Below are positions 1 through 64,000 of a stretch of DNA of 64,000 bases, in pieces. Positions within the stretch are counted from its first letter, which is position 1. Each line of letters opens with the position of its first letter. The stretch is from contig CAWFFN010000005.1 in the NCBI GenBank assembly GCA_963815115.1, positions 256,001-320,000 on the forward strand. The letters are read 5' to 3'. Below the pieces are notes generated by a model that was not told the DNA's origin, did no database searches, and saw only the letters and a list, made by a program, of their open reading frames with translations. The position numbers and the translations under genes were made by a program. This DNA comes from an uncultured delta proteobacterium (GTDB lineage: Bacteria > Desulfobacterota > Binatia > DP-6).

Positions 1-252
1 GACGCGCACGCCGGTGTCCTCGAGGAAGTCGGCGCGATAGGTGGGAAACTCCGACACCGGCAGGCCGTCCTCGCCGATGCGCTGGCGCGAGTAGCCTCGC
101 GCCCAGCGGAGCCCGACGCCGATCACGGGAAGCGCCAGATCGTGCGCCGACTTGACGAAGTCGCCGGCGAGGATGCCGAGGCCGCCGGCGTAGATGGGGA
201 ACTCCTCGGAGAGCCCGAACTCCATGCAGAAGTATGCGACGGGATTGGTCAT
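1..252 (-). CDS. glgP: Alpha-glucan (glycogen/maltodextrin) phosphorylase, 5' part; runs off the window start
   Basis: Manual translation MTNPVAYFCMEFGLSEEFPIYAGGLGILAGDFVKSAHDL matches the phosphorylase N-terminal motif YFxMEFG...YxGGLGILAGD. Confidence 0.9.
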   Translation of the reverse strand, partial: MTNPVAYFCMEFGLSEEFPIYAGGLGILAGDFVKSAHDLALPVIGVGLRWARGYSRQRIGEDGLPVSEFPTYRADFLEDTGVRV

Positions 253-333
253 GGCGCGCGCGCCAGGTAAGCGAAAGCGCGGGGCAGAAGCAATCTATGC
301 GCGGTGGTACGGCTTCGGCGCCGCCGCCTTCGG

Positions 334-1122
334 TCAGATCTGCCCGCGACGCGGCGGATAGACCCCGGCGCGCTTCTCGAGGAAGGAGCGCATCGCCTCC
401 CGGCCGTCGTCGGTGAGGGCGCTGGCCGCCATGGCCTCGATGGCGCGCGCGTAGGCGGCATCGACGTCGAGCTCGAGGGTGTCGTACAGGACCTGCTTGC
501 CGAGCGCCTTCGAGGCGCGGCTGCCGCGGCTGGCGGCGAGGGCGAGGCGCTCCGTTTCCTCGTCCAGCCGCTCGCCCGGCACGACGCGGTTCACGAGGCC
601 CCAGGCGAGGGCGGTGCGCGCGTCGATGCTGTCTCCGGTGAACGCCATCTCGAGGGCGCGCTTGCGTCCCACGGAGCGGGCGATCGCCACCATGGGCGTG
701 TGGCAGAACCATCCGCCCCGCCCCCCGGGCGCGGCGAAGGCGGCCCCCTCCGCGGCCACCGCGAGGTCGGCGGACGCGACCAGCTGGCAGCCGGCGGCGG
801 TCGCGATCCCGTGCACGCGAGCCACGACCGGCTGCGGCACTCGCTGCATCGTGCGCATGAGCTCGGTGCACACCGCGAGCAGCGTGCGCATGGCGTCGAG
901 GTCGCGCTCGGCCATGTCGGCGAAGTCGTGGCCGGCGCAGAAGGCGGGCCCGTTGGCCGCGAGGATGATGGCACGCACGTCCTCGTCGCTGCCCAGGCGC
1001 CCCAGGGCGTCGATCAGCTCGCGCATGTGCGCCTCGGAGAGGGCATTGCGGCGCTCGGGGCGGTTCATGGTGATCGTCCCGAGGCCCGCGTGCGTCGAGA
1101 GCAGGATGTGTTCGTAGCGCAT
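334..1122 (-). CDS. Enoyl-CoA hydratase/isomerase (crotonase) family protein
   Basis: ITMNRPERRNALS, AFCAGHD, HGIATAAGCQLVA motifs; start trimmed to MRYEH. Confidence 0.9.
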   Translation of the reverse strand: MRYEHILLSTHAGLGTITMNRPERRNALSEAHMRELIDALGRLGSDEDVRAIILAANGPAFCAGHDFADMAERDLDAMRTLLAVCTELMRTMQRVPQPVVARVHGIATAAGCQLVASADLAVAAEGAAFAAPGGRGGWFCHTPMVAIARSVGRKRALEMAFTGDSIDARTALAWGLVNRVVPGERLDEETERLALAASRGSRASKALGKQVLYDTLELDVDAAYARAIEAMAASALTDDGREAMRSFLEKRAGVYPPRRGQI

Positions 1123-1160
1123 GACGACCCGCCTCGCGGCTGTATAGCACCGCCGCGGCT

Positions 1161-1177
1161 CTGCTACACTCCGCCTC
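1161..1177 (+). promoter_or_regulatory. Extended -10 promoter (TGc-TACACT) 7 nt before the dcd ATG; probably leaderless
   Basis: ctgcTACACTccgcctcATG with no Shine-Dalgarno sequence. Confidence 0.55.
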
Positions 1178-1687
1178 ATGGTGCTCACCCGCGAGGCGAT
1201 CCTGCGCGAGCTGGCCGCAGGCCGTCTCGTCATCGACCCCCTCGCCGACGACCAGATCGGACCGGCCTCGATCGATCTGCACCTGGGCGACGAGATCCGC
1301 GTCATGGACGGCGGCGGCGAGGAGGTGGCGGTCACCGAGGATGCCGACTACCGCAGCATCACCCGGTTGCGCTCTCTCGATCGGCCGCACGTGCTCGCCC
1401 CGGGCGAGACCATCCTCGGGATCACGCGGGAGCGCGTGCGGCTGCCGCCGGACGTCGCGGGATGGCTCGAAGGACGCAGCCGCTTCGCTCGCCTGGGGCT
1501 CATGATCCACGTCACCTCGGGCTTCGTCGCCCCCGGCGTCGACAGCCGCCAGGTGCTCGAGATGTCGAACGTCGCACGGCATCCGCTGCTGATCCACGCC
1601 GGCGTGCGCCTGTGCCAGATCGTCCTGCAGCGCTGCGACGGCAGCGCGGTCTACGCCGGGCGCTTCGCGCATCAGGATCACCTGTGA
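1178..1687 (+). CDS. dcd: dCTP deaminase
   Basis: QIGPASIDLHLG, EGRSRFARLGL, LEMSN, ending Y.GRF..Q. Confidence 0.9.
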   Translation: MVLTREAILRELAAGRLVIDPLADDQIGPASIDLHLGDEIRVMDGGGEEVAVTEDADYRSITRLRSLDRPHVLAPGETILGITRERVRLPPDVAGWLEGRSRFARLGLMIHVTSGFVAPGVDSRQVLEMSNVARHPLLIHAGVRLCQIVLQRCDGSAVYAGRFAHQDHL

Positions 1688-2094
1688 TCTCCCCGCCGGC
1701 CTCGCCGCCGGGGTTCTGGGAGCTCCTCGGGTTCCGCATCGAGCACGCCGACGAGCACGGCGCGGTGCTCGCCATGGAGGTGCCCGACGCCATGATGAGC
1801 CCCTTCGGGACCGTGCACGGCGGCGCCATCGCGACCCTCTTCGACACCGGGCTCGCCGTCGCGATCGCGCGGCGGCTCGAGCCCGAGGACCGCATCGCGA
1901 CCCACAACCTCAACGTCACCTACGTGGCGTTCACGCGCGAACGGACGCTGCGCTGCCGGGCGCGCGTGGTGAGCCTCCGGCGCACAGTCGCCGTGGCCGA
2001 CGGCGAGGTGGTGTCGGCGGACGGTGCGCTGGTGGCGAAGGCGCTCGGGACCTTCGGCGTGCGGCGACTGCCGCCGGCGGCGCCGCCGGCCTAG
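1684..2094 (+). CDS. PaaI family thioesterase
   Basis: GTVHGGAIATLFD hotdog motif; GTG start overlaps the dcd stop (GTGA). Confidence 0.85.
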   Translation: MISPPASPPGFWELLGFRIEHADEHGAVLAMEVPDAMMSPFGTVHGGAIATLFDTGLAVAIARRLEPEDRIATHNLNVTYVAFTRERTLRCRARVVSLRRTVAVADGEVVSADGALVAKALGTFGVRRLPPAAPPA

Positions 2095-2119
2095 AGACGA
2101 CCGCGCGGACGACGTCCGA

Positions 2120-2914
2120 TCAGGGCCGTCGGCCCCACGTGGCCCACATGATCGGGGACGGAGCCATGAAGCGTTCCTCGTCCAGGCGACGGAGGTCCTC
2201 GTCGATCTCCTCGCCGGTGATGAGGCCGGACTCCACCATCGTGTCCCGGAGCTGCTCGAAGTTTGCCCTGCAGAGCGTCGTACCCGGCGATCCGCCTTGC
2301 CACATGAACATGCGTCCCTCGGCTTCGATGTCGACGAGACCGTGGGCACGCAGCCGCTCGGCGAGCATGCGCCCGTAGCGCATGTCGATCCCACGCTCCG
2401 TCATCACCCGCTGCATGACGGCGAAGGTCTTCAGGAGCGTTTCATCCGGATTGATCGCAGGATCCGGGCGCATCGAGAGCGAGTCGAACTCCTCGACGAG
2501 CAGCCAGCCGCCCGGCTTCAGCGCAGCCGCCATCCGCTGCAGGGCCGTTTCCCGTTCGGCGAGATGCACCAGCACCAGCCGCGCATGGACGAGATCGAAC
2601 CGATCCTCCGGCAACGGGTCGGAAGCGACGTCATGCCGGCGGACCTCGAGGTTCGGCTTGCCCAGGGCCGCGAGAAAGCGCGGATCGATGTCGGTGGCGA
2701 CGACGTGCCCGGCGGCTCCGACGCGGTCACAGAGCCACGCGGCGATGCTTCCGCCGCCGTCGCCGACTTCCAGGCACTGCCAGCCCTCGGCGACGCCGAT
2801 GTCGGTCAGATGACGGATCGTTCCAGGATCGAAGAGCGTGGCCAGGGCGGAGAAGCGAGATCCGGCCTGGGCGCCCGCGTTGGCGAAGACGTAGGTTCCG
2901 GACGTTGCCGGCAC
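2120..2914 (-). CDS. Class I SAM-dependent methyltransferase
   Basis: CLEVGDGGGSI, VATDID, FDLVHARLVLVHL, LKPGGWLLVEE. Confidence 0.9.
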   Translation of the reverse strand: MPATSGTYVFANAGAQAGSRFSALATLFDPGTIRHLTDIGVAEGWQCLEVGDGGGSIAAWLCDRVGAAGHVVATDIDPRFLAALGKPNLEVRRHDVASDPLPEDRFDLVHARLVLVHLAERETALQRMAAALKPGGWLLVEEFDSLSMRPDPAINPDETLLKTFAVMQRVMTERGIDMRYGRMLAERLRAHGLVDIEAEGRMFMWQGGSPGTTLCRANFEQLRDTMVESGLITGEEIDEDLRRLDEERFMAPSPIMWATWGRRP

Positions 2915-2976
2915 GGCGCGACCTCAGGTGCCGGGGAACGCCGCGTGAAGCCCTCCCACGCCGCCACCCGCCCGCG

Positions 2977-3750
2977 CTAGAACCCCTTCACCGTGGCGGC
3001 CTTCTTGTAGAGCTGCACGGTGCACAGCCAGGCGACCGCGATCGCGATCAGCAGCCAGATCCAGCCCGCGAGGCCGAGCCATCCATTGAAGACGGTCGTG
3101 TGGGTGTCGATCATCGTCCACACCAGCGCGACCGACATGTAGGTGTTGTGGCGGGACCGCGCCCCGGCCGTGGCGACGAGCGCCGCATCGGGGGCCTGCC
3201 CGTCCCGGATGGCGGTGATGATCTTCCGCTGCGCCGGCCAGATCCGCATCCAGACGTTGGCGGCCATCAGCGTGCCCAGCAGCGCGCCGGTGTGGATCAC
3301 GTAGGCGCGATACTCGAAGCGGCCGACGAAGACGAAGCACAGGATCACGACCGCGAGCAATGCGAACCCGACCCCGGCCATCGTCTTGTTGTCCTTGATC
3401 GCGTTCGCGATCGGATCGTAGGCGACGAAGGCCAGGAAGGTGATCGCGACCATGAGCAGCGAACCGCCGCCCCACGCGATCCCGGGGCCGAACATGAGCT
3501 GGCCATGGTAGAAGACGAGGAGCACGAGCAGCACTCCCGTCACCCAGGTCCACGCCGCTCCCCAGCGGAACCAGTAGAGGGCGCGCGGCCGCAGCTGGGG
3601 CACGACCGTCTTCTTCCCTCCGGCATCGAGCGTGCCCTCGAAGGCCCCGTTCACGAAGTTGAAGAAGTAGAGGAGGCCGATCCACATGATCCCGGCGACG
3701 ATGTGGATCCAGCGAAAGATCGCTTGTAGAACGTCCGTGATCTCCATCAC
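2977..3750 (-). CDS. PuuD-like (urate oxidase N-terminal type) polytopic membrane protein without a cytochrome c domain
   Basis: RWIHIVAGIMWIGLLYFFNFV, GTLMAANVWMRIWPAQRKI, RSRHNTYM motifs; several hydrophobic helices; no CxxCH. Confidence 0.75.
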   Translation of the reverse strand: MMEITDVLQAIFRWIHIVAGIMWIGLLYFFNFVNGAFEGTLDAGGKKTVVPQLRPRALYWFRWGAAWTWVTGVLLVLLVFYHGQLMFGPGIAWGGGSLLMVAITFLAFVAYDPIANAIKDNKTMAGVGFALLAVVILCFVFVGRFEYRAYVIHTGALLGTLMAANVWMRIWPAQRKIITAIRDGQAPDAALVATAGARSRHNTYMSVALVWTMIDTHTTVFNGWLGLAGWIWLLIAIAVAWLCTVQLYKKAATVKGF

Positions 3751-3826
3751 CCCTCCTCCTGACGTTCGAGTGACCCGGCTGCCGACGCCCTACCAAGCCA
3801 GATGGCGGGTCGTCAATGCGCCCTCC

Positions 3827-4576
3827 TCACGCGGGGGGTGCCAGCGTGACGGTGGCGGTAGCAGTGCCCTTGGGTGCCAGACTCACGGAGGTGTCGCGCG
3901 TCCCGAAGCGCTCGTGCCACACGCCGACCACGTAGTCGCCCGGCGGCACGTTGCGGAGGGTCACGTGCCCGTCCGGACCGCTCACCCCGAAGTAGGGATG
4001 CTCGAGCACGCCGAGCCAGCCCTGCATCCAGGGATGGAGGTCGCACCGGACGCTGATCATCACCTCGGGATGGTCGATCGTGATGGTGCGCTCGGTTCCC
4101 TCGCGCGGAAGCGCGAAGTTCCATGCGCTCGAGTCCTTCGGGGTGCCGTGGATGTTGTGCATGGTGGCGTCGCTGTTGCGGAACTCGATGGGCTGTCCGA
4201 CCTGGGCCCCAGCGACGCGGGGCGAGTACAGGCAGCCCTTCTGATCGATGACGACGGGTTCGGTGGGCACCGCGAAGACCCGGTCGCCGAGCCCGCTCTT
4301 GATGTAGACGAAGCCGTTCTGCACGTGACCGTCCTTCACCAGCGTGTCTCCGGCGGGTACCGGTCCGGAATGCTGCGCGGCGCAGTCCGCGAAGCCTCCC
4401 ATAGGCAGCTCCCGCATCGGTGGCACGGCGCCCTGGAAGCCGACGTCGACCTCGATGGTGCCGGTGGTGGCGGGATCGAGCGGGGTCACGGGTCGGGCCG
4501 ATCGTTCGCTCCCGCTTTCGCCGCCGCAGGCGATGGCGAGCACGCAGGCGAACGCAAGAAGCATGCGGACTTGCAT
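3827..4576 (-). CDS. Lipoprotein with cupredoxin-like copper site and carboxypeptidase-regulatory-like domain
   Basis: Lipobox LAIAC; NSDATMHNIH and CDLHPWM motifs; C-terminal VPPGDYVVGVWHE. Confidence 0.75.
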   Translation of the reverse strand: MQVRMLLAFACVLAIACGGESGSERSARPVTPLDPATTGTIEVDVGFQGAVPPMRELPMGGFADCAAQHSGPVPAGDTLVKDGHVQNGFVYIKSGLGDRVFAVPTEPVVIDQKGCLYSPRVAGAQVGQPIEFRNSDATMHNIHGTPKDSSAWNFALPREGTERTITIDHPEVMISVRCDLHPWMQGWLGVLEHPYFGVSGPDGHVTLRNVPPGDYVVGVWHERFGTRDTSVSLAPKGTATATVTLAPPA

Positions 4577-4693
4577 CCTCGTTTCCTTAGGGGAGGCGTC
4601 GAGATCGGTCAAATTTTGCAACCGACCGGCGAGTGGATTCCGGGAGTGGCTTGCCGAGCGTTCCCTGCCCGGATATAGGGCGCCGAACGCGTC

Positions 4694-5530
4694 ATGGGTC
4701 GGTTGAGGATTGGGAGCGAGGAGCACAAGACCCGTTTCTGCCGCGCGTTCGTGACCTCGCATCACGGCTACACGCCGGACGGCGTGCGCTGGCCCGACCT
4801 CGACGCCCCGGCGCTCGAGCGGCTGCGCGGGCTGCCCTTCTGGGGCGAAGCGGTGGGCAGCGAGCGCACGGCGGCCGCGCGCGTCCGCGCCATGGCGGAC
4901 GTCGAGTCGGACCCCGAGCTGCGCGAGGCGATCGACATGCAGGCGTACGAGGAGGAACGCCACGCGGCGCTTCTCGATCGTCTGCTCCGGCACTACGACA
5001 TTCCCTATCCCGACGACGCGGCCGAGAAGCCGCGCGACGCCGAGTGGGGGTTCATGCGCATGGGATACGGCGAGTGCTTCGACTCGTTCTTCGCGTTCGG
5101 GCTCTTCCGCATCGCGGCCGACACGGGATTCTTTCCGCCTTCCCTGGTGACGATCTTCGACGGCGTCATGCAGGAGGAGGCGCGTCACATCCTCTTCTTC
5201 TCCAACTGGGCGGCCCATCGCGGCGGCCAGATTCCGGTGGTGCAGAAGCCGTGGTTCCTGGTCCGGCGGGTCGCCGGCATGGGGTTGCAGGCACTCGGGC
5301 GGGTGCGAACCGCGCTCGAGCTGCGCGGCTCGAACGCGGGCGACGACTTCACCATGCAGGTGCCGGACGAGATCGGTGACATCGACCTGCGGACGCTCGC
5401 CGCCACCTGCGTGCGCGAGAACGAGCGCCGGCTGGCGCCGTACGACCCCGAGCTGCTGCGGCCCCGCATGGTGCCGACGCTGGTCGGGCTGGCCCTGCGC
5501 TTCGCACCCGGCGGCACGGCCCGCGGTTGA
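4694..5530 (+). CDS. Ferritin-like (di-iron) domain protein
   Basis: Two ExxH motifs (EEERH, EEARH) with upstream Glu ligands. Confidence 0.75.
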   Translation: MGRLRIGSEEHKTRFCRAFVTSHHGYTPDGVRWPDLDAPALERLRGLPFWGEAVGSERTAAARVRAMADVESDPELREAIDMQAYEEERHAALLDRLLRHYDIPYPDDAAEKPRDAEWGFMRMGYGECFDSFFAFGLFRIAADTGFFPPSLVTIFDGVMQEEARHILFFSNWAAHRGGQIPVVQKPWFLVRRVAGMGLQALGRVRTALELRGSNAGDDFTMQVPDEIGDIDLRTLAATCVRENERRLAPYDPELLRPRMVPTLVGLALRFAPGGTARG

Positions 5531-5543
5531 CGGCGAGGTCCGG

Positions 5544-6356
5544 GTGGGCCGCCTCGTCGACTTCCGCGACCGGGTCGCGCTCGTCACCGGGGCCTCCAGC
5601 GGCATCGGCGCGCAGCTCGCGCGCGACCTCGGCGCGCGCGGCATGCGCGTCGCGCTCCTCGCCCGTCGCGAGGAGCGCCTGCGTGCCCTCGCCGAGCGCC
5701 TGGGTGCCGGCCAGGATCGGGCGCTCGCCATCCCGTGTGACGTGGCGGTGCGCGCCGAGGTCGAGGCCGCCGTGGCGCGGGTCCGCGAACGCTGGGGACG
5801 CCTCGACCTGCTGGTCAACAACGCGGGCGCCGCGCGGCACGGCCTGTTCAAGGACGAGGGTCCGGAGGTCTTCACCGGGTTGATCGAGACCAACTACCTC
5901 GGGGTGGTCTGGGCCATCCGCGCCGCGCTGCCCGCCATGCGCGCCCGCGGCGAGGGCTGGATCGTCAACGTGTCGTCCGTCGCCGGGAAGCTCGGACAGC
6001 CCGACGAGTCGGCGTACTCCGCGAGCAAGTTCGCGGTCACGGGGCTCTCGGAAGCGCTGGTCTACGAGCTGGCGCCCCTCGGCATCCACGTCATGACGGT
6101 CTATCCGGCGCTGGTGCGCACGGAGATGTTCACGCCCGACGTCCTGGCGCGCATGCCGGAACGCGTGAAGCGAACCTTCGTCGAGCCTCCGGTGCTGACC
6201 GCCGCGGTGATCCGCGGCCTCGAGCGCGCCGAGCACGAGGTGACGGTGCCGCGCTACGTGCGGATCGCCTATCTCGTGCGGCTGCTCTTCCCGCGCTACT
6301 TCCGTCGGATGACGGGCAACCTCCGGCTGCCGATTCTGCCGGACGTCACCGCGTAG
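5544..6356 (+). CDS. SDR family oxidoreductase
   Basis: TGASSGIG, NNAG, YSASK; start approximate. Confidence 0.9.
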   Translation: MGRLVDFRDRVALVTGASSGIGAQLARDLGARGMRVALLARREERLRALAERLGAGQDRALAIPCDVAVRAEVEAAVARVRERWGRLDLLVNNAGAARHGLFKDEGPEVFTGLIETNYLGVVWAIRAALPAMRARGEGWIVNVSSVAGKLGQPDESAYSASKFAVTGLSEALVYELAPLGIHVMTVYPALVRTEMFTPDVLARMPERVKRTFVEPPVLTAAVIRGLERAEHEVTVPRYVRIAYLVRLLFPRYFRRMTGNLRLPILPDVTA

Positions 6357-6365
6357 CGAGAGCTC

Positions 6366-7529
6366 CTAGCCGAGCAGCACCGCGAGGGCCTTCGGCGAGC
6401 GGAACGCGAGGCCGGTGATCGTCGGCGGGGGCGCCCCGGGGTCGAGCCGCAGGTCGGGCAGGCGGTCGAGCAGGACGTCCAGGGCCAGCCGGGCCTCGAG
6501 GCGCGCGAGGTGGTAGCCGAGGCAGTGATGGCGGCCGAAGCCGAAGGCCAGGTGGTCGTCGGCGCGCCGGTCGAGGTCGAAGAGGTCCGGGTCGTCGTAG
6601 TGGTCCTCGTCCCGGTTCGCGGACGCGACGACGATCGACACCATCTCGTCGGCCGGGATGGCGTTGCCGCGGATCTCGACGTCCCGGTTGGTCTGCCGCG
6701 AGACCATCAGCACGGAGGTCTCCCAGCGCAGCGTCTCCTCGACGGCCCACGGCACCAGCGTGCGGTCGGTCCGGACGCGCTCCCAGCGGTCGCGCTCGGT
6801 GAGGAGCGCGAAGAGCATATTGCCGATCAAGCGGAAGGTGGTCTCGGCTCCGGCGGGAATGAGCAGTCGCAGGAAGCTCACCACCTCCTCGTCGCTCAGC
6901 CCCTGGCCATCCACCGTGCCGGTGACCAGCGTGCTGATGACGTCGTCGCACGGCTGCGCGCGGCGCTCCGCGATGATCGGCAGGAGGTACTCGCGCACCG
7001 CCGCGGAGGCGGCGTAGCCCCGGGGATAGTCCTTCGCGAAGCCGATGAGGTCGATGGCCCAGCGCTGGAACTGGGGATAGTCGCCGCGCGGGATGCCGAC
7101 CATGTGCGCCATCACCTGCACCGGGAAGCACTCGGTGAAGTGGGCGACCATGTCGGCGCGCCGCTTGCCCGCGAGGGCGTCGATGATCTCGTGCAGCATC
7201 TTCTCGAGCACGGGCTGGAGCCCGTCGAGACCCCGCGGGACGAACACGCGCTGGACCAGCGCGCGGTGGCGCGTGTGCTCCTTGGCGTCCATCTCGATCA
7301 CGGTGCGGCCCATGATCTTGCCGACCTCGGCGTTCGAGCGTGAGGAGTAGGTCTCGCTGTCCTTCAGCACCGCCAGGCAGTCGTCGTACTTGGTGAGCAC
7401 CCAGCTCGCGCGGTTCATGAAGACGGAGCGCATGACCGGCTGCGACTGCCGCAGCATGGCGAACATCGGGTAGGGGTCGGGATGATCGAAGAGCATCTGC
7501 GGATCGAACTCGACGGCGGCGGCTTCCAT
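6366..7529 (-). CDS. Cytochrome P450
   Basis: AGAETT I-helix, ETLR (ExxR), FGFGRHHCLG heme motif; GGAGG RBS before MEAAAV. Confidence 0.95.
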   Translation of the reverse strand: MEAAAVEFDPQMLFDHPDPYPMFAMLRQSQPVMRSVFMNRASWVLTKYDDCLAVLKDSETYSSRSNAEVGKIMGRTVIEMDAKEHTRHRALVQRVFVPRGLDGLQPVLEKMLHEIIDALAGKRRADMVAHFTECFPVQVMAHMVGIPRGDYPQFQRWAIDLIGFAKDYPRGYAASAAVREYLLPIIAERRAQPCDDVISTLVTGTVDGQGLSDEEVVSFLRLLIPAGAETTFRLIGNMLFALLTERDRWERVRTDRTLVPWAVEETLRWETSVLMVSRQTNRDVEIRGNAIPADEMVSIVVASANRDEDHYDDPDLFDLDRRADDHLAFGFGRHHCLGYHLARLEARLALDVLLDRLPDLRLDPGAPPPTITGLAFRSPKALAVLLG

Positions 7530-7623
7530 GGCGACCTCCTTAATCGAGCGCCCGACCGATTGCCAGGGTTGACGGGTCCGGCAGGTTGACGGCCGGGCGG
7601 GCCGGCTGTTACCGAGTCCGGCC

Positions 7624-8691
7624 GTGGCCACACCGCCCGACTCAGACGTCGTCGCTCCCCGCCCGGGCGAGGAGCTCGATGCGGACGCCGTCGGCCGCCG
7701 GCTCGCGGGGAAGATCCCCGGGGCGGAGGGGACGCCGGCCATCTGGCAGTTCCCCGGCGGCCACGCAAACCTCACCTACCTCGTCGTCTACCCGTCGGCC
7801 CGCTACGTCCTCCGCCGCCCCCCCCATGGCGACATCCCGGCGAGCGCGCACGACATGGGGCGCGAGTACCGGGTGCTGTCGGTGCTCTACAAGGGATTCC
7901 CGTCCGCGCCGCGCGCGTTCCACTACTGCGAGGACGCGAGCGTGATCGGCGCGCCCTTCTTCGTGATGGAGCGCCGCGACGGGGTCGTCGTGCGGCGGGA
8001 CGTGCCGCCGCAGTTCGGCGGCGGCAAGGATCCGGTGGCCAACCGCAAGCTCTCCACCGTGATGATGGACACGCTCGCCGAGCTCCACGCCGTCGACTAC
8101 CGCGCCGTGGGTCTCGAGACGCTCGGGAAGCCCGAGGGCTTCCTCGCGCGACAGGTCTCGGGCTGGACGGCGCGCTGGGAGCGCGCCAAGACCAAGGACC
8201 TCCAGGTGGCGCGCGACGTGGTCGGGTGGCTCGAGGGACACATGCCCGTCTCCCCGCCGGCCACGCTGGTGCACAACGACTGGCGGCTCGACAACATGGC
8301 AGTGACGGCCGAAGACCCGGGGAAGGCGGCGGCAGTCTACGACTGGGACATGTGCACCCTGGGCGACCCGCTCGCCGACGTCGGGACGCTGCTCTCCTCG
8401 TGGTACGAGCCGGGCGAGACCTTCGCCTTCCTGTCGGCCATGCCATCGCAGGCCCCGGGCTTCATGACGCGGGCCGAGGCGATCGCGCGCTACGGCGAGC
8501 GCAGCGGCCGCGACGTCTCGAAGATGCCGTACTACTACATCTTCGGCCTCTTCAAGATGGCCGTGGTCGTGCAGCAGCTCTTCTTCCGCTGGCACAAGGG
8601 GCAGACGAAGGACGACCGGCAGGCGGGCGGCGAGATGGTCGCGGAGGGCATGATGCAGCTCGCCGCCGAGAACATCGCCCGTCTCGGCTAG
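7624..8691 (+). CDS. Aminoglycoside-phosphotransferase-like (ACAD10/11-type) kinase family protein
   Basis: GGHANLTY, LRRPP, HNDWRLDN, DWDM..LGDP. Confidence 0.9.
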   Translation: MATPPDSDVVAPRPGEELDADAVGRRLAGKIPGAEGTPAIWQFPGGHANLTYLVVYPSARYVLRRPPHGDIPASAHDMGREYRVLSVLYKGFPSAPRAFHYCEDASVIGAPFFVMERRDGVVVRRDVPPQFGGGKDPVANRKLSTVMMDTLAELHAVDYRAVGLETLGKPEGFLARQVSGWTARWERAKTKDLQVARDVVGWLEGHMPVSPPATLVHNDWRLDNMAVTAEDPGKAAAVYDWDMCTLGDPLADVGTLLSSWYEPGETFAFLSAMPSQAPGFMTRAEAIARYGERSGRDVSKMPYYYIFGLFKMAVVVQQLFFRWHKGQTKDDRQAGGEMVAEGMMQLAAENIARLG

Positions 8692-8882
8692 TACCTCGTC
8701 GCGGGCCGCGATCCGCTCCCTTTTCCGAGCCGTGTCCTTCGCCGGCGAGCCCATCCTCGCGAACGGTCCTCGGGAGGCCAGGAGCCTTTTCATTTGGACG
8801 GGGCTGGAATAATGATAGGGGCGTTCGATCTTTCGGGGGCGACCGTGCGATTCGGGGCCGGGGGACATCGTCGGGCGTGAGC

Positions 8883-11800
8883 GTGACCAGAGACAAGGGT
8901 CAACTTGCGAGCGCCCGGCTGGTTCCCGGTGGCGCCGAGCTTCCCGAGGGCGACTACGTCTCCCCGGGGCTCTCCTCGGTCTTTCCCGACGCCTGCTTTC
9001 CCAACATGATGGTGGGAGACAAGGCGGGCAATCCATGGCCTCACCTCCGCCGCGAGGTCCCTCACAACTGGTATTGCGACCGCCGGCGGCCTCTGGTCGG
9101 TTTCCTTGACCGGGACGAGGTCCTCCTGCTCTACAACCTCGCCCTCCAGTTCCGGGGCAAAGGAGCGCTCGAAGTCGGGTGCTGGATGGGCTGGAGCACG
9201 TGCCACCTGGCGCTCGCAGGCGTGGCCCTCGACGTGCTCGATCCCGTGCTGGCGGAGTCCGAGCACGGGAAGAGCGTGCGAGAGTCGCTCGCCGAGGCGG
9301 GGGTGCTCGCCAGCGTGCGCCTCTTCGCGACGTCGAGTCCCGCGGGAGTTCGCGCGCTCGCCGAAGCAACCGACACTCGCTGGAGTCTCTTCTTCATCGA
9401 CGGTGACCACGAGGCGCCTGCGCCCGAGCGAGACGCCCGCGAATGCATGCAGCACGCCGCCGACGATGCCATGATCGTCTTTCACGACCTGGTATCGCCC
9501 GACGTGGAGAAGGGGCTGGACGTTCTGCGGCGGGCGGGCTGGAACGTGCTCGTATACCAGACGATGCAGATCGTCGGGGTGGCCTGGCGGGGGCAGGTGC
9601 GTCCGGTTGCTCACGTACCCGATCCCGCGATCGCCTGGTCGCTGCCGGCCCACCTGGCCAAGTACCCGGTGTGCGGCGCCTCGCCGGAGCAGGAAGTCGG
9701 CCGCCTCTCGATCCAGCTGGCCGCGATCGACCGCGAGGTCGCGGCGCGCGACGACGACATCGCCCGCCTCCAGCGCGACCTCGCGTCGGGGTCCGAGGAA
9801 GTCGCACGGCTGCGTGCCGGCCTCGGCGCGCGCGCCGCGGAGCTCGCGAGTGCTCGAGAGGAGCTCGGCGCCCGGAAGGAGACGGCCGCCCGGCTCCGAG
9901 AGAGCGCCGCCGGCCTCGAGCAGCGTTCCACGGAGCTCGAACGGCTGGCGGCGGCCCGCCAGACGGAGGTCGAGCGGCTCGAGGGCGAGCGTGCTCGGCT
10001 CGCGTCCGACCTGGTCGCGCGCGTCGCGGAGCTCGCGAACGCTCGCGAGAAGCTCGGCGCTCGGAATGCGACGATCGCCCGGCTCCGCGAGGATGCCGCC
10101 GGCCTCGAGCTGCGCTCCGCGGAGCGCGAACGGCTGGTGGCGGCCCGCCAGGCGGAGCTCGAGCGGCTCGAGGGCGAGCGTGCTCGGCTCGCGTGCGCCC
10201 TGGCTCTGCGCCACGAGGAGATCGCATGCCTCTCGGAGGAGGCCGAACGGCTCGGATCGGAGGTACGCGCCCTCCACGGCTCGACGTCGTGGAGGGTCAC
10301 CGCGCCGATGCGCGGCCTCAAGAATGCCGGTCTGCGACTCCGGTCGTCGCTGCGCCGGACCGACGTCGACCCGACGCCTTCGCCTCCCCCCGCACTCCCG
10401 CTCGACGATGACGTCGCGCTCATCTCGCGCAGTGGCTTGTTCGACCCCGAGCACTGTGCGGCTCAGAGTCCGGGTTTTCGTGAGAGCGGGCTCGATCCCC
10501 TCGTGCACTACCTGACCCGGGGCGCGGCGGAGGGAATCGATCCGCACCCGCTGTTCGACGCCTCGTTCTACTGCGAGCAGACGCCCGCCCTTCCCGCGGA
10601 CGTCAATCCGCTCGTCCACTACCTCCGGAACGGCTCGGACGGCGGCCGGGACCCGCATCGGCTCTTCGACACGTCCTTCTATTGCGAGCGGAACCCGGAG
10701 GTCGTCGAGTCCGGAGAGAATCCCCTCGTCCACTATCTCCGCACCGGTGCGGCGGAGGGTCGCGATCCTCACCCCCTGTTCGATTCGTCCTACTACCGGG
10801 CGGAGACAGCGCTCGACCCGGGCGTGAATCCGCTGCTCCACTACCTCGCGCACGGCAGTGCCGAGCGGCGGAATCCCCACCCGCTCTTCGAAGCGTCCTT
10901 CTACCTGGAGCAGAAGCCCCACGTCGTTGCGCTCGGGGTGAACCCGCTGGTGCACTTCCTCACCGAGGGTTCCACCGATGCGTTCGATCCGCTCTCGTCA
11001 CCGCGTTCGCTTCCCGACGGGGGCATCTGCATCGTCACGCCCGACATCGTCGGGCCCGTGAAGAACGGAGGCATCGGGACCGCCTGCTATCATTTCGCAC
11101 GCCTCCTCGCCGAGGACGATCAGCCCGTCACCATCCTGTTCACCGGCGAATTGTCGGCTTGCCGGCGCGCGCACTGGAGGAACGTCTACGCGGGGATGGG
11201 AATCAACTTCGTCTCGCTGTCCGACACGCCACCCGTCACGCGTCTCGTCTATGGCTCGAGCTGGTTCCTGGAAAAGTCCTGGCGGGTGTTCCAGTACCTC
11301 CAGAGCAGGTCCTACTCTCTCGTCCACTTCCAGGACTGGCATGCGAACGGATTCTGGTCGATCAAGGCGAAGCAGGTCGGTCTCGCCTTCGACCGGACCA
11401 CCCTGACGGTCATGGCGCATTCCTGCACCAAGTGGATCGACGAGGGGATGCAGCGGTTCGGCCCCGAACCGATCGAGACGGCGAAGCTGGTGTGGGCGGA
11501 GACGTACGCGATCGAGCACTGCGACGTGCTCTTGAGCCCCAGCCGCTACATGCTCGACTGGCTGTCGCAGAACGGCATCCGGACCCCGAAGTCGGTCGTT
11601 GTGGCCCCCAATGCCTACACGGAACATCCCGAGAGAGACGGGCAGCCACGGGAGGTCGACAACGACCATCTGGTGTTCTTCGGACGCCTGGAGACGCGCA
11701 AGGGCCTGCACGTTTTCGGCGACGCGCTTCGCCTGCTTCGACGCCAGGGTGGTCCCATGCCCCGTGCGCTCTCGTTCCTCGGCACCCTCGACGAGGTGAA

Positions 11801-13031
11801 CGGCCAGCCGGCGGCAGAATACCTGGACGCGCTCCGGCAGGACCTGGCGCCGGTCGAGTTCTGCGTCCTCAACCACCTCGATCACGCCGGCGCGCTCGAG
11901 TACATCGATCGGACTCGAGGGTTCGTCGTCCTCCCCTCGCTGCTCGACAACTGCCCCCTGGTCGTCATCGAGTGCATCGAGAACGGCTTCCCGTTCCTCG
12001 CCGCGACGACGGGCGGGATCCCCGACATGGTCGATCGGAAGGCGACGTTCGAGCCGACCCCTTCCGCGCTCGCGGCGCGGCTCGTGGATCGCCACCGCAT
12101 CGACCACGCCGCCATGCGGCATCCGTACTCGGCGCGCGAGGCGGCCAGGACATGGCGTGACCTGCACGATGAGCGGGGGCCCCTCGGCGGAGCCGGTCGA
12201 GCCTCGCAGGGGCCCGCGAGGGACCTCGGAGACCCGCCGCGGGTGTCGGTCTGCATCCCCTTCTTCGAGCACCACCGCTATCTCGCTTCGCTCGTCGCGG
12301 CCTTCGAGGACCAGAGCTACGCCGACCTCGAGGTCGTGGTGGTCAACGACGGGAGCGGTCCCGAGGCCTCGCAGGAGTTCGACCGCGTGGCCGCCCGCAC
12401 GCACGACGCCCGCTTCCGCTTCCTCACCACGGAGAACCGGGGTCCGGGTGGCGCCCGCAACACCGCGGCGGAGGCTGCGACGGGCGAGGTGCTGCTGTTC
12501 TTCGACGCCGACAACCTTCCCAAGAGCCACGACTTCGTGACCGCGCTGGTTCGCGCCCTGCGCCGGTCCGGCGCCGACTGCGTAACCTGCCCGCACGACC
12601 AGGTGACCGCCGACCGACTGGTGCCGACGGAGCGGGACGTGCAGGCGACATACCGCCCCTGGGGACCCTGCCTGGAGGCCGGATTCTTCGAGAATGTGCT
12701 GGGGGACTCCGCGATGATCGTGTCGCGCTCGGTGTTCGAGCGGGTGGGCGGATTTCCCACGGGACATGCCTCGTGGGAGGATCAGGAATTCCTGCTCCGG
12801 CTGTGCTTCCAGGGCTTCAGGCTCGAGACGTTCCCGGAGGCACTCTTCTACTACCGGCTGAGCCCGTCGGGCAGGAACCGGCAGGCGAATCCCTTTCTGA
12901 ACTATCGCAGCCTCTTCGATCAGCTTCAGGCGGCGCCGAGTGCGCACCTTGCGCGCATCATCGCGGCCGTGGGAGGCCCGATGCTCGTGGCACGTTTCGG
13001 CGTTTCGTCCGATCGCCGGGTCGGCAACTGA
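8883..13031 (+). CDS. Multidomain glycan synthesis protein: methyltransferase, coiled coil, 5 repeats, GT4-like, GT2
   Basis: LEVGCWMGWST/FIDGDH (Methyltransf_24-like); heptad-rich region; FFGRLETRKG...DNCPLVVIE (GT-B); VSVCIPF...VVNDGS...GGARN...FFDAD (GT2). Start approximate (GTG at 8877 or 8883). Confidence 0.85.
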   Translation: MTRDKGQLASARLVPGGAELPEGDYVSPGLSSVFPDACFPNMMVGDKAGNPWPHLRREVPHNWYCDRRRPLVGFLDRDEVLLLYNLALQFRGKGALEVGCWMGWSTCHLALAGVALDVLDPVLAESEHGKSVRESLAEAGVLASVRLFATSSPAGVRALAEATDTRWSLFFIDGDHEAPAPERDARECMQHAADDAMIVFHDLVSPDVEKGLDVLRRAGWNVLVYQTMQIVGVAWRGQVRPVAHVPDPAIAWSLPAHLAKYPVCGASPEQEVGRLSIQLAAIDREVAARDDDIARLQRDLASGSEEVARLRAGLGARAAELASAREELGARKETAARLRESAAGLEQRSTELERLAAARQTEVERLEGERARLASDLVARVAELANAREKLGARNATIARLREDAAGLELRSAERERLVAARQAELERLEGERARLACALALRHEEIACLSEEAERLGSEVRALHGSTSWRVTAPMRGLKNAGLRLRSSLRRTDVDPTPSPPPALPLDDDVALISRSGLFDPEHCAAQSPGFRESGLDPLVHYLTRGAAEGIDPHPLFDASFYCEQTPALPADVNPLVHYLRNGSDGGRDPHRLFDTSFYCERNPEVVESGENPLVHYLRTGAAEGRDPHPLFDSSYYRAETALDPGVNPLLHYLAHGSAERRNPHPLFEASFYLEQKPHVVALGVNPLVHFLTEGSTDAFDPLSSPRSLPDGGICIVTPDIVGPVKNGGIGTACYHFARLLAEDDQPVTILFTGELSACRRAHWRNVYAGMGINFVSLSDTPPVTRLVYGSSWFLEKSWRVFQYLQSRSYSLVHFQDWHANGFWSIKAKQVGLAFDRTTLTVMAHSCTKWIDEGMQRFGPEPIETAKLVWAETYAIEHCDVLLSPSRYMLDWLSQNGIRTPKSVVVAPNAYTEHPERDGQPREVDNDHLVFFGRLETRKGLHVFGDALRLLRRQGGPMPRALSFLGTLDEVNGQPAAEYLDALRQDLAPVEFCVLNHLDHAGALEYIDRTRGFVVLPSLLDNCPLVVIECIENGFPFLAATTGGIPDMVDRKATFEPTPSALAARLVDRHRIDHAAMRHPYSAREAARTWRDLHDERGPLGGAGRASQGPARDLGDPPRVSVCIPFFEHHRYLASLVAAFEDQSYADLEVVVVNDGSGPEASQEFDRVAARTHDARFRFLTTENRGPGGARNTAAEAATGEVLLFFDADNLPKSHDFVTALVRALRRSGADCVTCPHDQVTADRLVPTERDVQATYRPWGPCLEAGFFENVLGDSAMIVSRSVFERVGGFPTGHASWEDQEFLLRLCFQGFRLETFPEALFYYRLSPSGRNRQANPFLNYRSLFDQLQAAPSAHLARIIAAVGGPMLVARFGVSSDRRVGN
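9828..10205 (+). repeat. Tandem 189-bp (63-aa) duplication in the coiled coil
   Basis: Units 9828-10016 and 10017-10205; the exact stretch gagcggctcgagggcgagcgtgctcggctcgcgt recurs 189 bp apart. Confidence 0.9.
10437..10992 (+). repeat. Five 36-38 aa protein repeats (LFDxxFY...NPLxHYL..G..EG..PHP)
   Basis: Units start at about 10437, 10551, 10662, 10776 and 10884. Confidence 0.9.
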
Positions 13032-13053
13032 CGCGAGTGCCCGAGGAGACGAC

Positions 13054-13911
13054 GTGACGGGACGGGACGCGTTCGGGGTGCGTCGACCGCTCAACGCTAC
13101 GGTGGGCGTCGCATGGGACGTTCGCAGCGGGACGGTGCTGGACCCGGCCCTCGCCCGGCTCGCGGCGGCGCCCGAATCCGGGCGGTGGCTCGCCCGCGAC
13201 TCCATGCCGATCCCCGCGACCGCCGACCGGGAGGGCTACCACGACGACCGCCACTTCGAGTACTGGCTCTCCGGCCTCGCCGACTCCCGGAAGGTCATGG
13301 AGGCCTGCCCCGACGTCGGGTGGAACGGGGCCACGCTGCTCGACTTCGGCGGCGCCACCGGGCGCGTCTCGCGACACTTCTTCGCGCAGGGCGAGCTCTC
13401 CGAGGTCGTCCTCTGCGACGTCAGCATCAACAACGTGGCGTGGGTGCTCGAACACTTCCCGTCGGGCTTCGGGGTCTTCAAGAACAGCTGGGTCCCCTCC
13501 CTTCCGATCCCCGACGGGCACTTCGACGTCGTCACGGCGTTCTCGGTCTTCACGCACATGAACGAGTACGAGCTGGCATGGCTCTACGAGCTGCGGCGCG
13601 TGCTCAAGCCCGGCGGCATCCTCTACGCGACGGTGCACAACGACGACACCTGGAGGATCCTGCCCTCGACGTGCGTGTACGAGGTCGTGAAGAACTCCGA
13701 GGCATTCCTCGCCGTCTGGCAGGAGGGGAAGGAGCTGGCGGATCGGCTCGTGGTCGAATATTCCGAACAGCCGGCGTACAACTGCAACACGTTCCACCCC
13801 AACGCGTACATCCACCGGGTCTGGGGGCGGGTCCTCACCGTGGCCGACATCAAGCCGCTCAGGCACGACTATCAAGCCGCCATCGTGTTGCGGAACGGAT
13901 TGCCGCGGTAG
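13054..13911 (+). CDS. Class I SAM-dependent methyltransferase
   Basis: LLDFGGATGRV, FDVVTAFSVFTH, RVLKPGG; GGAG RBS before the GTG start. Confidence 0.85.
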   Translation: MTGRDAFGVRRPLNATVGVAWDVRSGTVLDPALARLAAAPESGRWLARDSMPIPATADREGYHDDRHFEYWLSGLADSRKVMEACPDVGWNGATLLDFGGATGRVSRHFFAQGELSEVVLCDVSINNVAWVLEHFPSGFGVFKNSWVPSLPIPDGHFDVVTAFSVFTHMNEYELAWLYELRRVLKPGGILYATVHNDDTWRILPSTCVYEVVKNSEAFLAVWQEGKELADRLVVEYSEQPAYNCNTFHPNAYIHRVWGRVLTVADIKPLRHDYQAAIVLRNGLPR

Positions 13912-13932
13912 CGAGACGCGGCGAGACCGCCG

Positions 13933-14916
13933 ATGACGGACGCCGATGCGACCAGTTTGCAGAAGCTCAGGAGCCTCCTCGGAGAGCTGGCGCAAGACGA
14001 GCTGGTTGAGCTGATCCCCGATCTGAGCGCACTCCTGCGCCGAACCGCGACGGAATACTGGTGGATGAAGAAGGCCGTGTTCGACGCCTTCGAGGCTCAC
14101 GGCTTCCACGTCACGCAGGACCACTACTATTCGGCGCAGCCCTCGGTGACCAGGCTGCCCATCGACCTCTGGGACGGGCCGCGCTACCTCACCGAGAGCT
14201 TCGCATTCGACATGGGAGCAATGCGATCCCTGTTCGATGAGATCGCCCCCTTCGCCTCGGAGCTGTCCGACCTGCCGGCGACTGCGGACTCCGGATTCTA
14301 CTGGGAGAACGCGTTCTTCCCGAGCTTCGATGCGATCGTCTACTACGGGATATGCCGACGTTTCGCGCCGTCAGTGGTCCTGGAGGTCGGCTCGGGGTTC
14401 TCGACACACATCGCCGTGCGGGCGGCCGAGCGTAACGGAACGACGGAGGTGAGATGCATCGAGCCCTACCCGATGCCTGCCCTGCTGCAAATTCGGCATC
14501 GCCTCTCGCGGCTGCTCGTCGAGCGAGTCCAGGACGTTCCCATGGATGCCTACTCGGACCTGAGAGCGGGTGATGTCCTGTTCGTCGACACGTCGCACGT
14601 CTCCAAGATCGGAAGCGACCTCCACCATATCCTCTTCCACATCCTTCCGGCGCTCCCTGCGGGAGTGCTCATCCACTTTCACGACATCTTCCTGCCACGA
14701 GAGTATCCGCCGCAGTGGGTACTCGAAAGAAACTGGTTCTGGAACGAACAGTACCTGTTGCTGGCGTTTCTCATGTACAACAAGGCCTTCAAAGTCCTGT
14801 TCATGAGCAATCACTTCCTCGTCACCTGTGGCGAGGTGGCGCAGCGCGCGCTGGGCGGGCTCGGCCTGGGTCCTCTGCAGGGCGCGTCGTTCTGGCTCCG
14901 CAAGGAGACACCGTGA
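13933..14916 (+). CDS. Methyltransferase (Methyltransf_24-like)
   Basis: VLEVGSGFST, CIEPYP, LFVDTSH, IHFHDIFLP, WNEQY. Confidence 0.85.
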   Translation: MTDADATSLQKLRSLLGELAQDELVELIPDLSALLRRTATEYWWMKKAVFDAFEAHGFHVTQDHYYSAQPSVTRLPIDLWDGPRYLTESFAFDMGAMRSLFDEIAPFASELSDLPATADSGFYWENAFFPSFDAIVYYGICRRFAPSVVLEVGSGFSTHIAVRAAERNGTTEVRCIEPYPMPALLQIRHRLSRLLVERVQDVPMDAYSDLRAGDVLFVDTSHVSKIGSDLHHILFHILPALPAGVLIHFHDIFLPREYPPQWVLERNWFWNEQYLLLAFLMYNKAFKVLFMSNHFLVTCGEVAQRALGGLGLGPLQGASFWLRKETP

Positions 14917-14963
14917 ATCCGACCGGCAGCTTCGATCGGCCACCACGGGAAATGAGGTGGTAG

Positions 14964-15605
14964 ATGCCCGCAAGAGATCGAGATCTGATCTCGCTCGCGG
15001 CAGACGTTGGCAACGACTGGAAGACGGGCGCCTACTACGACGATGCCGAGACAGCGATGGACGTGCAGTGGAACGGGCTCATCTGGCCATTCATCGAGAG
15101 CCGCGACTTCTCCTGCGTGGTCGAGGTCGCAGCGGGGCACGGGCGCAACAGCGAGAAGCTCCGTCGCCTCGCCGACAAGCTCTACCTGGTCGATATCAAC
15201 ATCGAGAACATCGACTATCTGAAGCAGCGATTCCGCGACGCTTCGAACGTCGTGTACGTCCACAACAACGGCACGGATCTGGGCGGGATACCGACTGGAG
15301 ATGCGACGTTCGTCTACTCGTTCGACGCCATGGTGCACTTCGACAGCGATGTCGTGCGAGCGTACCTCGCAGAGTTCGCGCGCGTCCTCAAAGTCGGAGG
15401 GTCCGGGTTCTGTCACTACTCGAACTACAAGGGCAACCCGACGGGCTCCCATCGAGACCACCCCGGTTGGCGGAACTTCATGTGTCGCGAGCTGTTCGAG
15501 CACTACGCCTGGAAGGAAGGCCTGACGCCGGTCAAGTCGATCCAGCTCGACTGGATGGGGGACGGAACCGACTCGGATGCGATGACGCTGTTCGAGAAAC
15601 GCTGA
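14964..15605 (+). CDS. Class I SAM-dependent methyltransferase
   Basis: VEVAAGHGRN, LVDIN, FDAMVHF, RVLKVGG. Confidence 0.85.
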   Translation: MPARDRDLISLAADVGNDWKTGAYYDDAETAMDVQWNGLIWPFIESRDFSCVVEVAAGHGRNSEKLRRLADKLYLVDINIENIDYLKQRFRDASNVVYVHNNGTDLGGIPTGDATFVYSFDAMVHFDSDVVRAYLAEFARVLKVGGSGFCHYSNYKGNPTGSHRDHPGWRNFMCRELFEHYAWKEGLTPVKSIQLDWMGDGTDSDAMTLFEKR

Positions 15606-15667
15606 TCGGCCGAGCGCGACGGCGCGGAGCGGTCGATCGGGCCTGCAGGCCGCGGATGTCGCCTACA

Positions 15668-16105
15668 TCACGCCGGGGCGGAGCCGCTCATGGACGAGAG
15701 CTTGCCCTTCAGCTCGGCCTTCAGCGCCAGATCGGATGCTGCGCTCGATGCGGCGCGCTTTCCCCGTGGCGCCTGCGGCAGGTAGTCCTCGACCGAGCGG
15801 ACGCCCTGGACCTTCCACGCGTCCGCGACGGCGGCGTCGCGCTGCGCGGCCGTTGCGACCGAGCCGACGAGGAACACCCGTCCCATGTAGACGTAGGGAG
15901 CGATGCTGGTGCCCCCGAGCGCGTCGTCCTCCATCAGCGTGGCGCGCAGCTCCGCCTTCGTCGCGCGGTCCTCGAGCCTCGAGGCCAGGTTCTCCTCGCT
16001 GCGCGCCGCGCGCGCCATGGCGCGGTAGGGCCGCGCGTGGCCGCAGGCGAGCAGCCCGACCGAAGCGCCGAGCAGAAGCCGGGATGCGACGGTCCGCGTG
16101 CTCAT
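15668..16105 (-). CDS. BON domain lipoprotein (second BON domain apparently truncated)
   Basis: Lipobox LLAC; GRVFLVGSV...VQGVRSV BON motif; ends shortly after SDLALKAELK. Confidence 0.75.
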   Translation of the reverse strand: MSTRTVASRLLLGASVGLLACGHARPYRAMARAARSEENLASRLEDRATKAELRATLMEDDALGGTSIAPYVYMGRVFLVGSVATAAQRDAAVADAWKVQGVRSVEDYLPQAPRGKRAASSAASDLALKAELKGKLSSMSGSAPA

Positions 16106-16491
16106 CCGCCGTGCGCGATGATTGCCGTCTTGCAGGGGTCGGATAGGTCGGCGGCGTGCGCCTGCAGGCACTTCTTGATCTTCGCTCGGTCGGGCGCGGC
16201 GTCGCGACACAGCCGCATCACGTCGGGCCGGCACGCCTCGCCGGCCGGGTTCCCCCCGCCGGAAGTTCTTGTGGCAGGCGCCTCCGTGGCGGGGATGCCG
16301 AGCGCGGCCCGGCAACCGGGCGTCAGGCTCGACGCGTTGCCGCGCAGGCAGCCGATGATGCGCCCTCCGCCCGGGCGGAGTCCGTGGCACAGGCGCTCGG
16401 CATCTCCCGCGCAGGCGGCCATCTGCGCGCCGGCGAGACGCGTGCCGAGGGCGAGCAAGGCGGCAAGCGTGACGAGAGCGGTCTTCCTCAT
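16102..16491 (-). CDS. Secreted cysteine-rich repeat protein
   Basis: Signal peptide plus two AC..D..RLC...CL....L...C repeats. Confidence 0.8.
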   Translation of the reverse strand: MRKTALVTLAALLALGTRLAGAQMAACAGDAERLCHGLRPGGGRIIGCLRGNASSLTPGCRAALGIPATEAPATRTSGGGNPAGEACRPDVMRLCRDAAPDRAKIKKCLQAHAADLSDPCKTAIIAHGG

Positions 16492-16652
16492 TGGTAGCCT
16501 CCTCGCGTGATGGCGCGCGGGTATATCACGTCCGCGCTCCTCGGGATGACGCCGGCCCTCGTGTCGGATTCCCCGTGCTGTCGAGCGGCGCTCCGTGCTA
16601 GCAGGGCCCCAGGGTCACGGGATCGCACGCGCGTGCGAGAGGGAGGAACGTC

Positions 16653-17165
16653 ATGACGAAGTCGCCGCTCGCCCTGGTTCTGTCGATTGCCCTGTCGGTT
16701 GGCTGGCTCGCTCCTGCACGCGGTGCGCCGCTCGCGCCGACCAAGCCGAGCCAGATCGTGACGCTGCAACCCGATGTGACCATCGGGACGACGCCGTGCA
16801 GCGGCGTACAGTTCGGCGTGAGGCAGGTGGTGAATCCCGATCTGACGACGGCGCCGCTGGTGATCCCCGACGAGCAGGTCCTCGTCGTCACGAGCGGTAC
16901 CTGGCGAACGGTGTCGGCCGCGACGCCCGCCGAACGGCACCTGGCGCTGCGCCTGTTCCTGAAGGACGGCACGGCCAACCAGGTCGTCGTCCTGCTGGGT
17001 GCCGGGGCAGTCTCCGATGTCGACGCGCGGGCGTCCGGCTCGTTCCGGCTCGACCCGGGGTTCGTGGTGCGGCCCGGTCAGACCATCTGTGCCGAGCTCG
17101 CCACCGACGGCTTGCCCGTCGCCGTCACGGTGATCGCCAATGGCTATCTGACCAAGGACAAGTAG
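16653..17165 (+). CDS. Hypothetical secreted protein
   Basis: GGAGG RBS, signal-peptide-like N-terminus, coding-like composition. Confidence 0.7.
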   Translation: MTKSPLALVLSIALSVGWLAPARGAPLAPTKPSQIVTLQPDVTIGTTPCSGVQFGVRQVVNPDLTTAPLVIPDEQVLVVTSGTWRTVSAATPAERHLALRLFLKDGTANQVVVLLGAGAVSDVDARASGSFRLDPGFVVRPGQTICAELATDGLPVAVTVIANGYLTKDK

Positions 17166-17175
17166 CGGCGCCGGC

Positions 17176-17436
17176 CTATGGCTGCCCGGCCAGGCGGCGC
17201 ATCGCGAGGAGCACCAGGGCCTCGAAGCTCATCGCCTGCGCCGGGCCGCCACGCCTGACGGCGAGCTCGACCAGCCCCGAGCCCAGCTCGCGAACCACCC
17301 AGCCGGCCTGCTCGAGGAAGTCGCGTGCGATCTGCAGATCCTCACGCGACACCGTCACCCGCCCTGCACGCAGCCACGCATCGGCCATGCGCGATGCGGC
17401 CAGCTCGAAACGGCTGACGACCTTCCTCGGCGGCAT
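17176..17436 (-). CDS. Hypothetical protein (about 86 aa)
   Basis: MPPRKVVSRFELAASRMADAWLRAGRV...; fills the gap between two genes; alternative GTG start at 17457. Confidence 0.55.
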   Translation of the reverse strand: MPPRKVVSRFELAASRMADAWLRAGRVTVSREDLQIARDFLEQAGWVVRELGSGLVELAVRRGGPAQAMSFEALVLLAMRRLAGQP

Positions 17437-17513
17437 CTCGGTGACGTTCTGGTCCACGGATGAACCAGACCAGACCGGCTCCTCCGCCCTCCGTCCAGCG
17501 GTAGACGTCGTGC

Positions 17514-18353
17514 TCAATTCCGAACGCTCGCCAGGAAGTCGAGCACTGCCCGGTTGAACAGCTCCGGCGTCTCGAAGTTGAAGCCGTGGCTGCCACCGGG
17601 GATCTTCACCAGCTTCGCTCCCGGGATCTCCTGGGCGAGGAGATCGGAGTTGGTCGGCGAGATCAGCCGGTCGGCGTCGCCGGTGATGACGAGGGTCGGC
17701 ACCGCGATCTGGTGGAGGCGGTCGGTTGCCCGGTGGCCCATCACGGCGGCCACCTGACCGAGGATCGCCTCCAGGCTGAAGCCGTACTGGAGCGCACCCG
17801 AGAACACCTGGATGAGCTTCGGGAGCTCCCTGGCGATGAAGTCCTGGTTGAAGACCGTCGGCAGCATGAGCTGGAGAAACTGCAGGGGATCGACCGCCTT
17901 GACGTCGACCTGCATCTCGCCGCTCGAGGTCACCGAGCCGCCGAACTGCTGCAGCGAGAAGCGCCGCTGCCGCTCGATGTCCGCATCGGGCTCCGGAAAC
18001 GTGCAGGCCAGGACCAGGCTCTGCACGCGCTCGGGGTGCCGCAGCGCCAGCTCCTGCGCGATCATGCCGCCCATCGAGACGCCGACCACGTGCGCCCGGC
18101 GGACGTCGAGCACATCGAGCAGCCCGGCGGCGTCGTCGGCCATCTCGTGGATGGTGTACGGTCCGGGCGGCTTCTCGCTCCGGCCGACGCCCCGGTTGTC
18201 GAAGACGATGGTGCGGAAGTGCTTCTCGAAGTCGGGCACCTGGAACATCCACGCCGTCGAGTCGGCGGCGAGGCCCATGATGAGGAGGAGCGGCGGACCG
18301 CTGCCGTGCTCCTCGTAGTAGAGGTCCAGCGAGCCTACCCGGGCGTTGCTCAT
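17514..18353 (-). CDS. Alpha/beta hydrolase
   Basis: FDNRGVGRS, GVSMGG nucleophile elbow, GDAD, GGSH. Confidence 0.9.
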   Translation of the reverse strand: MSNARVGSLDLYYEEHGSGPPLLLIMGLAADSTAWMFQVPDFEKHFRTIVFDNRGVGRSEKPPGPYTIHEMADDAAGLLDVLDVRRAHVVGVSMGGMIAQELALRHPERVQSLVLACTFPEPDADIERQRRFSLQQFGGSVTSSGEMQVDVKAVDPLQFLQLMLPTVFNQDFIARELPKLIQVFSGALQYGFSLEAILGQVAAVMGHRATDRLHQIAVPTLVITGDADRLISPTNSDLLAQEIPGAKLVKIPGGSHGFNFETPELFNRAVLDFLASVRN

Positions 18354-19664
18354 GGCCGTGCAGTCTGACGCAACGGATCGCCTCGCGCCAGCTCCTCGCG
18401 GAAGTCGGGATGGGCGAGGCCGATCAAGGCACGCGCGCGCTCGACGTCGCTCAGGACCGAGAGGTCGGCGGCGCCGTGCTCGGTCACCACCCACTGCACG
18501 TGATGGCGGGGCGTGGTGACGGTCGTGCGTTCCCCGAGGCGGGGCACGAGGGTCGAGACCCGCCGGCCGCCGACCGTGACCGTCGACTTGAGGCACAGCA
18601 TGCTCATCCCGCCCGGCGCCTCGGCCGCGCCCATGACGAAGGACTCGGCGCCCCCCACGCCGGAGTACTGCTTCCCGCCGAGGTAGTCGGCGGCCACCTG
18701 CCCCAGGAGGTCGATGGAGAGCGCGCCGTTGACGCTGACGAAGCGGCGCAGCCGTCGCAGCAGCGGCGGGTCGTTCACCGCCGACACCGGAAGCATGCGC
18801 ACGTCGGGGTTGCCGTCGAGCCAGGCGTAGAGCTCGGTACCTCCGAGCGCGAACGTGCCGACGCTGACGCCGTCGTAGAGGCCCTTGCGATTGGTCACCT
18901 TGCCGGCGCGGTGCAGCTCCATCACGCCGTCCGAGATCATCTCGGTGTGCACCCCGAAGCCGCCGCACGGGCCGCCGGCCAGCAGGCTCGCGATCTCGTC
19001 CGGCACGGTGCCGATACCGAACTGGAGCGTCGCGCCCTCCTGGATGAGGGAGGCGGCGTGCCCGGCGATCGTCCTTTCCTCGGGTGACGGCGCCTCGCCC
19101 GGCAGGACGACGAGGTCGTGGGGATGCTCGACCCAGGCGTCCACCTCGGAGACGTGGATGCGATTGCCGCCGTGCTCGGGGAGTCCGAGCAGCCGCGGCA
19201 TGCGCGCGTTCACCTCGGCGATGGCGAGCCGGTCCGGATCGCGGGCCGCCTCGCAGGAAGGGGAGGTAGGTCGCGCCGGCGTGCACGCCGAAGCTCAGCC
19301 AGCCGTCGGCGTCGGGAGGCGTCGTCACGGCGAGCATGACCCGCGGCTTCAGCCGGAGGCCGAGACGCTCGATGCCGTGGAAGTCGACGGCGAGGAACTC
19401 GACGCGGCCGCCCATGGCGCGCGCCATGCGCTCGATCGGCCCGAAGAAGAAGCTCACGACACGCACGCCGGGGTTGGTGAGGAAGGCGAACGGCTCGACG
19501 AGCAGCCCGGTATAGAGGATGACCTCCTCCAGGTCGTCGCGCGTCCCGATGGCGCCCAGCAGGCCGGTCGGCTGCGCGCTCACGAAGCCGAAGGCGACCG
19601 TGTCGCGCGGCCGCACGAGCGCCGCCGCGTCTCCGGGCTCGAGGCGCCGGCCCTTCGCTCCCAT
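18350..19664 (-). pseudogene. Acetyl-CoA hydrolase / 4-hydroxybutyrate CoA-transferase family, split by a +1 frameshift near 19254
   Basis: N-half (PPDADGWLSFG) and C-half (AEVNARMP, LQFGIG, HTEM, YSGVGG..F) lie in different frames; removing one base gives ...LPFLEAARDPD... Confidence 0.8.
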
Positions 19665-19721
19665 GCCACCGCCTGACATGGACGGAGCCCGACGCGCAAG
19701 CGGACGCGGTTTGCGTGGGCC

Positions 19722-20669
19722 GTGCCGCTCTCCGATGATGCCGGCGTGTCCGCTCCGGTGGTCGAGTGCCGTGCCCTCACCAAGCGCTACGGCGAGCGTC
19801 TGGCGGTCGAAGGCGTGAGCTTCCACGTCGACGCCGGGGAATGCCTCGGGCTGCTGGGTCCGAACGGCGCCGGGAAGACGACGACCATCCGCATGCTCAC
19901 GGGATTCGCGGTGCCGAGCGCGGGAGACGTCCGGGTGCTGGGCCTTCCCGTCTCGCCCACGACGCTCGGCACCATCAAGGCGCGCCTCGGCATCGTGTCG
20001 CAGGAGGACAGCCTCGACCCGGATCTGAGCGTCGAGAAGAACCTGCTGGTCTACGCCAGCTACTTCGGCATCCCGCGCCGGGAAGCCGCACGGCGGGCCG
20101 ACGAGCTGATCCGCTTTGCCGAGCTGGGCGACCACCGCCGGGACACCATCAAGGAGCTCTCCGGGGGCATGCGGCGCCGGCTGATGCTGGCGCGGGCGCT
20201 GCTGAACGAGCCGAGCCTGCTGATCCTCGACGAGCCGACGACGGGGCTCGATCCGCAAGCGCGGCGGCTGGTCTGGGAGCGCATCCGCACGCTCCAGCGG
20301 GGTGGCACCACCATCCTGCTGACGACCCACTACATGGAGGAGGCCGCGCAGCTCTGCGACCGCCTCATCATCATGGACGGCGGCCGGATCGTCGCCGAGG
20401 GCGATGCGGACGAGCTGATCGCGAGCCGGGTCGGCAGCGAGGTGGTCGAGATCCATCTTCCCGAGGGGGCCGACGCGGAGGACGTCGTGGCGCGGCTCGG
20501 GCGCGGTCCCTGGCGCAGCGAGCGCGCGGGACGCATGCTCTACCTCTACCTGCGCGACGGCCACGGCGACGAGCTGCTGCGCCAGCTCGACGGCCTCGAC
20601 GTCGGCCGTCGCCGGGCCACGCTCGAGGACGTCTTCCTGACGCTCACCGGGCACACGCTGCGGGAGTGA
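19722..20669 (+). CDS. ABC exporter ATP-binding subunit (NodI-like)
   Basis: GPNGAGKTT, LSGGMRRR, LDEPTTGLDP, TTHYMEEA. Confidence 0.92.
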   Translation: MPLSDDAGVSAPVVECRALTKRYGERLAVEGVSFHVDAGECLGLLGPNGAGKTTTIRMLTGFAVPSAGDVRVLGLPVSPTTLGTIKARLGIVSQEDSLDPDLSVEKNLLVYASYFGIPRREAARRADELIRFAELGDHRRDTIKELSGGMRRRLMLARALLNEPSLLILDEPTTGLDPQARRLVWERIRTLQRGGTTILLTTHYMEEAAQLCDRLIIMDGGRIVAEGDADELIASRVGSEVVEIHLPEGADAEDVVARLGRGPWRSERAGRMLYLYLRDGHGDELLRQLDGLDVGRRRATLEDVFLTLTGHTLRE

Positions 20670-20674
20670 CGCCC

Positions 20675-21436
20675 ATGTGGCCCGGCGTCGGCGCGCTGCG
20701 GGTGTGGCGGCGGAACATCGAGGTGTGGAAGCGCTTCTGGCGGCCGTTCCTGGTCGCGTCGCTCGGCAATCCCATCTTCTACCTGGTCTCGATCGGCTAC
20801 GGGCTCGGCCGCTTCGTCGCCGACATCGACGGGATGCCCTACGTCGTGTTCCTGACCCCGGGCATCCTCGCCTCGTCGGCGATGAACAGCGCGTCCTTCG
20901 AGATCACCTTCGGCTCCCTCACCCGGCTGCAGGAGCAGAACACGTACACGGCGATCCTGGCGACGCCGTGCTCGGTCGCGGACATCGTCGCCGGCGACAT
21001 CCTCTTCGCGGCGACGAAGAGCGTCGTCTCGGTCTTCTTCGTGCTGCTGGTGACGGCGCTCGCCGGGCTCCTCCCGAGCTCGCTCTCGATCGTCACGCTG
21101 CCCGTGGCGCTCCTCGCGGGGCTCGCCTTCGCCAGCCTCGGCATGGTCGCCACCGCCACCGCCCGGTCGTACAGCTTCTTCGACTACTACTTCACGCTCG
21201 GCATCTCGGTGATGCTCTTCTTCTGCGGCGTCTTCTTCCCGCTCACGAGCCTCCCCGGTTGGGCGCAGACGCTGGCGTGGTTCCTGCCGCTGACCCACGC
21301 CGTGCGCCTCAACCGGGCGCTGGTGGCGGGGGCGCCGACCGTCTCGCTGCTCGGCGACGCGTGCTGGCTGGCGGTCGCGGTCGTCGGGGGCTTCGTCGTC
21401 GCCGAGCGGCTGATCAGGCGCCGGCTGATCCTGTGA
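20675..21436 (+). CDS. ABC-2 type permease (NodJ-like)
   Basis: About 6 hydrophobic helices, FLTPGIL, GVFFP, PLTHAV. Confidence 0.9.
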   Translation: MWPGVGALRVWRRNIEVWKRFWRPFLVASLGNPIFYLVSIGYGLGRFVADIDGMPYVVFLTPGILASSAMNSASFEITFGSLTRLQEQNTYTAILATPCSVADIVAGDILFAATKSVVSVFFVLLVTALAGLLPSSLSIVTLPVALLAGLAFASLGMVATATARSYSFFDYYFTLGISVMLFFCGVFFPLTSLPGWAQTLAWFLPLTHAVRLNRALVAGAPTVSLLGDACWLAVAVVGGFVVAERLIRRRLIL

Positions 21437-21554
21437 GCGCCGTGCGCTCACCGGCATGTACGGCGGCGCCGGAATGAAGGTGCCCCATCCCGGGCCCCGG
21501 TTCCCTTCGGGGGCCGCCGTTCCGGGCCCTGCCACGGGCGGGTCCACCTTGTTC
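21433..21554. other. Structured intergenic element (three stem-loops, one with a C(UUCG)G tetraloop)
   Basis: GTGAGCGC/GCGCTCAC; AAGGTG/CACCTT enclosing GGGCCC/GGGCCC and CCC-TTCG-GGG. Confidence 0.5.
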
Positions 21555-21587
21555 AACTAAATGCCAGAAGGTATGACTCAGGTATGA
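21549..21587 (+). promoter_or_regulatory. Sigma70-like promoter of the TA operon with AGGTATGA direct repeats (putative operator)
   Basis: TTGTTC-N17-TATGAC, 6 nt before ATG; AGGTATGA occurs twice, 11 nt apart. Confidence 0.55.
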
Positions 21588-21832
21588 AGCAGAACGCGAA
21601 GTCGAGCATCACGCTCCCACCGAGCGAGCTCCGCCTGGTGACGACCCTGAAGGAGCGCCTGGGACTGAAGAGCAACGTCGACGTGGTACGCCGTGGGTTG
21701 CGCCTCCTGCGCGAGGACACCGATCGTCGCGCGTTGCGCGACGCGTACCGCAAGGCGTCACGCGCCACCCGGGCGGGGCTGATGGTCGAACTCGAGGCCC
21801 TCGACCACCTCGGCGACGAGGGGCTCGAGTGA
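21584..21832 (+). CDS. Putative ribbon-helix-helix antitoxin
   Basis: 82 aa, SSITLP...SNVDVVRRGL; overlaps the toxin start (GTGA). Confidence 0.75.
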   Translation: MKQNAKSSITLPPSELRLVTTLKERLGLKSNVDVVRRGLRLLREDTDRRALRDAYRKASRATRAGLMVELEALDHLGDEGLE

Positions 21833-22176
21833 CCCTCCCGGTCTCCACCGGCGTTCTGTACGCAGCAGATCTGAATCCGGCTCGCGGCACCGAGGCGGGA
21901 AAGGTACGGCCCGTCCTCGTCGTGCAGACGGATCTTCTCAACGTCGCAGCGCACCCCTCGACCGTCGTCCTGCCCTGCACGACCCGGCTCACTGGGGAAA
22001 GCCTACTTCGCGTGGTGCTCCCACGAGGTATTGCCGGCAACCGAGCGGAGTGCGAGGTGATGATCGACCAGGTGCGTGCAGTGGACAATCGCCGGCTCCG
22101 GAGGGCCCTCGGGAAAGTCCCCGCCCTCGTCCTGAGCGAGGTTCGGGAGAAGCTGCGCCGGCTGCTCGACCTGTAG
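21829..22176 (+). CDS. mazF: PemK/MazF family toxin
   Basis: ADLNPARGTEAGKVRPVLVVQTD...DQVRAVD..RL. Confidence 0.92.
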   Translation: MTLPVSTGVLYAADLNPARGTEAGKVRPVLVVQTDLLNVAAHPSTVVLPCTTRLTGESLLRVVLPRGIAGNRAECEVMIDQVRAVDNRRLRRALGKVPALVLSEVREKLRRLLDL

Positions 22177-22314
22177 ATTGAGCCGGTCCGCCCGTCCCGT
22201 CGCGCTCGAGGTACTGCCAACTTACCCCACCAGTGGCGGCCTCCACCGCCTCCCGGCCGCGGCGGAGATTCACTGCGGCCGCGCCCGAAAGACGAGGAGG
22301 GGGCGTTCACGCCC

Positions 22315-22836
22315 TCAGACCAGCAGATTCCGCTGCTCGCCGGTGCCGGCGCGCTCGTGCGCCAGGAGCCAGCGCTTGCGGTGCACGCCCCCGGCGTAGC
22401 CCGACAGCCGTCCGTCGGACGCGATGACGCGGTGGCAGGGGACCGCGATGGCGATGGGATTGGCGCCGTTCGCTGCGCCGACCGCGCGGGCGGCGGTGGG
22501 GTCGCCGATCCGGCGGGCGAGCGTCAGGTAGGAGATGGTCTCGCCGGCCGGGATCTCGCGCAGGGCATCCCACACCCGGCGCTGGAACGGTGTCCCGCCG
22601 GCATCGAGGGGGATGGCGTCGAGCGCGTGCAGGTCGCCCGCGAAGTATGCCGCGAGCCGCCCGCACACGCCGGCGGGGTCGCGGGGACGGAACTCGAGCG
22701 CGCCGAAGCGTTGCGCCAGCAGGGGATGGCGATGCGGCCAGCGCTCGCGGAACTCGAGCGCGCACACGGCTCCGGCGCGCATGGCGACCATGATCTTGCC
22801 GATGGGAGACGGAAACTCCGCCAAGTCGAGCGTCAT
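22315..22836 (-). CDS. ogt: Methylated-DNA--protein-cysteine methyltransferase
   Basis: SPIG, GTPFQRRVW, ARAVG.ANG.NP, active-site PCHRV. Confidence 0.93.
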   Translation of the reverse strand: MTLDLAEFPSPIGKIMVAMRAGAVCALEFRERWPHRHPLLAQRFGALEFRPRDPAGVCGRLAAYFAGDLHALDAIPLDAGGTPFQRRVWDALREIPAGETISYLTLARRIGDPTAARAVGAANGANPIAIAVPCHRVIASDGRLSGYAGGVHRKRWLLAHERAGTGEQRNLLV

Positions 22837-22871
22837 TCTTCCTCCGTTGCCGGTCGAGCCGGCCTGGTCCG

Positions 22872-23441
22872 TCAGTCGATCATCCCGGACCGGCTCGCGA
22901 TCGCATGCACGCGAAAGAGCCGCTCCGGGGTCCGCCCCGGCATCACGAGCGGCGCGGCGCGGCGAAACCGCACCGCGAGACCGCCCGCGCTGCCGCGCAC
23001 CGCGCCGCTCACGAGAATCTCTCCGGCGAGCGCCCGCCCGGCGATGCGCGCCGCGACGTTGACGTCGTGGCCGATGAGGTCGCCGTCGCGCGCGCGAGCC
23101 GAGCCGTCGTGGATCCCGATGCGCAGCGACACGCGGCGCGCCGCGCGTTGCATCTCGAGCGCGGCCCGCAGCGCGGGTGCCGGCGTGGAGAAGACGGCCA
23201 TGATGCCGTCGCCGAGGCGCTTCAGGATGCGACCCGAGTGGGTCCGGATGGCGGGCAGGACCGCGGCGTCGTGCTGCCGTACCAGGCGGAGCGCCGCCCG
23301 GTCGCCACGCTCGGCGACGCACGCCGTGAAGCCCGCGATGTCGGTGAAGAGCACCGTGAGGCGGCCGCGGCGGGGCAGGCGGACGGGGAAAAGCGTCGCC
23401 AGCCACTCGATGCCGGCGATGGGGTCGACCAGGGTATCCAT
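22872..23441 (-). CDS. Stand-alone class III adenylate cyclase domain protein
   Basis: LFTDIAGFT, KRLGDG, RIGIH, GDLIG.DVNVAAR; catalytic Asp/Asp/Asn/Arg and ATP-specifying Lys/Asp are present. Confidence 0.88.
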   Translation of the reverse strand: MDTLVDPIAGIEWLATLFPVRLPRRGRLTVLFTDIAGFTACVAERGDRAALRLVRQHDAAVLPAIRTHSGRILKRLGDGIMAVFSTPAPALRAALEMQRAARRVSLRIGIHDGSARARDGDLIGHDVNVAARIAGRALAGEILVSGAVRGSAGGLAVRFRRAAPLVMPGRTPERLFRVHAIASRSGMID

Positions 23442-23458
23442 CGGGCCTGTCCTCCGAC

Positions 23459-23535
23459 CCTACGACACCCGGGGATGGCAGAACGTGAAATGGCGCCGGT
23501 GAATTTCACGTTCGATTCGGGCGGGGTGTTAAAGG
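23459..23535. promoter_or_regulatory. Back-to-back pair of matching ECF-type promoters (ATTTCACGTTC-N11-GGTGTY-NN-AGG)
   Basis: Perfect 11-bp inverted repeat GAACGTGAAAT (23481-23491) / ATTTCACGTTC (23503-23513), each arm followed outward at the same distance by GGTGT(T/C). Confidence 0.75.
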
Positions 23536-23542
23536 AGCGGGG

Positions 23543-24034
23543 ATGAGTCCGCCTTCCGCCTCGCTGGCCGAGCTCACGACGCGCCATCGCAACGAGATCG
23601 TGGCGTATCTCGTCCGCATGCTGGGCGACCGCCAGGAGGCCGAGGACGCCTGTCAGGACGCGTTCCTGCGCGCGCACCGGGCCCTCGCCCGCCTCGGGCC
23701 GGGCGCCAACTCGCGTGCCTGGCTCTATCGAATCGCGACCCGGAGCGCCCTGAACGCCCTGCGCCGCCGCTCGCGACGAGCGGCCCGGGCGGCGGACGTC
23801 GATCCCGACGCGTTGCCGGCGAACCCCGGCCCGACACCCGAGCAGCGCGAGCAGCTGCTCGCGCTCCACCGGGCGGTCGATCGGCTGCCCCCGCGCCAGC
23901 GGGCGGCGCTGATGCTCCGGCAGTTCCAGGGGCTCGGGTACGCCGAGGTCGCCGCCACGCTCGGCGGTACCGAGCAGAGCGCGCGTGCCAACGTCTATCA
24001 GGCGCTGAAGAAGTATCCGGGCGTCCCTGGGTGA
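23543..24034 (+). CDS. ECF RNA polymerase sigma factor
   Basis: AEDACQDAFLRA, RAWLYRIA (region 2); LPPRQRAALML..GLGYAEVA (region 4). Confidence 0.93.
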   Translation: MSPPSASLAELTTRHRNEIVAYLVRMLGDRQEAEDACQDAFLRAHRALARLGPGANSRAWLYRIATRSALNALRRRSRRAARAADVDPDALPANPGPTPEQREQLLALHRAVDRLPPRQRAALMLRQFQGLGYAEVAATLGGTEQSARANVYQALKKYPGVPG

Positions 24035-24055
24035 CGCGCAGGAGGTATCACGACC

Positions 24056-24733
24056 ATGACCACGCACGACGACGAGCTGATCGGCATGCTGCTCGGCGAC
24101 CACCGGCGGTCGGCCGACCTGGCGAGCTGGCTCGCGACGCCGGAAGGGCGCCACGAGCTGGCGGCTTACCGCCGGACGCTCGGAGGACTCGAGCGGCTCT
24201 ACGGGGACGTCCTCGGCCGGCGCACCGTCTACTACACTGCCGTCCAGGCGCCGATCGGCCGGGTGTTCGTGGCAGTGAGCGACGGGGGGCTGGTGCGCGT
24301 CTCGTTCCGGAGCAACGAGGCCGCGTTCGTGCACGACCTCCGGCACCAGCTCGATGCGGACGTCGTGCGCTCGCCGGAGCGCACCGCGGACGTCGTGCAC
24401 CAGCTACGGGCCTACTTCACCGGCGAGCGGCGGCGCTTCGACATGCGTCTCGACCTGCGACACGTCACTCCCTTCCAGCGCCGCGTGCTCCTGGCGGCGG
24501 CGCGCGTGCCGGCCGGGAAGCTCGTCTCCTACGGCGAGATCGCACGGCGCATCGGGGAGCCCCGGGGCAGCCGGGCGGTCGGCCAGGCGCTCGGGCACAA
24601 CCCGATCCCCATCGTGATCCCGTGCCATCGGGTGGTGGCTGCAGGCGGACGCATCGGTGGATACACCGGCGGTCTCGCCATCAAGCGCAAGCTGCTGCGG
24701 CTCGAAGGGTCGCTCGCGGCGGTTGCGGGTTGA
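24056..24733 (+). CDS. ogt: Ogt-family alkyltransferase with N-terminal anti-sigma-like extension
   Basis: C-terminal TPFQRRV, SRAVG.ALG.NP, PCHRV; about 50 extra N-terminal residues; AGGAGG RBS. Confidence 0.9.
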   Translation: MTTHDDELIGMLLGDHRRSADLASWLATPEGRHELAAYRRTLGGLERLYGDVLGRRTVYYTAVQAPIGRVFVAVSDGGLVRVSFRSNEAAFVHDLRHQLDADVVRSPERTADVVHQLRAYFTGERRRFDMRLDLRHVTPFQRRVLLAAARVPAGKLVSYGEIARRIGEPRGSRAVGQALGHNPIPIVIPCHRVVAAGGRIGGYTGGLAIKRKLLRLEGSLAAVAG

Positions 24734-24797
24734 GCCGGCGACAGGAGCGGGCGACCCGGTTGACCACCGCGGGCGGCGAGGGCTAGGGAACTCGCCC

Positions 24798-25346
24798 ATG
24801 CCTCGCGCCCTCCTGGTCCCGCTTGCCGTCGCCCTGATGTCCGCGCCGGCCGGCGCCCAGATGGTGCGCTCCGAAGCCGCGGGCCTGCGCTTCAGCGTGC
24901 CCGGCGTGTGGACCCGCGTTCCCGCGCCCTCCGACATGAGGGCGGCGCAGTTCCGGGTGCCGCACAGCGGAAGCGACGGCGAGGACGCGGAGCTGGTCCT
25001 GTTCTACTTCGGGAAGGGCCAGGGCGGCAGCCCGGAGCAGAACGTCGACCGCTGGACCGGCCAGTTCACGCGGCCGGACGGCAAGCCGGCGAAGGACGAG
25101 GCGGTGGTCACGATCCGCACCGTCAACGGGCTCAAGCAGACCTCGGTCGACGTCTCGGGGACCTACAAGCCGATGCCGATGGGGGGCGGAAACGGAGCGG
25201 ACAAACCCGGCTGGCGGCTTCTGGCCGCGGTGATCGAGGGACCGGGCGGTCCCTGGTTCTGGCGCCTCACGGGACCGGAGACCACGGTGGGCGCGGCGAA
25301 GCCGCAGCTCGACGCGCTCCTCGCCTCTCTCGAGGCGCATCAGTAG
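24798..25346 (+). CDS. Hypothetical secreted protein
   Basis: Signal peptide; MRAAQF, GQGG...NVDRW..QF, GPWF.RLTGP pattern. Confidence 0.75.
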   Translation: MPRALLVPLAVALMSAPAGAQMVRSEAAGLRFSVPGVWTRVPAPSDMRAAQFRVPHSGSDGEDAELVLFYFGKGQGGSPEQNVDRWTGQFTRPDGKPAKDEAVVTIRTVNGLKQTSVDVSGTYKPMPMGGGNGADKPGWRLLAAVIEGPGGPWFWRLTGPETTVGAAKPQLDALLASLEAHQ

Positions 25347-25358
25347 GCGCGCGTTCCG

Positions 25359-26519
25359 TCAGACCGGCCGCGCCCGCAGGCGCGCCGCGATGGCGTCGTC
25401 CAAGGCGGCGTCGATCGCCGTCCAGGCGAGCGCCAGCGCGCCATCCAGGAGGGCACGATCGGCGGGCGGCGTGATGCAGTGAGCCGCGAACTCGGGCTGG
25501 TGGTTGACGGCCGGGAGCGATGCGACTCCGATCATCGGGTGGATCGCCGGCAGCGCATGCGAGACGTTGCCCATGTCGGTCGACGCCGCGAAGCGCGTGA
25601 ACTCGGGACGGGGCGTCACGAACCTGCGACCGAGCGCCTCGGCGTTCGCCTGGTAGAGGGCCGCCAGCGCGCCGTCGTGCCGCACCTCGGCGTACACCGG
25701 CGGCGAGTCGTCGATGCGGAGCGAGCACCCCGTCGCGAGGGCGCCCGCCTCGAAGCAGCGCAGCACCTTCGTCTTGATGTCGCCCAGCTCGGCGAGCGAG
25801 CGGGCGCGCACGTAGTACCGTGCCGTCGTGTGCGCGGGCACCACGTTCGGAGCCTCGCCGCCGCGTGTGACGATGCCGTGCACGCGATCGGTCGGACGGA
25901 TGTGCTGGCGCAGGAGCCCGATCGCCGACTGGGCGACCACCAGGGCGTCGGCGGCGTTCACGCCGAGCTCGGGAGCGGCGGAGGCGTGCGACGCCTTGCC
26001 GTGGAAGTGGGCCTCGAACTCGGCGAAGGCCAGGGTGGGCGGCTCGAGCATGTCGAGGGGCGCGGGGTGCGCCATCATCGCCGCGTGCACGCCGGCGAAT
26101 GCGCCGCGCTCGAGCAACAGGATCTTCCCGCCGCCGCTCTCCTCGGCCGGCGTGCCGACGACGCTCACGGTGAGGCCGACGTCGTCGGCCACCCGGGCCG
26201 CCGCCAGACCGGCTCCCACGGCGAGCGCCGCGATCAGATTGTGGCCGCAGGCATGGCCGATGTCGGGGAGGGCGTCGTACTCCGCGCAGATGGCGACGTG
26301 CAGCGGTCCCGAGCCGGCGCGGGCAACGAACGCGGTGGGGATGTCGCAGACGCCGCGCTCGACCCGGAAGCCGGCGGCGTCGAGCGCGTCGGCCAGCCAG
26401 CCCGCGGCGTGCTCCTCCTCGAAGGCGAGCTCGGGCCGAGCGTGGATGCGGCGGCTGAGTGCGAGCAGGTCGCCCTCGCTGGCGGCCAGGCTCTCGCGGG
26501 CGCCGTCCTTGACGTTCAT
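25359..26519 (-). CDS. M20 family metallopeptidase/amidohydrolase
   Basis: IHARPELAFEE, EYDALP..GHACGHN, GTPAEE, STDMGNVS. Confidence 0.92.
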   Translation of the reverse strand: MNVKDGARESLAASEGDLLALSRRIHARPELAFEEEHAAGWLADALDAAGFRVERGVCDIPTAFVARAGSGPLHVAICAEYDALPDIGHACGHNLIAALAVGAGLAAARVADDVGLTVSVVGTPAEESGGGKILLLERGAFAGVHAAMMAHPAPLDMLEPPTLAFAEFEAHFHGKASHASAAPELGVNAADALVVAQSAIGLLRQHIRPTDRVHGIVTRGGEAPNVVPAHTTARYYVRARSLAELGDIKTKVLRCFEAGALATGCSLRIDDSPPVYAEVRHDGALAALYQANAEALGRRFVTPRPEFTRFAASTDMGNVSHALPAIHPMIGVASLPAVNHQPEFAAHCITPPADRALLDGALALAWTAIDAALDDAIAARLRARPV

Positions 26520-26579
26520 GCTGCCTTCGCATCGCGCAGCCCGTCGCCGGCGTCAAGACCGGCTGCTACAGTCGCCGCC

Positions 26580-27993
26580 ATGCACGACGGCCTGCTCGTG
26601 ATCGATGCCGATGCGCACAAGATGGAGAACCCGATGGTGTTCTTCGACTACCTGGACGCCCCGTACCGCGGGCGGCTCGCCTCGCGCACCGACCGCCACG
26701 GGCAGCCCCGCCTCGTGATCCGCGACGTCGACCCGCGCACCGGCCGGCCGGAGCTCGAGCGCGTCTTCCCTCAGCCGGAGGGACCCGGCAAGGGCGCGTT
26801 CGCCGCGATCCATCCCGAGACCGCCATCGGCGGCGTCTTCAACCGCATCCGCATCGAGCACATGGACCGCGAGGGGATCGATGCACAGGTCCTCTACGGC
26901 TCGATGACGCTGAGCTTCGAGGCCATCCTCGACCCCGAGCTGGCCGTCGCCTGCATGCGGGCCTACAACCGCTACATCGCCGACGACTGTCGGGCCTGGC
27001 ACGGGCGGCTCTTCCCGGTGGGGTTCATCTCGCTGGCGGACGTCGGCGAGGCGGTGCGCGAGGTCCGGCGCTGCATCGACGAGCTGGGGATGATCGGCGT
27101 GCACCTGCCGCCGAGCGTTCCGGTGCCGCATCCGGAGGCGCGCGACGCCTTTCCGCGCATCCGCCTGCCGAAGCACCTCTGCCACCCGGACTTCCACCCC
27201 GTCCTGGCGGCCGCCGCCGAGCTCGACGTCGCGGTCGGTGTGCACGGCTCGCCCGGCGTCTACCTGCCGTCCGGCATCGCCGAGCAGGTGGACACCTTCA
27301 TCCTGTCGCACATCTTCGGACACCGGAACCAGATGCAGATGGCGCTGGCGACGTGCGTCTTCGAGGGCCTGTTCGACCGCTTCCCGACGCTCCGCCTGGG
27401 CTTCCTCGAAGCGGGCTGCGGCTGGCTGCCCGACCTGGTGCACGCCTTCCACGAGCACTGGGAGAAGCGCATCCGCGACTTCGATCCTTCGATCCGCATG
27501 CCGCGCGGGCGCTTCGCCAGCGAGCTCCTGCGGGAGCGCGTCGGAGCGGACGCGCAGGCGCCATCCCTGGCGCAAGCTGCGCCAGGCGGTCCACCTCTAC
27601 CGGCGCACCTCCCGCGAGCAGCGCGCGGCCGACACCGACGCCTTCCTCTACGAGCATCGCGCCCTGGATCACGACCCGGTCGACTTTTTCCGCCGCGGAC
27701 AGGTGTTCGTCAGCTTCGAGTCCGACGATCCGGCGCCCGCGTACCTGCGCGAGGCGCTCGGCGAGTGGGGCGAGGACGTCGCGTGCTTCAGCGCCGACTA
27801 CGGTCACTGGGACGGCGTGCTGACCGACTGCGTGCGCAGCGTCGCCCGCGCCCGGCCGTACGCCCGCGAGCACCTGCAGAAGCTGCTCGCGGGCAACTGC
27901 CTGCGCTTCTACGGGCGGCGGCTGGAGTTGGGGGTTCGGGAACCCCTGGCAGGAGAGGGTCTTCCTGCCGCAGGTGAGCGCGGAGGAGCCTGA
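26580..27993 (+). pseudogene. Amidohydrolase_2 family protein split by a +1 frameshift near 27531-27575
   Basis: IDADAH...FLEAGCGWLP in one frame; FESDD...SADYGHWDG...LAGNCLRFY in the next frame. Confidence 0.8.
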
Positions 27994-28061
27994 GCTATCG
28001 GACTCGTGGACGGGCATCACCCGCGTAATACCGTCGTCTCTGGCGTCCAGGGGGTTCAGCC
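27931..28061. repeat. Cluster of short palindromes and inverted repeats (REP/MITE-like)
   Basis: GGGGTTC/GAACCCC; GGCAGGA/TCCTGCC; GAACCCCTGG versus CCAGGGGGTTC about 100 bp away. Confidence 0.35.
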
Positions 28062-28487
28062 CCGCACGGCGCGCGAGGGGACGATGTCGAACCGCCGTCG
28101 CCCGTCGATTCGGTAGGTCTCGAAATCGTCGTGGTCGATGGTGAAGACCGTCTTCAGCGACTCGCGCTGCGCCAGATGGACCAGCGTGGCGTCGGTGAAG
28201 TCCATCGGGCGGTCGTGGTAGCGCTTCATGAGCGTCTCGAGGGCGGCGAGATCGGTGTCGTCGATCGGCAGCACCGTCAACACCCCGGATCGGATGAGGG
28301 TCCACGCTCCCGTGATCGCGCGACGGTCGTCCCCGAGCAGGTGAAAGACCTCGGTCAGCACCGCCGCGGAGGTCGCGAGAGGCATACGAAGACCGCGGAA
28401 CGCGGAGACGCACCTGGCATGCCATTCGTCGCGCGCGTCGAGGAGGGCCACGATCGGACCGGTGTCGATCAGGGCGCTAGCGGGCAC
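28056..28487 (-). CDS. vapC: PIN domain toxin (VapC-like)
   Basis: LIDTGPIVA, VLTE, MDFTDATLV, FTID..DF. Confidence 0.9.
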   Translation of the reverse strand: MPASALIDTGPIVALLDARDEWHARCVSAFRGLRMPLATSAAVLTEVFHLLGDDRRAITGAWTLIRSGVLTVLPIDDTDLAALETLMKRYHDRPMDFTDATLVHLAQRESLKTVFTIDHDDFETYRIDGRRRFDIVPSRAVRG

Positions 28488-28758
28488 GCCGCGCCTTCAG
28501 CCGCTCACGAACGAGCCGGCGCACCTCCTGGCTGCGGCCCGGGTTGTCGCCACGGATGGTGCCGAAGCAGCGAGCAGCTGCCGCGTGGAGGCGGGCCTGT
28601 TCGCCATCGTCGGTGCCGGACCGCGTACGTCGCAGCCAGTCGTCGACGACGTGCGAGAGCAGCGCAGCGACCGTGCGCCGCTCACGCCGGGCGGCGTCTT
28701 CGAGGGCGCGTTTGAGGTCCGGGGCGAGTCTCCAGCTGTACACCTCGCTCTTGGCCAT
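28477..28758 (-). CDS. Putative ribbon-helix-helix antitoxin (VapB-like)
   Basis: YSWRLAPDLKRALEDAARRERRTVAALL; overlaps the PIN gene. Confidence 0.8.
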   Translation of the reverse strand: MAKSEVYSWRLAPDLKRALEDAARRERRTVAALLSHVVDDWLRRTRSGTDDGEQARLHAAAARCFGTIRGDNPGRSQEVRRLVRERLKARRAR

Positions 28759-28794
28759 GCACTACAGTGTAGTGCACGTTGCGGAAGTGCACAA
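28758..28794 (-). promoter_or_regulatory. Leaderless sigma70 promoter with palindromic operator for the vapBC-like operon
   Basis: Minus strand TTGTGC-N17-TACACT-N7-ATG; perfect palindrome TGCACTACA-G-TGTAGTGCA (28758-28776). Confidence 0.75.
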
Positions 28795-28854
28795 GAGCCG
28801 AGCGGCGGCCCGGCACCTGATCTTGCCGCGCCAGGCGGCCTTCCGCTAGACGAA

Positions 28855-28868
28855 CGAACGCATGTTTG
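28855..28868. promoter_or_regulatory. Putative PsrA-like operator CGAAC-N4-GTTTG
   Basis: Overlaps the ACAD start codon; similar sites at 36055 and 43131. Confidence 0.45.
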
Positions 28869-30043
28869 GTCTGCTCTACACCGCCGAGGAGGAGGCGTTC
28901 CGCGCCGAGATCCGTGGCTGGCTCGCAGGTCACCTGCCGCCCACGCCGCCTCCGGAGGACGAGGAGGAGCGGCGCACGTTCCAGCGGGCCTGGCAGCGCG
29001 AGCTGGCGGAGGCGGGCTGGGTCGGCATCCAGTGGCCGCGGGCGCACGGCGGCCGGGGCGCGACGCTGAAGGAGCAGATCATCTTCACGGAGGAGATGGC
29101 CCGGGCGCGCGCGCCGGAGATTCTGGACGCGGTCGCGGTGAACATCGTCGGCTCGGTGCTGATCGACGCCGGCAGCCCGGCGCAGCAGCAGCGCCACCTG
29201 CCGCGCATCCTGCCGGCGGACGACGTGTGGTGTCTCGGCTTCTCCGAGCCGAACGCGGGCTCCGACCTGGCGTCGCTACGCTGCCGCGCGCGACGCGACG
29301 GCGACCACTGGATCGTCGACGGGCAGAAGGTGTGGTCGAGCAAGGCGCACTTCGCCGACTGGCTGCTCCTGCTCGTGCGCAGCGATTCGAGCGCGCCGCG
29401 CCATCGCGGCCTGAGCTGCCTGATCGTCGACATGAGGAGTCCCGGCGTCACCTGGCGCCCCTTGGTGCAGATCAGCGGCCGCCGGGAGTTCAACGAGGTG
29501 TTCCTGGAGGGCGTCAGGGTGCCGGTCGAGAACACGGTCGGCCCCGTGAATGGCGGATGGCCGATCATCCGACGGGCCCTCGCGCACGAGCGCGGCACGC
29601 TGTGGGCGTTCGATTTCAAGATCCGCCTGCAGAACGGCGCCCTCGCGCTCGCCGACCTCTACCGGCGCGTGCGCGCCGGCGGCGCGGGGCGCGGGGATCT
29701 CGCGGCGCTGCGCCAGCAGGTGTCGCAGGCGCACGTCGAGTCGGAGGTGTTCGCCGCGCACACCTTGCGCCTCCTTCCGCGGCTGCATGCCGGAGAAGAC
29801 GCGGGAGCCGATGCCGCGCTCCAGAAGCTCTTCGGCAGCGAGATCCAGCAACGCGCGTGCGAGCTGTCGATGCAGCTCGAGGGCGCGTACGCGCAGCTCG
29901 CCATGGGCGAGGCGTGCGCGATCGACCGGGGCGAGTGGCAGGAGCGCTATCTCTACTCGCGCTCGGTCACGATCTCGTCGGGCACCTCGGAGGTGCTGCG
30001 CAACTTGATCGCCCAGCAGGCCCTGGGGCTGCCGCGAGGCTGA
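28862..30043 (+). CDS. Acyl-CoA dehydrogenase
   Basis: WCLGFSEPNAGSDLASL, GQKVWSS, FNEVF, TISSGTSE. Confidence 0.93.
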   Translation: MFGLLYTAEEEAFRAEIRGWLAGHLPPTPPPEDEEERRTFQRAWQRELAEAGWVGIQWPRAHGGRGATLKEQIIFTEEMARARAPEILDAVAVNIVGSVLIDAGSPAQQQRHLPRILPADDVWCLGFSEPNAGSDLASLRCRARRDGDHWIVDGQKVWSSKAHFADWLLLLVRSDSSAPRHRGLSCLIVDMRSPGVTWRPLVQISGRREFNEVFLEGVRVPVENTVGPVNGGWPIIRRALAHERGTLWAFDFKIRLQNGALALADLYRRVRAGGAGRGDLAALRQQVSQAHVESEVFAAHTLRLLPRLHAGEDAGADAALQKLFGSEIQQRACELSMQLEGAYAQLAMGEACAIDRGEWQERYLYSRSVTISSGTSEVLRNLIAQQALGLPRG

Positions 30044-30047
30044 GCGG

Positions 30048-30729
30048 TCAGCCGAGGGTGACGGCGCGCGCGGCGGCGGTGAGGTCGCGCGTCGGCGTCC
30101 GGCAGGGCAGGCCCGCGCGGTAGAGATAGCGCGTGACGCGCAGCGCCCGATCGAGCGCGACCACGGTCGACGACACGGTCCCGTAGGCGTCTCCGTGGTG
30201 ACAGAGGCAGACGTCGGCGTCCGCGCCGTGGGTGGTGAGGAGATCGAAGCCGGGCGGCGCGCCTTCGAGGAGCGATGCGGCGTACCGCGCGCGCGTGCTC
30301 TCACCATGCGCGAACGGAGCGTTGACGATGACGTGCAGCCCGGCGAGCGAGCGGCGTCGGCCCGAGGACCGTGCCGTCACCGAGGTGCGTCAGCACGCGC
30401 GCGCCCGCGTCGTCGACGACGAGCAGGTTGAAGGCGCTGTACGGGCTCAGGTCGCGGGGCAGGGTGCCCGCGACCGCGGCCAGGGGGAGCTGACCGCGGC
30501 TCGGCGCGTCGGGCCGGCGCGCCGCGCCCGCGATGTTGGTGACGGCGGCGAGTCCCCGGCGGCCGACGGCGAGCCAGGTGCCGCCGGCGAGACGATCGCG
30601 CCCGGCGAACACCCCGGGCGCGATCTCCGCCGGGTCGTCTGCCGGCCGGTCGCGGAACTCGTCACGGTTGGCGGCGAGCAGGACGGCCTCGTCCGGGTCG
30701 GGTGCCAGGCGCAGCAGGATGGTGCACAC
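30048..30729 (-). pseudogene. NRDE/TANGO2 family protein split by a +1 frameshift near 30345
   Basis: MCT...AANRDE...GRD..AGGTW...FNL in one frame; YGTVSSTVV in another. Confidence 0.8.
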
Positions 30730-30776
30730 GCGAGCGACGCGCTAACACGCGGGGCGGGGCCGGTCCACCCGCGCCG

Positions 30777-31655
30777 TCAGTCGTCGATCGGCGGCAGCGA
30801 GCAGGCGGCGCAGCGCTCGGCGCGGTCGACCAGGCTGCCGAGCGAGTCCTCGCACTCGTCGTCGAGCAGGCGAGGGATGATCGCGCCGGTGCGACGGAGC
30901 TTGAGCATGGCGAGGCGGACGAGGAAGCGCTGACGCTTCGGGCGCTGCACCTCCGCCGCGCGCTCGAGCAGATCGCGCGCTCGCGTGAGCCGGTTGGTGA
31001 TCGGGCTCGGGAGCCGCACGTCGTCGCAGCGGTTCGCGATGTCGTAGGGCGGCGGGACGCAGCCATCGAGGTCGCAGTCGTCGCCGTCGTGCGGAGGGGC
31101 GCACGCCGCGGGCGCCGAGTCGAAGAGCGGACCCTGATCGCCGCACACGCCGCCGTGCCCGTTGTCGTGTCGCACGCAGACCTCGACCTCCCCGGTGCAG
31201 AAGGCGCCCAGGGGGTCCTCGGCCCGGAAGGCGACGTGGTAGACCCGCCCATCACCCTCGCCGCTGCGCTCGGAGCGCAGCGCGACGACGCTCGTGCCGA
31301 TGCCGTCGGCATCGCCGCACGTGTTCCCGTCGCCCGTGGCGTCGACCGGCTCGTCCTGCGCCACGGCGGCCACCGTGACGACGACCGGGTCACCGTCGGG
31401 ATCGGTCACCCCGTCGATCGTGATCGGCACGAACTTGTGGTTCGGCGGCCACAGGGCGTCCGGTCCGGCGATGGCACCCGTGCAGTCCGGCGGCAGGTTG
31501 GGAATCTCGAGCTGACAGGCCGGCGAGCAGCCGTCGCCGGGTACGACATTGCCGTCATCGCAGGTCTCCGGCGGCTCGAGGACGCCGTTCCCGCACAACG
31601 CGTATGCAGCGGGCGCGAAGGCGAGGACGAAGGCGAAGAGCAAGGACGAACGCAT
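30777..31655 (-). CDS. Secreted cysteine-rich protein with a DUF4215 (Myxococcus-type) repeat
   Basis: Signal peptide, CGNGVLE..ETCDDGN...GDGCSPAC, LWPPNHK, LRSERSG.GDGRVY. Confidence 0.8.
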   Translation of the reverse strand: MRSSLLFAFVLAFAPAAYALCGNGVLEPPETCDDGNVVPGDGCSPACQLEIPNLPPDCTGAIAGPDALWPPNHKFVPITIDGVTDPDGDPVVVTVAAVAQDEPVDATGDGNTCGDADGIGTSVVALRSERSGEGDGRVYHVAFRAEDPLGAFCTGEVEVCVRHDNGHGGVCGDQGPLFDSAPAACAPPHDGDDCDLDGCVPPPYDIANRCDDVRLPSPITNRLTRARDLLERAAEVQRPKRQRFLVRLAMLKLRRTGAIIPRLLDDECEDSLGSLVDRAERCAACSLPPIDD

Positions 31656-31838
31656 CCGCATGCGTCTCTGCATGCGAACCGCGTGCCAGTGGCCGGTGCG
31701 CCGGTCCAGCCCCACGGCGAGAGCGGCTCCGGCATCGCTGCGACATCGTGTCCGTGCGCGATTCTACATCGGTTCGCCGGGGCCATCCGTCCGCCGGGCG
31801 TGCGCGCGGTCGTCTCCCTGCGCTACAACGCCGGTGCG

Positions 31839-32627
31839 ATGGCGCAGCCTCTCTCTCGCCGCTCCGATCTTCTCGCCGACCAGGGAGCCCATCCTCCCTT
31901 CGGACACCGGCGCTTCGCCGCCGCCGACCCGCCGGTCCGAGCCGGCATCACGGGATCCGGTGCCGATCTGCTCCTGCTCGTCTGGTCGGCGACCGATCTG
32001 GCCCGCGAGATCGCAGCGGGCGTGCGGGTGCTCGGACGGCTCGGCATCGGGCCGGGGACCCGGGTGGCGAACACGCTCCCGGGAGCGCTCGCGACCCCCG
32101 GCGCGCTGCTGCTGGGCGACGTCGACGAGGCGCTCGGCGCCCTCGACGTTCCGCTCGGGACGGTGGAGAGCGAGGCGGTGGCGCGTGCGGCATGGGAGCT
32201 CGTCGATCGCGTGCAGTGCGAGGTTCTGGTGCTCGACCCCGCGACGGCCGGCACGTTCTTCGCGGCCGCACCGGTCGCACCGCGTCCGTGGCTCCGGGGC
32301 GTCGTGTGGCTCGTCCGGGGCGACGGCTCCCCGCTGCCGCCGGCTCCCGGCTCAGGAGCCTGGCAGCGCAGCTGGCTCGCCGTGCCGGAGGTGGCGAGCT
32401 TCGTCGCCGGCTCGTGTGAGCACGGACGGCTGCACGTCGACGAGGGCGTCGACGCCGCGGTGATCGACGGCGCCCTCGTGCTGACGCCGCACGGTGCGGC
32501 GGCCGCGCGCGGTGCGCTCGACACCGGCATCGCCGCGCGCCTCCTGGCGTCGTGCACCTGCGGAGCGGCCGGCCCGGCCCTCGAGCTGCCGGACGTTCCG
32601 CTTGTGGCTCCGCAACCCATGCGCTAG
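31839..32627 (+). CDS. Shortened, degenerate phenylacetate-CoA ligase-like protein
   Basis: DQGAHPPFG and W..TDL resemble the PaaK-like genes at 44-47 kb; C.CG is retained; no SSGTTG loop. Confidence 0.55.
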   Translation: MAQPLSRRSDLLADQGAHPPFGHRRFAAADPPVRAGITGSGADLLLLVWSATDLAREIAAGVRVLGRLGIGPGTRVANTLPGALATPGALLLGDVDEALGALDVPLGTVESEAVARAAWELVDRVQCEVLVLDPATAGTFFAAAPVAPRPWLRGVVWLVRGDGSPLPPAPGSGAWQRSWLAVPEVASFVAGSCEHGRLHVDEGVDAAVIDGALVLTPHGAAAARGALDTGIAARLLASCTCGAAGPALELPDVPLVAPQPMR

Positions 32628-32640
32628 CGCGGAGCACGCG

Positions 32641-34035
32641 ATGCCGTCGTCCTCCGATCCGTTCGCCCCCTTCGCCGAGAAGCTCGCGCGCGCCGAGCAG
32701 CCCGGGTTGCTGATCGAGGTGTTCCGCCGTCAGTACGAGCGGCTGCGCGCCGGCGAGACCGGCAAGGTCTCGGCAGCGGAGATCGACGCGGTCGCCGGCG
32801 TCCCCGACGCCGCCGGCATGGCCCGTCATCGCGCCGCGGGGCTGGCGGCGCTCGATCGGGCCGTGGTCGTCAAGCTGAACGGCGGCCTCGGCACCACCAT
32901 GGGCCTCACGCAGGCGAAGTCGCTGCTGCCGGTGAAGGGCGATCTCACGTTCCTCGACATCATCGTCCGTCAGGTCCTGCACCTGCGCGCCGCCAATCGG
33001 GTGCGGCTGCCCCTGGTCCTGATGAACAGCTTCCGGACGCGCGACGACTCCGCCCGCGTGCTCGCGCGCTACCCCGACCTGGCGAGCGCCGGTCCCGCGG
33101 ACTTCCTGCAGCACAAGGTGCCGCGCATCCTCGCCGCGGACTCGAGTCCGGTGTCGTGGCCGCGCCAGCCCGAGTACGAGTGGTGCCCGCCCGGCCACGG
33201 GGACATCTACGCCGCGCTCCAGACCTCGGGCGTGCTCGCGACGCTGCTCGACGCCGGCATCCGGTGGGCCTTCGTCTCGAACGCCGACAACCTGGGGGCC
33301 GTGATGGATCCCGACATCCTCGGCTGGATCGCGACCGAGCGCGTGCCGTTCGTGATGGAGGTGTGCGACCGGTCCGAGGCCGATCGCAAGGGCGGGCATC
33401 TGGCTCGCCGCAAGGACGGCCGCCTGATGCTGCGCGAGTTCAGCCAGTGCCCCGACGACGAGATCGAGTCCTTCCAGGACATCGCGCGCTACCGCTACTT
33501 CAATACCAACAGCCTGTGGGTCGATCTGCGCGCGCTGGCGGACGTGCTGCGCGCGACGCAGGGCATCCTCGACCTGCCCCTCATCGTCAACCGCAAGCCG
33601 GTCGATCCCGACGATCCATCGTCGCCCCAGGTCGTGCAGCTCGAGACCGCGATGGGCGCGGGGATCGCCCTCTTCGAGGGCGCCAGCGCGCTGCACGTGT
33701 CGCGCGAGCGCTTCGTGCCGGTGAAGTCGGCGAGCGATCTGCTGGCCCTGTGGTCCGACGCGTACGAGGTGACGGACGACTTCCGCATCGTGGTCTCGCC
33801 GCGGCGCGCGGCGGCGGATCTCGTCGTCGACCTCGACCCGAAGCACTTCCGGCAGGTCGGCGACCTGCGCACGCGCTTTCCCGAGGGCGCGCCGTCCCTG
33901 GTCAGGGCGCGGCGCTTCGTGGTGCGAGGCGACGTGCGCTTCGGGGGCGGGGTGGTGGTGGACGGGGACGTCGAGGTGGCCCAGTCCGGTCCGCAGCCGC
34001 TGGTCGTGCCGTCCGGCAGCCGGCTCGCCGGATGA
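32641..34035 (+). CDS. UTP--glucose-1-phosphate uridylyltransferase (eukaryotic-type UDPGP family)
   Basis: KLNGGLGTTMG, LMNSF, WCPPGHGD, SNADNLGA, KGG, FNTN, QLETAMG, RFVPVK. Confidence 0.93.
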   Translation: MPSSSDPFAPFAEKLARAEQPGLLIEVFRRQYERLRAGETGKVSAAEIDAVAGVPDAAGMARHRAAGLAALDRAVVVKLNGGLGTTMGLTQAKSLLPVKGDLTFLDIIVRQVLHLRAANRVRLPLVLMNSFRTRDDSARVLARYPDLASAGPADFLQHKVPRILAADSSPVSWPRQPEYEWCPPGHGDIYAALQTSGVLATLLDAGIRWAFVSNADNLGAVMDPDILGWIATERVPFVMEVCDRSEADRKGGHLARRKDGRLMLREFSQCPDDEIESFQDIARYRYFNTNSLWVDLRALADVLRATQGILDLPLIVNRKPVDPDDPSSPQVVQLETAMGAGIALFEGASALHVSRERFVPVKSASDLLALWSDAYEVTDDFRIVVSPRRAAADLVVDLDPKHFRQVGDLRTRFPEGAPSLVRARRFVVRGDVRFGGGVVVDGDVEVAQSGPQPLVVPSGSRLAG

Positions 34036-34064
34036 CGCCGGGAGGGCCCGTCGCCGCCCCGATG

Positions 34065-34763
34065 CTACCTGACGGCGATGGTCCGCAGGCGCACCATCGC
34101 GGCCCGGCGTGCGATGCGCGCCGCGCGGGCGTCGAGCGCGCGGGTCGGAGCGCCCGGATTGCGCGCGCGCGGATCCGGTAGCGCCGCGGCCAGGAGGGCC
34201 GCCTGCCGCGCGTCCAGACGATCGGCTGGCACGCGGAAGTAGCGCTGCGCCGCGGCCTGTGCGCCGTAGATGCCGGGTCCCCACTCGATCACGTTCAGGT
34301 ACACCTCGAGGATGCGCCGCTTGCTCCACAGCACCTCCATCAGACCGGCGAACCAGATCTCGAGCGCCTTGCGCACGTAGGTGCGCGCCTGCCAGAGATA
34401 CACGTTGCGGGCGCACTGCATGGTGATGGTGCTGGCGCCGCGCACGCGACCCTCGTCCGCGTGGCGCCGATTCCAGGCCTGCGCCTTGCGCAGGGCGGGG
34501 ACGTCGACGCCCCAGTGGGTGAAGAAGTGCGCGTCCTCGGCGGCGATGACCGCCCGCAGGAGGGCCGGGCTGATGCGGTCGAGCGGCACCGAACGGTGGT
34601 CGATTCCCACCCACCGTCCGTGCAGCACGCCCCGGAACAGCTCGGTGATCATGAGGGGGGTCACCGGCGGGTTCGTCCATCGCACGGCGAGCACGGCGAG
34701 CGTGGAGCACAGGACGAAGATCGCCGCCATGCCACCCCCCCACCGGAGCACCCGCAGCGCCAC
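34065..34763 (-). CDS. mtgA: Monofunctional peptidoglycan transglycosylase
   Basis: AAEDAHF..H.G.D, RGASTITMQ.ARN, RKALE, KRRILEVYLN.IEWG. Confidence 0.93.
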   Translation of the reverse strand: MALRVLRWGGGMAAIFVLCSTLAVLAVRWTNPPVTPLMITELFRGVLHGRWVGIDHRSVPLDRISPALLRAVIAAEDAHFFTHWGVDVPALRKAQAWNRRHADEGRVRGASTITMQCARNVYLWQARTYVRKALEIWFAGLMEVLWSKRRILEVYLNVIEWGPGIYGAQAAAQRYFRVPADRLDARQAALLAAALPDPRARNPGAPTRALDARAARIARRAAMVRLRTIAVR

Positions 34764-34842
34764 GGGGCCTGCTTAGCGCGACCGGCCGGGTCCTGCACGC
34801 GCCCCTTGTGAGCGCGGGACCCCCGGGTATAGCTCTCGCGCC

Positions 34843-35964
34843 ATGGCCGAGACCCGGGTCGGGCCTCACGGGCTCGCGTTCGCGCCGACGAAGGTCGGCG
34901 TCCTGATCGACCTCGACATGGGGACGAAGGAGGACTTCCTCGCCTGCCTGCGCTTCGCCTTCGACGAGGCGCTCGAGCAGCGCGTGCTGCTGCGGCCCGT
35001 CGAGCTGCTGGTGAAGGAAGCCGTCGGGCTCCCGCGCCTCGAGGCCCACAACGCCGCCCTGGGCTACCGCTGGCTCGTCGAGCAGGGCGTGCTCTGCACC
35101 ATCGGTCCGCTGATCACCGACAACTCGATCGCCCTCGCGCCCGTCATCGATGCGGCGGGCGTGCCGGCGGTCACCTGGACGGGTACCGATCGCTACTTCG
35201 GCGAGTACTGCTTCAACCTCGGCAACGGCGGCCTGGCGGAGGAAGCGGCGATCATGGCGACCTGGATCCGGCGCAGCGGCTACCGTGCCGTCGGCATGAT
35301 CCACGAGATCAGCCCGGGCGGCGTCGAGTACGCCGCGAACTTCCGCTGGTTCGCGGCGCGCGAGGGGCTCGACGTCCTGATCGAGGCCTACACCACGCAG
35401 ATCCCCGACGACCTCGAGACCGTGCTCCGGAAGATCCGCGACCAGAGGCCCGACTGCCTCGCCTATCTCGGCTACGGCTACCCGACGATCCTGATGCGTC
35501 CGATCTTCGAGCGCCTGGGCTGGGATCCGCCACGCATCATGACCACCGCCTTCCAGTTCTGCTACGCGAAGCCCGAGTGGATGGCGGCGCTCGAGGGATG
35601 GGTCGGCGTCGACCAGATGTGCGAGCTCAACCCGCTCCTCCGCCCGATGCTCGACCGCTTCGCCGCCCATCTCGGCAGGCGGCGGGATCACACCGTGACG
35701 GCACTCAGCTACGACACCGCCCGGCTGATCGCCGAGGGCCTCGCGCGCGCCCCGCTCCTCACCCCGCGGGGGGTGAAGGAGGGGCTCGAGAAGGTGCGCA
35801 TGCTGCCGGCGGTCAACGGCGGCCCTCGCACGCACATGAGCCTCGGGCCCTACGACCACAAGGCGTACAAGGGCGATTGGCTGGTGCTTCGGCGGATCGA
35901 GAACGGCCGCACGGTCTTCGTCGACTTCCACGATCCGGCGAGCACGAGCCCGCCGGCACGCTGA
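34843..35964 (+). CDS. Type I periplasmic-binding-fold (branched-chain/AmiC-like) protein, no signal peptide
   Basis: KVGVL, IGPLITDNSIAL, YD..RL..E.L pattern; hydrophilic N-terminus. Confidence 0.75.
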   Translation: MAETRVGPHGLAFAPTKVGVLIDLDMGTKEDFLACLRFAFDEALEQRVLLRPVELLVKEAVGLPRLEAHNAALGYRWLVEQGVLCTIGPLITDNSIALAPVIDAAGVPAVTWTGTDRYFGEYCFNLGNGGLAEEAAIMATWIRRSGYRAVGMIHEISPGGVEYAANFRWFAAREGLDVLIEAYTTQIPDDLETVLRKIRDQRPDCLAYLGYGYPTILMRPIFERLGWDPPRIMTTAFQFCYAKPEWMAALEGWVGVDQMCELNPLLRPMLDRFAAHLGRRRDHTVTALSYDTARLIAEGLARAPLLTPRGVKEGLEKVRMLPAVNGGPRTHMSLGPYDHKAYKGDWLVLRRIENGRTVFVDFHDPASTSPPAR

Positions 35965-36026
35965 GCCACGCGGGCCGGCGCCCGCCGGGTCGACCCCCCG
36001 AGACGAGCCGCAAGACCAGTCCACCG

Positions 36027-36068
36027 TTGACCCCCCGAAGCGCCGGAGACTAGAAGAACGCTCGTTCG
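36027..36068 (+). promoter_or_regulatory. Sigma70-like promoter with PsrA-like operator AGAAC-N4-GTTCG
   Basis: TTGACC...TAGAAG followed immediately by GAACGCTCGTTC, 2 nt before ATG. Confidence 0.5.
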
Positions 36069-36070
36069 TC

Positions 36071-37618
36071 ATGCCCCGACAGCCGCCGTCCGCCGCGCCG
36101 CTCCTGCCCACCGCGCCGGAATTCCTGCGCCTCCAGGCGGCCCGCCGGGGCGAGGCGGGCGGGCTGGTGTTCCGCGGCCGCGTGCTGCCGTTCGCCGAGC
36201 TCGCGGGCGCGGCCGACGACCTCGCGCGCTGGCTCGCCCGCCACGGCGTCGGCGCGACGTGTCCGGTCGGCCTCCTCGCCGGCAACGAGCCCGGCCTGGT
36301 CGCGGCGCTGTTCGCCATCTGGGGGCTGGGGGCCGTGGCGGTGCCGATCTCGGCGCGCTCCACGGCGGAGGAGGCCGCACGCCTCCTCACCCACGCGCGA
36401 GCCCGGATGCTGATCGCGGACCCGCCGCGGGCCGAGGTGGCGCGTGAGGCCGGGACTGCGGCCGGCGTCACGGCGGTCGTGATCGAGCCGGAGTTGCCCC
36501 TCGATCCCGCGCTGCTCCGGCGCGACGAGCCGGCGCGTGCCGCCACGCCGCGCGCACCGGTGCCGTCTGCGGTCGCTGCCATCGCGTACACCTCGGGCTC
36601 GACCGGCGCGCCCAAGGGCGTCGTGCTGACGCACCAGAATCTGCTGTGGGCGACGCTCGCCTGCGCGCAGGCACGGGGCGACGATGCCGAGGGCGTGGGG
36701 CTCTGCATGAGCCCCCTCACCCACGTTCCCGTCCTGGTGTCGCACCTGCTCTGCCGCGTGCTCCTCGGCGCCCGTGCCGTGCTGCTCGAGAAGTTCGACG
36801 TCGCGGTGGTCCTGGAGGCGGTGGCGCGATTCGCGGTCACCGATCTGCCGCTCATCGGCGGCATGGTCTTCGACGTCGTCGCGCTCGACCGGGTTCCCGA
36901 CGCCGTCCGCCAGGGCGTGCGCAAGGTGAGCGTGGGCGGCGCTCCGACGCCGATGCCATCGAAGGAGGCGCTCGGGGCGCTCTTCGACCACGCGGAGGTG
37001 ATCGAGGCGTACGGCCAGACCGAGTCGACCGACGGCGTGCTCATGGCCCGCGGCCGGAGCATCTTCGAGCGTCCGGGCACGGTCGGGCGGGTGAACCCGT
37101 ACGTCCAGGTCGCCATCCGCCGGCCGGGCGGCGCGCTCGCGGCGCCGGACGAGGAAGGCGAGATCGTCATCGGCGGGCCGACGGTGATGCGCGGCTACCA
37201 CCGTGATCCAGCCGCCACGGCCACCGCCATCCGGGACGGCTGGCTGCACACCGGCGACCTCGGGCGTCGCGACCCCGAAGGCTACTTCTTCGTCACCGGA
37301 CGGGTGAAGGACGTCATCATCACCGGCGGCGAGAACGTGTCGCCGGCCGAGGTCGAGGCGGTGCTGCGCGCCCACCCCGACGTCGCGGACGTTGCCGTGA
37401 TCGGCACCCCGCATCCGCGCTGGGGCGAGCAGGTGACGGCCGTGGTGGTCCGGCGCGATGGCTCGGCGATCGACGGGGAGGCGCTGGGGGCGTTCGTCGG
37501 CATCCACCTCGCGGCGTTCAAGCGGCCGCGGCGCATCGAGTTCGTGCCCGCGCTGCCGCGCAACGCGTACAACAAGGTGCAGACGCACCTGCTGCGCGAG
37601 CAGCTCGGAGGTGCGTGA
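36071..37618 (+). CDS. Acyl-CoA synthetase (AMP-forming)
   Basis: YTSGSTGAPKG, YGQTE, WLHTGD, GRVKD, terminal K in NKV. Confidence 0.93.
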   Translation: MPRQPPSAAPLLPTAPEFLRLQAARRGEAGGLVFRGRVLPFAELAGAADDLARWLARHGVGATCPVGLLAGNEPGLVAALFAIWGLGAVAVPISARSTAEEAARLLTHARARMLIADPPRAEVAREAGTAAGVTAVVIEPELPLDPALLRRDEPARAATPRAPVPSAVAAIAYTSGSTGAPKGVVLTHQNLLWATLACAQARGDDAEGVGLCMSPLTHVPVLVSHLLCRVLLGARAVLLEKFDVAVVLEAVARFAVTDLPLIGGMVFDVVALDRVPDAVRQGVRKVSVGGAPTPMPSKEALGALFDHAEVIEAYGQTESTDGVLMARGRSIFERPGTVGRVNPYVQVAIRRPGGALAAPDEEGEIVIGGPTVMRGYHRDPAATATAIRDGWLHTGDLGRRDPEGYFFVTGRVKDVIITGGENVSPAEVEAVLRAHPDVADVAVIGTPHPRWGEQVTAVVVRRDGSAIDGEALGAFVGIHLAAFKRPRRIEFVPALPRNAYNKVQTHLLREQLGGA

Positions 37619-37938
37619 TGGCGTGGCTGCTGCTCGTCGTCGCGAGCGCATTCGAGGTCGTGATGGCGCTCGGGCTCAAGTGGAGCCAGGGCTTCACCCG
37701 TCTCGGCGGCTCCGTCCTGGCGATCGCCGGCGGCGCGGTCAGCATGGCGCTCCTCGCGATGGCGCTCCGCAGCCTGCCCGTCGGGACCGGCTACGCGGTG
37801 TGGACCGGCCTCGGGGCCGTGTTCACCGCGCTCGTGGGCATGCTCGCGCTGGGCGAGAGCCGGGACGCGCTGCGGCTCGCCGGCATCGCGGCCGTCGTCT
37901 TCGGGGTCGTGTTGCTGCAGCTGTCGGAGCAGCATTGA
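37618..37938 (+). CDS. SMR family small multidrug transporter (SugE/Gdx-like)
   Basis: Four TM helices, membrane Glu13, LPVGTGYAVWTGLG. Confidence 0.9.
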   Translation: MAWLLLVVASAFEVVMALGLKWSQGFTRLGGSVLAIAGGAVSMALLAMALRSLPVGTGYAVWTGLGAVFTALVGMLALGESRDALRLAGIAAVVFGVVLLQLSEQH

Positions 37939-37949
37939 CGGAGGGCCTG

Positions 37950-38777
37950 ATGGAGTACGAGCAGATTCGCTTCGAGGTCGCCGACCAGGTGGCGACGCTC
38001 ACCTTGCACCGCCCCGAGCGCCGCAACGCGTGGACGCGACGCATGGGCGTCGAGATGCGCGACGCCCTCCGGCAGGCCGACGAGCGCGACGACGTGCGCG
38101 CCGTCGTCGTCACCGGCGCGGGGCGCGACTTCTGCGTCGGGGCCGACCTGGAAGGCGGCGGGACGGTGTTCGACGAGGCGCGAGCCACGGAGCAGGAGCG
38201 CGGCGAGCGCCTGTCGCTGCGCGCGTGGGAGGTGCGCAAGCCCGTCATCGCGGCGCTCAACGGCGCGGTCGCCGGCGTCGGGGCCACGCTGCCCCTGCAG
38301 TGGGACATCCGGCTCGCGGGCGAGAGCACGCGCATCACCTTCGTCTTCGTGAAGCGCGGGCTCGTGCCCGAGGCGGCGAGCACCTGGCTCCTGCCCCGGC
38401 TGGTCGGCATGAGCCGTGCGACCGATCTGCTGCTCACCGGACGGCTGGTCTCGGCGCGCGAGGCGCTCGAGATGGGGCTGGTCTCGCGCGTGGTGCCCGA
38501 CGCCGAGCTGCTGCCGGCGGCGCATGCCCTCGCGCGCGAGATCGCGGAGCAGACCGCGCCGGTCGCGGTGGCGCTCACCAAGCAGCTCCTCTGGCACATG
38601 ACCGGCGAGCTCGACCCGGCGGCGGCCGAGCACCTCGACGCGCAGGTCTTCGGCTGGACCACCCAGTCGCCCGACGCCAAGGAGGGCATCCGGGCGTTTC
38701 TCGAGAAGCGTGCGGCGCGCTGGCAGATGAAGCCCACGGCCGACACGCCCCCGCTGGCGCGCTTCCGCAAGCGATGA
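37950..38777 (+). CDS. Enoyl-CoA hydratase-related protein
   Basis: LHRPERRNA, FCVGADL, KPVIAALNG..AGVG, GLVPE. Confidence 0.92.
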   Translation: MEYEQIRFEVADQVATLTLHRPERRNAWTRRMGVEMRDALRQADERDDVRAVVVTGAGRDFCVGADLEGGGTVFDEARATEQERGERLSLRAWEVRKPVIAALNGAVAGVGATLPLQWDIRLAGESTRITFVFVKRGLVPEAASTWLLPRLVGMSRATDLLLTGRLVSAREALEMGLVSRVVPDAELLPAAHALAREIAEQTAPVAVALTKQLLWHMTGELDPAAAEHLDAQVFGWTTQSPDAKEGIRAFLEKRAARWQMKPTADTPPLARFRKR

Positions 38778-40381
38778 AGACGCTGGGCGCGTTCCTCGAC
38801 GCCACGGCCGCGCGCGCGCCCGGGCGCGAGGCGGTGTCGTGGGCCGAGCGCGACACGGTGAGCGAGCGCGCCACCTGGGCCGAGCTGCGCGCCGACAGCC
38901 GGCTCGCCGCGCGCAAGCTGCTCGGGCTCGGGGTCGGCAAGGGGACGCGCGTCGGGCTGCTGTGCCCCAACCGTCCCGAGTGGCTGCCGATCGCGTTCGG
39001 GGCGCTCAGGCTGGGCGCCGTCCTGGTGCCCTTCTCGACCCTCTGGAAGCGCGACGAGATCGCCTACGCCCTGGCACACGGCGACGTCCAGGTGCTGCTC
39101 GCGCGCACCGGGTTCCTGCGGCGAGACTACCTCGCGGACCTGAACGTCCTGTTCCCGGAGCTGGACGACACGGCTCCGGGCCGGCTGGCGAGTGCCGTCG
39201 CCCCTGCGCTGCGGCGCGTGGTGCTCCTGGCGCCGGGCACGCGCCGGCGGGGCGGAACGCGCGGCGCCGAGCGCTGGGACGCGATCTCCCCGGCGGCCGA
39301 CGACGGCTTCCTCGACGCCGTCGAGCGCAGCGTGTCGCCGACCGACGTCGCCACCATCTTCTTCACCTCCGGCACGACGGCGCAGGCGAAGGCCGTCGTG
39401 CACAGCCACGGCGCGCTCACCACCTCGGGCGATCGGGTGGGGGACTGTCTCGGCGTCGGCCCGGAGGATGCCTGGTGGGGCCACATGCCGCTCTTCTGGA
39501 GCGGCGGATTCGTGATCGGCGCGCTCGCCACCATGGCGGGCGGCGGCCGCATCGTGCTCCAGGAGCAGGTCGACGCCGGCAGCGCGCTGGCGCTGCTCGA
39601 GGCCGAGCGCTGCACCATCATGGCCGGCTGGCATCAGGCCGGCCCGTTGCTCGACCACCCCGACTTCGGGCGGCGGCGCCTGGCGCTGAAGAAGGGGTCG
39701 TACCATCCGCTTGCGGAACGCCTTCTCGGTCCCGATCATCTCGCCGTCGGCATGTACGGCATGAGCGAGACGGCCACCTGCGTGGCGTGCGCGCGCTGGG
39801 ACGACCCGCCCGCGGTGCGGCGCGAGACCTTCGGGCGTCCGCTCTCCGGGATGGAGGTCCGCATCGCCGATCCCGACACCGGCCGGTCCGTCGAGCCCGG
39901 AGCGCAGGGCGAGATCCTGGTGAAGGGCCCGACGCTCATGGAGGGGTACTATCGCGTCCCGCGCGCCGAGAGCTTCGACCGCGAAGGCTTCTTCCACACC
40001 GGCGACCAGGGTTGGCTCGACGCCGAGGGCTGCCTGCACTTCGCCGCGCGGCTGAAGGACGTGATCAAGACGGCCGGCGTGAACGTCGCCGCGGTGGAGG
40101 TGGAGGACGCGCTCGCCCGCCACCCAGCCGTGAAGGCGGCGCACGTCGTCGGGGTGCCGCATCCGACCCGCGGCGAGAACGTCGCGGCCTTCGTCGTGCC
40201 GCAGCCGGGCACGTCGCCGGACCCGGAGGCGCTCGCGGAGTTCGTCCGCAGCACGCTGGCCAGCTACAAGGTTCCCCGCCATGTCTTCGTCGTGGACGAG
40301 GCGGCCGTCCCCCGCACCGCAACCGGCAAGATCGAGAAGCCGGCGCTGCGCCGCGAGGCCGAGCGCCGCCTGCAGGAGTGA
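38774..40381 (+). CDS. Acyl-CoA synthetase (AMP-forming)
   Basis: FTSGTTAQAK, YGMSET, FHTGD, RLKD, TGKIEK. Confidence 0.92.
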   Translation: MKTLGAFLDATAARAPGREAVSWAERDTVSERATWAELRADSRLAARKLLGLGVGKGTRVGLLCPNRPEWLPIAFGALRLGAVLVPFSTLWKRDEIAYALAHGDVQVLLARTGFLRRDYLADLNVLFPELDDTAPGRLASAVAPALRRVVLLAPGTRRRGGTRGAERWDAISPAADDGFLDAVERSVSPTDVATIFFTSGTTAQAKAVVHSHGALTTSGDRVGDCLGVGPEDAWWGHMPLFWSGGFVIGALATMAGGGRIVLQEQVDAGSALALLEAERCTIMAGWHQAGPLLDHPDFGRRRLALKKGSYHPLAERLLGPDHLAVGMYGMSETATCVACARWDDPPAVRRETFGRPLSGMEVRIADPDTGRSVEPGAQGEILVKGPTLMEGYYRVPRAESFDREGFFHTGDQGWLDAEGCLHFAARLKDVIKTAGVNVAAVEVEDALARHPAVKAAHVVGVPHPTRGENVAAFVVPQPGTSPDPEALAEFVRSTLASYKVPRHVFVVDEAAVPRTATGKIEKPALRREAERRLQE

Positions 40382-40382
40382 G

Positions 40383-41192
40383 ATGCCGATGCCGCAGTTC
40401 GAGACCATGCTGTTCGACGTGAGCGACCGGGTCGCCACCATCACCCTCAACCGCCCCGACCGCTTGAACGCCATGAACCAGACGCTCAAGGACGAGCTGC
40501 GCGAGTGCTGGCGGCTCGTCAAGAACGATTCCGAGGTGTGGGTGGCGATCGTGACCGGGGCCGGAAAGGCGTTCTCGACCGGCGCCGACGTCGAGGGCCT
40601 GGCGACGGGCGGCTTCACGCGGCCCGACCGCTGGCGCGAGCTGGCGCTCATCGAGGGCATCGTCGACCTCCCGACGCCGCGCCGGCAGCGCGTGTTCAAG
40701 CCGGTCATCGCCGCGGTCAACGGGGCCGTCGCCGGCTTCTCGCTCGACCTCGTCACCGAGGCCGACATCCCGATCGCGTCCGAGCAGGCCTACTTCGTCG
40801 ATCCGCACGTGTCGCTCGGCCTGGTGTCGTCGCACGAGATGGTGAACATGGCCCGCCGGGTGCCGGTCGCCGTCTGCCTCCGCATGGCGCTCCTCGGCAA
40901 GCACGAACGCATGAGCGCGCAGCGCGCCTACGAGGTCGGTCTGGTCACCGAGGTGGTGCCGCACGCGCAGCTCATGGAGCGCGCCCGCGAGCTCGCCGCG
41001 CTGATCTGCCAGAACGCGCCGCTGGCGGTGTGGGGCACGAAGATGGGGATCCTCCAGGGACTCGGGCTGCCGGTCGCGCAGGCGGAGGAGATCGCTGCCG
41101 GCTACCTCGAGGTGAACGAGCAGTCCGACGACTACCACGAGGGACCGCGGGCCTTCGTCGAGAAGCGCCGGCCGGCGTGGAAGGCTCGATGA
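40383..41192 (+). CDS. Enoyl-CoA hydratase/isomerase family protein
   Basis: ITLNRPDRLNA, FSTGAD, KPVIAAVNG, EGPRAFVEKR. Confidence 0.92.
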   Translation: MPMPQFETMLFDVSDRVATITLNRPDRLNAMNQTLKDELRECWRLVKNDSEVWVAIVTGAGKAFSTGADVEGLATGGFTRPDRWRELALIEGIVDLPTPRRQRVFKPVIAAVNGAVAGFSLDLVTEADIPIASEQAYFVDPHVSLGLVSSHEMVNMARRVPVAVCLRMALLGKHERMSAQRAYEVGLVTEVVPHAQLMERARELAALICQNAPLAVWGTKMGILQGLGLPVAQAEEIAAGYLEVNEQSDDYHEGPRAFVEKRRPAWKAR

Positions 41193-42181
41193 TCCGAGCC
41201 GGCGGCCTGCTGCTGCTCGGGCTCGCGCTTCTCGCCTGCCGCCGGGAGCAGGAGGCGCCTCCGAGCGCGGAGGCGCATTCCACGGAGGCGGGTTCAAAGA
41301 CAGCCGCGGCGGCGCGCCCGCTCTCGACCGACATCACGCCGCATCTCACGGCTCTCGCCGGCAACGACGAGGTCCTCGCCGGCGACGCGCAGGAGGCCCT
41401 GGTCGAGCTCGGGCCCGCGGTGGTGCCGGCGCTGATGGCGGCGCTCCCGCAGCAGCCCACGGCCGCGCGAGTGCGCATCGTGCGCGTCCTGGCGCGCATC
41501 CGGAGCGCGGACGCCGTCGAGGTGCTGAACCTGACGGCATCGAAGGACGGCGACCTCGAGGTGCGCGCCGCATCGTTGCGCGCCCTCACGGCGCTCGGCG
41601 ACGAGGGCAGCCGCCAGGTGCTGATCGCGGCGCTGGACGATCCGCTGCCGGCCGTGCGCTGGGCCGCGCTCGCCGCGTGCGCGACCCGCTGCACCACGCC
41701 GGACGCGATCGACAAGATGGCCGCGCTGGCGGTGAACGACCCCGATCTCACGGCCGGGTTGATGGCACGGGCGACGCTCGCGAGGCTGCGCGCCGCTGGC
41801 CACGCCGAGCCCGTGCAGGCGGCCGTGGTGAGGAAGGCGCTCCCCGCGCTCTCCGGAGGCACGCCCGACACGCGAGCGCGAGCCGCGCTGCTGGCCGTCG
41901 ACGGCGGGGATGCCGCCGCGCTGGCGTCGCTGGGCGCGCTGGCGACCGGAGTGTCCCCCGCGCTCCAGCGCCAGGTCGCGTTCGCGCTCGGCAGCGAGGG
42001 AGGCGCCGCGGCCGTCGAGCCGTTGAAGGCCCTGCTCGCGCAGCAGGACGCGGACGTCCAGCTCTACGCCTACGATGCGCTCCGCAAGCTCGGTGACCGC
42101 GGCGTGAGCGGCGCACAGGAGGCGACCGCCGCCTATGCCGGCCCGAAGCCGTGGGCGCCGCTCGCGGCGCCGGACGCGTGA
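41189..42181 (+). CDS. HEAT-repeat lipoprotein
   Basis: Lipobox LLAC; repeated VR..A..AL..LGD units. Confidence 0.8.
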   Translation: MIRAGGLLLLGLALLACRREQEAPPSAEAHSTEAGSKTAAAARPLSTDITPHLTALAGNDEVLAGDAQEALVELGPAVVPALMAALPQQPTAARVRIVRVLARIRSADAVEVLNLTASKDGDLEVRAASLRALTALGDEGSRQVLIAALDDPLPAVRWAALAACATRCTTPDAIDKMAALAVNDPDLTAGLMARATLARLRAAGHAEPVQAAVVRKALPALSGGTPDTRARAALLAVDGGDAAALASLGALATGVSPALQRQVAFALGSEGGAAAVEPLKALLAQQDADVQLYAYDALRKLGDRGVSGAQEATAAYAGPKPWAPLAAPDA

Positions 42182-42262
42182 CGGCGGCGGCGGGATCGCA
42201 TCGCGATCCTGGCGGGACGGGACTACGGCCCGCCCCGCCAGGAGGATCAGAAACTCGGTCGC

Positions 42263-42919
42263 CTAGAGGGTGAGCGTGCCAATCGCAAGGTGGATCGTCT
42301 TGATCCCCTTGCCGGGAAGGGCGGTGAGGCACTGGACGCCGAGGTTGAGAATGTCTTCACCGGTGACCGCGACCGTCGACGGCGTGCCTCCGCCGAACGC
42401 GCTGGGGGCCACGAGGCTCTGACCGCTCAGGGTGAACTGCCCGTACTGCGCCGCGCCGAACCCGCCGCCCGGCATGAACGTCGTACCGGTGATCGTCCCG
42501 TTGGCGGCAGTCGTCGAGCTCACGTCCAGCTTCTGTCCCGAGGCCGCCTTCCACTTCGCGACCAGGTTGCCCGTGATCGTTGCAGGTGCCAGCAGGCCGG
42601 TGCATCCGGCGCCGCCGACCGTGTTGAGCGTGCCCCCGACCGAACCCGACACGATGGTCGGGTTGGCCGGCGCCATCGGATCGGACGGCGTGGCCCCCGT
42701 CACCGCGCACCCGCCGAGCGTGGCCTTGACCTTGATCTGGGCGGTGCCGGTGGACGTGGGCGAGATGGGTGGCTTGATCGAGGCGGTCCCGATGACCGTG
42801 TTGCACGTGACGGTCGCACCCGAGGTGTCGTACGTCACCGTCGCGGCGCCGGCGCCCGCGGGGAGACCGCCGAGGACCAGAGCAACAGCCGTTCCGAATA
42901 GCGCAACCCTGTTCTTCAT
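42263..42919 (-). CDS. Secreted Thr/Gly/Ala-rich hypothetical protein
   Basis: AAGGAG RBS, signal peptide MKNRVALFG...AGA, four Cys. Confidence 0.8.
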   Translation of the reverse strand: MKNRVALFGTAVALVLGGLPAGAGAATVTYDTSGATVTCNTVIGTASIKPPISPTSTGTAQIKVKATLGGCAVTGATPSDPMAPANPTIVSGSVGGTLNTVGGAGCTGLLAPATITGNLVAKWKAASGQKLDVSSTTAANGTITGTTFMPGGGFGAAQYGQFTLSGQSLVAPSAFGGGTPSTVAVTGEDILNLGVQCLTALPGKGIKTIHLAIGTLTL

Positions 42920-43130
42920 GATCGTCTTTCTCCTTCTTCCTTCTTCCTGTTGGGTCGATGTTTCTTCGATGTGACTCGGATCAGGCGACTTCAGCGCCCC
43001 GAGGAAGGCCTCGCCATCCTCCAGCGCGCTCGCCTGGTCCACCGCCGCGCGCGAGACGGCGCCCCGACCGGGAATCACGAGCCTGTTCTTCGCGCGGACT
43101 CTCCCCCTCCTCGAGTGTGGGCTGGTGAAG

Positions 43131-43194
43131 CAAACGACCGTTCGTGTCCATAGCCAAGTCGTCAGCCGAGCGTCAATGGAAATGTTGTTGACGC
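43131..43194 (-). promoter_or_regulatory. Promoter of the secreted protein with PsrA-like site and upstream inverted repeat
   Basis: Minus strand TTGACG-N18-TATGGA then CGAAC-GGTC-GTTTG; GCGTCAA-N11-TTGACGC at 43170-43194. Confidence 0.5.
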
Positions 43195-43207
43195 GTCGCG
43201 CGACTTT

Positions 43208-43663
43208 TCAGGGCGTCCGGGATGCCCGACGCCGTGTGGCCGCCCACGACCCGGGTGTGACGCCATCGACGCGCACCTGACGGACCGCGAACAGCCAGCT
43301 CCCGCCGCTGAGCGCATAGCGGTCGCGATAGCGCCCCCAGTGATCGGGCCCTTCCTCGGTGACGACCAGGAAGTAGCTCGATCCCGTGGCGCTCTCGACA
43401 CCCGAGACGTCGATGCGCAGGCTCGATACGTGATGTCGAATGGATCGCGCCGCCGGCGATTCACGCGCGCTGGATCGGGTGTCGGCGAGGAAATCGAGGA
43501 TGGCCTGCCGGCCACGCAACGGCTCGCGGCCGTCGATCTCGAGGAGGCCCGTCTCCGCGAACAGGGCGACCAGCTCGTCGAAACGCCCACCGTCGGCGTG
43601 ATGTGCGTAGCGCGCGACCAGCTCGCGGATCTCCTCGCGCGCCGCCAGCTCCCAGGGCTCCAT
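43208..43663 (-). CDS. SnoaL-like / NTF2 family protein
   Basis: REEIRELVARYAH..D, GRQAI, RHHVS, GRYRD. Confidence 0.85.
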   Translation of the reverse strand: MEPWELAAREEIRELVARYAHHADGGRFDELVALFAETGLLEIDGREPLRGRQAILDFLADTRSSARESPAARSIRHHVSSLRIDVSGVESATGSSYFLVVTEEGPDHWGRYRDRYALSGGSWLFAVRQVRVDGVTPGSWAATRRRASRTP

Positions 43664-43671
43664 CGCGGGTC

Positions 43672-44296
43672 TCAGCCTCCGCCGAGCTCCGCGAGCACGG
43701 CGTCAGAGGACGTGACGGTGGCGAGCAACGGCATGATGTTGTCCACGGAGAAGCGGTGCCACTCGTCCGGGTAGCTGGCGCAGCAATCCTCGATCACGAC
43801 GACGTCGAAGCCGCGGTTCACCGAGGCGCGCACGATGCCCTCGACCGCCAGGTTGGTCGACACCCCGGTCATGAGCAGCGTGGTGCGGCCGAGCTGGCGC
43901 AGCACGGGGTAGAGCTGCGTGCCGTACGAGCCGTCGATGCCGACGGTGCGCTCGAGCACGAAGTCCTGCGGCTGCGGCGTCAGCGCCTCGTGGACCTGCA
44001 CGCCCCAGGTCCCCTCGATCAGCCGGGGCTTCGAGCCACCCAGCCGGTGGAGGCGCGTGTTCGGGCGGGGAAAGCCGGGCTTGCCGCAGAAGTTGATGTA
44101 CAGCACCGGCACGCCGCGGGCGCGCGCGGCGGCCGTCAGCGCGCGCAGCTTGGCGATGATGCCGCGCTTCTCGACCTGGATGGCCAGCACGCCGCCGAGC
44201 CCCCGCTCGCCGATGTTCGACTCGTGGACGATGTCGTTCTGCATCTCGACGAGGCAGAGTGCGGCCCGATCGATGGGCAGAGCTAGATCGGCCACG
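43672..44296 (-). CDS. Isochorismatase/cysteine hydrolase family protein
   Basis: ALCLVEMQND, GTWG, TGVSTNLAVE, IEDCC; the usual Asp/Lys/Cys triad appears substituted (E/R/A); start approximate. Confidence 0.8.
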
Positions 44297-44441
44297 GTGC
44301 GCTCCCGCGCGCGGGCGCTTCGTCCCGTCTCGCCGCCATGCCTCCCTGCGGTAGTGAGTCGGGGGTCGGGCGTCAAGACGCGAGCCGCCGCGGGCTTGAC
44401 CCCGAGGGCGCCCCGTTGCTACCGCCCGTGATCACCGCCGC

Positions 44442-45707
44442 ATGCACTGGCCCCCGAGCACCGACGACGTGACCCGCCTCGCAGAGACGCTGCGCTGGGT
44501 CGTGCAGCATTCTCCCTACTATCGGCGGCTGCTCGCCGCGGCGGGCGGTGACGTCGGGGACATCCGCACGTACGACGACTTTCGCCGCCGCGTCCCGCGC
44601 ACCGCGAAGGCCGACCTGGTGGAGAACCAGCGCACGCATCCGCCCTTCGGAGAGTTCCTCGCCGTGCCGCGGGCGCAATTCGGCTCGCTGCACACGTCGC
44701 CGGGGCCGATCCTGATCCCGCGTCTCGCCTCCGAGCGCGGCGGGACGCCGGTGCTGGCGGCGTCGATCCGTGCCATGGGCGTGCGCCCGGGCGACGTCGC
44801 ACACGTCACGCTGTCCTACCACATCATGCCGGGAGGCCTCCGCCTCCACCGCGCCTTCGAGGAGGCGGGCTGCCTCGTGCTGAACGGCGGCACCGGCAAC
44901 AGTCGCCTCCAGGTGGAGCTGGCGCGGGCCTGGGGAGCGACGGTCTACGCCGGCACGCCGAGCTTCCTCGCCAACCTCGGCGACACCGCGCGCGAGCTCG
45001 GGCTCGATCCGCGGCGCGACCTGTCGTACCGCGTCGGCTTCTCGACCGCCGAGGCGCTCACCCCGGCGCTGCGCCGCGATCTCGAGGACACCTTCGGGAT
45101 CGAGCTCTTCGATCACTGCGGCGAGGCACAGATCGGGCCGCTCGCCGGCGAATGCCGGGTGCACGACGGGATGCACGTGCACGCCGCCGACCTGTTCTGC
45201 GAGTTTCTCGATCCGGAGTCGGGCGAGCCGGTGGAAGCGGGCGGGACGGGCGAGCTGGTCGCGACGCAGCTCGGAGCGCGAGCGCTGCCCCTCGTGCGAT
45301 ATGCGCCCGGCGACGTCTTCCGCCTTCTGCCAGGCGCGTGCCCGTGCGGCGATCCGGCGCCGCGCGTGGTGTTCGTCGGCCAGGTCGGTGCCATCCGCAA
45401 GATCAAGGGCGTCCTGGTACACCCGGCGCAGGTGCATCGCGCGCTGTCCGCGATGCCCGACGTCGCGCGATTCCAGATCGTCGTCGACCACCCGGAAGGC
45501 GAGCGCTACGACCGCGCCGTGCTCCGCGTCGGGCTCACGTCGCGGCCCGACGACCCTGGCGCGTTCGCGCGGGCGGTCGCCGAGCGGGTGAAGGCGGCCG
45601 TCCTCGTCGGGATGGACGTGGAGCTGGTCGGGGCGGACGATCTGCCCGAGGGCGCGGCGCCGCCGCGCTTCGCCGACGTGATGGTGGATCGGCGGAGGAA
45701 GTCGTGA
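44442..45707 (+). CDS. Phenylacetate--CoA ligase-like protein (divergent P-loop)
   Basis: SPYY, HPPFG, GTPSF, GELV.T, PLVRY..GD, CPCG, KIKG; HTSPG replaces SSGTTG. Confidence 0.85.
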   Translation: MHWPPSTDDVTRLAETLRWVVQHSPYYRRLLAAAGGDVGDIRTYDDFRRRVPRTAKADLVENQRTHPPFGEFLAVPRAQFGSLHTSPGPILIPRLASERGGTPVLAASIRAMGVRPGDVAHVTLSYHIMPGGLRLHRAFEEAGCLVLNGGTGNSRLQVELARAWGATVYAGTPSFLANLGDTARELGLDPRRDLSYRVGFSTAEALTPALRRDLEDTFGIELFDHCGEAQIGPLAGECRVHDGMHVHAADLFCEFLDPESGEPVEAGGTGELVATQLGARALPLVRYAPGDVFRLLPGACPCGDPAPRVVFVGQVGAIRKIKGVLVHPAQVHRALSAMPDVARFQIVVDHPEGERYDRAVLRVGLTSRPDDPGAFARAVAERVKAAVLVGMDVELVGADDLPEGAAPPRFADVMVDRRRKS

Positions 45708-46987
45708 CCGGCCGCCCGTCCGCCGACCGGCGCTACTACGATCCGGACGTCCAGACCATGCCGCGCGAGCGGCTGCGCGTGCTGCAAGCGCAGCGTCTCG
45801 TGCGGCAGCTCGATCGTATCTGGGAGACCCCGGTCCCGTTCTTCAGGCGCAAGCTCGAGGCCGCTGGTCTGCGCAAGGACGACGTGCGCGGGCTCGACGA
45901 TCTCCGCGCCATTCCCACCACGGTGAAGGCCGAGCTGCGCCGGAGCGAGGAGGAGCACCCCCCCTTCGGTGACTACCGGGGCGCGCCGCCGAGCGCGGCC
46001 GTGCGGCTCGGCGCCTCGACGGGGACCAGCGGGCGTCCGACCCTGATCCTCTGGACGCGGAAGGACCTCGAGGTGGATCACGCCGCCTCGGCGCGCGGGC
46101 GCTGGCGCTGGGGCCTGCGGCCCGGGATGACCCTCGCCAACGCGCATCCCTTCGGCATGAACGCCGGCGGCTGGCACTTCAGCCACGGCGTCGAGGCGCT
46201 CGGCGTGCTGAACGTGCCCTCCGGGCCGCCGGTGGGCGAAGCGCACGTGCAGGACGTCCTCGCGGTGTGGCGCAGGCTCCGGCCGGACATGTACCGGCTG
46301 TTCGGCAACGTCGCGACGACGTACGCCGAGGCGGCCCGGGCCCGCGGCCTGGACCCGGCCCGCGATCTGAACCTGACCGTCGCCGGCGACCATCCGTCCG
46401 AGCAGTACCTGATGGTGAGCTCGGGCCTGGAGGCGTTGCCGCTGCTCGGCAGCGCCTGCGACGAGCGCCAGGGGGCGCACCTCGCCGAGGACCTCGCGAT
46501 CGTCGAGGTGATCGATCGTCGCGCCGGCCGCGCGCTGGGCCACGGCGCGCGCGGCAACCTGGTGGTCACGGTGCTCGAGAAGGACAACTTTCTCCTGCGC
46601 TACGATCTCGAGGACGTCGTACGATTGAACGAGGACGCGTGTCCGTGCGGCGAGACGCACCGGCGTCTCTTCTACGAGGGCCGGGTACGCGATCTCGTCC
46701 CGGTCGGCGATCACGAGGTCCTGCCGATCGACGTTGCCCTGGTCCTCTACGGATTTCCCGAGGTGTCGTCGCCGTCGGCCGAGTACCAGATCGTCCGCCC
46801 GGCGGTGCCCGCGACGCTGCTGCACGTGCGCTGCGAGCTCGGACCGGGCATCGAGGCGGCGCCGATCGCGGCTCGCATCGCGGAGCGCATGCGCGAACGG
46901 ATCGGCGTGCCGGCGCGCGTGGAGCTGGTGCCGCGCGGCGGTCTGCCCCGGTTCGCCTACAAGGCGGCCCGGGTGGTCGACGCCTGA
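45704..46987 (+). CDS. Phenylacetate--CoA ligase-like protein
   Basis: HPPFG, STGTSGRP, LLRYDLED, CPCG, GR..D, KAARVVD. Confidence 0.88.
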   Translation: MTGRPSADRRYYDPDVQTMPRERLRVLQAQRLVRQLDRIWETPVPFFRRKLEAAGLRKDDVRGLDDLRAIPTTVKAELRRSEEEHPPFGDYRGAPPSAAVRLGASTGTSGRPTLILWTRKDLEVDHAASARGRWRWGLRPGMTLANAHPFGMNAGGWHFSHGVEALGVLNVPSGPPVGEAHVQDVLAVWRRLRPDMYRLFGNVATTYAEAARARGLDPARDLNLTVAGDHPSEQYLMVSSGLEALPLLGSACDERQGAHLAEDLAIVEVIDRRAGRALGHGARGNLVVTVLEKDNFLLRYDLEDVVRLNEDACPCGETHRRLFYEGRVRDLVPVGDHEVLPIDVALVLYGFPEVSSPSAEYQIVRPAVPATLLHVRCELGPGIEAAPIAARIAERMRERIGVPARVELVPRGGLPRFAYKAARVVDA

Positions 46988-47071
46988 GCACATCGGACGG
47001 CGCTCGACCGCACTCGCCCGACACGCGTGATGCTCGCATCGGGTGCGCCCCGCAGGTAGGGTGCCGCCGGC

Positions 47072-47920
47072 ATGGCCGCGCGCAACCCAGCCGACCTGGT
47101 CCTTCGCGCCCGCTACCGCGAGCCGATCAACTTCCCCGATCTGACGGAGCGGCTCGCGCTGCGGCTGTCGTCGGTGCTCAGCTACACGGCCCGCGCCCAC
47201 TTCGGGCTCTGGCACCGGAAGGTCGGCGGCCCCGATTTCACCGATCCCGCGGGTGTCTTCACGCCGCTGGCGACGGTCGAGATCGAGGTCGAGGACGTCG
47301 CGGTCGATCCGCGCCAGCCGTTCCGGGTCAATGGCGAGACCCATCTGGCGAAGTCGCTCGACGAGCGCGGCGCGGTACGCCACCTCGTGCGTCAGGGGCG
47401 ACACACCGTGCACGACGCGGGCGGCAGGCTGGTGGCGCGCGCCCGGCTGACCAACGTCTTCACGCGCTACGATCCCGATCCGGCGCGCCGCCGGGTGACC
47501 GAGCTGCCGCGGGAGCTGGGCCTGGGGGCGGTGCCGTCGCGCCTGACCGAGCTCCTGGACGTCGAATCGCTGGTCCCGCGGGATCGCCGCCCCGACTTCG
47601 TCGAGGAGCGCGAGCGCGTGTGGCACTACGGCCAGACCGATGCCAACCGCCACGTCAACGGCATGGAGTACCTGCGCTCCATGGAGCAGTTCGTCGCCGA
47701 TGGGCTGCACCGTGCCGGCCACGACCTGCGCCGGCTGTTCTTCTCGCAGGCGCGCATCGTCTACCGCAAGCCGTGCTTCCGCGGCGAGGGCTACCGGCGC
47801 GTCGCCTGGTACAACGGGGAGGCGCCGCTGGTCGTCGGCGGAGCCTTCGTGAAGGCCGCCGATCCGGCCGGCGCGCGTCCTGCCGCCGCCGTCGAGCTGA
47901 CGCTCGGCCAGCACGACTGA
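47072..47920 (+). CDS. Acyl-ACP/CoA thioesterase-like (double hotdog) protein
   Basis: TDANRHVN..EY and IVYRKPCF.GE resemble the acyl-ACP thioesterase C-domain. Confidence 0.65.
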   Translation: MAARNPADLVLRARYREPINFPDLTERLALRLSSVLSYTARAHFGLWHRKVGGPDFTDPAGVFTPLATVEIEVEDVAVDPRQPFRVNGETHLAKSLDERGAVRHLVRQGRHTVHDAGGRLVARARLTNVFTRYDPDPARRRVTELPRELGLGAVPSRLTELLDVESLVPRDRRPDFVEERERVWHYGQTDANRHVNGMEYLRSMEQFVADGLHRAGHDLRRLFFSQARIVYRKPCFRGEGYRRVAWYNGEAPLVVGGAFVKAADPAGARPAAAVELTLGQHD

Positions 47921-47985
47921 CCCGCGCGCCGGGTCCGCCGCCGCGAAGTCGCCGTCGAACCGGGAATGCGCTACACCAGCCGGCG

Positions 47986-48558
47986 ATGATCTCGACCGGT
48001 GACTTCAAGCGCGGGCTTCGCATTCTTCTCGACGGCGATCCCTGGGTCATCCTCGACGTGCACGTGCAATCACCCTCGGCCCGCGGCGCCAGCTCGCTCA
48101 GCAAGCTCAAGGTGCGCAACCTCCGGACCGGGCAGGTCCTCGACCGGACGTTCCGCGGCGGCGACCGGATCGAGGAGCCGGATCTCGAGCTGCGGGCCGT
48201 GCAGTTCCTCTATCGCGACGACAGCGGCTTCCACTTCATGGACGCGCAGAGCTACGAGCAGTTCTCCCTCGGCGCCGACGACCTCGGTGACGTCGCGGGG
48301 TACCTGCGCGACGGCCTCGACGGCATCCGCTCCGTCGTGTTCAACGGCAAGGCGATCTCGATCGACCTGCCGAACACGGTGACGCTCCGGGTGGTCGATA
48401 CGACGCCGGCGCTCAAGGGCGCCACGGCCCAGGCGCAGACCAAGGCCGCCGAGCTGGAGACCGGCCTCGTGATCCAGGTGCCCTCGTATCTCGAGACCGA
48501 CGAGCTGATCGTCGTCGACACGCGCGAGGCGCGCTTCGTGTCGCGGGCGCGGGGCTGA
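47986..48558 (+). CDS. efpL: Elongation factor P-like protein (EfpL/YeiP type)
   Basis: EF-P fold motifs (QFLY.D...FHFMD..YEQ, ETGL.IQVP); tip loop SPSARGASS rather than PGKG. Confidence 0.85.
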   Translation: MISTGDFKRGLRILLDGDPWVILDVHVQSPSARGASSLSKLKVRNLRTGQVLDRTFRGGDRIEEPDLELRAVQFLYRDDSGFHFMDAQSYEQFSLGADDLGDVAGYLRDGLDGIRSVVFNGKAISIDLPNTVTLRVVDTTPALKGATAQAQTKAAELETGLVIQVPSYLETDELIVVDTREARFVSRARG

Positions 48559-48647
48559 GCGAGGCCGGCGGGCCGCCGGCAGTCGCGCGCCCGCGCCTTG
48601 ACCGTCTCACCGGCGATGTGGTCGGGTCGCGGCAGGAGGATCGCGCC

Positions 48648-49049
48648 ATGCCGAAGCGAGCGAGGACACGCCGGCCGCAGAGCCGGTTCGACGAGGGGAT
48701 GGCGGTGCGGCGCAGCGTCCTCGGCCCGCGCTACGTCGACGAGTCGATGCGCGCGGCCGACGACTTCACCATGCCGCTCCAGGAGCTGGTGACGGAGTAC
48801 TGCTGGGGCGCGGTCTGGACCCGCCCCGGCCTGCCGCGGAAGACGCGCAGCCTGCTCAACCTGGCCATGCTCACCGCGCTGAACCGGCCCCACGAGGTGC
48901 GCCTGCACGTCCGGGGCGCGCTGCGCAACGGATGCTCGCGCGACGAGATCATGGAGACGCTGCTGCAGGCGGCCATCTACTGCGGGGTTCCGGCGGCCAT
49001 CGACAGCTTCCGGATCGCGCGCGAGGTGCTGGCCGCGCCCGAGGCCTGA
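48648..49049 (+). CDS. Carboxymuconolactone decarboxylase family protein
   Basis: GMAVRRSVLG, WGAVWTRPGL..KTRSL, AIYCGVPAA. Confidence 0.9.
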   Translation: MPKRARTRRPQSRFDEGMAVRRSVLGPRYVDESMRAADDFTMPLQELVTEYCWGAVWTRPGLPRKTRSLLNLAMLTALNRPHEVRLHVRGALRNGCSRDEIMETLLQAAIYCGVPAAIDSFRIAREVLAAPEA

Positions 49050-49055
49050 CCGACC

Positions 49056-49952
49056 ATGCGCGTCGGGCTCGTCGGGCTGGGAAACATGGGACGGCCGATG
49101 GCAGCGCGCATGCGCGCCGCCGGCCTGCCGCTCACCGTGCACGACGCGCGGCCGGAGGTCGCGCGTGACGTCGCCGCTGCCTGCGACGCCGTCGCGGCCC
49201 CGTCGCTCGCGGCGCTGGCAACGGCGAGCGACACCGTGGTGACGATGCTGCCCGACGGCGCGACGGTCCGCCGCGCCGTCCTCGGCCCCGGCGATTGCCT
49301 GGCCGCCGGCCTCGCCCCCGGCACGATCGTCGTCGACATGGGGTCGTCGTCGCCGGCGGACACGCGGGCGCTCGGCGCGGCGCTCGCCGCGCGCGGCGTC
49401 GGGTTCCTCGATGCGCCGGTGTCCGGCGGGGTGCGCCGCGCCGCGGACGGAACGCTCACGGTCATGGTCGGCGGCGATCCCGCGCTCGCGGCGCGCTGCG
49501 CGCCGCTCTTCGACGCCGTCGGCACGCAGCGCTTCGCGTGCGGCCCGCTGGGCGCAGGCCACGCCATGAAGGCGCTCAACAACCTGGTGTCCGCGGCAGG
49601 CCTGCTGATCGCCGGCGAGGCGTTGCTGATCGGCCGCCGTTTCGGGCTCGATCCGGCGCGCATGCTCGAGGTGCTGAACGCGTCCACCGGACGGAACCAC
49701 GCCACCGAGCACAAGGTGGCGCAGTTCGTCCTGTCGCGCCGCTTCGACGCGGGGTTCTCGCTCGCGCTCATGGTGAAGGACCTCGGCACCGCCCTGGAGC
49801 TGGCCGACGACACCGGCACGCCGGCGGCGCTCGCGAGCGAGTGCCGCGCCCTGTGGACGCGCGCCGCCGGCGAGCTCGCGCCGGGCGCGGATCACACCGC
49901 GGTCGTGCGCTGGCTGGAAACCCTGGCCGGCACCACCCTCGGGGAGGATTGA
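49056..49952 (+). CDS. 3-hydroxyisobutyrate dehydrogenase-like NAD(P)-dependent oxidoreductase
   Basis: GLGNMG, DAPVSGG, GHAMKALNN, KDL. Confidence 0.92.
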   Translation: MRVGLVGLGNMGRPMAARMRAAGLPLTVHDARPEVARDVAAACDAVAAPSLAALATASDTVVTMLPDGATVRRAVLGPGDCLAAGLAPGTIVVDMGSSSPADTRALGAALAARGVGFLDAPVSGGVRRAADGTLTVMVGGDPALAARCAPLFDAVGTQRFACGPLGAGHAMKALNNLVSAAGLLIAGEALLIGRRFGLDPARMLEVLNASTGRNHATEHKVAQFVLSRRFDAGFSLALMVKDLGTALELADDTGTPAALASECRALWTRAAGELAPGADHTAVVRWLETLAGTTLGED

Positions 49953-49956
49953 GGCG

Positions 49957-50379
49957 TCACGGCCGCGCATCCTTCCGCCAGGCTCCCGGGTGCTGCGGAA
50001 GGTCGTCGGTGATGACGTCCCAGGGTGCCTTCGAGCCGACGAAGGTGTGGAACTGCGGCGCGATGCCGGGATCGTCGTCGAACGCGCCGAGCCGGATCGA
50101 CACCTGCCGTCCTTCCGGCCAGTCACCGCCGAACAGACTCGAGCCGCAGACGACGCAGAACGCCTTCACGGCACCCGCGCCGCGACCGTAGACCCGGAGC
50201 AGCTCCGCGCCGGCGAGGAGGGTGAACTGCTCGCGCCACACCCGCGCCTGGGTACACACCGCGGTCCCCGAGTGCTTCCGGCAGCGCGAGCAGTGACAGT
50301 GGTTTGCCCGGATGAAGGGCGGCGTCACCTCGAAGCGCACACCGCCGCAGAGGCAGCTTCCCCGCACGACGTTCGCCAT
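49957..50379 (-). CDS. GFA family protein
   Basis: GSCLCG, CHCSRCRK, FCVVCGS, SKAPW. Confidence 0.9.
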   Translation of the reverse strand: MANVVRGSCLCGGVRFEVTPPFIRANHCHCSRCRKHSGTAVCTQARVWREQFTLLAGAELLRVYGRGAGAVKAFCVVCGSSLFGGDWPEGRQVSIRLGAFDDDPGIAPQFHTFVGSKAPWDVITDDLPQHPGAWRKDARP

Positions 50380-50463
50380 GATGTTCCATGCCACACGACA
50401 AGCGCTCGGGCGAGGTCGCCTGACCACGTTGACAGGAGCCGTGGAGAGCCGGGATACGAGGGC

Positions 50464-51201
50464 ATGACCGGCGTCGGTCACTCCGCGCGCTGGCACGGCT
50501 GGCCGCGCATCCCCACCCCGCCCGTCCCGGGTGGCAGCGGGCCCTGGCTCGAGCTGTCGCACACGCTCCGGCCGGCGCTGTCGCGCGTGTCGTCGTTCCC
50601 GGAAGCGCGCTTCGAGCGCCTCTACGAGATGCCGCGCGATCCGATGAACGCCACGACGATGGCGATGATCTGCCACTACGGCACGCACGTGGACGCGCCC
50701 TGCCACTTCATCCCGGGTGCGCCGGCCTTTCACGAGATTCCTCTCGAACGCCTGCACGGACCCGGCGTGGTCTGGCGGGTCGAGTGCGGGCCGGGGGACA
50801 CGATCACGGCCGAGCACCTCGCCGGGTGCGAGCCCGGCATGCGAGCGGGTGACATCGTGCTGCTCGACGCCGGCTGGGCCGGCCGCTTCGGCCGTCCGGA
50901 CTACGACGACAATCCCGCCCTCGGCGTCGACGCCGCGCAGTGGCTGGTGGAGCGGGGAGCGAAGCTCCTCGGGGTGGACTTCGCCACCCCGGATCTCGCC
51001 GTCCCCCGCCGGCAGCCCGGATTCGACTGGCCGGTGCATCACGTGCTCCTCGGCCACGGCGTCCTCATCGCGGAGCATCTCCGGAACCTCAGGCCGCTGG
51101 CGGGACGCCGTATCGAGGCGATGTTCCTCGCGCTCGCCATCGAAGGCAGCGACGGCGGCCCGGCGCGGGTGATCGCTCGCACGGCCGCGCCCGGGATCTA
51201 G
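50464..51201 (+). CDS. Cyclase family (kynurenine formamidase-like) metal hydrolase
   Basis: HYGTHVDAPCHF, GVD..TPD, H..LL, DGGPARV. Confidence 0.9.
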   Translation: MTGVGHSARWHGWPRIPTPPVPGGSGPWLELSHTLRPALSRVSSFPEARFERLYEMPRDPMNATTMAMICHYGTHVDAPCHFIPGAPAFHEIPLERLHGPGVVWRVECGPGDTITAEHLAGCEPGMRAGDIVLLDAGWAGRFGRPDYDDNPALGVDAAQWLVERGAKLLGVDFATPDLAVPRRQPGFDWPVHHVLLGHGVLIAEHLRNLRPLAGRRIEAMFLALAIEGSDGGPARVIARTAAPGI

Positions 51202-51410
51202 CTGCCGGCAGCCGAGCCTCCCCGGTGTACGCGGTTTCGCCAGCGGGGCCCAGACGTCCGGGCCCCCCGGCCAGGCACGGGGAGGCGCCGTACTTGATCC
51301 CCGTTGTGCCCAGGAGCTATGGGCGGGCCGGTGGTAGCCGGCCGCTCTCGACGAGCGGCGGCGCCTGGCAGCTCCCGCGACCAGTCGTCATGTCGATCCG
51401 AGACCCGGTC

Positions 51411-51436
51411 CAATCCGTTCGGAGTCGGTAGCCGTA
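51411..51436 (+). promoter_or_regulatory. Putative SigK-like ECF promoter CAATCC-N15-CCGTA
   Basis: Located 40 nt upstream of the DUF4331 ATG. Confidence 0.5.
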
Positions 51437-51476
51437 GGCACGGTCAAACTCTCATCGGGATAGAGGAGGGGACTCC

Positions 51477-52694
51477 ATGACTCATTCGATCTGGCGCGCC
51501 GCGATGCTCGCCACCGGCATGGCGATCGGGATCGCGGCTCTTTCTGCGGTCTCCTGCGTCGCCGCGGACCACTCGGAGGCGCCCGCGGCGGACGAGAATC
51601 GTCCGGTGGACATCGCCGACGTCTTCGCCTTCCTCGACCCGGCCGACAACACGCGCCTCGTCGTTGCGGCGACGCTGGTCGGCTTCATCGTGCCCTCCGA
51701 GAACGTCAACCAGGGCGCCTTCTCCGCCGAGGCGCGCTACCGCTTCGAGCTCGAGACGACCGGCGATGCCAGCCCGGATGCGTTCATCGACGTGACCTTC
51801 GACGCCCGGACGTCGACGACGACGCCGCAGACCGCCACCGTCTCGCTCCTCGGCAAGCGGACCTTCACCGCGCCGACGACGGTCGCGTCGCTGGCAGCCG
51901 CGCCGCCGGCCTTGATCGTGACCGACGACCCGACCACCGGCGTGCGCTTCTTCGCGGGTCTGGTCGACGACCCGTTCTTCTTCGACATTCCCGGCTTCAA
52001 CCGGTTCGTGGCCTCGATCCTCCAGGGCGCGCCGGATCCGACCAAGCTGCAGCGCGGGCGTGACAGCTTCGCCGGGTACAACGACCAGGCCATCGCCGTC
52101 AGCCTGCCGCTGTCGTTCCTCGGCGCGCAGCCGAGCAAGATCGGCGTCGACTTTCTCGCCCAGCTGCCGCGTCAGCGCGTCGCTCGGATCGTCAACGGCA
52201 AGCGCAAGGATCGCAAGCAGGAGTTCGTCGGACGCGGCACCTTCGTCAACGTCGACCGGATGGGCAACCCGGCCGTCAACACGGTGCTGATCCCGTTCGC
52301 GCGCAAGGACGAGTACAACTTCGCGTCCACGCAGGCCGACGCCGACGGGCGATTCGCCGACGACATCGTCGCCACCCTCACCAAGCTCGGCACCAACGCC
52401 ACCAACATCGGCATCCTCGCGAGCGTCGCGGTGACGACCGGCGACTTCCTGCGCGTCGATCCGACGGTCGCCAACTCCGGCCCCGGCGGCGGGAACAACC
52501 CGGGCGCCGGGTTCCCGAACGGCCGTCGCCTGGGCGACGACACGATCGACACGATCCTCTTCTTCGTCGCCAACCAGACCTCGATCGGCGACGGGGTGAA
52601 CGGCAACGACGTCGCCCTCGGCAACGCCTTCCCCTACTTCGCGCCTCCCCATCAGCCGCTCGACGCCGGCATCGACGACTTCACGCGGAACTGA
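51477..52694 (+). CDS. DUF4331 family secreted protein
   Basis: Signal peptide, ADHSEAP..D.ADVFAF, FAG.VDDPFFFD, DRMGNP, GFPNGRRL.DD. Confidence 0.88.
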   Translation: MTHSIWRAAMLATGMAIGIAALSAVSCVAADHSEAPAADENRPVDIADVFAFLDPADNTRLVVAATLVGFIVPSENVNQGAFSAEARYRFELETTGDASPDAFIDVTFDARTSTTTPQTATVSLLGKRTFTAPTTVASLAAAPPALIVTDDPTTGVRFFAGLVDDPFFFDIPGFNRFVASILQGAPDPTKLQRGRDSFAGYNDQAIAVSLPLSFLGAQPSKIGVDFLAQLPRQRVARIVNGKRKDRKQEFVGRGTFVNVDRMGNPAVNTVLIPFARKDEYNFASTQADADGRFADDIVATLTKLGTNATNIGILASVAVTTGDFLRVDPTVANSGPGGGNNPGAGFPNGRRLGDDTIDTILFFVANQTSIGDGVNGNDVALGNAFPYFAPPHQPLDAGIDDFTRN

Positions 52695-52761
52695 GCTCGC
52701 GACGGACTCCCATGGCGCGCCTCCGCCCGGGCGGCGGAGGCGCAACGGGCGAGAGCGATCG

Positions 52762-54081
52762 ATGCGCGACACGACGGCCGGGGCGATGCTGCTGGTGCTC
52801 GCCGTGAGCGGATGCCGGGGGAGCTCCACTCCCTCGCGAGCGGCCACGGACGAGACCTCCGCGCGCGCTGCGGTCCGTGCCGACGTCGCGGTCGCCCAGG
52901 GAGCGATCGAGTTCCTCGAGCGTCGGGTCCGGGAGGACCCGCTCGACATCGTGGCTCTCGACAAGCTGGCGGGCCGCTACCTCCAGCGCGTCCGCGAGAC
53001 GGGCGACGTCACCTACGTGCAGCTCGCAACGCGCGCCGCCGAGATGTCCCTCGCCGCCGTCCCCGCGGAGCGGAACGTCGCGGCCCTCGCGGCGCTCACG
53101 CAGGCGGAGCACGCGGCGCATCGCTTCGCCGAGGCGCGCGACCACGCGCGGCAGCTGGTCGTGCTCGACGGACGCCAGGCGTACCCCTACCAGCTCCTGG
53201 GCGACGCGCTCCTCGAGCTGGGCGCGTACGACGAGGCGGGCGAGGCGTACCGGCAGATGCGACGTCGCAGGCCGGCGGGCGTCGCGACCGAGTCGCGCCG
53301 GGCGCGGATGGCCGTGCTGCGCGGCGCGCCGCGGCGTGCCGCGGTACATCTCGAGGCGGCGCTCGCGGCCGCGCTCGCCGCAGCCACGCGGTCGCGCGAG
53401 ACCATCGCCTGGTGCCGCTGGCAGCTCGGCGAGCTGGCCTTCATGACGGGGGACTATCCGACCGCCGAACGCTGGCAGCGCGAGGCGCTCGCCGGCTATC
53501 CGGACTATCCCCACGCGCTCGCGTCCCTCGCGCGCGTTCGCGCCGCGCGCGCCGACGTCGACGACGCCATCGCGCTCTACGAGCGCGCCGTGGCCATCCT
53601 GCCCGACCCGGCGGTCGTCGCCGCGCTGGGCGACCTCTATTCGGTGGCGGGACGTGAGCGGGAGGCGCGCGCGCAGTGGGACCTGGTCGAGGCCATCGGC
53701 CGCCTCAACGCCTGGAACGGCAATCTCTACGATCGCCAGATCGCGATGTTCCATGCCGATCACGGCACGCAGCTCGCCGAGGGTCACGCGAGCGCGCTGC
53801 GGGCGTTCGAGTTGCGGCGCGACATCTATGGTGCCGACGCCGTCGCCTGGACGGCGTACCGGGCGGGCGACATCGATGGGGCGCGGGCGGCCATGGCCGA
53901 TGCGCTGCGGCTTGGCACCCGCGACACCCGCCTCTTCTTCCATGCCGGCATGATCGCGCAGGCCGCCGGGGACGCCGAGGCCGCCCGGACCTACCTCGCT
54001 CGCGCGCTGCGGCTGAGCCCGCGCTTCGATCCCCTGCAGGCGGACGTGGCCCGCGTCGCGCTCGCCCGCACGGCGTCCTGA
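52762..54081 (+). CDS. TPR-repeat lipoprotein
   Basis: Lipobox AVSGC; LGDALLELG.Y.EA..AY repeats. Confidence 0.85.
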   Translation: MRDTTAGAMLLVLAVSGCRGSSTPSRAATDETSARAAVRADVAVAQGAIEFLERRVREDPLDIVALDKLAGRYLQRVRETGDVTYVQLATRAAEMSLAAVPAERNVAALAALTQAEHAAHRFAEARDHARQLVVLDGRQAYPYQLLGDALLELGAYDEAGEAYRQMRRRRPAGVATESRRARMAVLRGAPRRAAVHLEAALAAALAAATRSRETIAWCRWQLGELAFMTGDYPTAERWQREALAGYPDYPHALASLARVRAARADVDDAIALYERAVAILPDPAVVAALGDLYSVAGREREARAQWDLVEAIGRLNAWNGNLYDRQIAMFHADHGTQLAEGHASALRAFELRRDIYGADAVAWTAYRAGDIDGARAAMADALRLGTRDTRLFFHAGMIAQAAGDAEAARTYLARALRLSPRFDPLQADVARVALARTAS

Positions 54082-54126
54082 CGGCGACGACCAGCACGCC
54101 ATCGACCTCCTCGACGCCAACGCGCA

Positions 54127-54155
54127 TTGACGGCCCCAGCGCCCTCCCATAGACC
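54127..54155 (+). promoter_or_regulatory. Sigma70-like promoter of the stressosome operon
   Basis: TTGACG-N17-TAGACC. Confidence 0.55.
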
Positions 54156-54289
54156 CGGGAAGGGCGACGGTATGGGGTGGTAGGCCGGGCCTTCGACAGG
54201 CGCCGTGCCGGGAACAGCCGCTCACGGCGCTCCGGCTCTTCCCGGGTCGCCATCAGGGACGGCGAGACGCGCCCGAGGAGAAAGCACCG

Positions 54290-55162
54290 ATGAAAGCACG
54301 CGAAGGGACCTCGATGTCCGACATCGTCGGACGGTACGAGGACCAGCTTCTGCCCGCATGGGTCCAGCATCAGCTCGCGGCGGCGACGCTGCGCCGCGAC
54401 CTCATGAAGGACGACGAGCTGGAGACGCAGTCGCGCCGGTTCCTCGGCGCGCTGCGAAAGGTCCTGCAGAACGGCGGCGCGGACCAGGACATCACGGCGC
54501 CGGCATGGGACGAGGCTCGCGAGCTGCTGGGGGACATCGCGCAGATGCGCGCCCGCCAGGGGTTCTCGCCTTCGGAGACGGCCACGTTCGTGTTCTCGCT
54601 CAAGCGGCCGCTGTTCGAGCGCCTGAGCGCCGAGCTCGAGCGCGACCCGGCGGCGCTCGCTGAGGCGACCTGGAAGAGCAGCGTGCTGCTCGATCAGCTC
54701 GGCCTCTACACCACCGAGGTGTACCAGAAGGGTCGTGACGAGCTCATCGCCCGCCAGCAGGAGGAGATGCTGGAGCTGTCGACCCCCGTCGTCGAGCTGT
54801 GGGACGGCATCCTCGCACTTCCGATGATCGGCACGCTCGACAGCGCGCGCACGCAGATCGTCATGGAGACCCTGCTCCAGAAGATCGTCGACACCGGCGC
54901 GGCCATCGCGATCATCGACATCACCGGGGTCCCGACGGTCGATACCCTGGTCGCGCAGCATCTGCTGAAGACCGTGGCGGCAGCCCGGCTCATGGGGGCC
55001 GAGTGCATCATCAGCGGGATCAGGCCGCAGATCGCGCAGACCGTCGTGCACCTCGGCGTCGACCTCCAGGACGTGATCACGAAGGCGACGCTCGCCGACG
55101 CCTTCGCGGTGGCGCTCAAGAAGACCGGGCTCGCCGTCGGGCCTCGCGCCACCACCGGGTGA
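54290..55162 (+). CDS. rsbR: Stressosome scaffold RsbR (N-terminal sensor plus STAS)
   Basis: ELSTPVV.LW.GIL.LP.IGTLDS, IDITGVPTVDT, SGIRPQIAQT. Confidence 0.93.
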   Translation: MKAREGTSMSDIVGRYEDQLLPAWVQHQLAAATLRRDLMKDDELETQSRRFLGALRKVLQNGGADQDITAPAWDEARELLGDIAQMRARQGFSPSETATFVFSLKRPLFERLSAELERDPAALAEATWKSSVLLDQLGLYTTEVYQKGRDELIARQQEEMLELSTPVVELWDGILALPMIGTLDSARTQIVMETLLQKIVDTGAAIAIIDITGVPTVDTLVAQHLLKTVAAARLMGAECIISGIRPQIAQTVVHLGVDLQDVITKATLADAFAVALKKTGLAVGPRATTG

Positions 55163-55169
55163 CGGTCGG

Positions 55170-55550
55170 ATGGAACGCATCCCGATCCTCAAGATGGGCA
55201 ACTGCCTCCTGGTGAGCATCCAGGTGGACATGCACGACCGTCTCGCGATGACCCTGCAGGACGACCTGACGGCGCGCATCGCCGAGACGCGTGCCCGCGG
55301 CGTCCTGATCGACATCTCCGCGCTCGAGATCGTCGACTCCTTCATCGGTCGCATGCTCGCGAACATCGCCGCCATGGCGCGAGTGCTCGACGCGCGGACC
55401 GTGGTCGTCGGGATGCGTCCCGCGGTCGCCATCACCCTCGTGGAGCTGGGACTCTCGCTCCCGGGTGTGCGCACCGCGCTCAACGTCGAGCGCGGCATGG
55501 AGCTGATCGGCTTGCAGGCCGATGGACCGGATGGCCGTCGTCAAGCATGA
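55170..55550 (+). CDS. rsbS: RsbS anti-anti-sigma (STAS)
   Basis: IPILK, IDISALEIVDSF, GMRPAVAITLVELG. Confidence 0.93.
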   Translation: MERIPILKMGNCLLVSIQVDMHDRLAMTLQDDLTARIAETRARGVLIDISALEIVDSFIGRMLANIAAMARVLDARTVVVGMRPAVAITLVELGLSLPGVRTALNVERGMELIGLQADGPDGRRQA

Positions 55551-55935
55551 CACCCGCGCGCTGCGGGACAGCGAGGACGTGGTGAAGGTCCGCCAGACCG
55601 TGCGCGAGTGGTCCATCTCGTGCGGCTTCAGCCTGGTGGACCAGACGAAGATGGTGACCGCGGCCAGCGAGCTGGCACGCAACGCGGTCCTCCACGGCGG
55701 CGGGGGAACGGTCCGGCTCGAGACGCTGAACGACGGCGCGCGGCGGGGCCTGCGGGTCGTCTTCGAGGACGCGGGCCCCGGCATTCCGGACGTCACGCAG
55801 GCGCTGCGGGACGGCTTCACGACGGGATCCGGTCTCGGCCTCGGGCTCGGTGGAGCGCGCCGCCTGGTCAACGAGTTCGACATCGATTCACGCCCCGGCT
55901 CCGGCACGCGGGTGGCCATCACACGATGGAAGTGA
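55531..55935 (+). CDS. rsbT: RsbT serine/threonine kinase
   Basis: TAASELARN, D.GPGI.D...AL.DGF, GLGLGL.GA.RLV. Confidence 0.93.
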   Translation: MAVVKHDTRALRDSEDVVKVRQTVREWSISCGFSLVDQTKMVTAASELARNAVLHGGGGTVRLETLNDGARRGLRVVFEDAGPGIPDVTQALRDGFTTGSGLGLGLGGARRLVNEFDIDSRPGSGTRVAITRWK

Positions 55936-56948
55936 CCGAGCACGCCCTCCTCGACGTCCGGGACGCCAGCGGCGCGGGTCACGCGCGTCGCACGGCCGCC
56001 GGGCTCGCCGAGAAGATCGGCTTCTCCGCGGCCGAGATCGGACGGCTGGGGATCGTCGTGACGGAGGCGGCGACGAATCTCGTGAAGCACGGTGGCGGCG
56101 GTCAGCTCCTCCTGCGCACGCTCGGGTGCGGCGAGAGGCGCGGGGTCGGCGTGCTCGCGCTCGATCGCGGCCCCGGATTCACCAATCTCGCCGAGGCGAT
56201 GCGCGACGGATTCTCGAGCGCCGGCACGCCCGGTACCGGTCTCGGTGCCATCCGTCGGCTGTCCACGCAGTTCGACATCTACTCCGTCCCCGGTGCCGGC
56301 GCGGCGCTGATGGCCACGCTGTGGCCCGGCCGGGGGCCTGCGAACGTGCCGGGGCCGCTGGCGAGCGGCATCAACGTCGCCTGTCCGGGCGAGCACGTCT
56401 CGGGAGATGCCTGGGCGCTCCAGACGGCTCCCGAGCGCACGGTCATCCTCATGTCCGACGGGCTCGGCCACGGGGTGCTGGCCGCGGCCGCGTCGGAGGC
56501 CGCTGTAGCGATCTTCCGCCAGCGGGTCGGCCTCGCGCCACCGGAGATCGTCGAGCACATCCACGATGGCCTCCGTCCAACGCGAGGGGCCGCCGTAGCG
56601 GTCACCGAGATCGACAGCCGCCACGGCGTCATCCGCTTCGCCGGGATCGGGAACATCGCCGGAACGATCCTGGGGGACGGCCGCACCTGGAGCCTGGTGT
56701 CCCACCACGGGACCGCCGGGCACGACGTTCGGAAGATCCAGGAATTCTCGTATCCGTGGCCGGCGGGCGCGACGCTCGTGCTGCACTCCGACGGGCTCAC
56801 CTCGCACTGGACGTTCGACCGTCACCCGGGCCTCGCCGCCCGCCATCCCATGCTGATCGCCGGCATCCTCTATCGCGACTTCCGTCGCGGTCGTGACGAC
56901 ACCAGCGTCGTGGTGCTCCGGGAGGAGCCCGAATGCCCACGATCCTGA
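55926..56948 (+). CDS. rsbX: RsbX-like phosphatase with N-terminal ATPase domain (HATPase plus SpoIIE)
   Basis: EAATNLVKH, GTGLG; SGD, SDGLGHG, HSDGL, DDT. Confidence 0.85.
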   Translation: MEVTEHALLDVRDASGAGHARRTAAGLAEKIGFSAAEIGRLGIVVTEAATNLVKHGGGGQLLLRTLGCGERRGVGVLALDRGPGFTNLAEAMRDGFSSAGTPGTGLGAIRRLSTQFDIYSVPGAGAALMATLWPGRGPANVPGPLASGINVACPGEHVSGDAWALQTAPERTVILMSDGLGHGVLAAAASEAAVAIFRQRVGLAPPEIVEHIHDGLRPTRGAAVAVTEIDSRHGVIRFAGIGNIAGTILGDGRTWSLVSHHGTAGHDVRKIQEFSYPWPAGATLVLHSDGLTSHWTFDRHPGLAARHPMLIAGILYRDFRRGRDDTSVVVLREEPECPRS

Positions 56949-59056
56949 GAGTGGCGATCCGCTACGAGCGTGACGTGGTGCTTGCCCGCCAGCGCGCCCG
57001 GCAGATCGCCTCGCTGATCGGCTTCGACATCCAGGATCAGACGCGCATCGCCACCGCCGTGTCCGAGATCGCCCGAAACGCCTTCGAGTACGCGCGCGCC
57101 GGCGACGTCGAGTTCCGGCTCGAGGGTAGCACCCGGCCGCAGCTGCTCGTGGTCGAGGTCAAGGACCAGGGGCCGGGGATTCCCGACCTGCCGGCGGTCC
57201 TGGAAGGGCGGTATCGTTCCCGGACCGGCATGGGAGTCGGAATCGTCGGCGCACGGCGTCTGATGGACCGGTTCGAGGTCACATCGACATCCGGGGGCGG
57301 AACGACGGTCGCGCTCACCCGATTGCTGCCGCGAAGAGCCGGCGTTCTCTCCCCGGACGCCATCGCGGGGATGTCCGCAGCGATTCAGCGTGAGGCGCCG
57401 AGCGATCCGTTCGACGAGATCCAGCGGCAGAACCAGGAGCTGCTGCGCGCGCTCGACGAGCTGGGCCGGCGCCAGGAGGAGCTCGGGGCGCTGAACCGCG
57501 AGCTCGAGGACACCAACCGGGGCGTGGTGGCGCTGTATGCCGAGCTCGACGAGAAGGCCGACCACCTGCGGCGTGCGGACGAGATCAAGTCGCGCTTCCT
57601 CTCCAACATGACCCACGAGTTCCGGACGCCGGTCAACTCGATCCAGGCACTGGCACGCATCCTGCTCGACCGCACCGACGGGGACCTGAGCCCCGAGCAG
57701 GAGCGGCAGGTCACCTTCATCCGCAAGGCGGCCGACGCACTCGGCGAGCTGGTGAACGACCTCCTCGATCTCGCGAAGATCGAAGCCGGGAAGATCGTGG
57801 TACGTCCGATCGAGTTCGACGTCGGCCATCTGTTCGGTGCCCTCCGCGGCATGCTGAGGCCGCTGCTGGTGAACGAGTCGGTGGCGCTCGTCTTCGAGGA
57901 GCCGGAGGGCCTTCCCCCGCTCTACACCGACGAGGCGAAGGTCTCCCAGATTCTCCGCAACTTCCTCTCGAACGCGCTCAAGTTCACCGAGCGGGGCGAG
58001 GTGCGCGTCACGGCGCGCCAACTCGGGGACGAGAACGCGATCGCCTTCGCGGTCGCGGATACCGGCAGCGGGATCGCGGCCGAGGACCACGAGATGATCT
58101 TCCAGGAGTTCACCCAGATCGACAGCCCGCTCCAGCGCCGCGTCCAGGGAACGGGACTCGGCCTGCCGCTCTGCCGCAAGCTCGCCGAGCTGCTCGGCGG
58201 GCGCGTCAACGTCGCGAGCGAGCCGGGTGTGGGGTCGACGTTCACCGCGGTCATCCCCACGGTCTACGCGCCGTTCATGGGCCCCACGCCCACCTGGGAG
58301 GTCGACCCGCGGCGAGTACCGATACTGGTGGTCGAGGACAGCAGCGAGACGCTCCTGGTGTACGACAAGATGCTCGGCAGCGCGGGATTTCAGGTGCTGG
58401 GCGCGCGCTCCGTGCGCGAGGCGCGCGACGCGCTGGCGAGCTTTCGGCCGCGCGCGATCATCCTCGACATCATGCTCAAGGGGGAGGATGCCTGGACTCT
58501 GCTCACCGAGCTGAAGCGCAGCCCCGATCTCCAGGACATCCCGGTGGCCGTGGTGAGCACGGTGGAGGACGAGCGCAAGGCGCTGGCCCTGGGCGCGGAC
58601 GTCTACTGCCGCAAGCCGCTCGACCGCCAGACGCTTCTCGGGATCGTGGCGCCGCTCGCGGCGCCCGGCACCAGCAAGCGCGTGCTCGTCGCGGACGACG
58701 AGGAGATCTCGCGCTACGTGCTCCGCCAGCATCTCCTCGCCGCGCGCCACGTGATCTCCGAGGCGGCGACCGGCGAGGAAGCGCTGCGACTCGCGCGCGC
58801 CGAGCGTCCCGATCTGATCTGTCTCGATCTCGAGATGCCGGACATCGGAGGCACCGAGGTCCTGCGCCTCCTCCGGGCAGATCCCGGGACGCGAGACATT
58901 CCGGTGGTGGTCGTCACCGCGACACCCCTCGACGACGCCGGCCGGCGCCGGCTGGGAGAGCTCGCGGCACACGTCCTCACCAAGGACGCGGTCACGTGCG
59001 AGCAGGTGCTCGCCGCCGTGAACGCCGCGATGCGCGGGCCGGAGGGAGCGGCGTAG
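56933..59056 (+). CDS. Hybrid histidine kinase: RsbT-like domain, HisKA, HATPase, two REC domains
   Basis: TAVSEIARNA, NMTHEFRTP, NALKFT, GTGLGL, two receiver domains. Confidence 0.92.
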   Translation: MPTILRVAIRYERDVVLARQRARQIASLIGFDIQDQTRIATAVSEIARNAFEYARAGDVEFRLEGSTRPQLLVVEVKDQGPGIPDLPAVLEGRYRSRTGMGVGIVGARRLMDRFEVTSTSGGGTTVALTRLLPRRAGVLSPDAIAGMSAAIQREAPSDPFDEIQRQNQELLRALDELGRRQEELGALNRELEDTNRGVVALYAELDEKADHLRRADEIKSRFLSNMTHEFRTPVNSIQALARILLDRTDGDLSPEQERQVTFIRKAADALGELVNDLLDLAKIEAGKIVVRPIEFDVGHLFGALRGMLRPLLVNESVALVFEEPEGLPPLYTDEAKVSQILRNFLSNALKFTERGEVRVTARQLGDENAIAFAVADTGSGIAAEDHEMIFQEFTQIDSPLQRRVQGTGLGLPLCRKLAELLGGRVNVASEPGVGSTFTAVIPTVYAPFMGPTPTWEVDPRRVPILVVEDSSETLLVYDKMLGSAGFQVLGARSVREARDALASFRPRAIILDIMLKGEDAWTLLTELKRSPDLQDIPVAVVSTVEDERKALALGADVYCRKPLDRQTLLGIVAPLAAPGTSKRVLVADDEEISRYVLRQHLLAARHVISEAATGEEALRLARAERPDLICLDLEMPDIGGTEVLRLLRADPGTRDIPVVVVTATPLDDAGRRRLGELAAHVLTKDAVTCEQVLAAVNAAMRGPEGAA

Positions 59057-59059
59057 GCG

Positions 59060-60667
59060 ATGTCCCCGTCGGAAAAGAGCCTCATCCTGGTGGTCGACGA
59101 CAACGAGGTGGGGCGCTACACGAAAACGCGCATCCTGCGCGACGCGGGGTACGAGGTCATCGAGACGGCGACCGGTGACAGCGCCCTGCGCCTGACCGTC
59201 GAGCGCGCGCCGCGGCTGATCCTCCTCGACGTGAATCTGCCCGGGGTGGACGGATTGGAGGTGTGCCGGCGTCTCAAGGCCGATCCCGCCACGGCCTCGG
59301 TGGCCGTTCTCCAGGTCTCGGCCACCCACGTACGAGAGGAGGACACGGTCCGCGCCCTCGAGGGCGGGGCCGACGCTTCCCTCACCGAGCCGATCGAGCC
59401 GGCGGTCCTGGTCGCGACCGTGCGGGCGCTGCTGCGCGCGCGCCTGGCGGAGGACGCCCTGCGCGAGGCGCTGGCGCGCGAACAGGTCACGCGCGCGGCC
59501 GCGGAGGCCGCCAACCGCACGAAGGACGAGTTCCTCGCGACGCTGTCGCACGAGCTGCGCTCGCCGCTGGGGGTGATCCTCACCTGGGTGGCGCTCCTGC
59601 GCTCGGGCCGCATCGACGAGGCCGGGAAGAGCCGCGCACTCGAAGCGATCGAGCGCAACACCCGGCACCAGGCGAAGCTGATCGAGGACCTGCTCGACGT
59701 GTCGCGCATCATCTCGGGCAAGATGCACCTCGACGTCGGTATCGTGAGCCTGACCGACGTGGTCGAGGCGGCCCTCGAGGGCGTGCGCCACGCCGCCGAC
59801 GCGAAAGCCATCCGCATCGAGGTCGTCCCGGACGCGGCGGTGGCGCCGGTATCGGGAGACCCGGCACGCCTGCAGCAGGTGATCTGGAACCTCCTCTCCA
59901 ACGCCATCAAGTTCACGTCGCGGGGCGGCCGGGTGACCGTGCATGTCGAGCGAGTGCAGTCGCATGCGCAGATCGAGGTCAAGGACAGCGGTCGCGGCAT
60001 CGACCCCGCCTTCCTGCCCCACATCTTCGAACGCTTCCGGCAGGCGGACTCGTCGACGACGCGCTCCGACGGGGGCCTCGGTCTCGGGCTCGCCATCGTG
60101 CGTCACCTCGTCGAGCTGCACGGCGGGACCGTCCGGGCAGAAAGCGGCGGGTTCGGGGAGGGAAGCACGTTCACGGTGCGCCTGCCGCTCCGGGCCGTCG
60201 ACTTCCCCGCTACCGCGGCGCTCCCGGTCCGCACCTCGCGACCGCCTACGCCGGCCCTCCCTCTGCCCGACCTGAACGGCGTGCACGTGCTGGTGCTCGA
60301 CGACGAGCCCGACGCGCGCGAGGCGCTCGCCGCGGTGCTGGAAGGCTGCTCGGCGCGGGTAACGGCGGTGGCGACGGTCCGGGAAGGGCTGGCTGCCGTC
60401 GAGCGCGGCGAGGCACAGGTCGTCGTGAGCGACATCGCGATGCCGAGCGAGGACGGCTATCGCTTCATCGTCGAGCTGCGCCAGCTGCCCGCGGACCGGG
60501 GTGGCACGCTGCCGGTCATCGCGCTCACCGCGCATGCGGGGGTCCACGAGCGCCAGCGGATTCTTGCGGCCGGCTTCGACGAGTATCTCGCGAAGCCGAT
60601 CGAGCCGCGCGAGCTGGTGGCCACCGTCGCCCGCATGGCGGCGCGCTCGAGCCCGGCGCCGACCTGA
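59060..60667 (+). CDS. Hybrid histidine kinase REC-HisKA-HATPase-REC
   Basis: VVDDN, LSHELRSP, NAIKFT, GLGLGL, SDIAMP, KP. Confidence 0.93.
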   Translation: MSPSEKSLILVVDDNEVGRYTKTRILRDAGYEVIETATGDSALRLTVERAPRLILLDVNLPGVDGLEVCRRLKADPATASVAVLQVSATHVREEDTVRALEGGADASLTEPIEPAVLVATVRALLRARLAEDALREALAREQVTRAAAEAANRTKDEFLATLSHELRSPLGVILTWVALLRSGRIDEAGKSRALEAIERNTRHQAKLIEDLLDVSRIISGKMHLDVGIVSLTDVVEAALEGVRHAADAKAIRIEVVPDAAVAPVSGDPARLQQVIWNLLSNAIKFTSRGGRVTVHVERVQSHAQIEVKDSGRGIDPAFLPHIFERFRQADSSTTRSDGGLGLGLAIVRHLVELHGGTVRAESGGFGEGSTFTVRLPLRAVDFPATAALPVRTSRPPTPALPLPDLNGVHVLVLDDEPDAREALAAVLEGCSARVTAVATVREGLAAVERGEAQVVVSDIAMPSEDGYRFIVELRQLPADRGGTLPVIALTAHAGVHERQRILAAGFDEYLAKPIEPRELVATVARMAARSSPAPT

Positions 60668-60823
60668 CGCCGGGCGGCCGGTGTGAGCGGTCAACCGGAT
60701 GGCCCGCCGCTACGTTGCCTGGAATCGAGGAGTCGTCCTGGTGGACCGGATCGCATACCTCCCGCCCGTATTCCGGGGATCCTGGGCACGACTGCCCGCG
60801 TCTGGGGCCGGCCACCGAGCGAG

Positions 60824-62068
60824 ATGACGGGCCGCGTCCGTACGTGGTCCATCGCGCTGGGGCTGATCCTGGCGGGCGCGCTGGGGTATTCCTACTGGCG
60901 GCGGGGACCGCAGGCCCCGGCCTACGTCACCGCAGAGGTCACGCGCGGACCGGTCGTCCGCACCATCACGACCACCGGCGCCGTCGACCCCGTCATCACC
61001 GTCCAGGTGGGGGCGTACGTCTCGGGCACGATCCAGGCCTCCTACTGCGACTACAACACCCAGGTGAAGCCGGGCCAGCTGTGCGCCAAGATCGATCCTC
61101 GCCCCTACCAGGTCGTCGTGGACCAGGATGCCGCCAACCTGGCGAACGCCCAGGCACAGCTGAAGAAGGACGAGGCGAGCCTGACGTACGCCAGGATCAG
61201 CTACCAGCGCGATCAGGGGTTGCTCGGCCGCGGGATCGTGTCGCGGGACACCGTCGACAACGACAAGAGCACGTACGATCAGGCCGTCGCCCAGGTGAAG
61301 GTCGACGAGTCGACCATCCAGCAACGCCAGGCGGAGCTGCACGCGGCGCAGGTGAATCTCGACTACACCAACATCATCTCGCCGGTGGAGGGAACCGTCG
61401 TCTCCCGCAACATCACCATCGGACAGACCGTCGCGGCGAGCTTCCAGACGCCCACCCTGTTCCTCATCGCCCAGGACCTCACCAAGATGCAGGTCGACAC
61501 CAACGTGAGCGAGACCGACGTCGGCAATGCCAGGGTGGGCCAGAAGGCGTCGTTCACCGTCGAGGCGTATCCGGAACGGACCTTCTGGGGCACGGTCGCG
61601 CAGGTCCGCGAGGCCCCGATCACGGTGCAGAACGTCGTGACCTACGACGTCGTGGTGAGCGTCGACAACCCGGACTTCGCACTCCTGCCCGGGATGACGG
61701 CGAACACGCGCATCGTCACCGAGGAGCGTGACGACGTGGTGCGGGTGCCGCTGAAGGCGCTGCGGTTCGCGCCCCGCGGGGTGGAACACGCCGACACGCA
61801 CCCGCGGGGCGACTCTGCAGCGAGCGCGTCCGAGCGGCCGGCCGGCCGTCACAAGGGCGATGCGGCGGGCGTGTGGGTGCTGCGGGATGGCTCCCCGGCG
61901 CGCGTCCCGGTCGTCACCGGCCTGACCGACGCCACCTTCGCGGAGGTGTCACGGGGTGATCTCCAGCCCGGCGATCACGTGATCGTCGACCAGGTCACTC
62001 ACGAGCAGTCGGAAGCCAGGCCGAATCCGCAGGGCGCCGCCGCACGGCCGCGCTTCCGCGGCTTCTGA
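60824..62068 (+). CDS. MacA-like periplasmic adaptor (membrane fusion protein)
   Basis: N-terminal TM, VGAYVSG.I, ISPV.G.V.SR, GQTVAASFQTPTLF, PGMTA. Confidence 0.9.
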   Translation: MTGRVRTWSIALGLILAGALGYSYWRRGPQAPAYVTAEVTRGPVVRTITTTGAVDPVITVQVGAYVSGTIQASYCDYNTQVKPGQLCAKIDPRPYQVVVDQDAANLANAQAQLKKDEASLTYARISYQRDQGLLGRGIVSRDTVDNDKSTYDQAVAQVKVDESTIQQRQAELHAAQVNLDYTNIISPVEGTVVSRNITIGQTVAASFQTPTLFLIAQDLTKMQVDTNVSETDVGNARVGQKASFTVEAYPERTFWGTVAQVREAPITVQNVVTYDVVVSVDNPDFALLPGMTANTRIVTEERDDVVRVPLKALRFAPRGVEHADTHPRGDSAASASERPAGRHKGDAAGVWVLRDGSPARVPVVTGLTDATFAEVSRGDLQPGDHVIVDQVTHEQSEARPNPQGAAARPRFRGF

Positions 62069-62082
62069 CGGGTGGTCGGACC

Positions 62083-64000
62083 GTGTCCGGACCGATCATC
62101 GACGTGCGCGACGTCAGCAAGGTCTACCGGCTCGGCGACGTCGAGGTCCACGCGCTGCGCGGGGTCAGCCTCACCGTGCAGCAGGGGGATTTCGTCGCGA
62201 TCATGGGGGCGTCCGGATCGGGCAAGTCGACGCTGATGCACATCCTCGGCTGCCTCGACCGACCGACCGGCGGGCAATACCTGCTCGAGGGCGTCGACGT
62301 CGCGGCCCTGGACGAATCGGCGCTGGCTCGCATCCGGAGCCGTCGCATCGGGTTCGTGTTCCAGAGCTTCAACCTGCTCGCACGGGCCAGCGCGCTCGAG
62401 AACGTCTCGCTGCCGCTCTTCTACTCGGGGTGGTCGTCGGACAGCACGGCACGCGCACGCGAGGCGCTGCACCTCCTCGGCCTGCAAGGTCGCGAGCACA
62501 GCTTCCCGAGCCAGCTCTCCGGCGGCCAGCAGCAGCGCGTGGCGATCGCGCGCGCCCTGATCAACGACCCGGCCATCCTGCTGGCAGACGAGCCGACGGG
62601 GAATCTCGACTCGCAGACGGCGGGCGAGATCATGACCACCATCCGGGCGCTCAACCGCGAGCGCGGCGTCACGGTCGTCCTGGTGACCCACGAGCCCGAC
62701 ATGGCGGCGTTCGCCGATCGCGTGATCACCGTGCGTGACGGGCTCATCGTCTCCGACCGGCGCACTGCCCCGCCGCCGGTGATGCCGTCGCGCGCGCCGG
62801 CGGATGGCGTCACCTCGGCCGCGCGAGACGCCTCGGCTCCCACCCTGGGCACGGCGTGGTCGTTCGGCCGCATGGCGCTGGTCGCCGCGGCGCGCGCGCT
62901 CGCGCGCAACAAGCTGCGCTCGGCGCTGACCGTGCTCGGGGTCTTCATCGGCGTCGCGGCGCTCATCGCGATGGTGGCCGTGGGGCAGGGGGCGAACGCG
63001 GCCGTGGAAGCCGAGATCGCCAGCCTCGGCACCAACCTGCTCGTCGTCCTGCCCGGGGCCACGACCAGCAGCGGCGTGCGGGCGGGATTCGGCAGCGCGT
63101 CGACGCTCACCGTGGGCGACGCGGAGGCGATCCTGCGGGACGATGCTGCCGTCTCCGCCGTCGGCTATCTCGACCGCCAGGTCGCACAGGTCACGTACGG
63201 GAACCAGAACTGGAGCACCAGCATCCAGGGGGTCACGCCGAGCTATCTGCCGATCAGGAACTGGGGGGTCGCCGCGGGCCGCGCGCTGTCCGAGGCGGAC
63301 GAACGGGACGCCGCCCGCGTCTGTCTCCTCGGCCCGACGGTACTGAAGAACCTGTTCGGCGAGCATCAGGATCCGGTCGGCGCCACGGTGCTGGTGAAAG
63401 GCGTCCCGATGGAGGTGATCGGGGTCCTCGCGAGCAAGGGGCAGTCCGGCTTCGGGCAGGATCAGGACGACGTGATCATGATCCCGTTCACGACGGCGGA
63501 GCTCAAGGTGCTGGGGGTGGCCGCGCCCAGCACCGTGGCGGCGTCGACCAACCCGCTCTTCGTGGCGCCCGTCAATCCGCTCGGCATCCAGCCGAAGCTG
63601 ACCGGCTTCGTCCACAACGTCTACGTTCAGGCGCGAAGCCCCGGGCAGGTGCAGGGCGCGTTGCGCCAGATCACGGAGACGCTGTCGCAGCGTCATCACA
63701 TCCAGCCGGGGCAGACCAAGGACTTCAGCGTCAACAACCTGAGCGACATCACGAGCGCTGCCGAGGACAGCAGCCGCGTCATGGCGCTGCTCCTGGCGAC
63801 GGTGGCCTCGATCTCCCTCGTCGTCGGCGGCATCGGCATCATGAACATCCTCCTCGTGTCGGTGACCGAGCGGACGCGAGAGATCGGCATCCGCATGGCG
63901 ATCGGGGCTCGGCGGGTGCACGTCCTCCTGCAGTTCCTGGTCGAGGCGGTGCTGCTCAGCGCCATCGGCGGCGGCAGCGGCGTGCTGACGGGAAACGCCG
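62083..64000 (+). CDS. MacB-like ABC ATPase-permease fusion; runs off the window end
   Basis: Manual translation: GASGSGKST, LSGGQQQRVAIARAL, ADEPTGNLD, NKLRSALTVLG, GGIGIMNI.LVSVTERTREIGIR. Confidence 0.92.
   Translation, partial: MSGPIIDVRDVSKVYRLGDVEVHALRGVSLTVQQGDFVAIMGASGSGKSTLMHILGCLDRPTGGQYLLEGVDVAALDESALARIRSRRIGFVFQSFNLLARASALENVSLPLFYSGWSSDSTARAREALHLLGLQGREHSFPSQLSGGQQQRVAIARALINDPAILLADEPTGNLDSQTAGEIMTTIRALNRERGVTVVLVTHEPDMAAFADRVITVRDGLIVSDRRTAPPPVMPSRAPADGVTSAARDASAPTLGTAWSFGRMALVAAARALARNKLRSALTVLGVFIGVAALIAMVAVGQGANAAVEAEIASLGTNLLVVLPGATTSSGVRAGFGSASTLTVGDAEAILRDDAAVSAVGYLDRQVAQVTYGNQNWSTSIQGVTPSYLPIRNWGVAAGRALSEADERDAARVCLLGPTVLKNLFGEHQDPVGATVLVKGVPMEVIGVLASKGQSGFGQDQDDVIMIPFTTAELKVLGVAAPSTVAASTNPLFVAPVNPLGIQPKLTGFVHNVYVQARSPGQVQGALRQITETLSQRHHIQPGQTKDFSVNNLSDITSAAEDSSRVMALLLATVASISLVVGGIGIMNILLVSVTERTREIGIRMAIGARRVHVLLQFLVEAVLLSAIGGGSGVLTGNA

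Follow-up and report, generated by a model that had tools for sequence, protein, structure and literature searches.

How might a bacterium tie the repair of alkylated DNA to the expression of further repair genes? The question is raised by a locus in a 64,000 nucleotide stretch of DNA (the window; contig CAWFFN010000005.1, positions 256,001 to 320,000) from an uncultured delta proteobacterium. An ECF sigma factor gene is followed by that of an O6-alkylguanine-DNA alkyltransferase (Ogt2) with an anti-sigma-like head, and the two face an operon for a nucleotidyl cyclase and a second alkyltransferase (Ogt1) across promoter-like sites of their own (Table 1). From this layout it follows that alkylation repair may induce more repair together with a cyclic-nucleotide signal. 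The interpretation that we prefer, tentatively and at somewhat less than an even chance, is of a two-operon alkylation-damage module under an ECF122-like sigma factor, with Ogt2 as an anti-sigma factor inactivated by self-alkylation. A preliminary description of the locus had offered much the same outline, which has gained support from a promoter pair, the homology of the head, a recurring gene layout and an invariant alkyl-acceptor site.

Matches to Pfam profiles bear out all four genes of that description. The sigma factor is recognized by PF04542 (residues 13-79, 64.2 bits), PF08281 (residues 106-157, 54.1 bits) and TIGR02937 (87.8 bits, cut-off 42.9), and with regions 2 and 4 only, in a class whose members have about 160-200 residues, it belongs to the ECF factors (group 4). 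Ogt1 matches PF01035 (124.8 bits) and TIGR00589 (119.3 bits) and, in alignment with the E. coli-type Ogt model, covers 34-166 of the 171 model positions; its ATG start, at 22836, is preceded by GGAGG. The ogt2 gene as a whole spans 24056-24733 on the forward strand and encodes 225 residues, matched by PF02870 (residues 58-134, 36.6 bits) and PF01035 (residues 139-218, 114.2 bits), with about 57 residues ahead of the enzyme. The translations confirm that PCHRV is intact in both alkyltransferases. A gap of 21 nt separates the sigma stop codon from the ogt2 start in the window, and a scan of 21500-25500 for sigma-70 promoters and intrinsic terminators gave no promoter-like and no terminator-like sites. 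By gene position, and with no terminator-like site, ogt2 lies where an anti-sigma gene is looked for, directly downstream of and co-transcribed with an ECF sigma gene. The next gene 3′ of ogt2 (24798-25346) encodes a secreted product without a Pfam match; it was kept out of the module because no counterpart occurs in the other 19 relatives' loci searched.

Table 1. Features of the sigma-alkyltransferase locus, in coordinates of the window.
Feature	Positions	Strand	Details
ogt1, stand-alone O6-alkylguanine-DNA alkyltransferase	22315..22836	-	173 aa; PCHRV; second gene of divergent operon
Minimal class III nucleotidyl cyclase	22872..23441	-	189 aa; catalytic domain only; first gene of divergent operon
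Promoter-like site toward cyclase	23463..23490	-	-35 TTTCAC 23490-23485; 16-nt spacer; -10 GTGTCG 23468-23463; 21 nt to ATG
Promoter-like site toward sigma gene	23504..23531	+	-35 TTTCAC 23504-23509; 16-nt spacer; -10 GTGTTA 23526-23531; 11 nt to ATG
ECF (group 4) sigma factor, ECF122-like	23543..24034	+	163 aa; PF04542 + PF08281
ogt2 N-terminal extension, residues 1-57	24056..24226	+	three helices; zinc-less anti-sigma-like domain
ogt2 alkyltransferase body (ribonuclease-like + DNA-binding domains)	24227..24733	+	PF02870 + PF01035

Orthologues of the sigma factor, with 56-75% sequence identity, are encoded in seven other genomes of the family; identity to Actinobacteria-labelled sigma factors is 30-37%. 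For a protein of a same-genus relative, the close homologues bear the labels Candidatus Binatia or Deltaproteobacteria. An Ogt gene directly follows the sigma gene in 13 of 13 relatives' loci that carry an Ogt, the +1 arrangement that characterizes ECF122, and the pairing is found also in records labelled Chloroflexi, Anaerolineae, Acidobacteria, Methylomirabilota and Syntrophobacter. Adjacency of ECF and ogt genes had been described beforehand as no more than noted in other bacteria. That it is known holds true, but it in fact defines two published groups, ECF122 and ECF203, neither with an assigned anti-sigma factor. As summarized in the group descriptions of Casas-Pastor et al. (2021, NAR), ECF122 has a 6-O-methylguanine DNA methyltransferase at +1, is 100% Actinobacteria with 'no putative AS factors', has a predicted autoregulatory promoter of CTCAC (-35) and CGTCTAC (-10), and is proposed to act in DNA-damage repair; the accessible text of a review lists it under 'unknown mechanism' (PMC8999054). 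The ECF203 entry of the same classification gives an O6-methylguanine methyltransferase at +1, Ada_Zn_binding nearby, a TetR repressor as suggested regulator and no assigned anti-sigma factor (Casas-Pastor et al. 2021, NAR).

What does the head of Ogt2 represent? All 30 Ogts that are linked to a sigma gene have an N-terminal extension, of 36-92 residues; the majority of unlinked Ogts leave space for less than 30 residues. Start codon and sigma stop codon overlap in 23 of these 30 linked genes, and the +1 position with overlapping stop and start codons is the usual place of an anti-sigma gene in ECF systems. In class-level relatives the extension takes the form of a zinc anti-sigma domain, and the proteins carry an additional, C-terminal zinc domain of the Ada type. 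At the position of the window head, zf-HC2 scores 22.3 bits in relative L079 and 25.0 bits in L092 (cut-off 22.2), and the motif H-x3-C-x2-C is present in five relatives, these two among them. In the window protein the ligand columns are occupied by Trp25, Pro29 and Arg32, all three zinc ligands being absent, and a Pfam search with the head alone gave no match. Comparison of window-type with zinc-type heads nevertheless gives an hhalign E value of 2.7e-5, with a probability of only 74.5%. The AlphaFold2 model places helices at residues 5-12, 20-26 and 29-48; a fourth helix, preceding the enzyme in the zinc-type relatives, is missing from the window head.

Comparisons with known structures gave slight similarities. 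A profile of the extensions has RslA, ChrR, DdvA and RsiW among ten matches in the PDB, all of them weak (E 0.095-1.1) and RslA the best at 0.095, and Foldseek with the 60-residue head alone returned nothing below E 4.2. Among VIA fold matches (48,161 chains) anti-sigma entries make up six of the top 38, at Z scores of 3.6-5.4, a range called common for helical models: RsiW (rank 2, Z 5.4), RslA (rank 17, Z 4.0), RskA (rank 26, Z 3.7), PupR (rank 38, Z 3.6) and chains of the AlgU-MucA (rank 4, Z 4.7) and sigmaE-RseA (rank 21, Z 3.8) entries, which are taken to be the anti-sigma chains. The alignment with the zinc-type heads supports the assignment of the window head as a probable zinc-less homologue of zinc anti-sigma domains, and the anti-sigma-like N-terminus of the earlier account can now be described as probably homologous to domains found in relatives.

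Ogt2 might, alternatively, be a co-transcribed target that does not inhibit the sigma factor at all, its extension serving in oligomerization or tethering to the transcription machinery, with the sigma factor controlled transcriptionally or by an unlinked factor. The published classification, which assigns no anti-sigma factor to either group, the want of a family match for the window extension and the faintness of the resemblances just given are all compatible with such an explanation. We judge it unlikely, since it sits poorly with an extension that accompanies every sigma-linked Ogt, with zf-HC2 matches above the cut-off at the same position in relatives and with a gene placement typical of anti-sigma factors.

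The remainder of Ogt2 has the two-domain fold and PCHR alkyl-acceptor site that identify an Ogt/AGT enzyme. Its model is of high confidence (pLDDT 92.4), and Foldseek ranks M. tuberculosis OGT first (E 2.3e-14, TM 0.83). Cys190, in the active site, is the only cysteine in the protein, and the 28 sequences compared all share PCHR and further core residues without variation. Six relatives, L079 among them, carry fusions of zinc head, Ogt and Ada zinc domain, and the C-terminal Ada zinc domain of the relatives keeps all four cysteines.

These observations bear on the nature of the signal. Ogt2 could be an anti-sigma factor for which alkylation of Cys190 is not the trigger, the sigma factor being freed by some other means, for example regulated proteolysis, a partner switch or a different stress, and the body being a repair enzyme made alongside. 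Position, coupling and an anti-sigma-like head argue for an anti-sigma role only and not for any particular trigger, and direct sensing of thiol oxidants or electrophiles would be open to the zinc heads of the relatives, as is reported of zinc anti-sigma factors such as RsrA in the accessible text of PMC3177212. The window protein, however, lacks the zinc ligands and has the alkyl acceptor as its sole cysteine; the invariance of the active site, the second alkyl-acceptor domain (Ada zinc) added in relatives and the occurrence of ogt and alkA in the target operon likewise speak against a trigger other than alkylation, and we regard one as improbable.

Searches with PF02805 and PF12833 agree with the earlier statement that the window holds neither an Ada zinc nor an AraC domain: the single PF02805 match of the genome is on another contig (C7), and none of the 15 PF12833 matches falls within the window. 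The combination of Cys4 zinc domain and AraC HTH that marks Ada is therefore not encoded there. The genome does, however, encode a canonical Ada_Zn-HTH_18 (AraC)-AlkA_N protein on C7, and the description of the system as Ada-independent is thus valid for this module only and not for the genome. It follows that the module would be a parallel response and not a replacement for Ada, and that an adaptive response can be accounted for without it.

Preferring, as before, an Ogt2 anti-sigma factor that responds to alkylation, we turn to the sites at which the sigma factor would act. The intergenic spacer (23442-23542, 101 bp) contains a perfect 11-nt inverted repeat, ATTTCACGTTC, at 23503-23513 on the forward strand and again at 23481-23491 on the reverse. 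Allowing at most one mismatch, the window has three matches, where 100 shuffled versions average 0.23 and none reaches three, in agreement with the two mirror-image, promoter-like copies reported before; the third near-match, at 32942, lies within coding sequence and was set aside as intragenic. T(T/C)TCAC-N15/16-GTGTTA stands upstream of the sigma gene in eight of eight orthologous loci although their spacers differ, and the cyclase-facing site has an equivalent upstream of cyclase orthologues in five loci. The two -35 boxes abut (0 nt) in L088, stand 13 nt apart in the window and are kept approximately 150 nt apart by a hairpin insertion in L087; whatever the distance, each -35 box retains its own -10 at 15-16 nt. 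This conservation supports the reading of the repeat as two putative back-to-back promoters, TTTCAC-N16-GTGT(T/C), of a kind that is conserved ahead of the sigma genes of this clade. That the repeat is instead an operator for a dimeric factor, such as a cyclic-nucleotide receptor feeding back on the cyclase, is very improbable, for all that a perfect palindrome lies between divergent genes, one of which encodes a cyclase, given that the half-sites lie 0 to ~150 nt apart among orthologous loci with each keeping its GTGT box and that single, unpaired copies occur upstream of the sigma gene where there is no divergent gene; a CRP-type operator is rejected because of this variable spacing, and the half-site spacing presumably does not match the CRP consensus.

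The survey of the motif across genomes that the preliminary description had proposed extends these results. Of 25 further non-redundant sigma-Ogt loci, 22 have a generalized form no more than 70 nt from the sigma start, a density of 12.05 per kb there compared to 0.134 per kb over the rest of these loci, and a genome-wide PWM scan ranks the sigma-facing site first and the cyclase-facing site third; we caution that the motif was derived from these loci and the PWM trained on these sites, so that ranks and enrichment are partly circular. The second-ranked site (C9:468266) falls within a gene whose product is a Cys-rich secreted protein and was not kept as a candidate member of the regulon, and loose regular-expression scans of the genome gave 17-20 scattered, uninformative matches. 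The Actinobacteria-labelled loci have (T/C)CTCAC and CGTT where the window has TTTCAC and GTGTTA; both are similar, and not identical, to the published ECF122 elements. The sigma ATG lies 11 nt beyond the -10 element in the window, 11-15 nt beyond it in the family's seven orthologues and 1 to 28 nt beyond it in more distant loci. With so short a distance the sigma mRNA is predicted to be leaderless, or nearly so, in the family.

The divergent operon opens with the cyclase, which matches PF00211 at 45.4 bits (cut-off 21.9) and has the stand-alone Ma1120 (4wp3_A, E 2.1e-25, residues 20-177) as closest relative of known structure. FTD, KRLGDG and GH..N.A.R are conserved in eight orthologues, and FTD34, Lys74 and Asp78 (of KRLGDG) and Asn126-x3-Arg130 align with Ma1120 except that Ala replaces Asn126 there. 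We take the conserved residues to be the two metal-binding aspartates, the substrate lysine and the Asn/Arg transition-state pair. The profile match and these residues identify a class III nucleotidyl cyclase.

A cyclase orthologue is found in eight of 25 family genomes and adjoins the sigma orthologue in all seven cases where the contig allows a view. In seven of the eight family genomes with a sigma orthologue, the sigma gene is faced by a cyclase operon, which mostly includes ogt and in one case alkA. Six of eight family loci have ogt in the divergent operon; orthologues of ogt1 follow the cyclase in four other genomes, and in a fifth (G009), which has both alkA and ogt, they come after cyclase and alkA. 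The proposed survey of the four genes has therefore shown a layout that recurs in the family, and the concern that the arrangement might be unique to this contig is removed. None of the 80 distant Ogt loci has the cyclase, nor does genome G007, so that the cyclase is an addition at the level of the family.

How would the module operate? Its gene content, conserved promoters, head homology and intact active site are directly observed. The sigma factor would transcribe its own operon (sigma and ogt2) and the divergent cyclase-ogt1 operon from the back-to-back promoters. Ogt2 would be the cognate anti-sigma factor, and its head of 57 residues and three helices, perhaps a zinc-less descendant of a zinc anti-sigma domain, would bind and hold the sigma factor. 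The body, as a complete suicide alkyltransferase, would take the alkyl group from O6-alkylguanine onto Cys190; spent Ogt2 would be destabilized or degraded and release the sigma factor. More sigma factor, more sensor, a second, plain repair Ogt and the minimal cyclase would then be made. Lacking a sensor domain, the cyclase would be controlled in amount through transcription, and the putative cyclic nucleotide that it makes would be read by a presumed receptor.

A stronger version, in which we place somewhat less confidence still, is of a suicide repair enzyme used as a one-shot anti-sigma factor. Each O6-alkylguanine repaired would spend one Ogt2 and free one sigma factor, a stoichiometric count of lesions answered by sensor, second Ogt (AlkA in one relative) and a cyclic-nucleotide messenger to other targets. 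Such an adaptive response would rely on the release of a sigma factor in place of an Ada-type activator, and would operate alongside the canonical Ada of the genome. If true, this would be a second bacterial route from DNA alkylation to gene expression and a rare irreversible, stoichiometric sensor, and the linkage with a sensor-less cyclase would connect alkylation damage to cyclic-nucleotide signalling. For ECF122 and ECF203, groups listed without an anti-sigma factor and among those with unexplained control, the neighbouring alkyltransferase is proposed as the candidate; the proposal is testable, and the data supply the promoter, a regulon of two promoters and natural variants for comparison (heads of the zinc and zinc-less kinds, proteins with and without the Ada zinc domain).

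No publication was found on an alkyltransferase as anti-sigma factor or on a link between DNA alkylation and cyclic nucleotides, and the word "sigma" is absent from the accessible text of a 2023 alkyltransferase review (PMC10779285). The sigma-Ogt pairing itself is already catalogued, as ECF122 and ECF203. New are the N-terminal extension on all 30 sigma-linked Ogts, its zinc anti-sigma form in relatives, the zinc-less form in the window and the cyclase operon opposite the sigma gene. The window resembles ECF122 in having an Ogt at +1, and the promoter, T(T/C)TCAC with GTGTTA(C/A/G), is similar but not identical to that predicted for the group. It departs from ECF122 as described in the anti-sigma-like head on the Ogt, in the divergent cyclase-ogt operon with its second promoter copy and in a pairing that reaches beyond Actinobacteria-labelled records. 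The relatives that join zinc head, Ogt and Ada zinc domain recall ECF203, which is described with TetR, whereas the window protein has no Ada zinc domain.

Like the zinc anti-sigma factors RsrA, RslA, ChrR and RsiW, Ogt2 has an N-terminal helical anti-sigma-like domain encoded directly after an ECF sigma gene, but its head lacks H-x3-C-x2-C and the proposed sensing cysteine is in a fused suicide DNA-repair enzyme. A covalent change at cysteine is the release signal for RsrA in the accessible text of PMC3177212; in the window the proposed signal is an irreversible alkyl group taken from DNA. As with E. coli Ada, in the portion of PMC10779285 that treats it, a self-alkylated repair protein would induce ogt- or alkA-type genes and the sensor itself. 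Unlike Ada the window has no AraC HTH or Ada zinc domain, the output would be release of a sigma factor and not DNA binding by the alkylated protein, and a cyclase is part of that output. The cyclase shares with Ma1120 of Mycobacterium avium (PDB code 4wp3) a minimal catalytic domain and the lack of a sensor domain, and differs from it in belonging to a putative ECF-controlled alkylation-repair operon.

The preliminary description placed four genes at 22315-24733, and its coordinates and gene descriptions are correct. Domain matches identify one operon that comprises a class III cyclase gene and an Ogt gene (ogt1), divergent from a second that encodes an ECF sigma factor and another Ogt gene (ogt2), and this layout is conserved. 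The G+C content of the window is about 71%. The start codon of ogt1 is the ATG at 22836, with GGAGG ahead of it. In the product of ogt2 (Ogt2) about 57 extra residues, here termed the head, precede a ribonuclease-like domain, which is followed by the DNA-binding/active-site domain. The genes on either flank, an ABC transporter and a peptidase, look unrelated to the module.

Features of the module and its surroundings, in window coordinates
Feature	Position	Strand	Details
ABC-transporter ATPase and permease	19722-21477	+	upstream flank; judged from translations
Small ORF, probably the antitoxin	21584-21832	+	no Pfam match; 4-nt overlap with the toxin gene downstream
MazF/PemK-type toxin gene	21829-22176	+	PF02452, 80.6 bits; convergent with ogt1
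ogt1	22315-22836	-	173 aa; PF01035, 124.8 bits; active site PCHRV
Cyclase	22872-23441	-	189 aa; class III catalytic domain alone; PF00211, 45.4 bits
ATTTCACGTTC	23481-23491	-	spacer
Promoter-like site toward cyclase	-35 23490-23485; -10 23468-23463	-
ATTTCACGTTC	23503-23513	+	spacer
Promoter-like site toward sigma	-35 23504-23509; -10 23526-23531	+
ECF sigma factor	23543-24034	+	163 aa; PF04542 and PF08281
ogt2	24056-24733	+	225 aa; PF02870 (residues 58-134); PF01035 (residues 139-218), PCHRV
Secreted protein	24798-25346		182 aa; no family match
M20 peptidase	25359-26519	-	downstream flank; PF01546/PF07687

A survey of co-occurrence had been proposed, and the layout does recur. With the sigma protein as query against 40 relatives, orthologs of 56-75% identity were found in seven same-family genomes. 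Cyclase orthologs (E ≤ 1e-35) occur in eight of the 25 family genomes examined; the cyclase is divergent from a sigma ortholog in all seven loci that can be viewed, the eighth being interrupted by a contig end. The divergent operon is cyclase-ogt in the window's genome and four relatives (G020, G024, G008, G013), cyclase-alkA-ogt in G009 and cyclase alone in G001. In G009, which holds the closest ortholog locus (L103, 2058-3511), the gene between cyclase and ogt encodes an AlkA-type glycosylase (AlkA_N 133 bits, plus HhH-GPD). G007 retains the mirrored promoter as well as the sigma-Ogt pair, but has a gene for a SnoaL-like protein (L085, 928-1467, minus strand; PF12680 61.8 bits) in the position of the cyclase. 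The second, predicted promoter would therefore drive repair genes in most family loci.

The best solved relative of the cyclase is Ma1120, a stand-alone mycobacterial enzyme (E 2.1e-25), and the metal-binding and transition-state motifs are kept in all eight orthologs. As it lacks a sensor domain, the cyclase would most obviously be controlled through its transcription by this sigma. None of 80 distant Ogt loci carries the cyclase, so it was added at the level of the family, to a sigma-Ogt core that is older.

The 101-bp spacer between the sigma and cyclase genes does hold two mirror-image copies of a promoter-like motif, as first described. Allowing one mismatch, ATTTCACGTTC has three matches in the window against 0.23 expected, a number reached in none of 100 shuffles; the third is intragenic. 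In all eight family loci, window included, the sigma gene is preceded by T(T/C)TCAC, 15-16 unconserved bases and GTGTTA, and a mirrored copy, TTTCAC-N15/16-G(T/C)GT(T/C), points at the divergent gene. A dimeric palindromic operator would also present inverted repeats. The gap between the -35 boxes, however, is 0 nt in L088 (GTGAAATTTCAC), the boxes abut in L083, L084 and L086, and the gap is 13 nt in the window, about 25 nt in L082 and about 150 nt in L087, with a hairpin-forming insertion in between, whilst each -35 box retains its own -10 element at a constant distance. This is at odds with such an operator and agrees with two independent promoters. In L087 (G013) the insertion between the promoter copies is about 110 nt long, has long inverted arms and may be a small repeat element. 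In L082 (G009) about 24 nt spanning the GTGTTA box and the region of the sigma start codon are duplicated in tandem.

Sites of this type also precede sigma in distant sigma-Ogt loci: of 25 non-redundant loci, 22 have a single copy of a broader pattern, YYYCAC-N16-18-[GTC]GT[TC], no more than 70 nt from the start of sigma. The set leaves out the window, L089 (duplicate of L010) and L048 (near-duplicate of L045). There is no match upstream of sigma in L013, L058 and L093. Upstream of sigma the pattern reaches 12.05 per kb, against 0.134 per kb in the remainder of the same loci, both strands counted, although this enrichment is partly circular because the pattern was derived from these loci. With a position weight matrix built from 15 family sites, the two window sites rank first and third in the whole 6.9-Mb genome and the second is intragenic, so that the regulon predicted for the genome consists of the two operons alone. 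The assignment of both spacer sites as promoters belonging to this sigma clade has good support. The -10 box lies 11 nt from the sigma start codon in the window, 11-15 nt in the seven family orthologs and 1-28 nt in more distant sigma-Ogt loci; with so short a gap, sigma mRNAs in the family are predicted to have no leader, or almost none. An apparent AAGGAG ahead of the sigma ATG (23526-23545 region) may lie outside the mRNA.

Could Ogt2 be the anti-sigma factor? An ECF sigma gene lies directly upstream of the Ogt gene in 17 of the best 80 genome loci found with Ogt2, labelled Chloroflexi, Anaerolineae, Syntrophobacter, Acidobacteria, Actinomycetota/Solirubrobacterales and Methylomirabilota. 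The relatives' genomes add 13, and all 30 sigma-linked Ogts carry an extension of 36-92 residues before the enzyme; in 23 of the 30 loci the stop codon of sigma and the start codon of the Ogt gene overlap. For 64 unlinked Ogts the extension length is an upper bound only, set by the in-frame start that lies farthest upstream: seven have no such start, 37 have room for fewer than 30 residues, five for 30-35 and 15 for at least 36, some of these being other fusions of hundreds of residues.

The motif C...H-x3-C-x2-C is present in the extensions of class-level relatives and a same-genus genome (L079, L091, L092, L094), and also in L013. The Pfam zinc anti-sigma motif zf-HC2 (cut-off 22.2 bits) matches the extensions of L092 (25.0) and L079 (22.3), with L094 below the cut-off (16.6); for L091 and L013 a match appeared only in a scan of the isolated extensions, in which five of the 12 members of the extension alignment matched. 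The window-type extension has no Pfam match of its own and is confined to ten protein clusters at 90% identity, all Ogts of 224-231 residues. Its columns nevertheless line up one for one with those of the zinc-type heads (hhalign probability 74.5%, E 2.7e-5, 46 columns), in keeping with the anti-sigma-like N-terminus of the preliminary description. Trp25, Pro29 and Arg32 replace the histidine and two cysteine ligands, leaving the window head zinc-less.

The AlphaFold2 model of whole Ogt2 (pLDDT 92.4) places three helices in the head (5-12, 20-26 and 29-48), and the top Foldseek match of the body is OGT of M. tuberculosis (E 2.3e-14). Modelled alone the head has a pLDDT of 77 and gave no Foldseek match. 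When 48,161 representative chains were compared with it all-against-all by structure, RsiW came second (Z 5.4), one chain from the entry for the AlgU-MucA complex fourth (4.7), RslA 17th (4.0), one from the entry for the sigmaE-RseA complex 21st (3.8), RskA 26th (3.7) and PupR 38th (3.6). The chains at ranks 4 and 21 are unnamed in the output; they are short, and we take them to be the anti-sigma partners. Each Z value is low, in a range common for helical models, and it is the repeated appearance of the anti-sigma class among the top ranks of this model-based comparison that is suggestive. Four of ten PDB matches to a sequence profile of the heads were RslA (E 0.095), ChrR (0.16), DdvA (0.7) and RsiW (1.1). 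Differences among seven family heads number 246, 326 and 430 at codon positions 1, 2 and 3, which fits a translated, fast-evolving segment. Ogt2 is likely to be the anti-sigma factor of the ECF sigma.

The PCHR acceptor motif is invariant in all 28 aligned sigma-linked Ogts, as are further core residues, among them Asn182, Tyr159, Arg173 and Glu217 (numbered as in the window protein), whose putative roles follow the AGT literature. Six sigma-linked Ogts of class-level and same-genus relatives (L079, L090-L094) have a C-terminal Ada_Zn_binding domain, five scoring 29-47 bits and L079 18.2, under the cut-off of 23; all six keep C-x3-C...C-x2-C. Four (L079, L091, L092, L094) combine it with the zinc head H-x3-C-x2-C, and L090 and L093 have short heads lacking the zinc motif. 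This extension/Ogt/Ada zinc architecture is common in metagenomes, annotated only as methyltransferase. A search with L092 gave 1249 proteins at E ≤ 1e-10, plain Ogts included; the 120 clusters (90% identity) listed cover at least 89% of L092 at 56-100% identity, 118 with a precomputed PF02805 match and only five with PF13490.

Ogt2 of the window has no Ada zinc domain and its sole cysteine is Cys190, which leaves the alkyl acceptor as the only route for a thiol-based input. Given an anti-sigma role, it is reasonable to suppose that self-alkylation would be the trigger. The joint mechanism, in which self-alkylation of Ogt2 as the anti-sigma factor would free the sigma to act on both promoters, needs all of these steps together, and we offer it tentatively.

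This circuit had been called Ada-independent. Within the window there is indeed no Ada zinc or AraC domain, but the description does not extend to the genome, in which contig C7 encodes a canonical Ada_Zn_binding-AraC HTH-AlkA_N fusion (Ada_Zn-HTH_18-AlkA_N; G000:C7:153247, L101 1048-2952). The genome also has a third PF01035 gene, at C12:510949. A parallel alkylation circuit is the most fitting description of the module.

Two published ECF groups have an alkyltransferase gene at +1. The promoter predicted for ECF122, CTCAC (-35) and CGTCTAC (-10), is close but not identical to the window and family motif. In ECF203 the +1 gene encodes an O6-methylguanine methyltransferase, and TetR and Ada_Zn_binding proteins are encoded in the neighbourhood; neither group is assigned an anti-sigma factor (Casas-Pastor et al. 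2021, supplement, PMC7826278). A 2022 review places ECF122 under 'unknown mechanism' (PMC8999054), and the word sigma is absent from a 2023 alkyltransferase review (PMC10779285). In the open-access literature and bioRxiv we found no characterisation of any Ogt as an anti-sigma factor. The sigma-Ogt pairing is already catalogued but unexplained; to it the window adds mirrored promoters with a cyclase-repair operon, and a zinc-less head.
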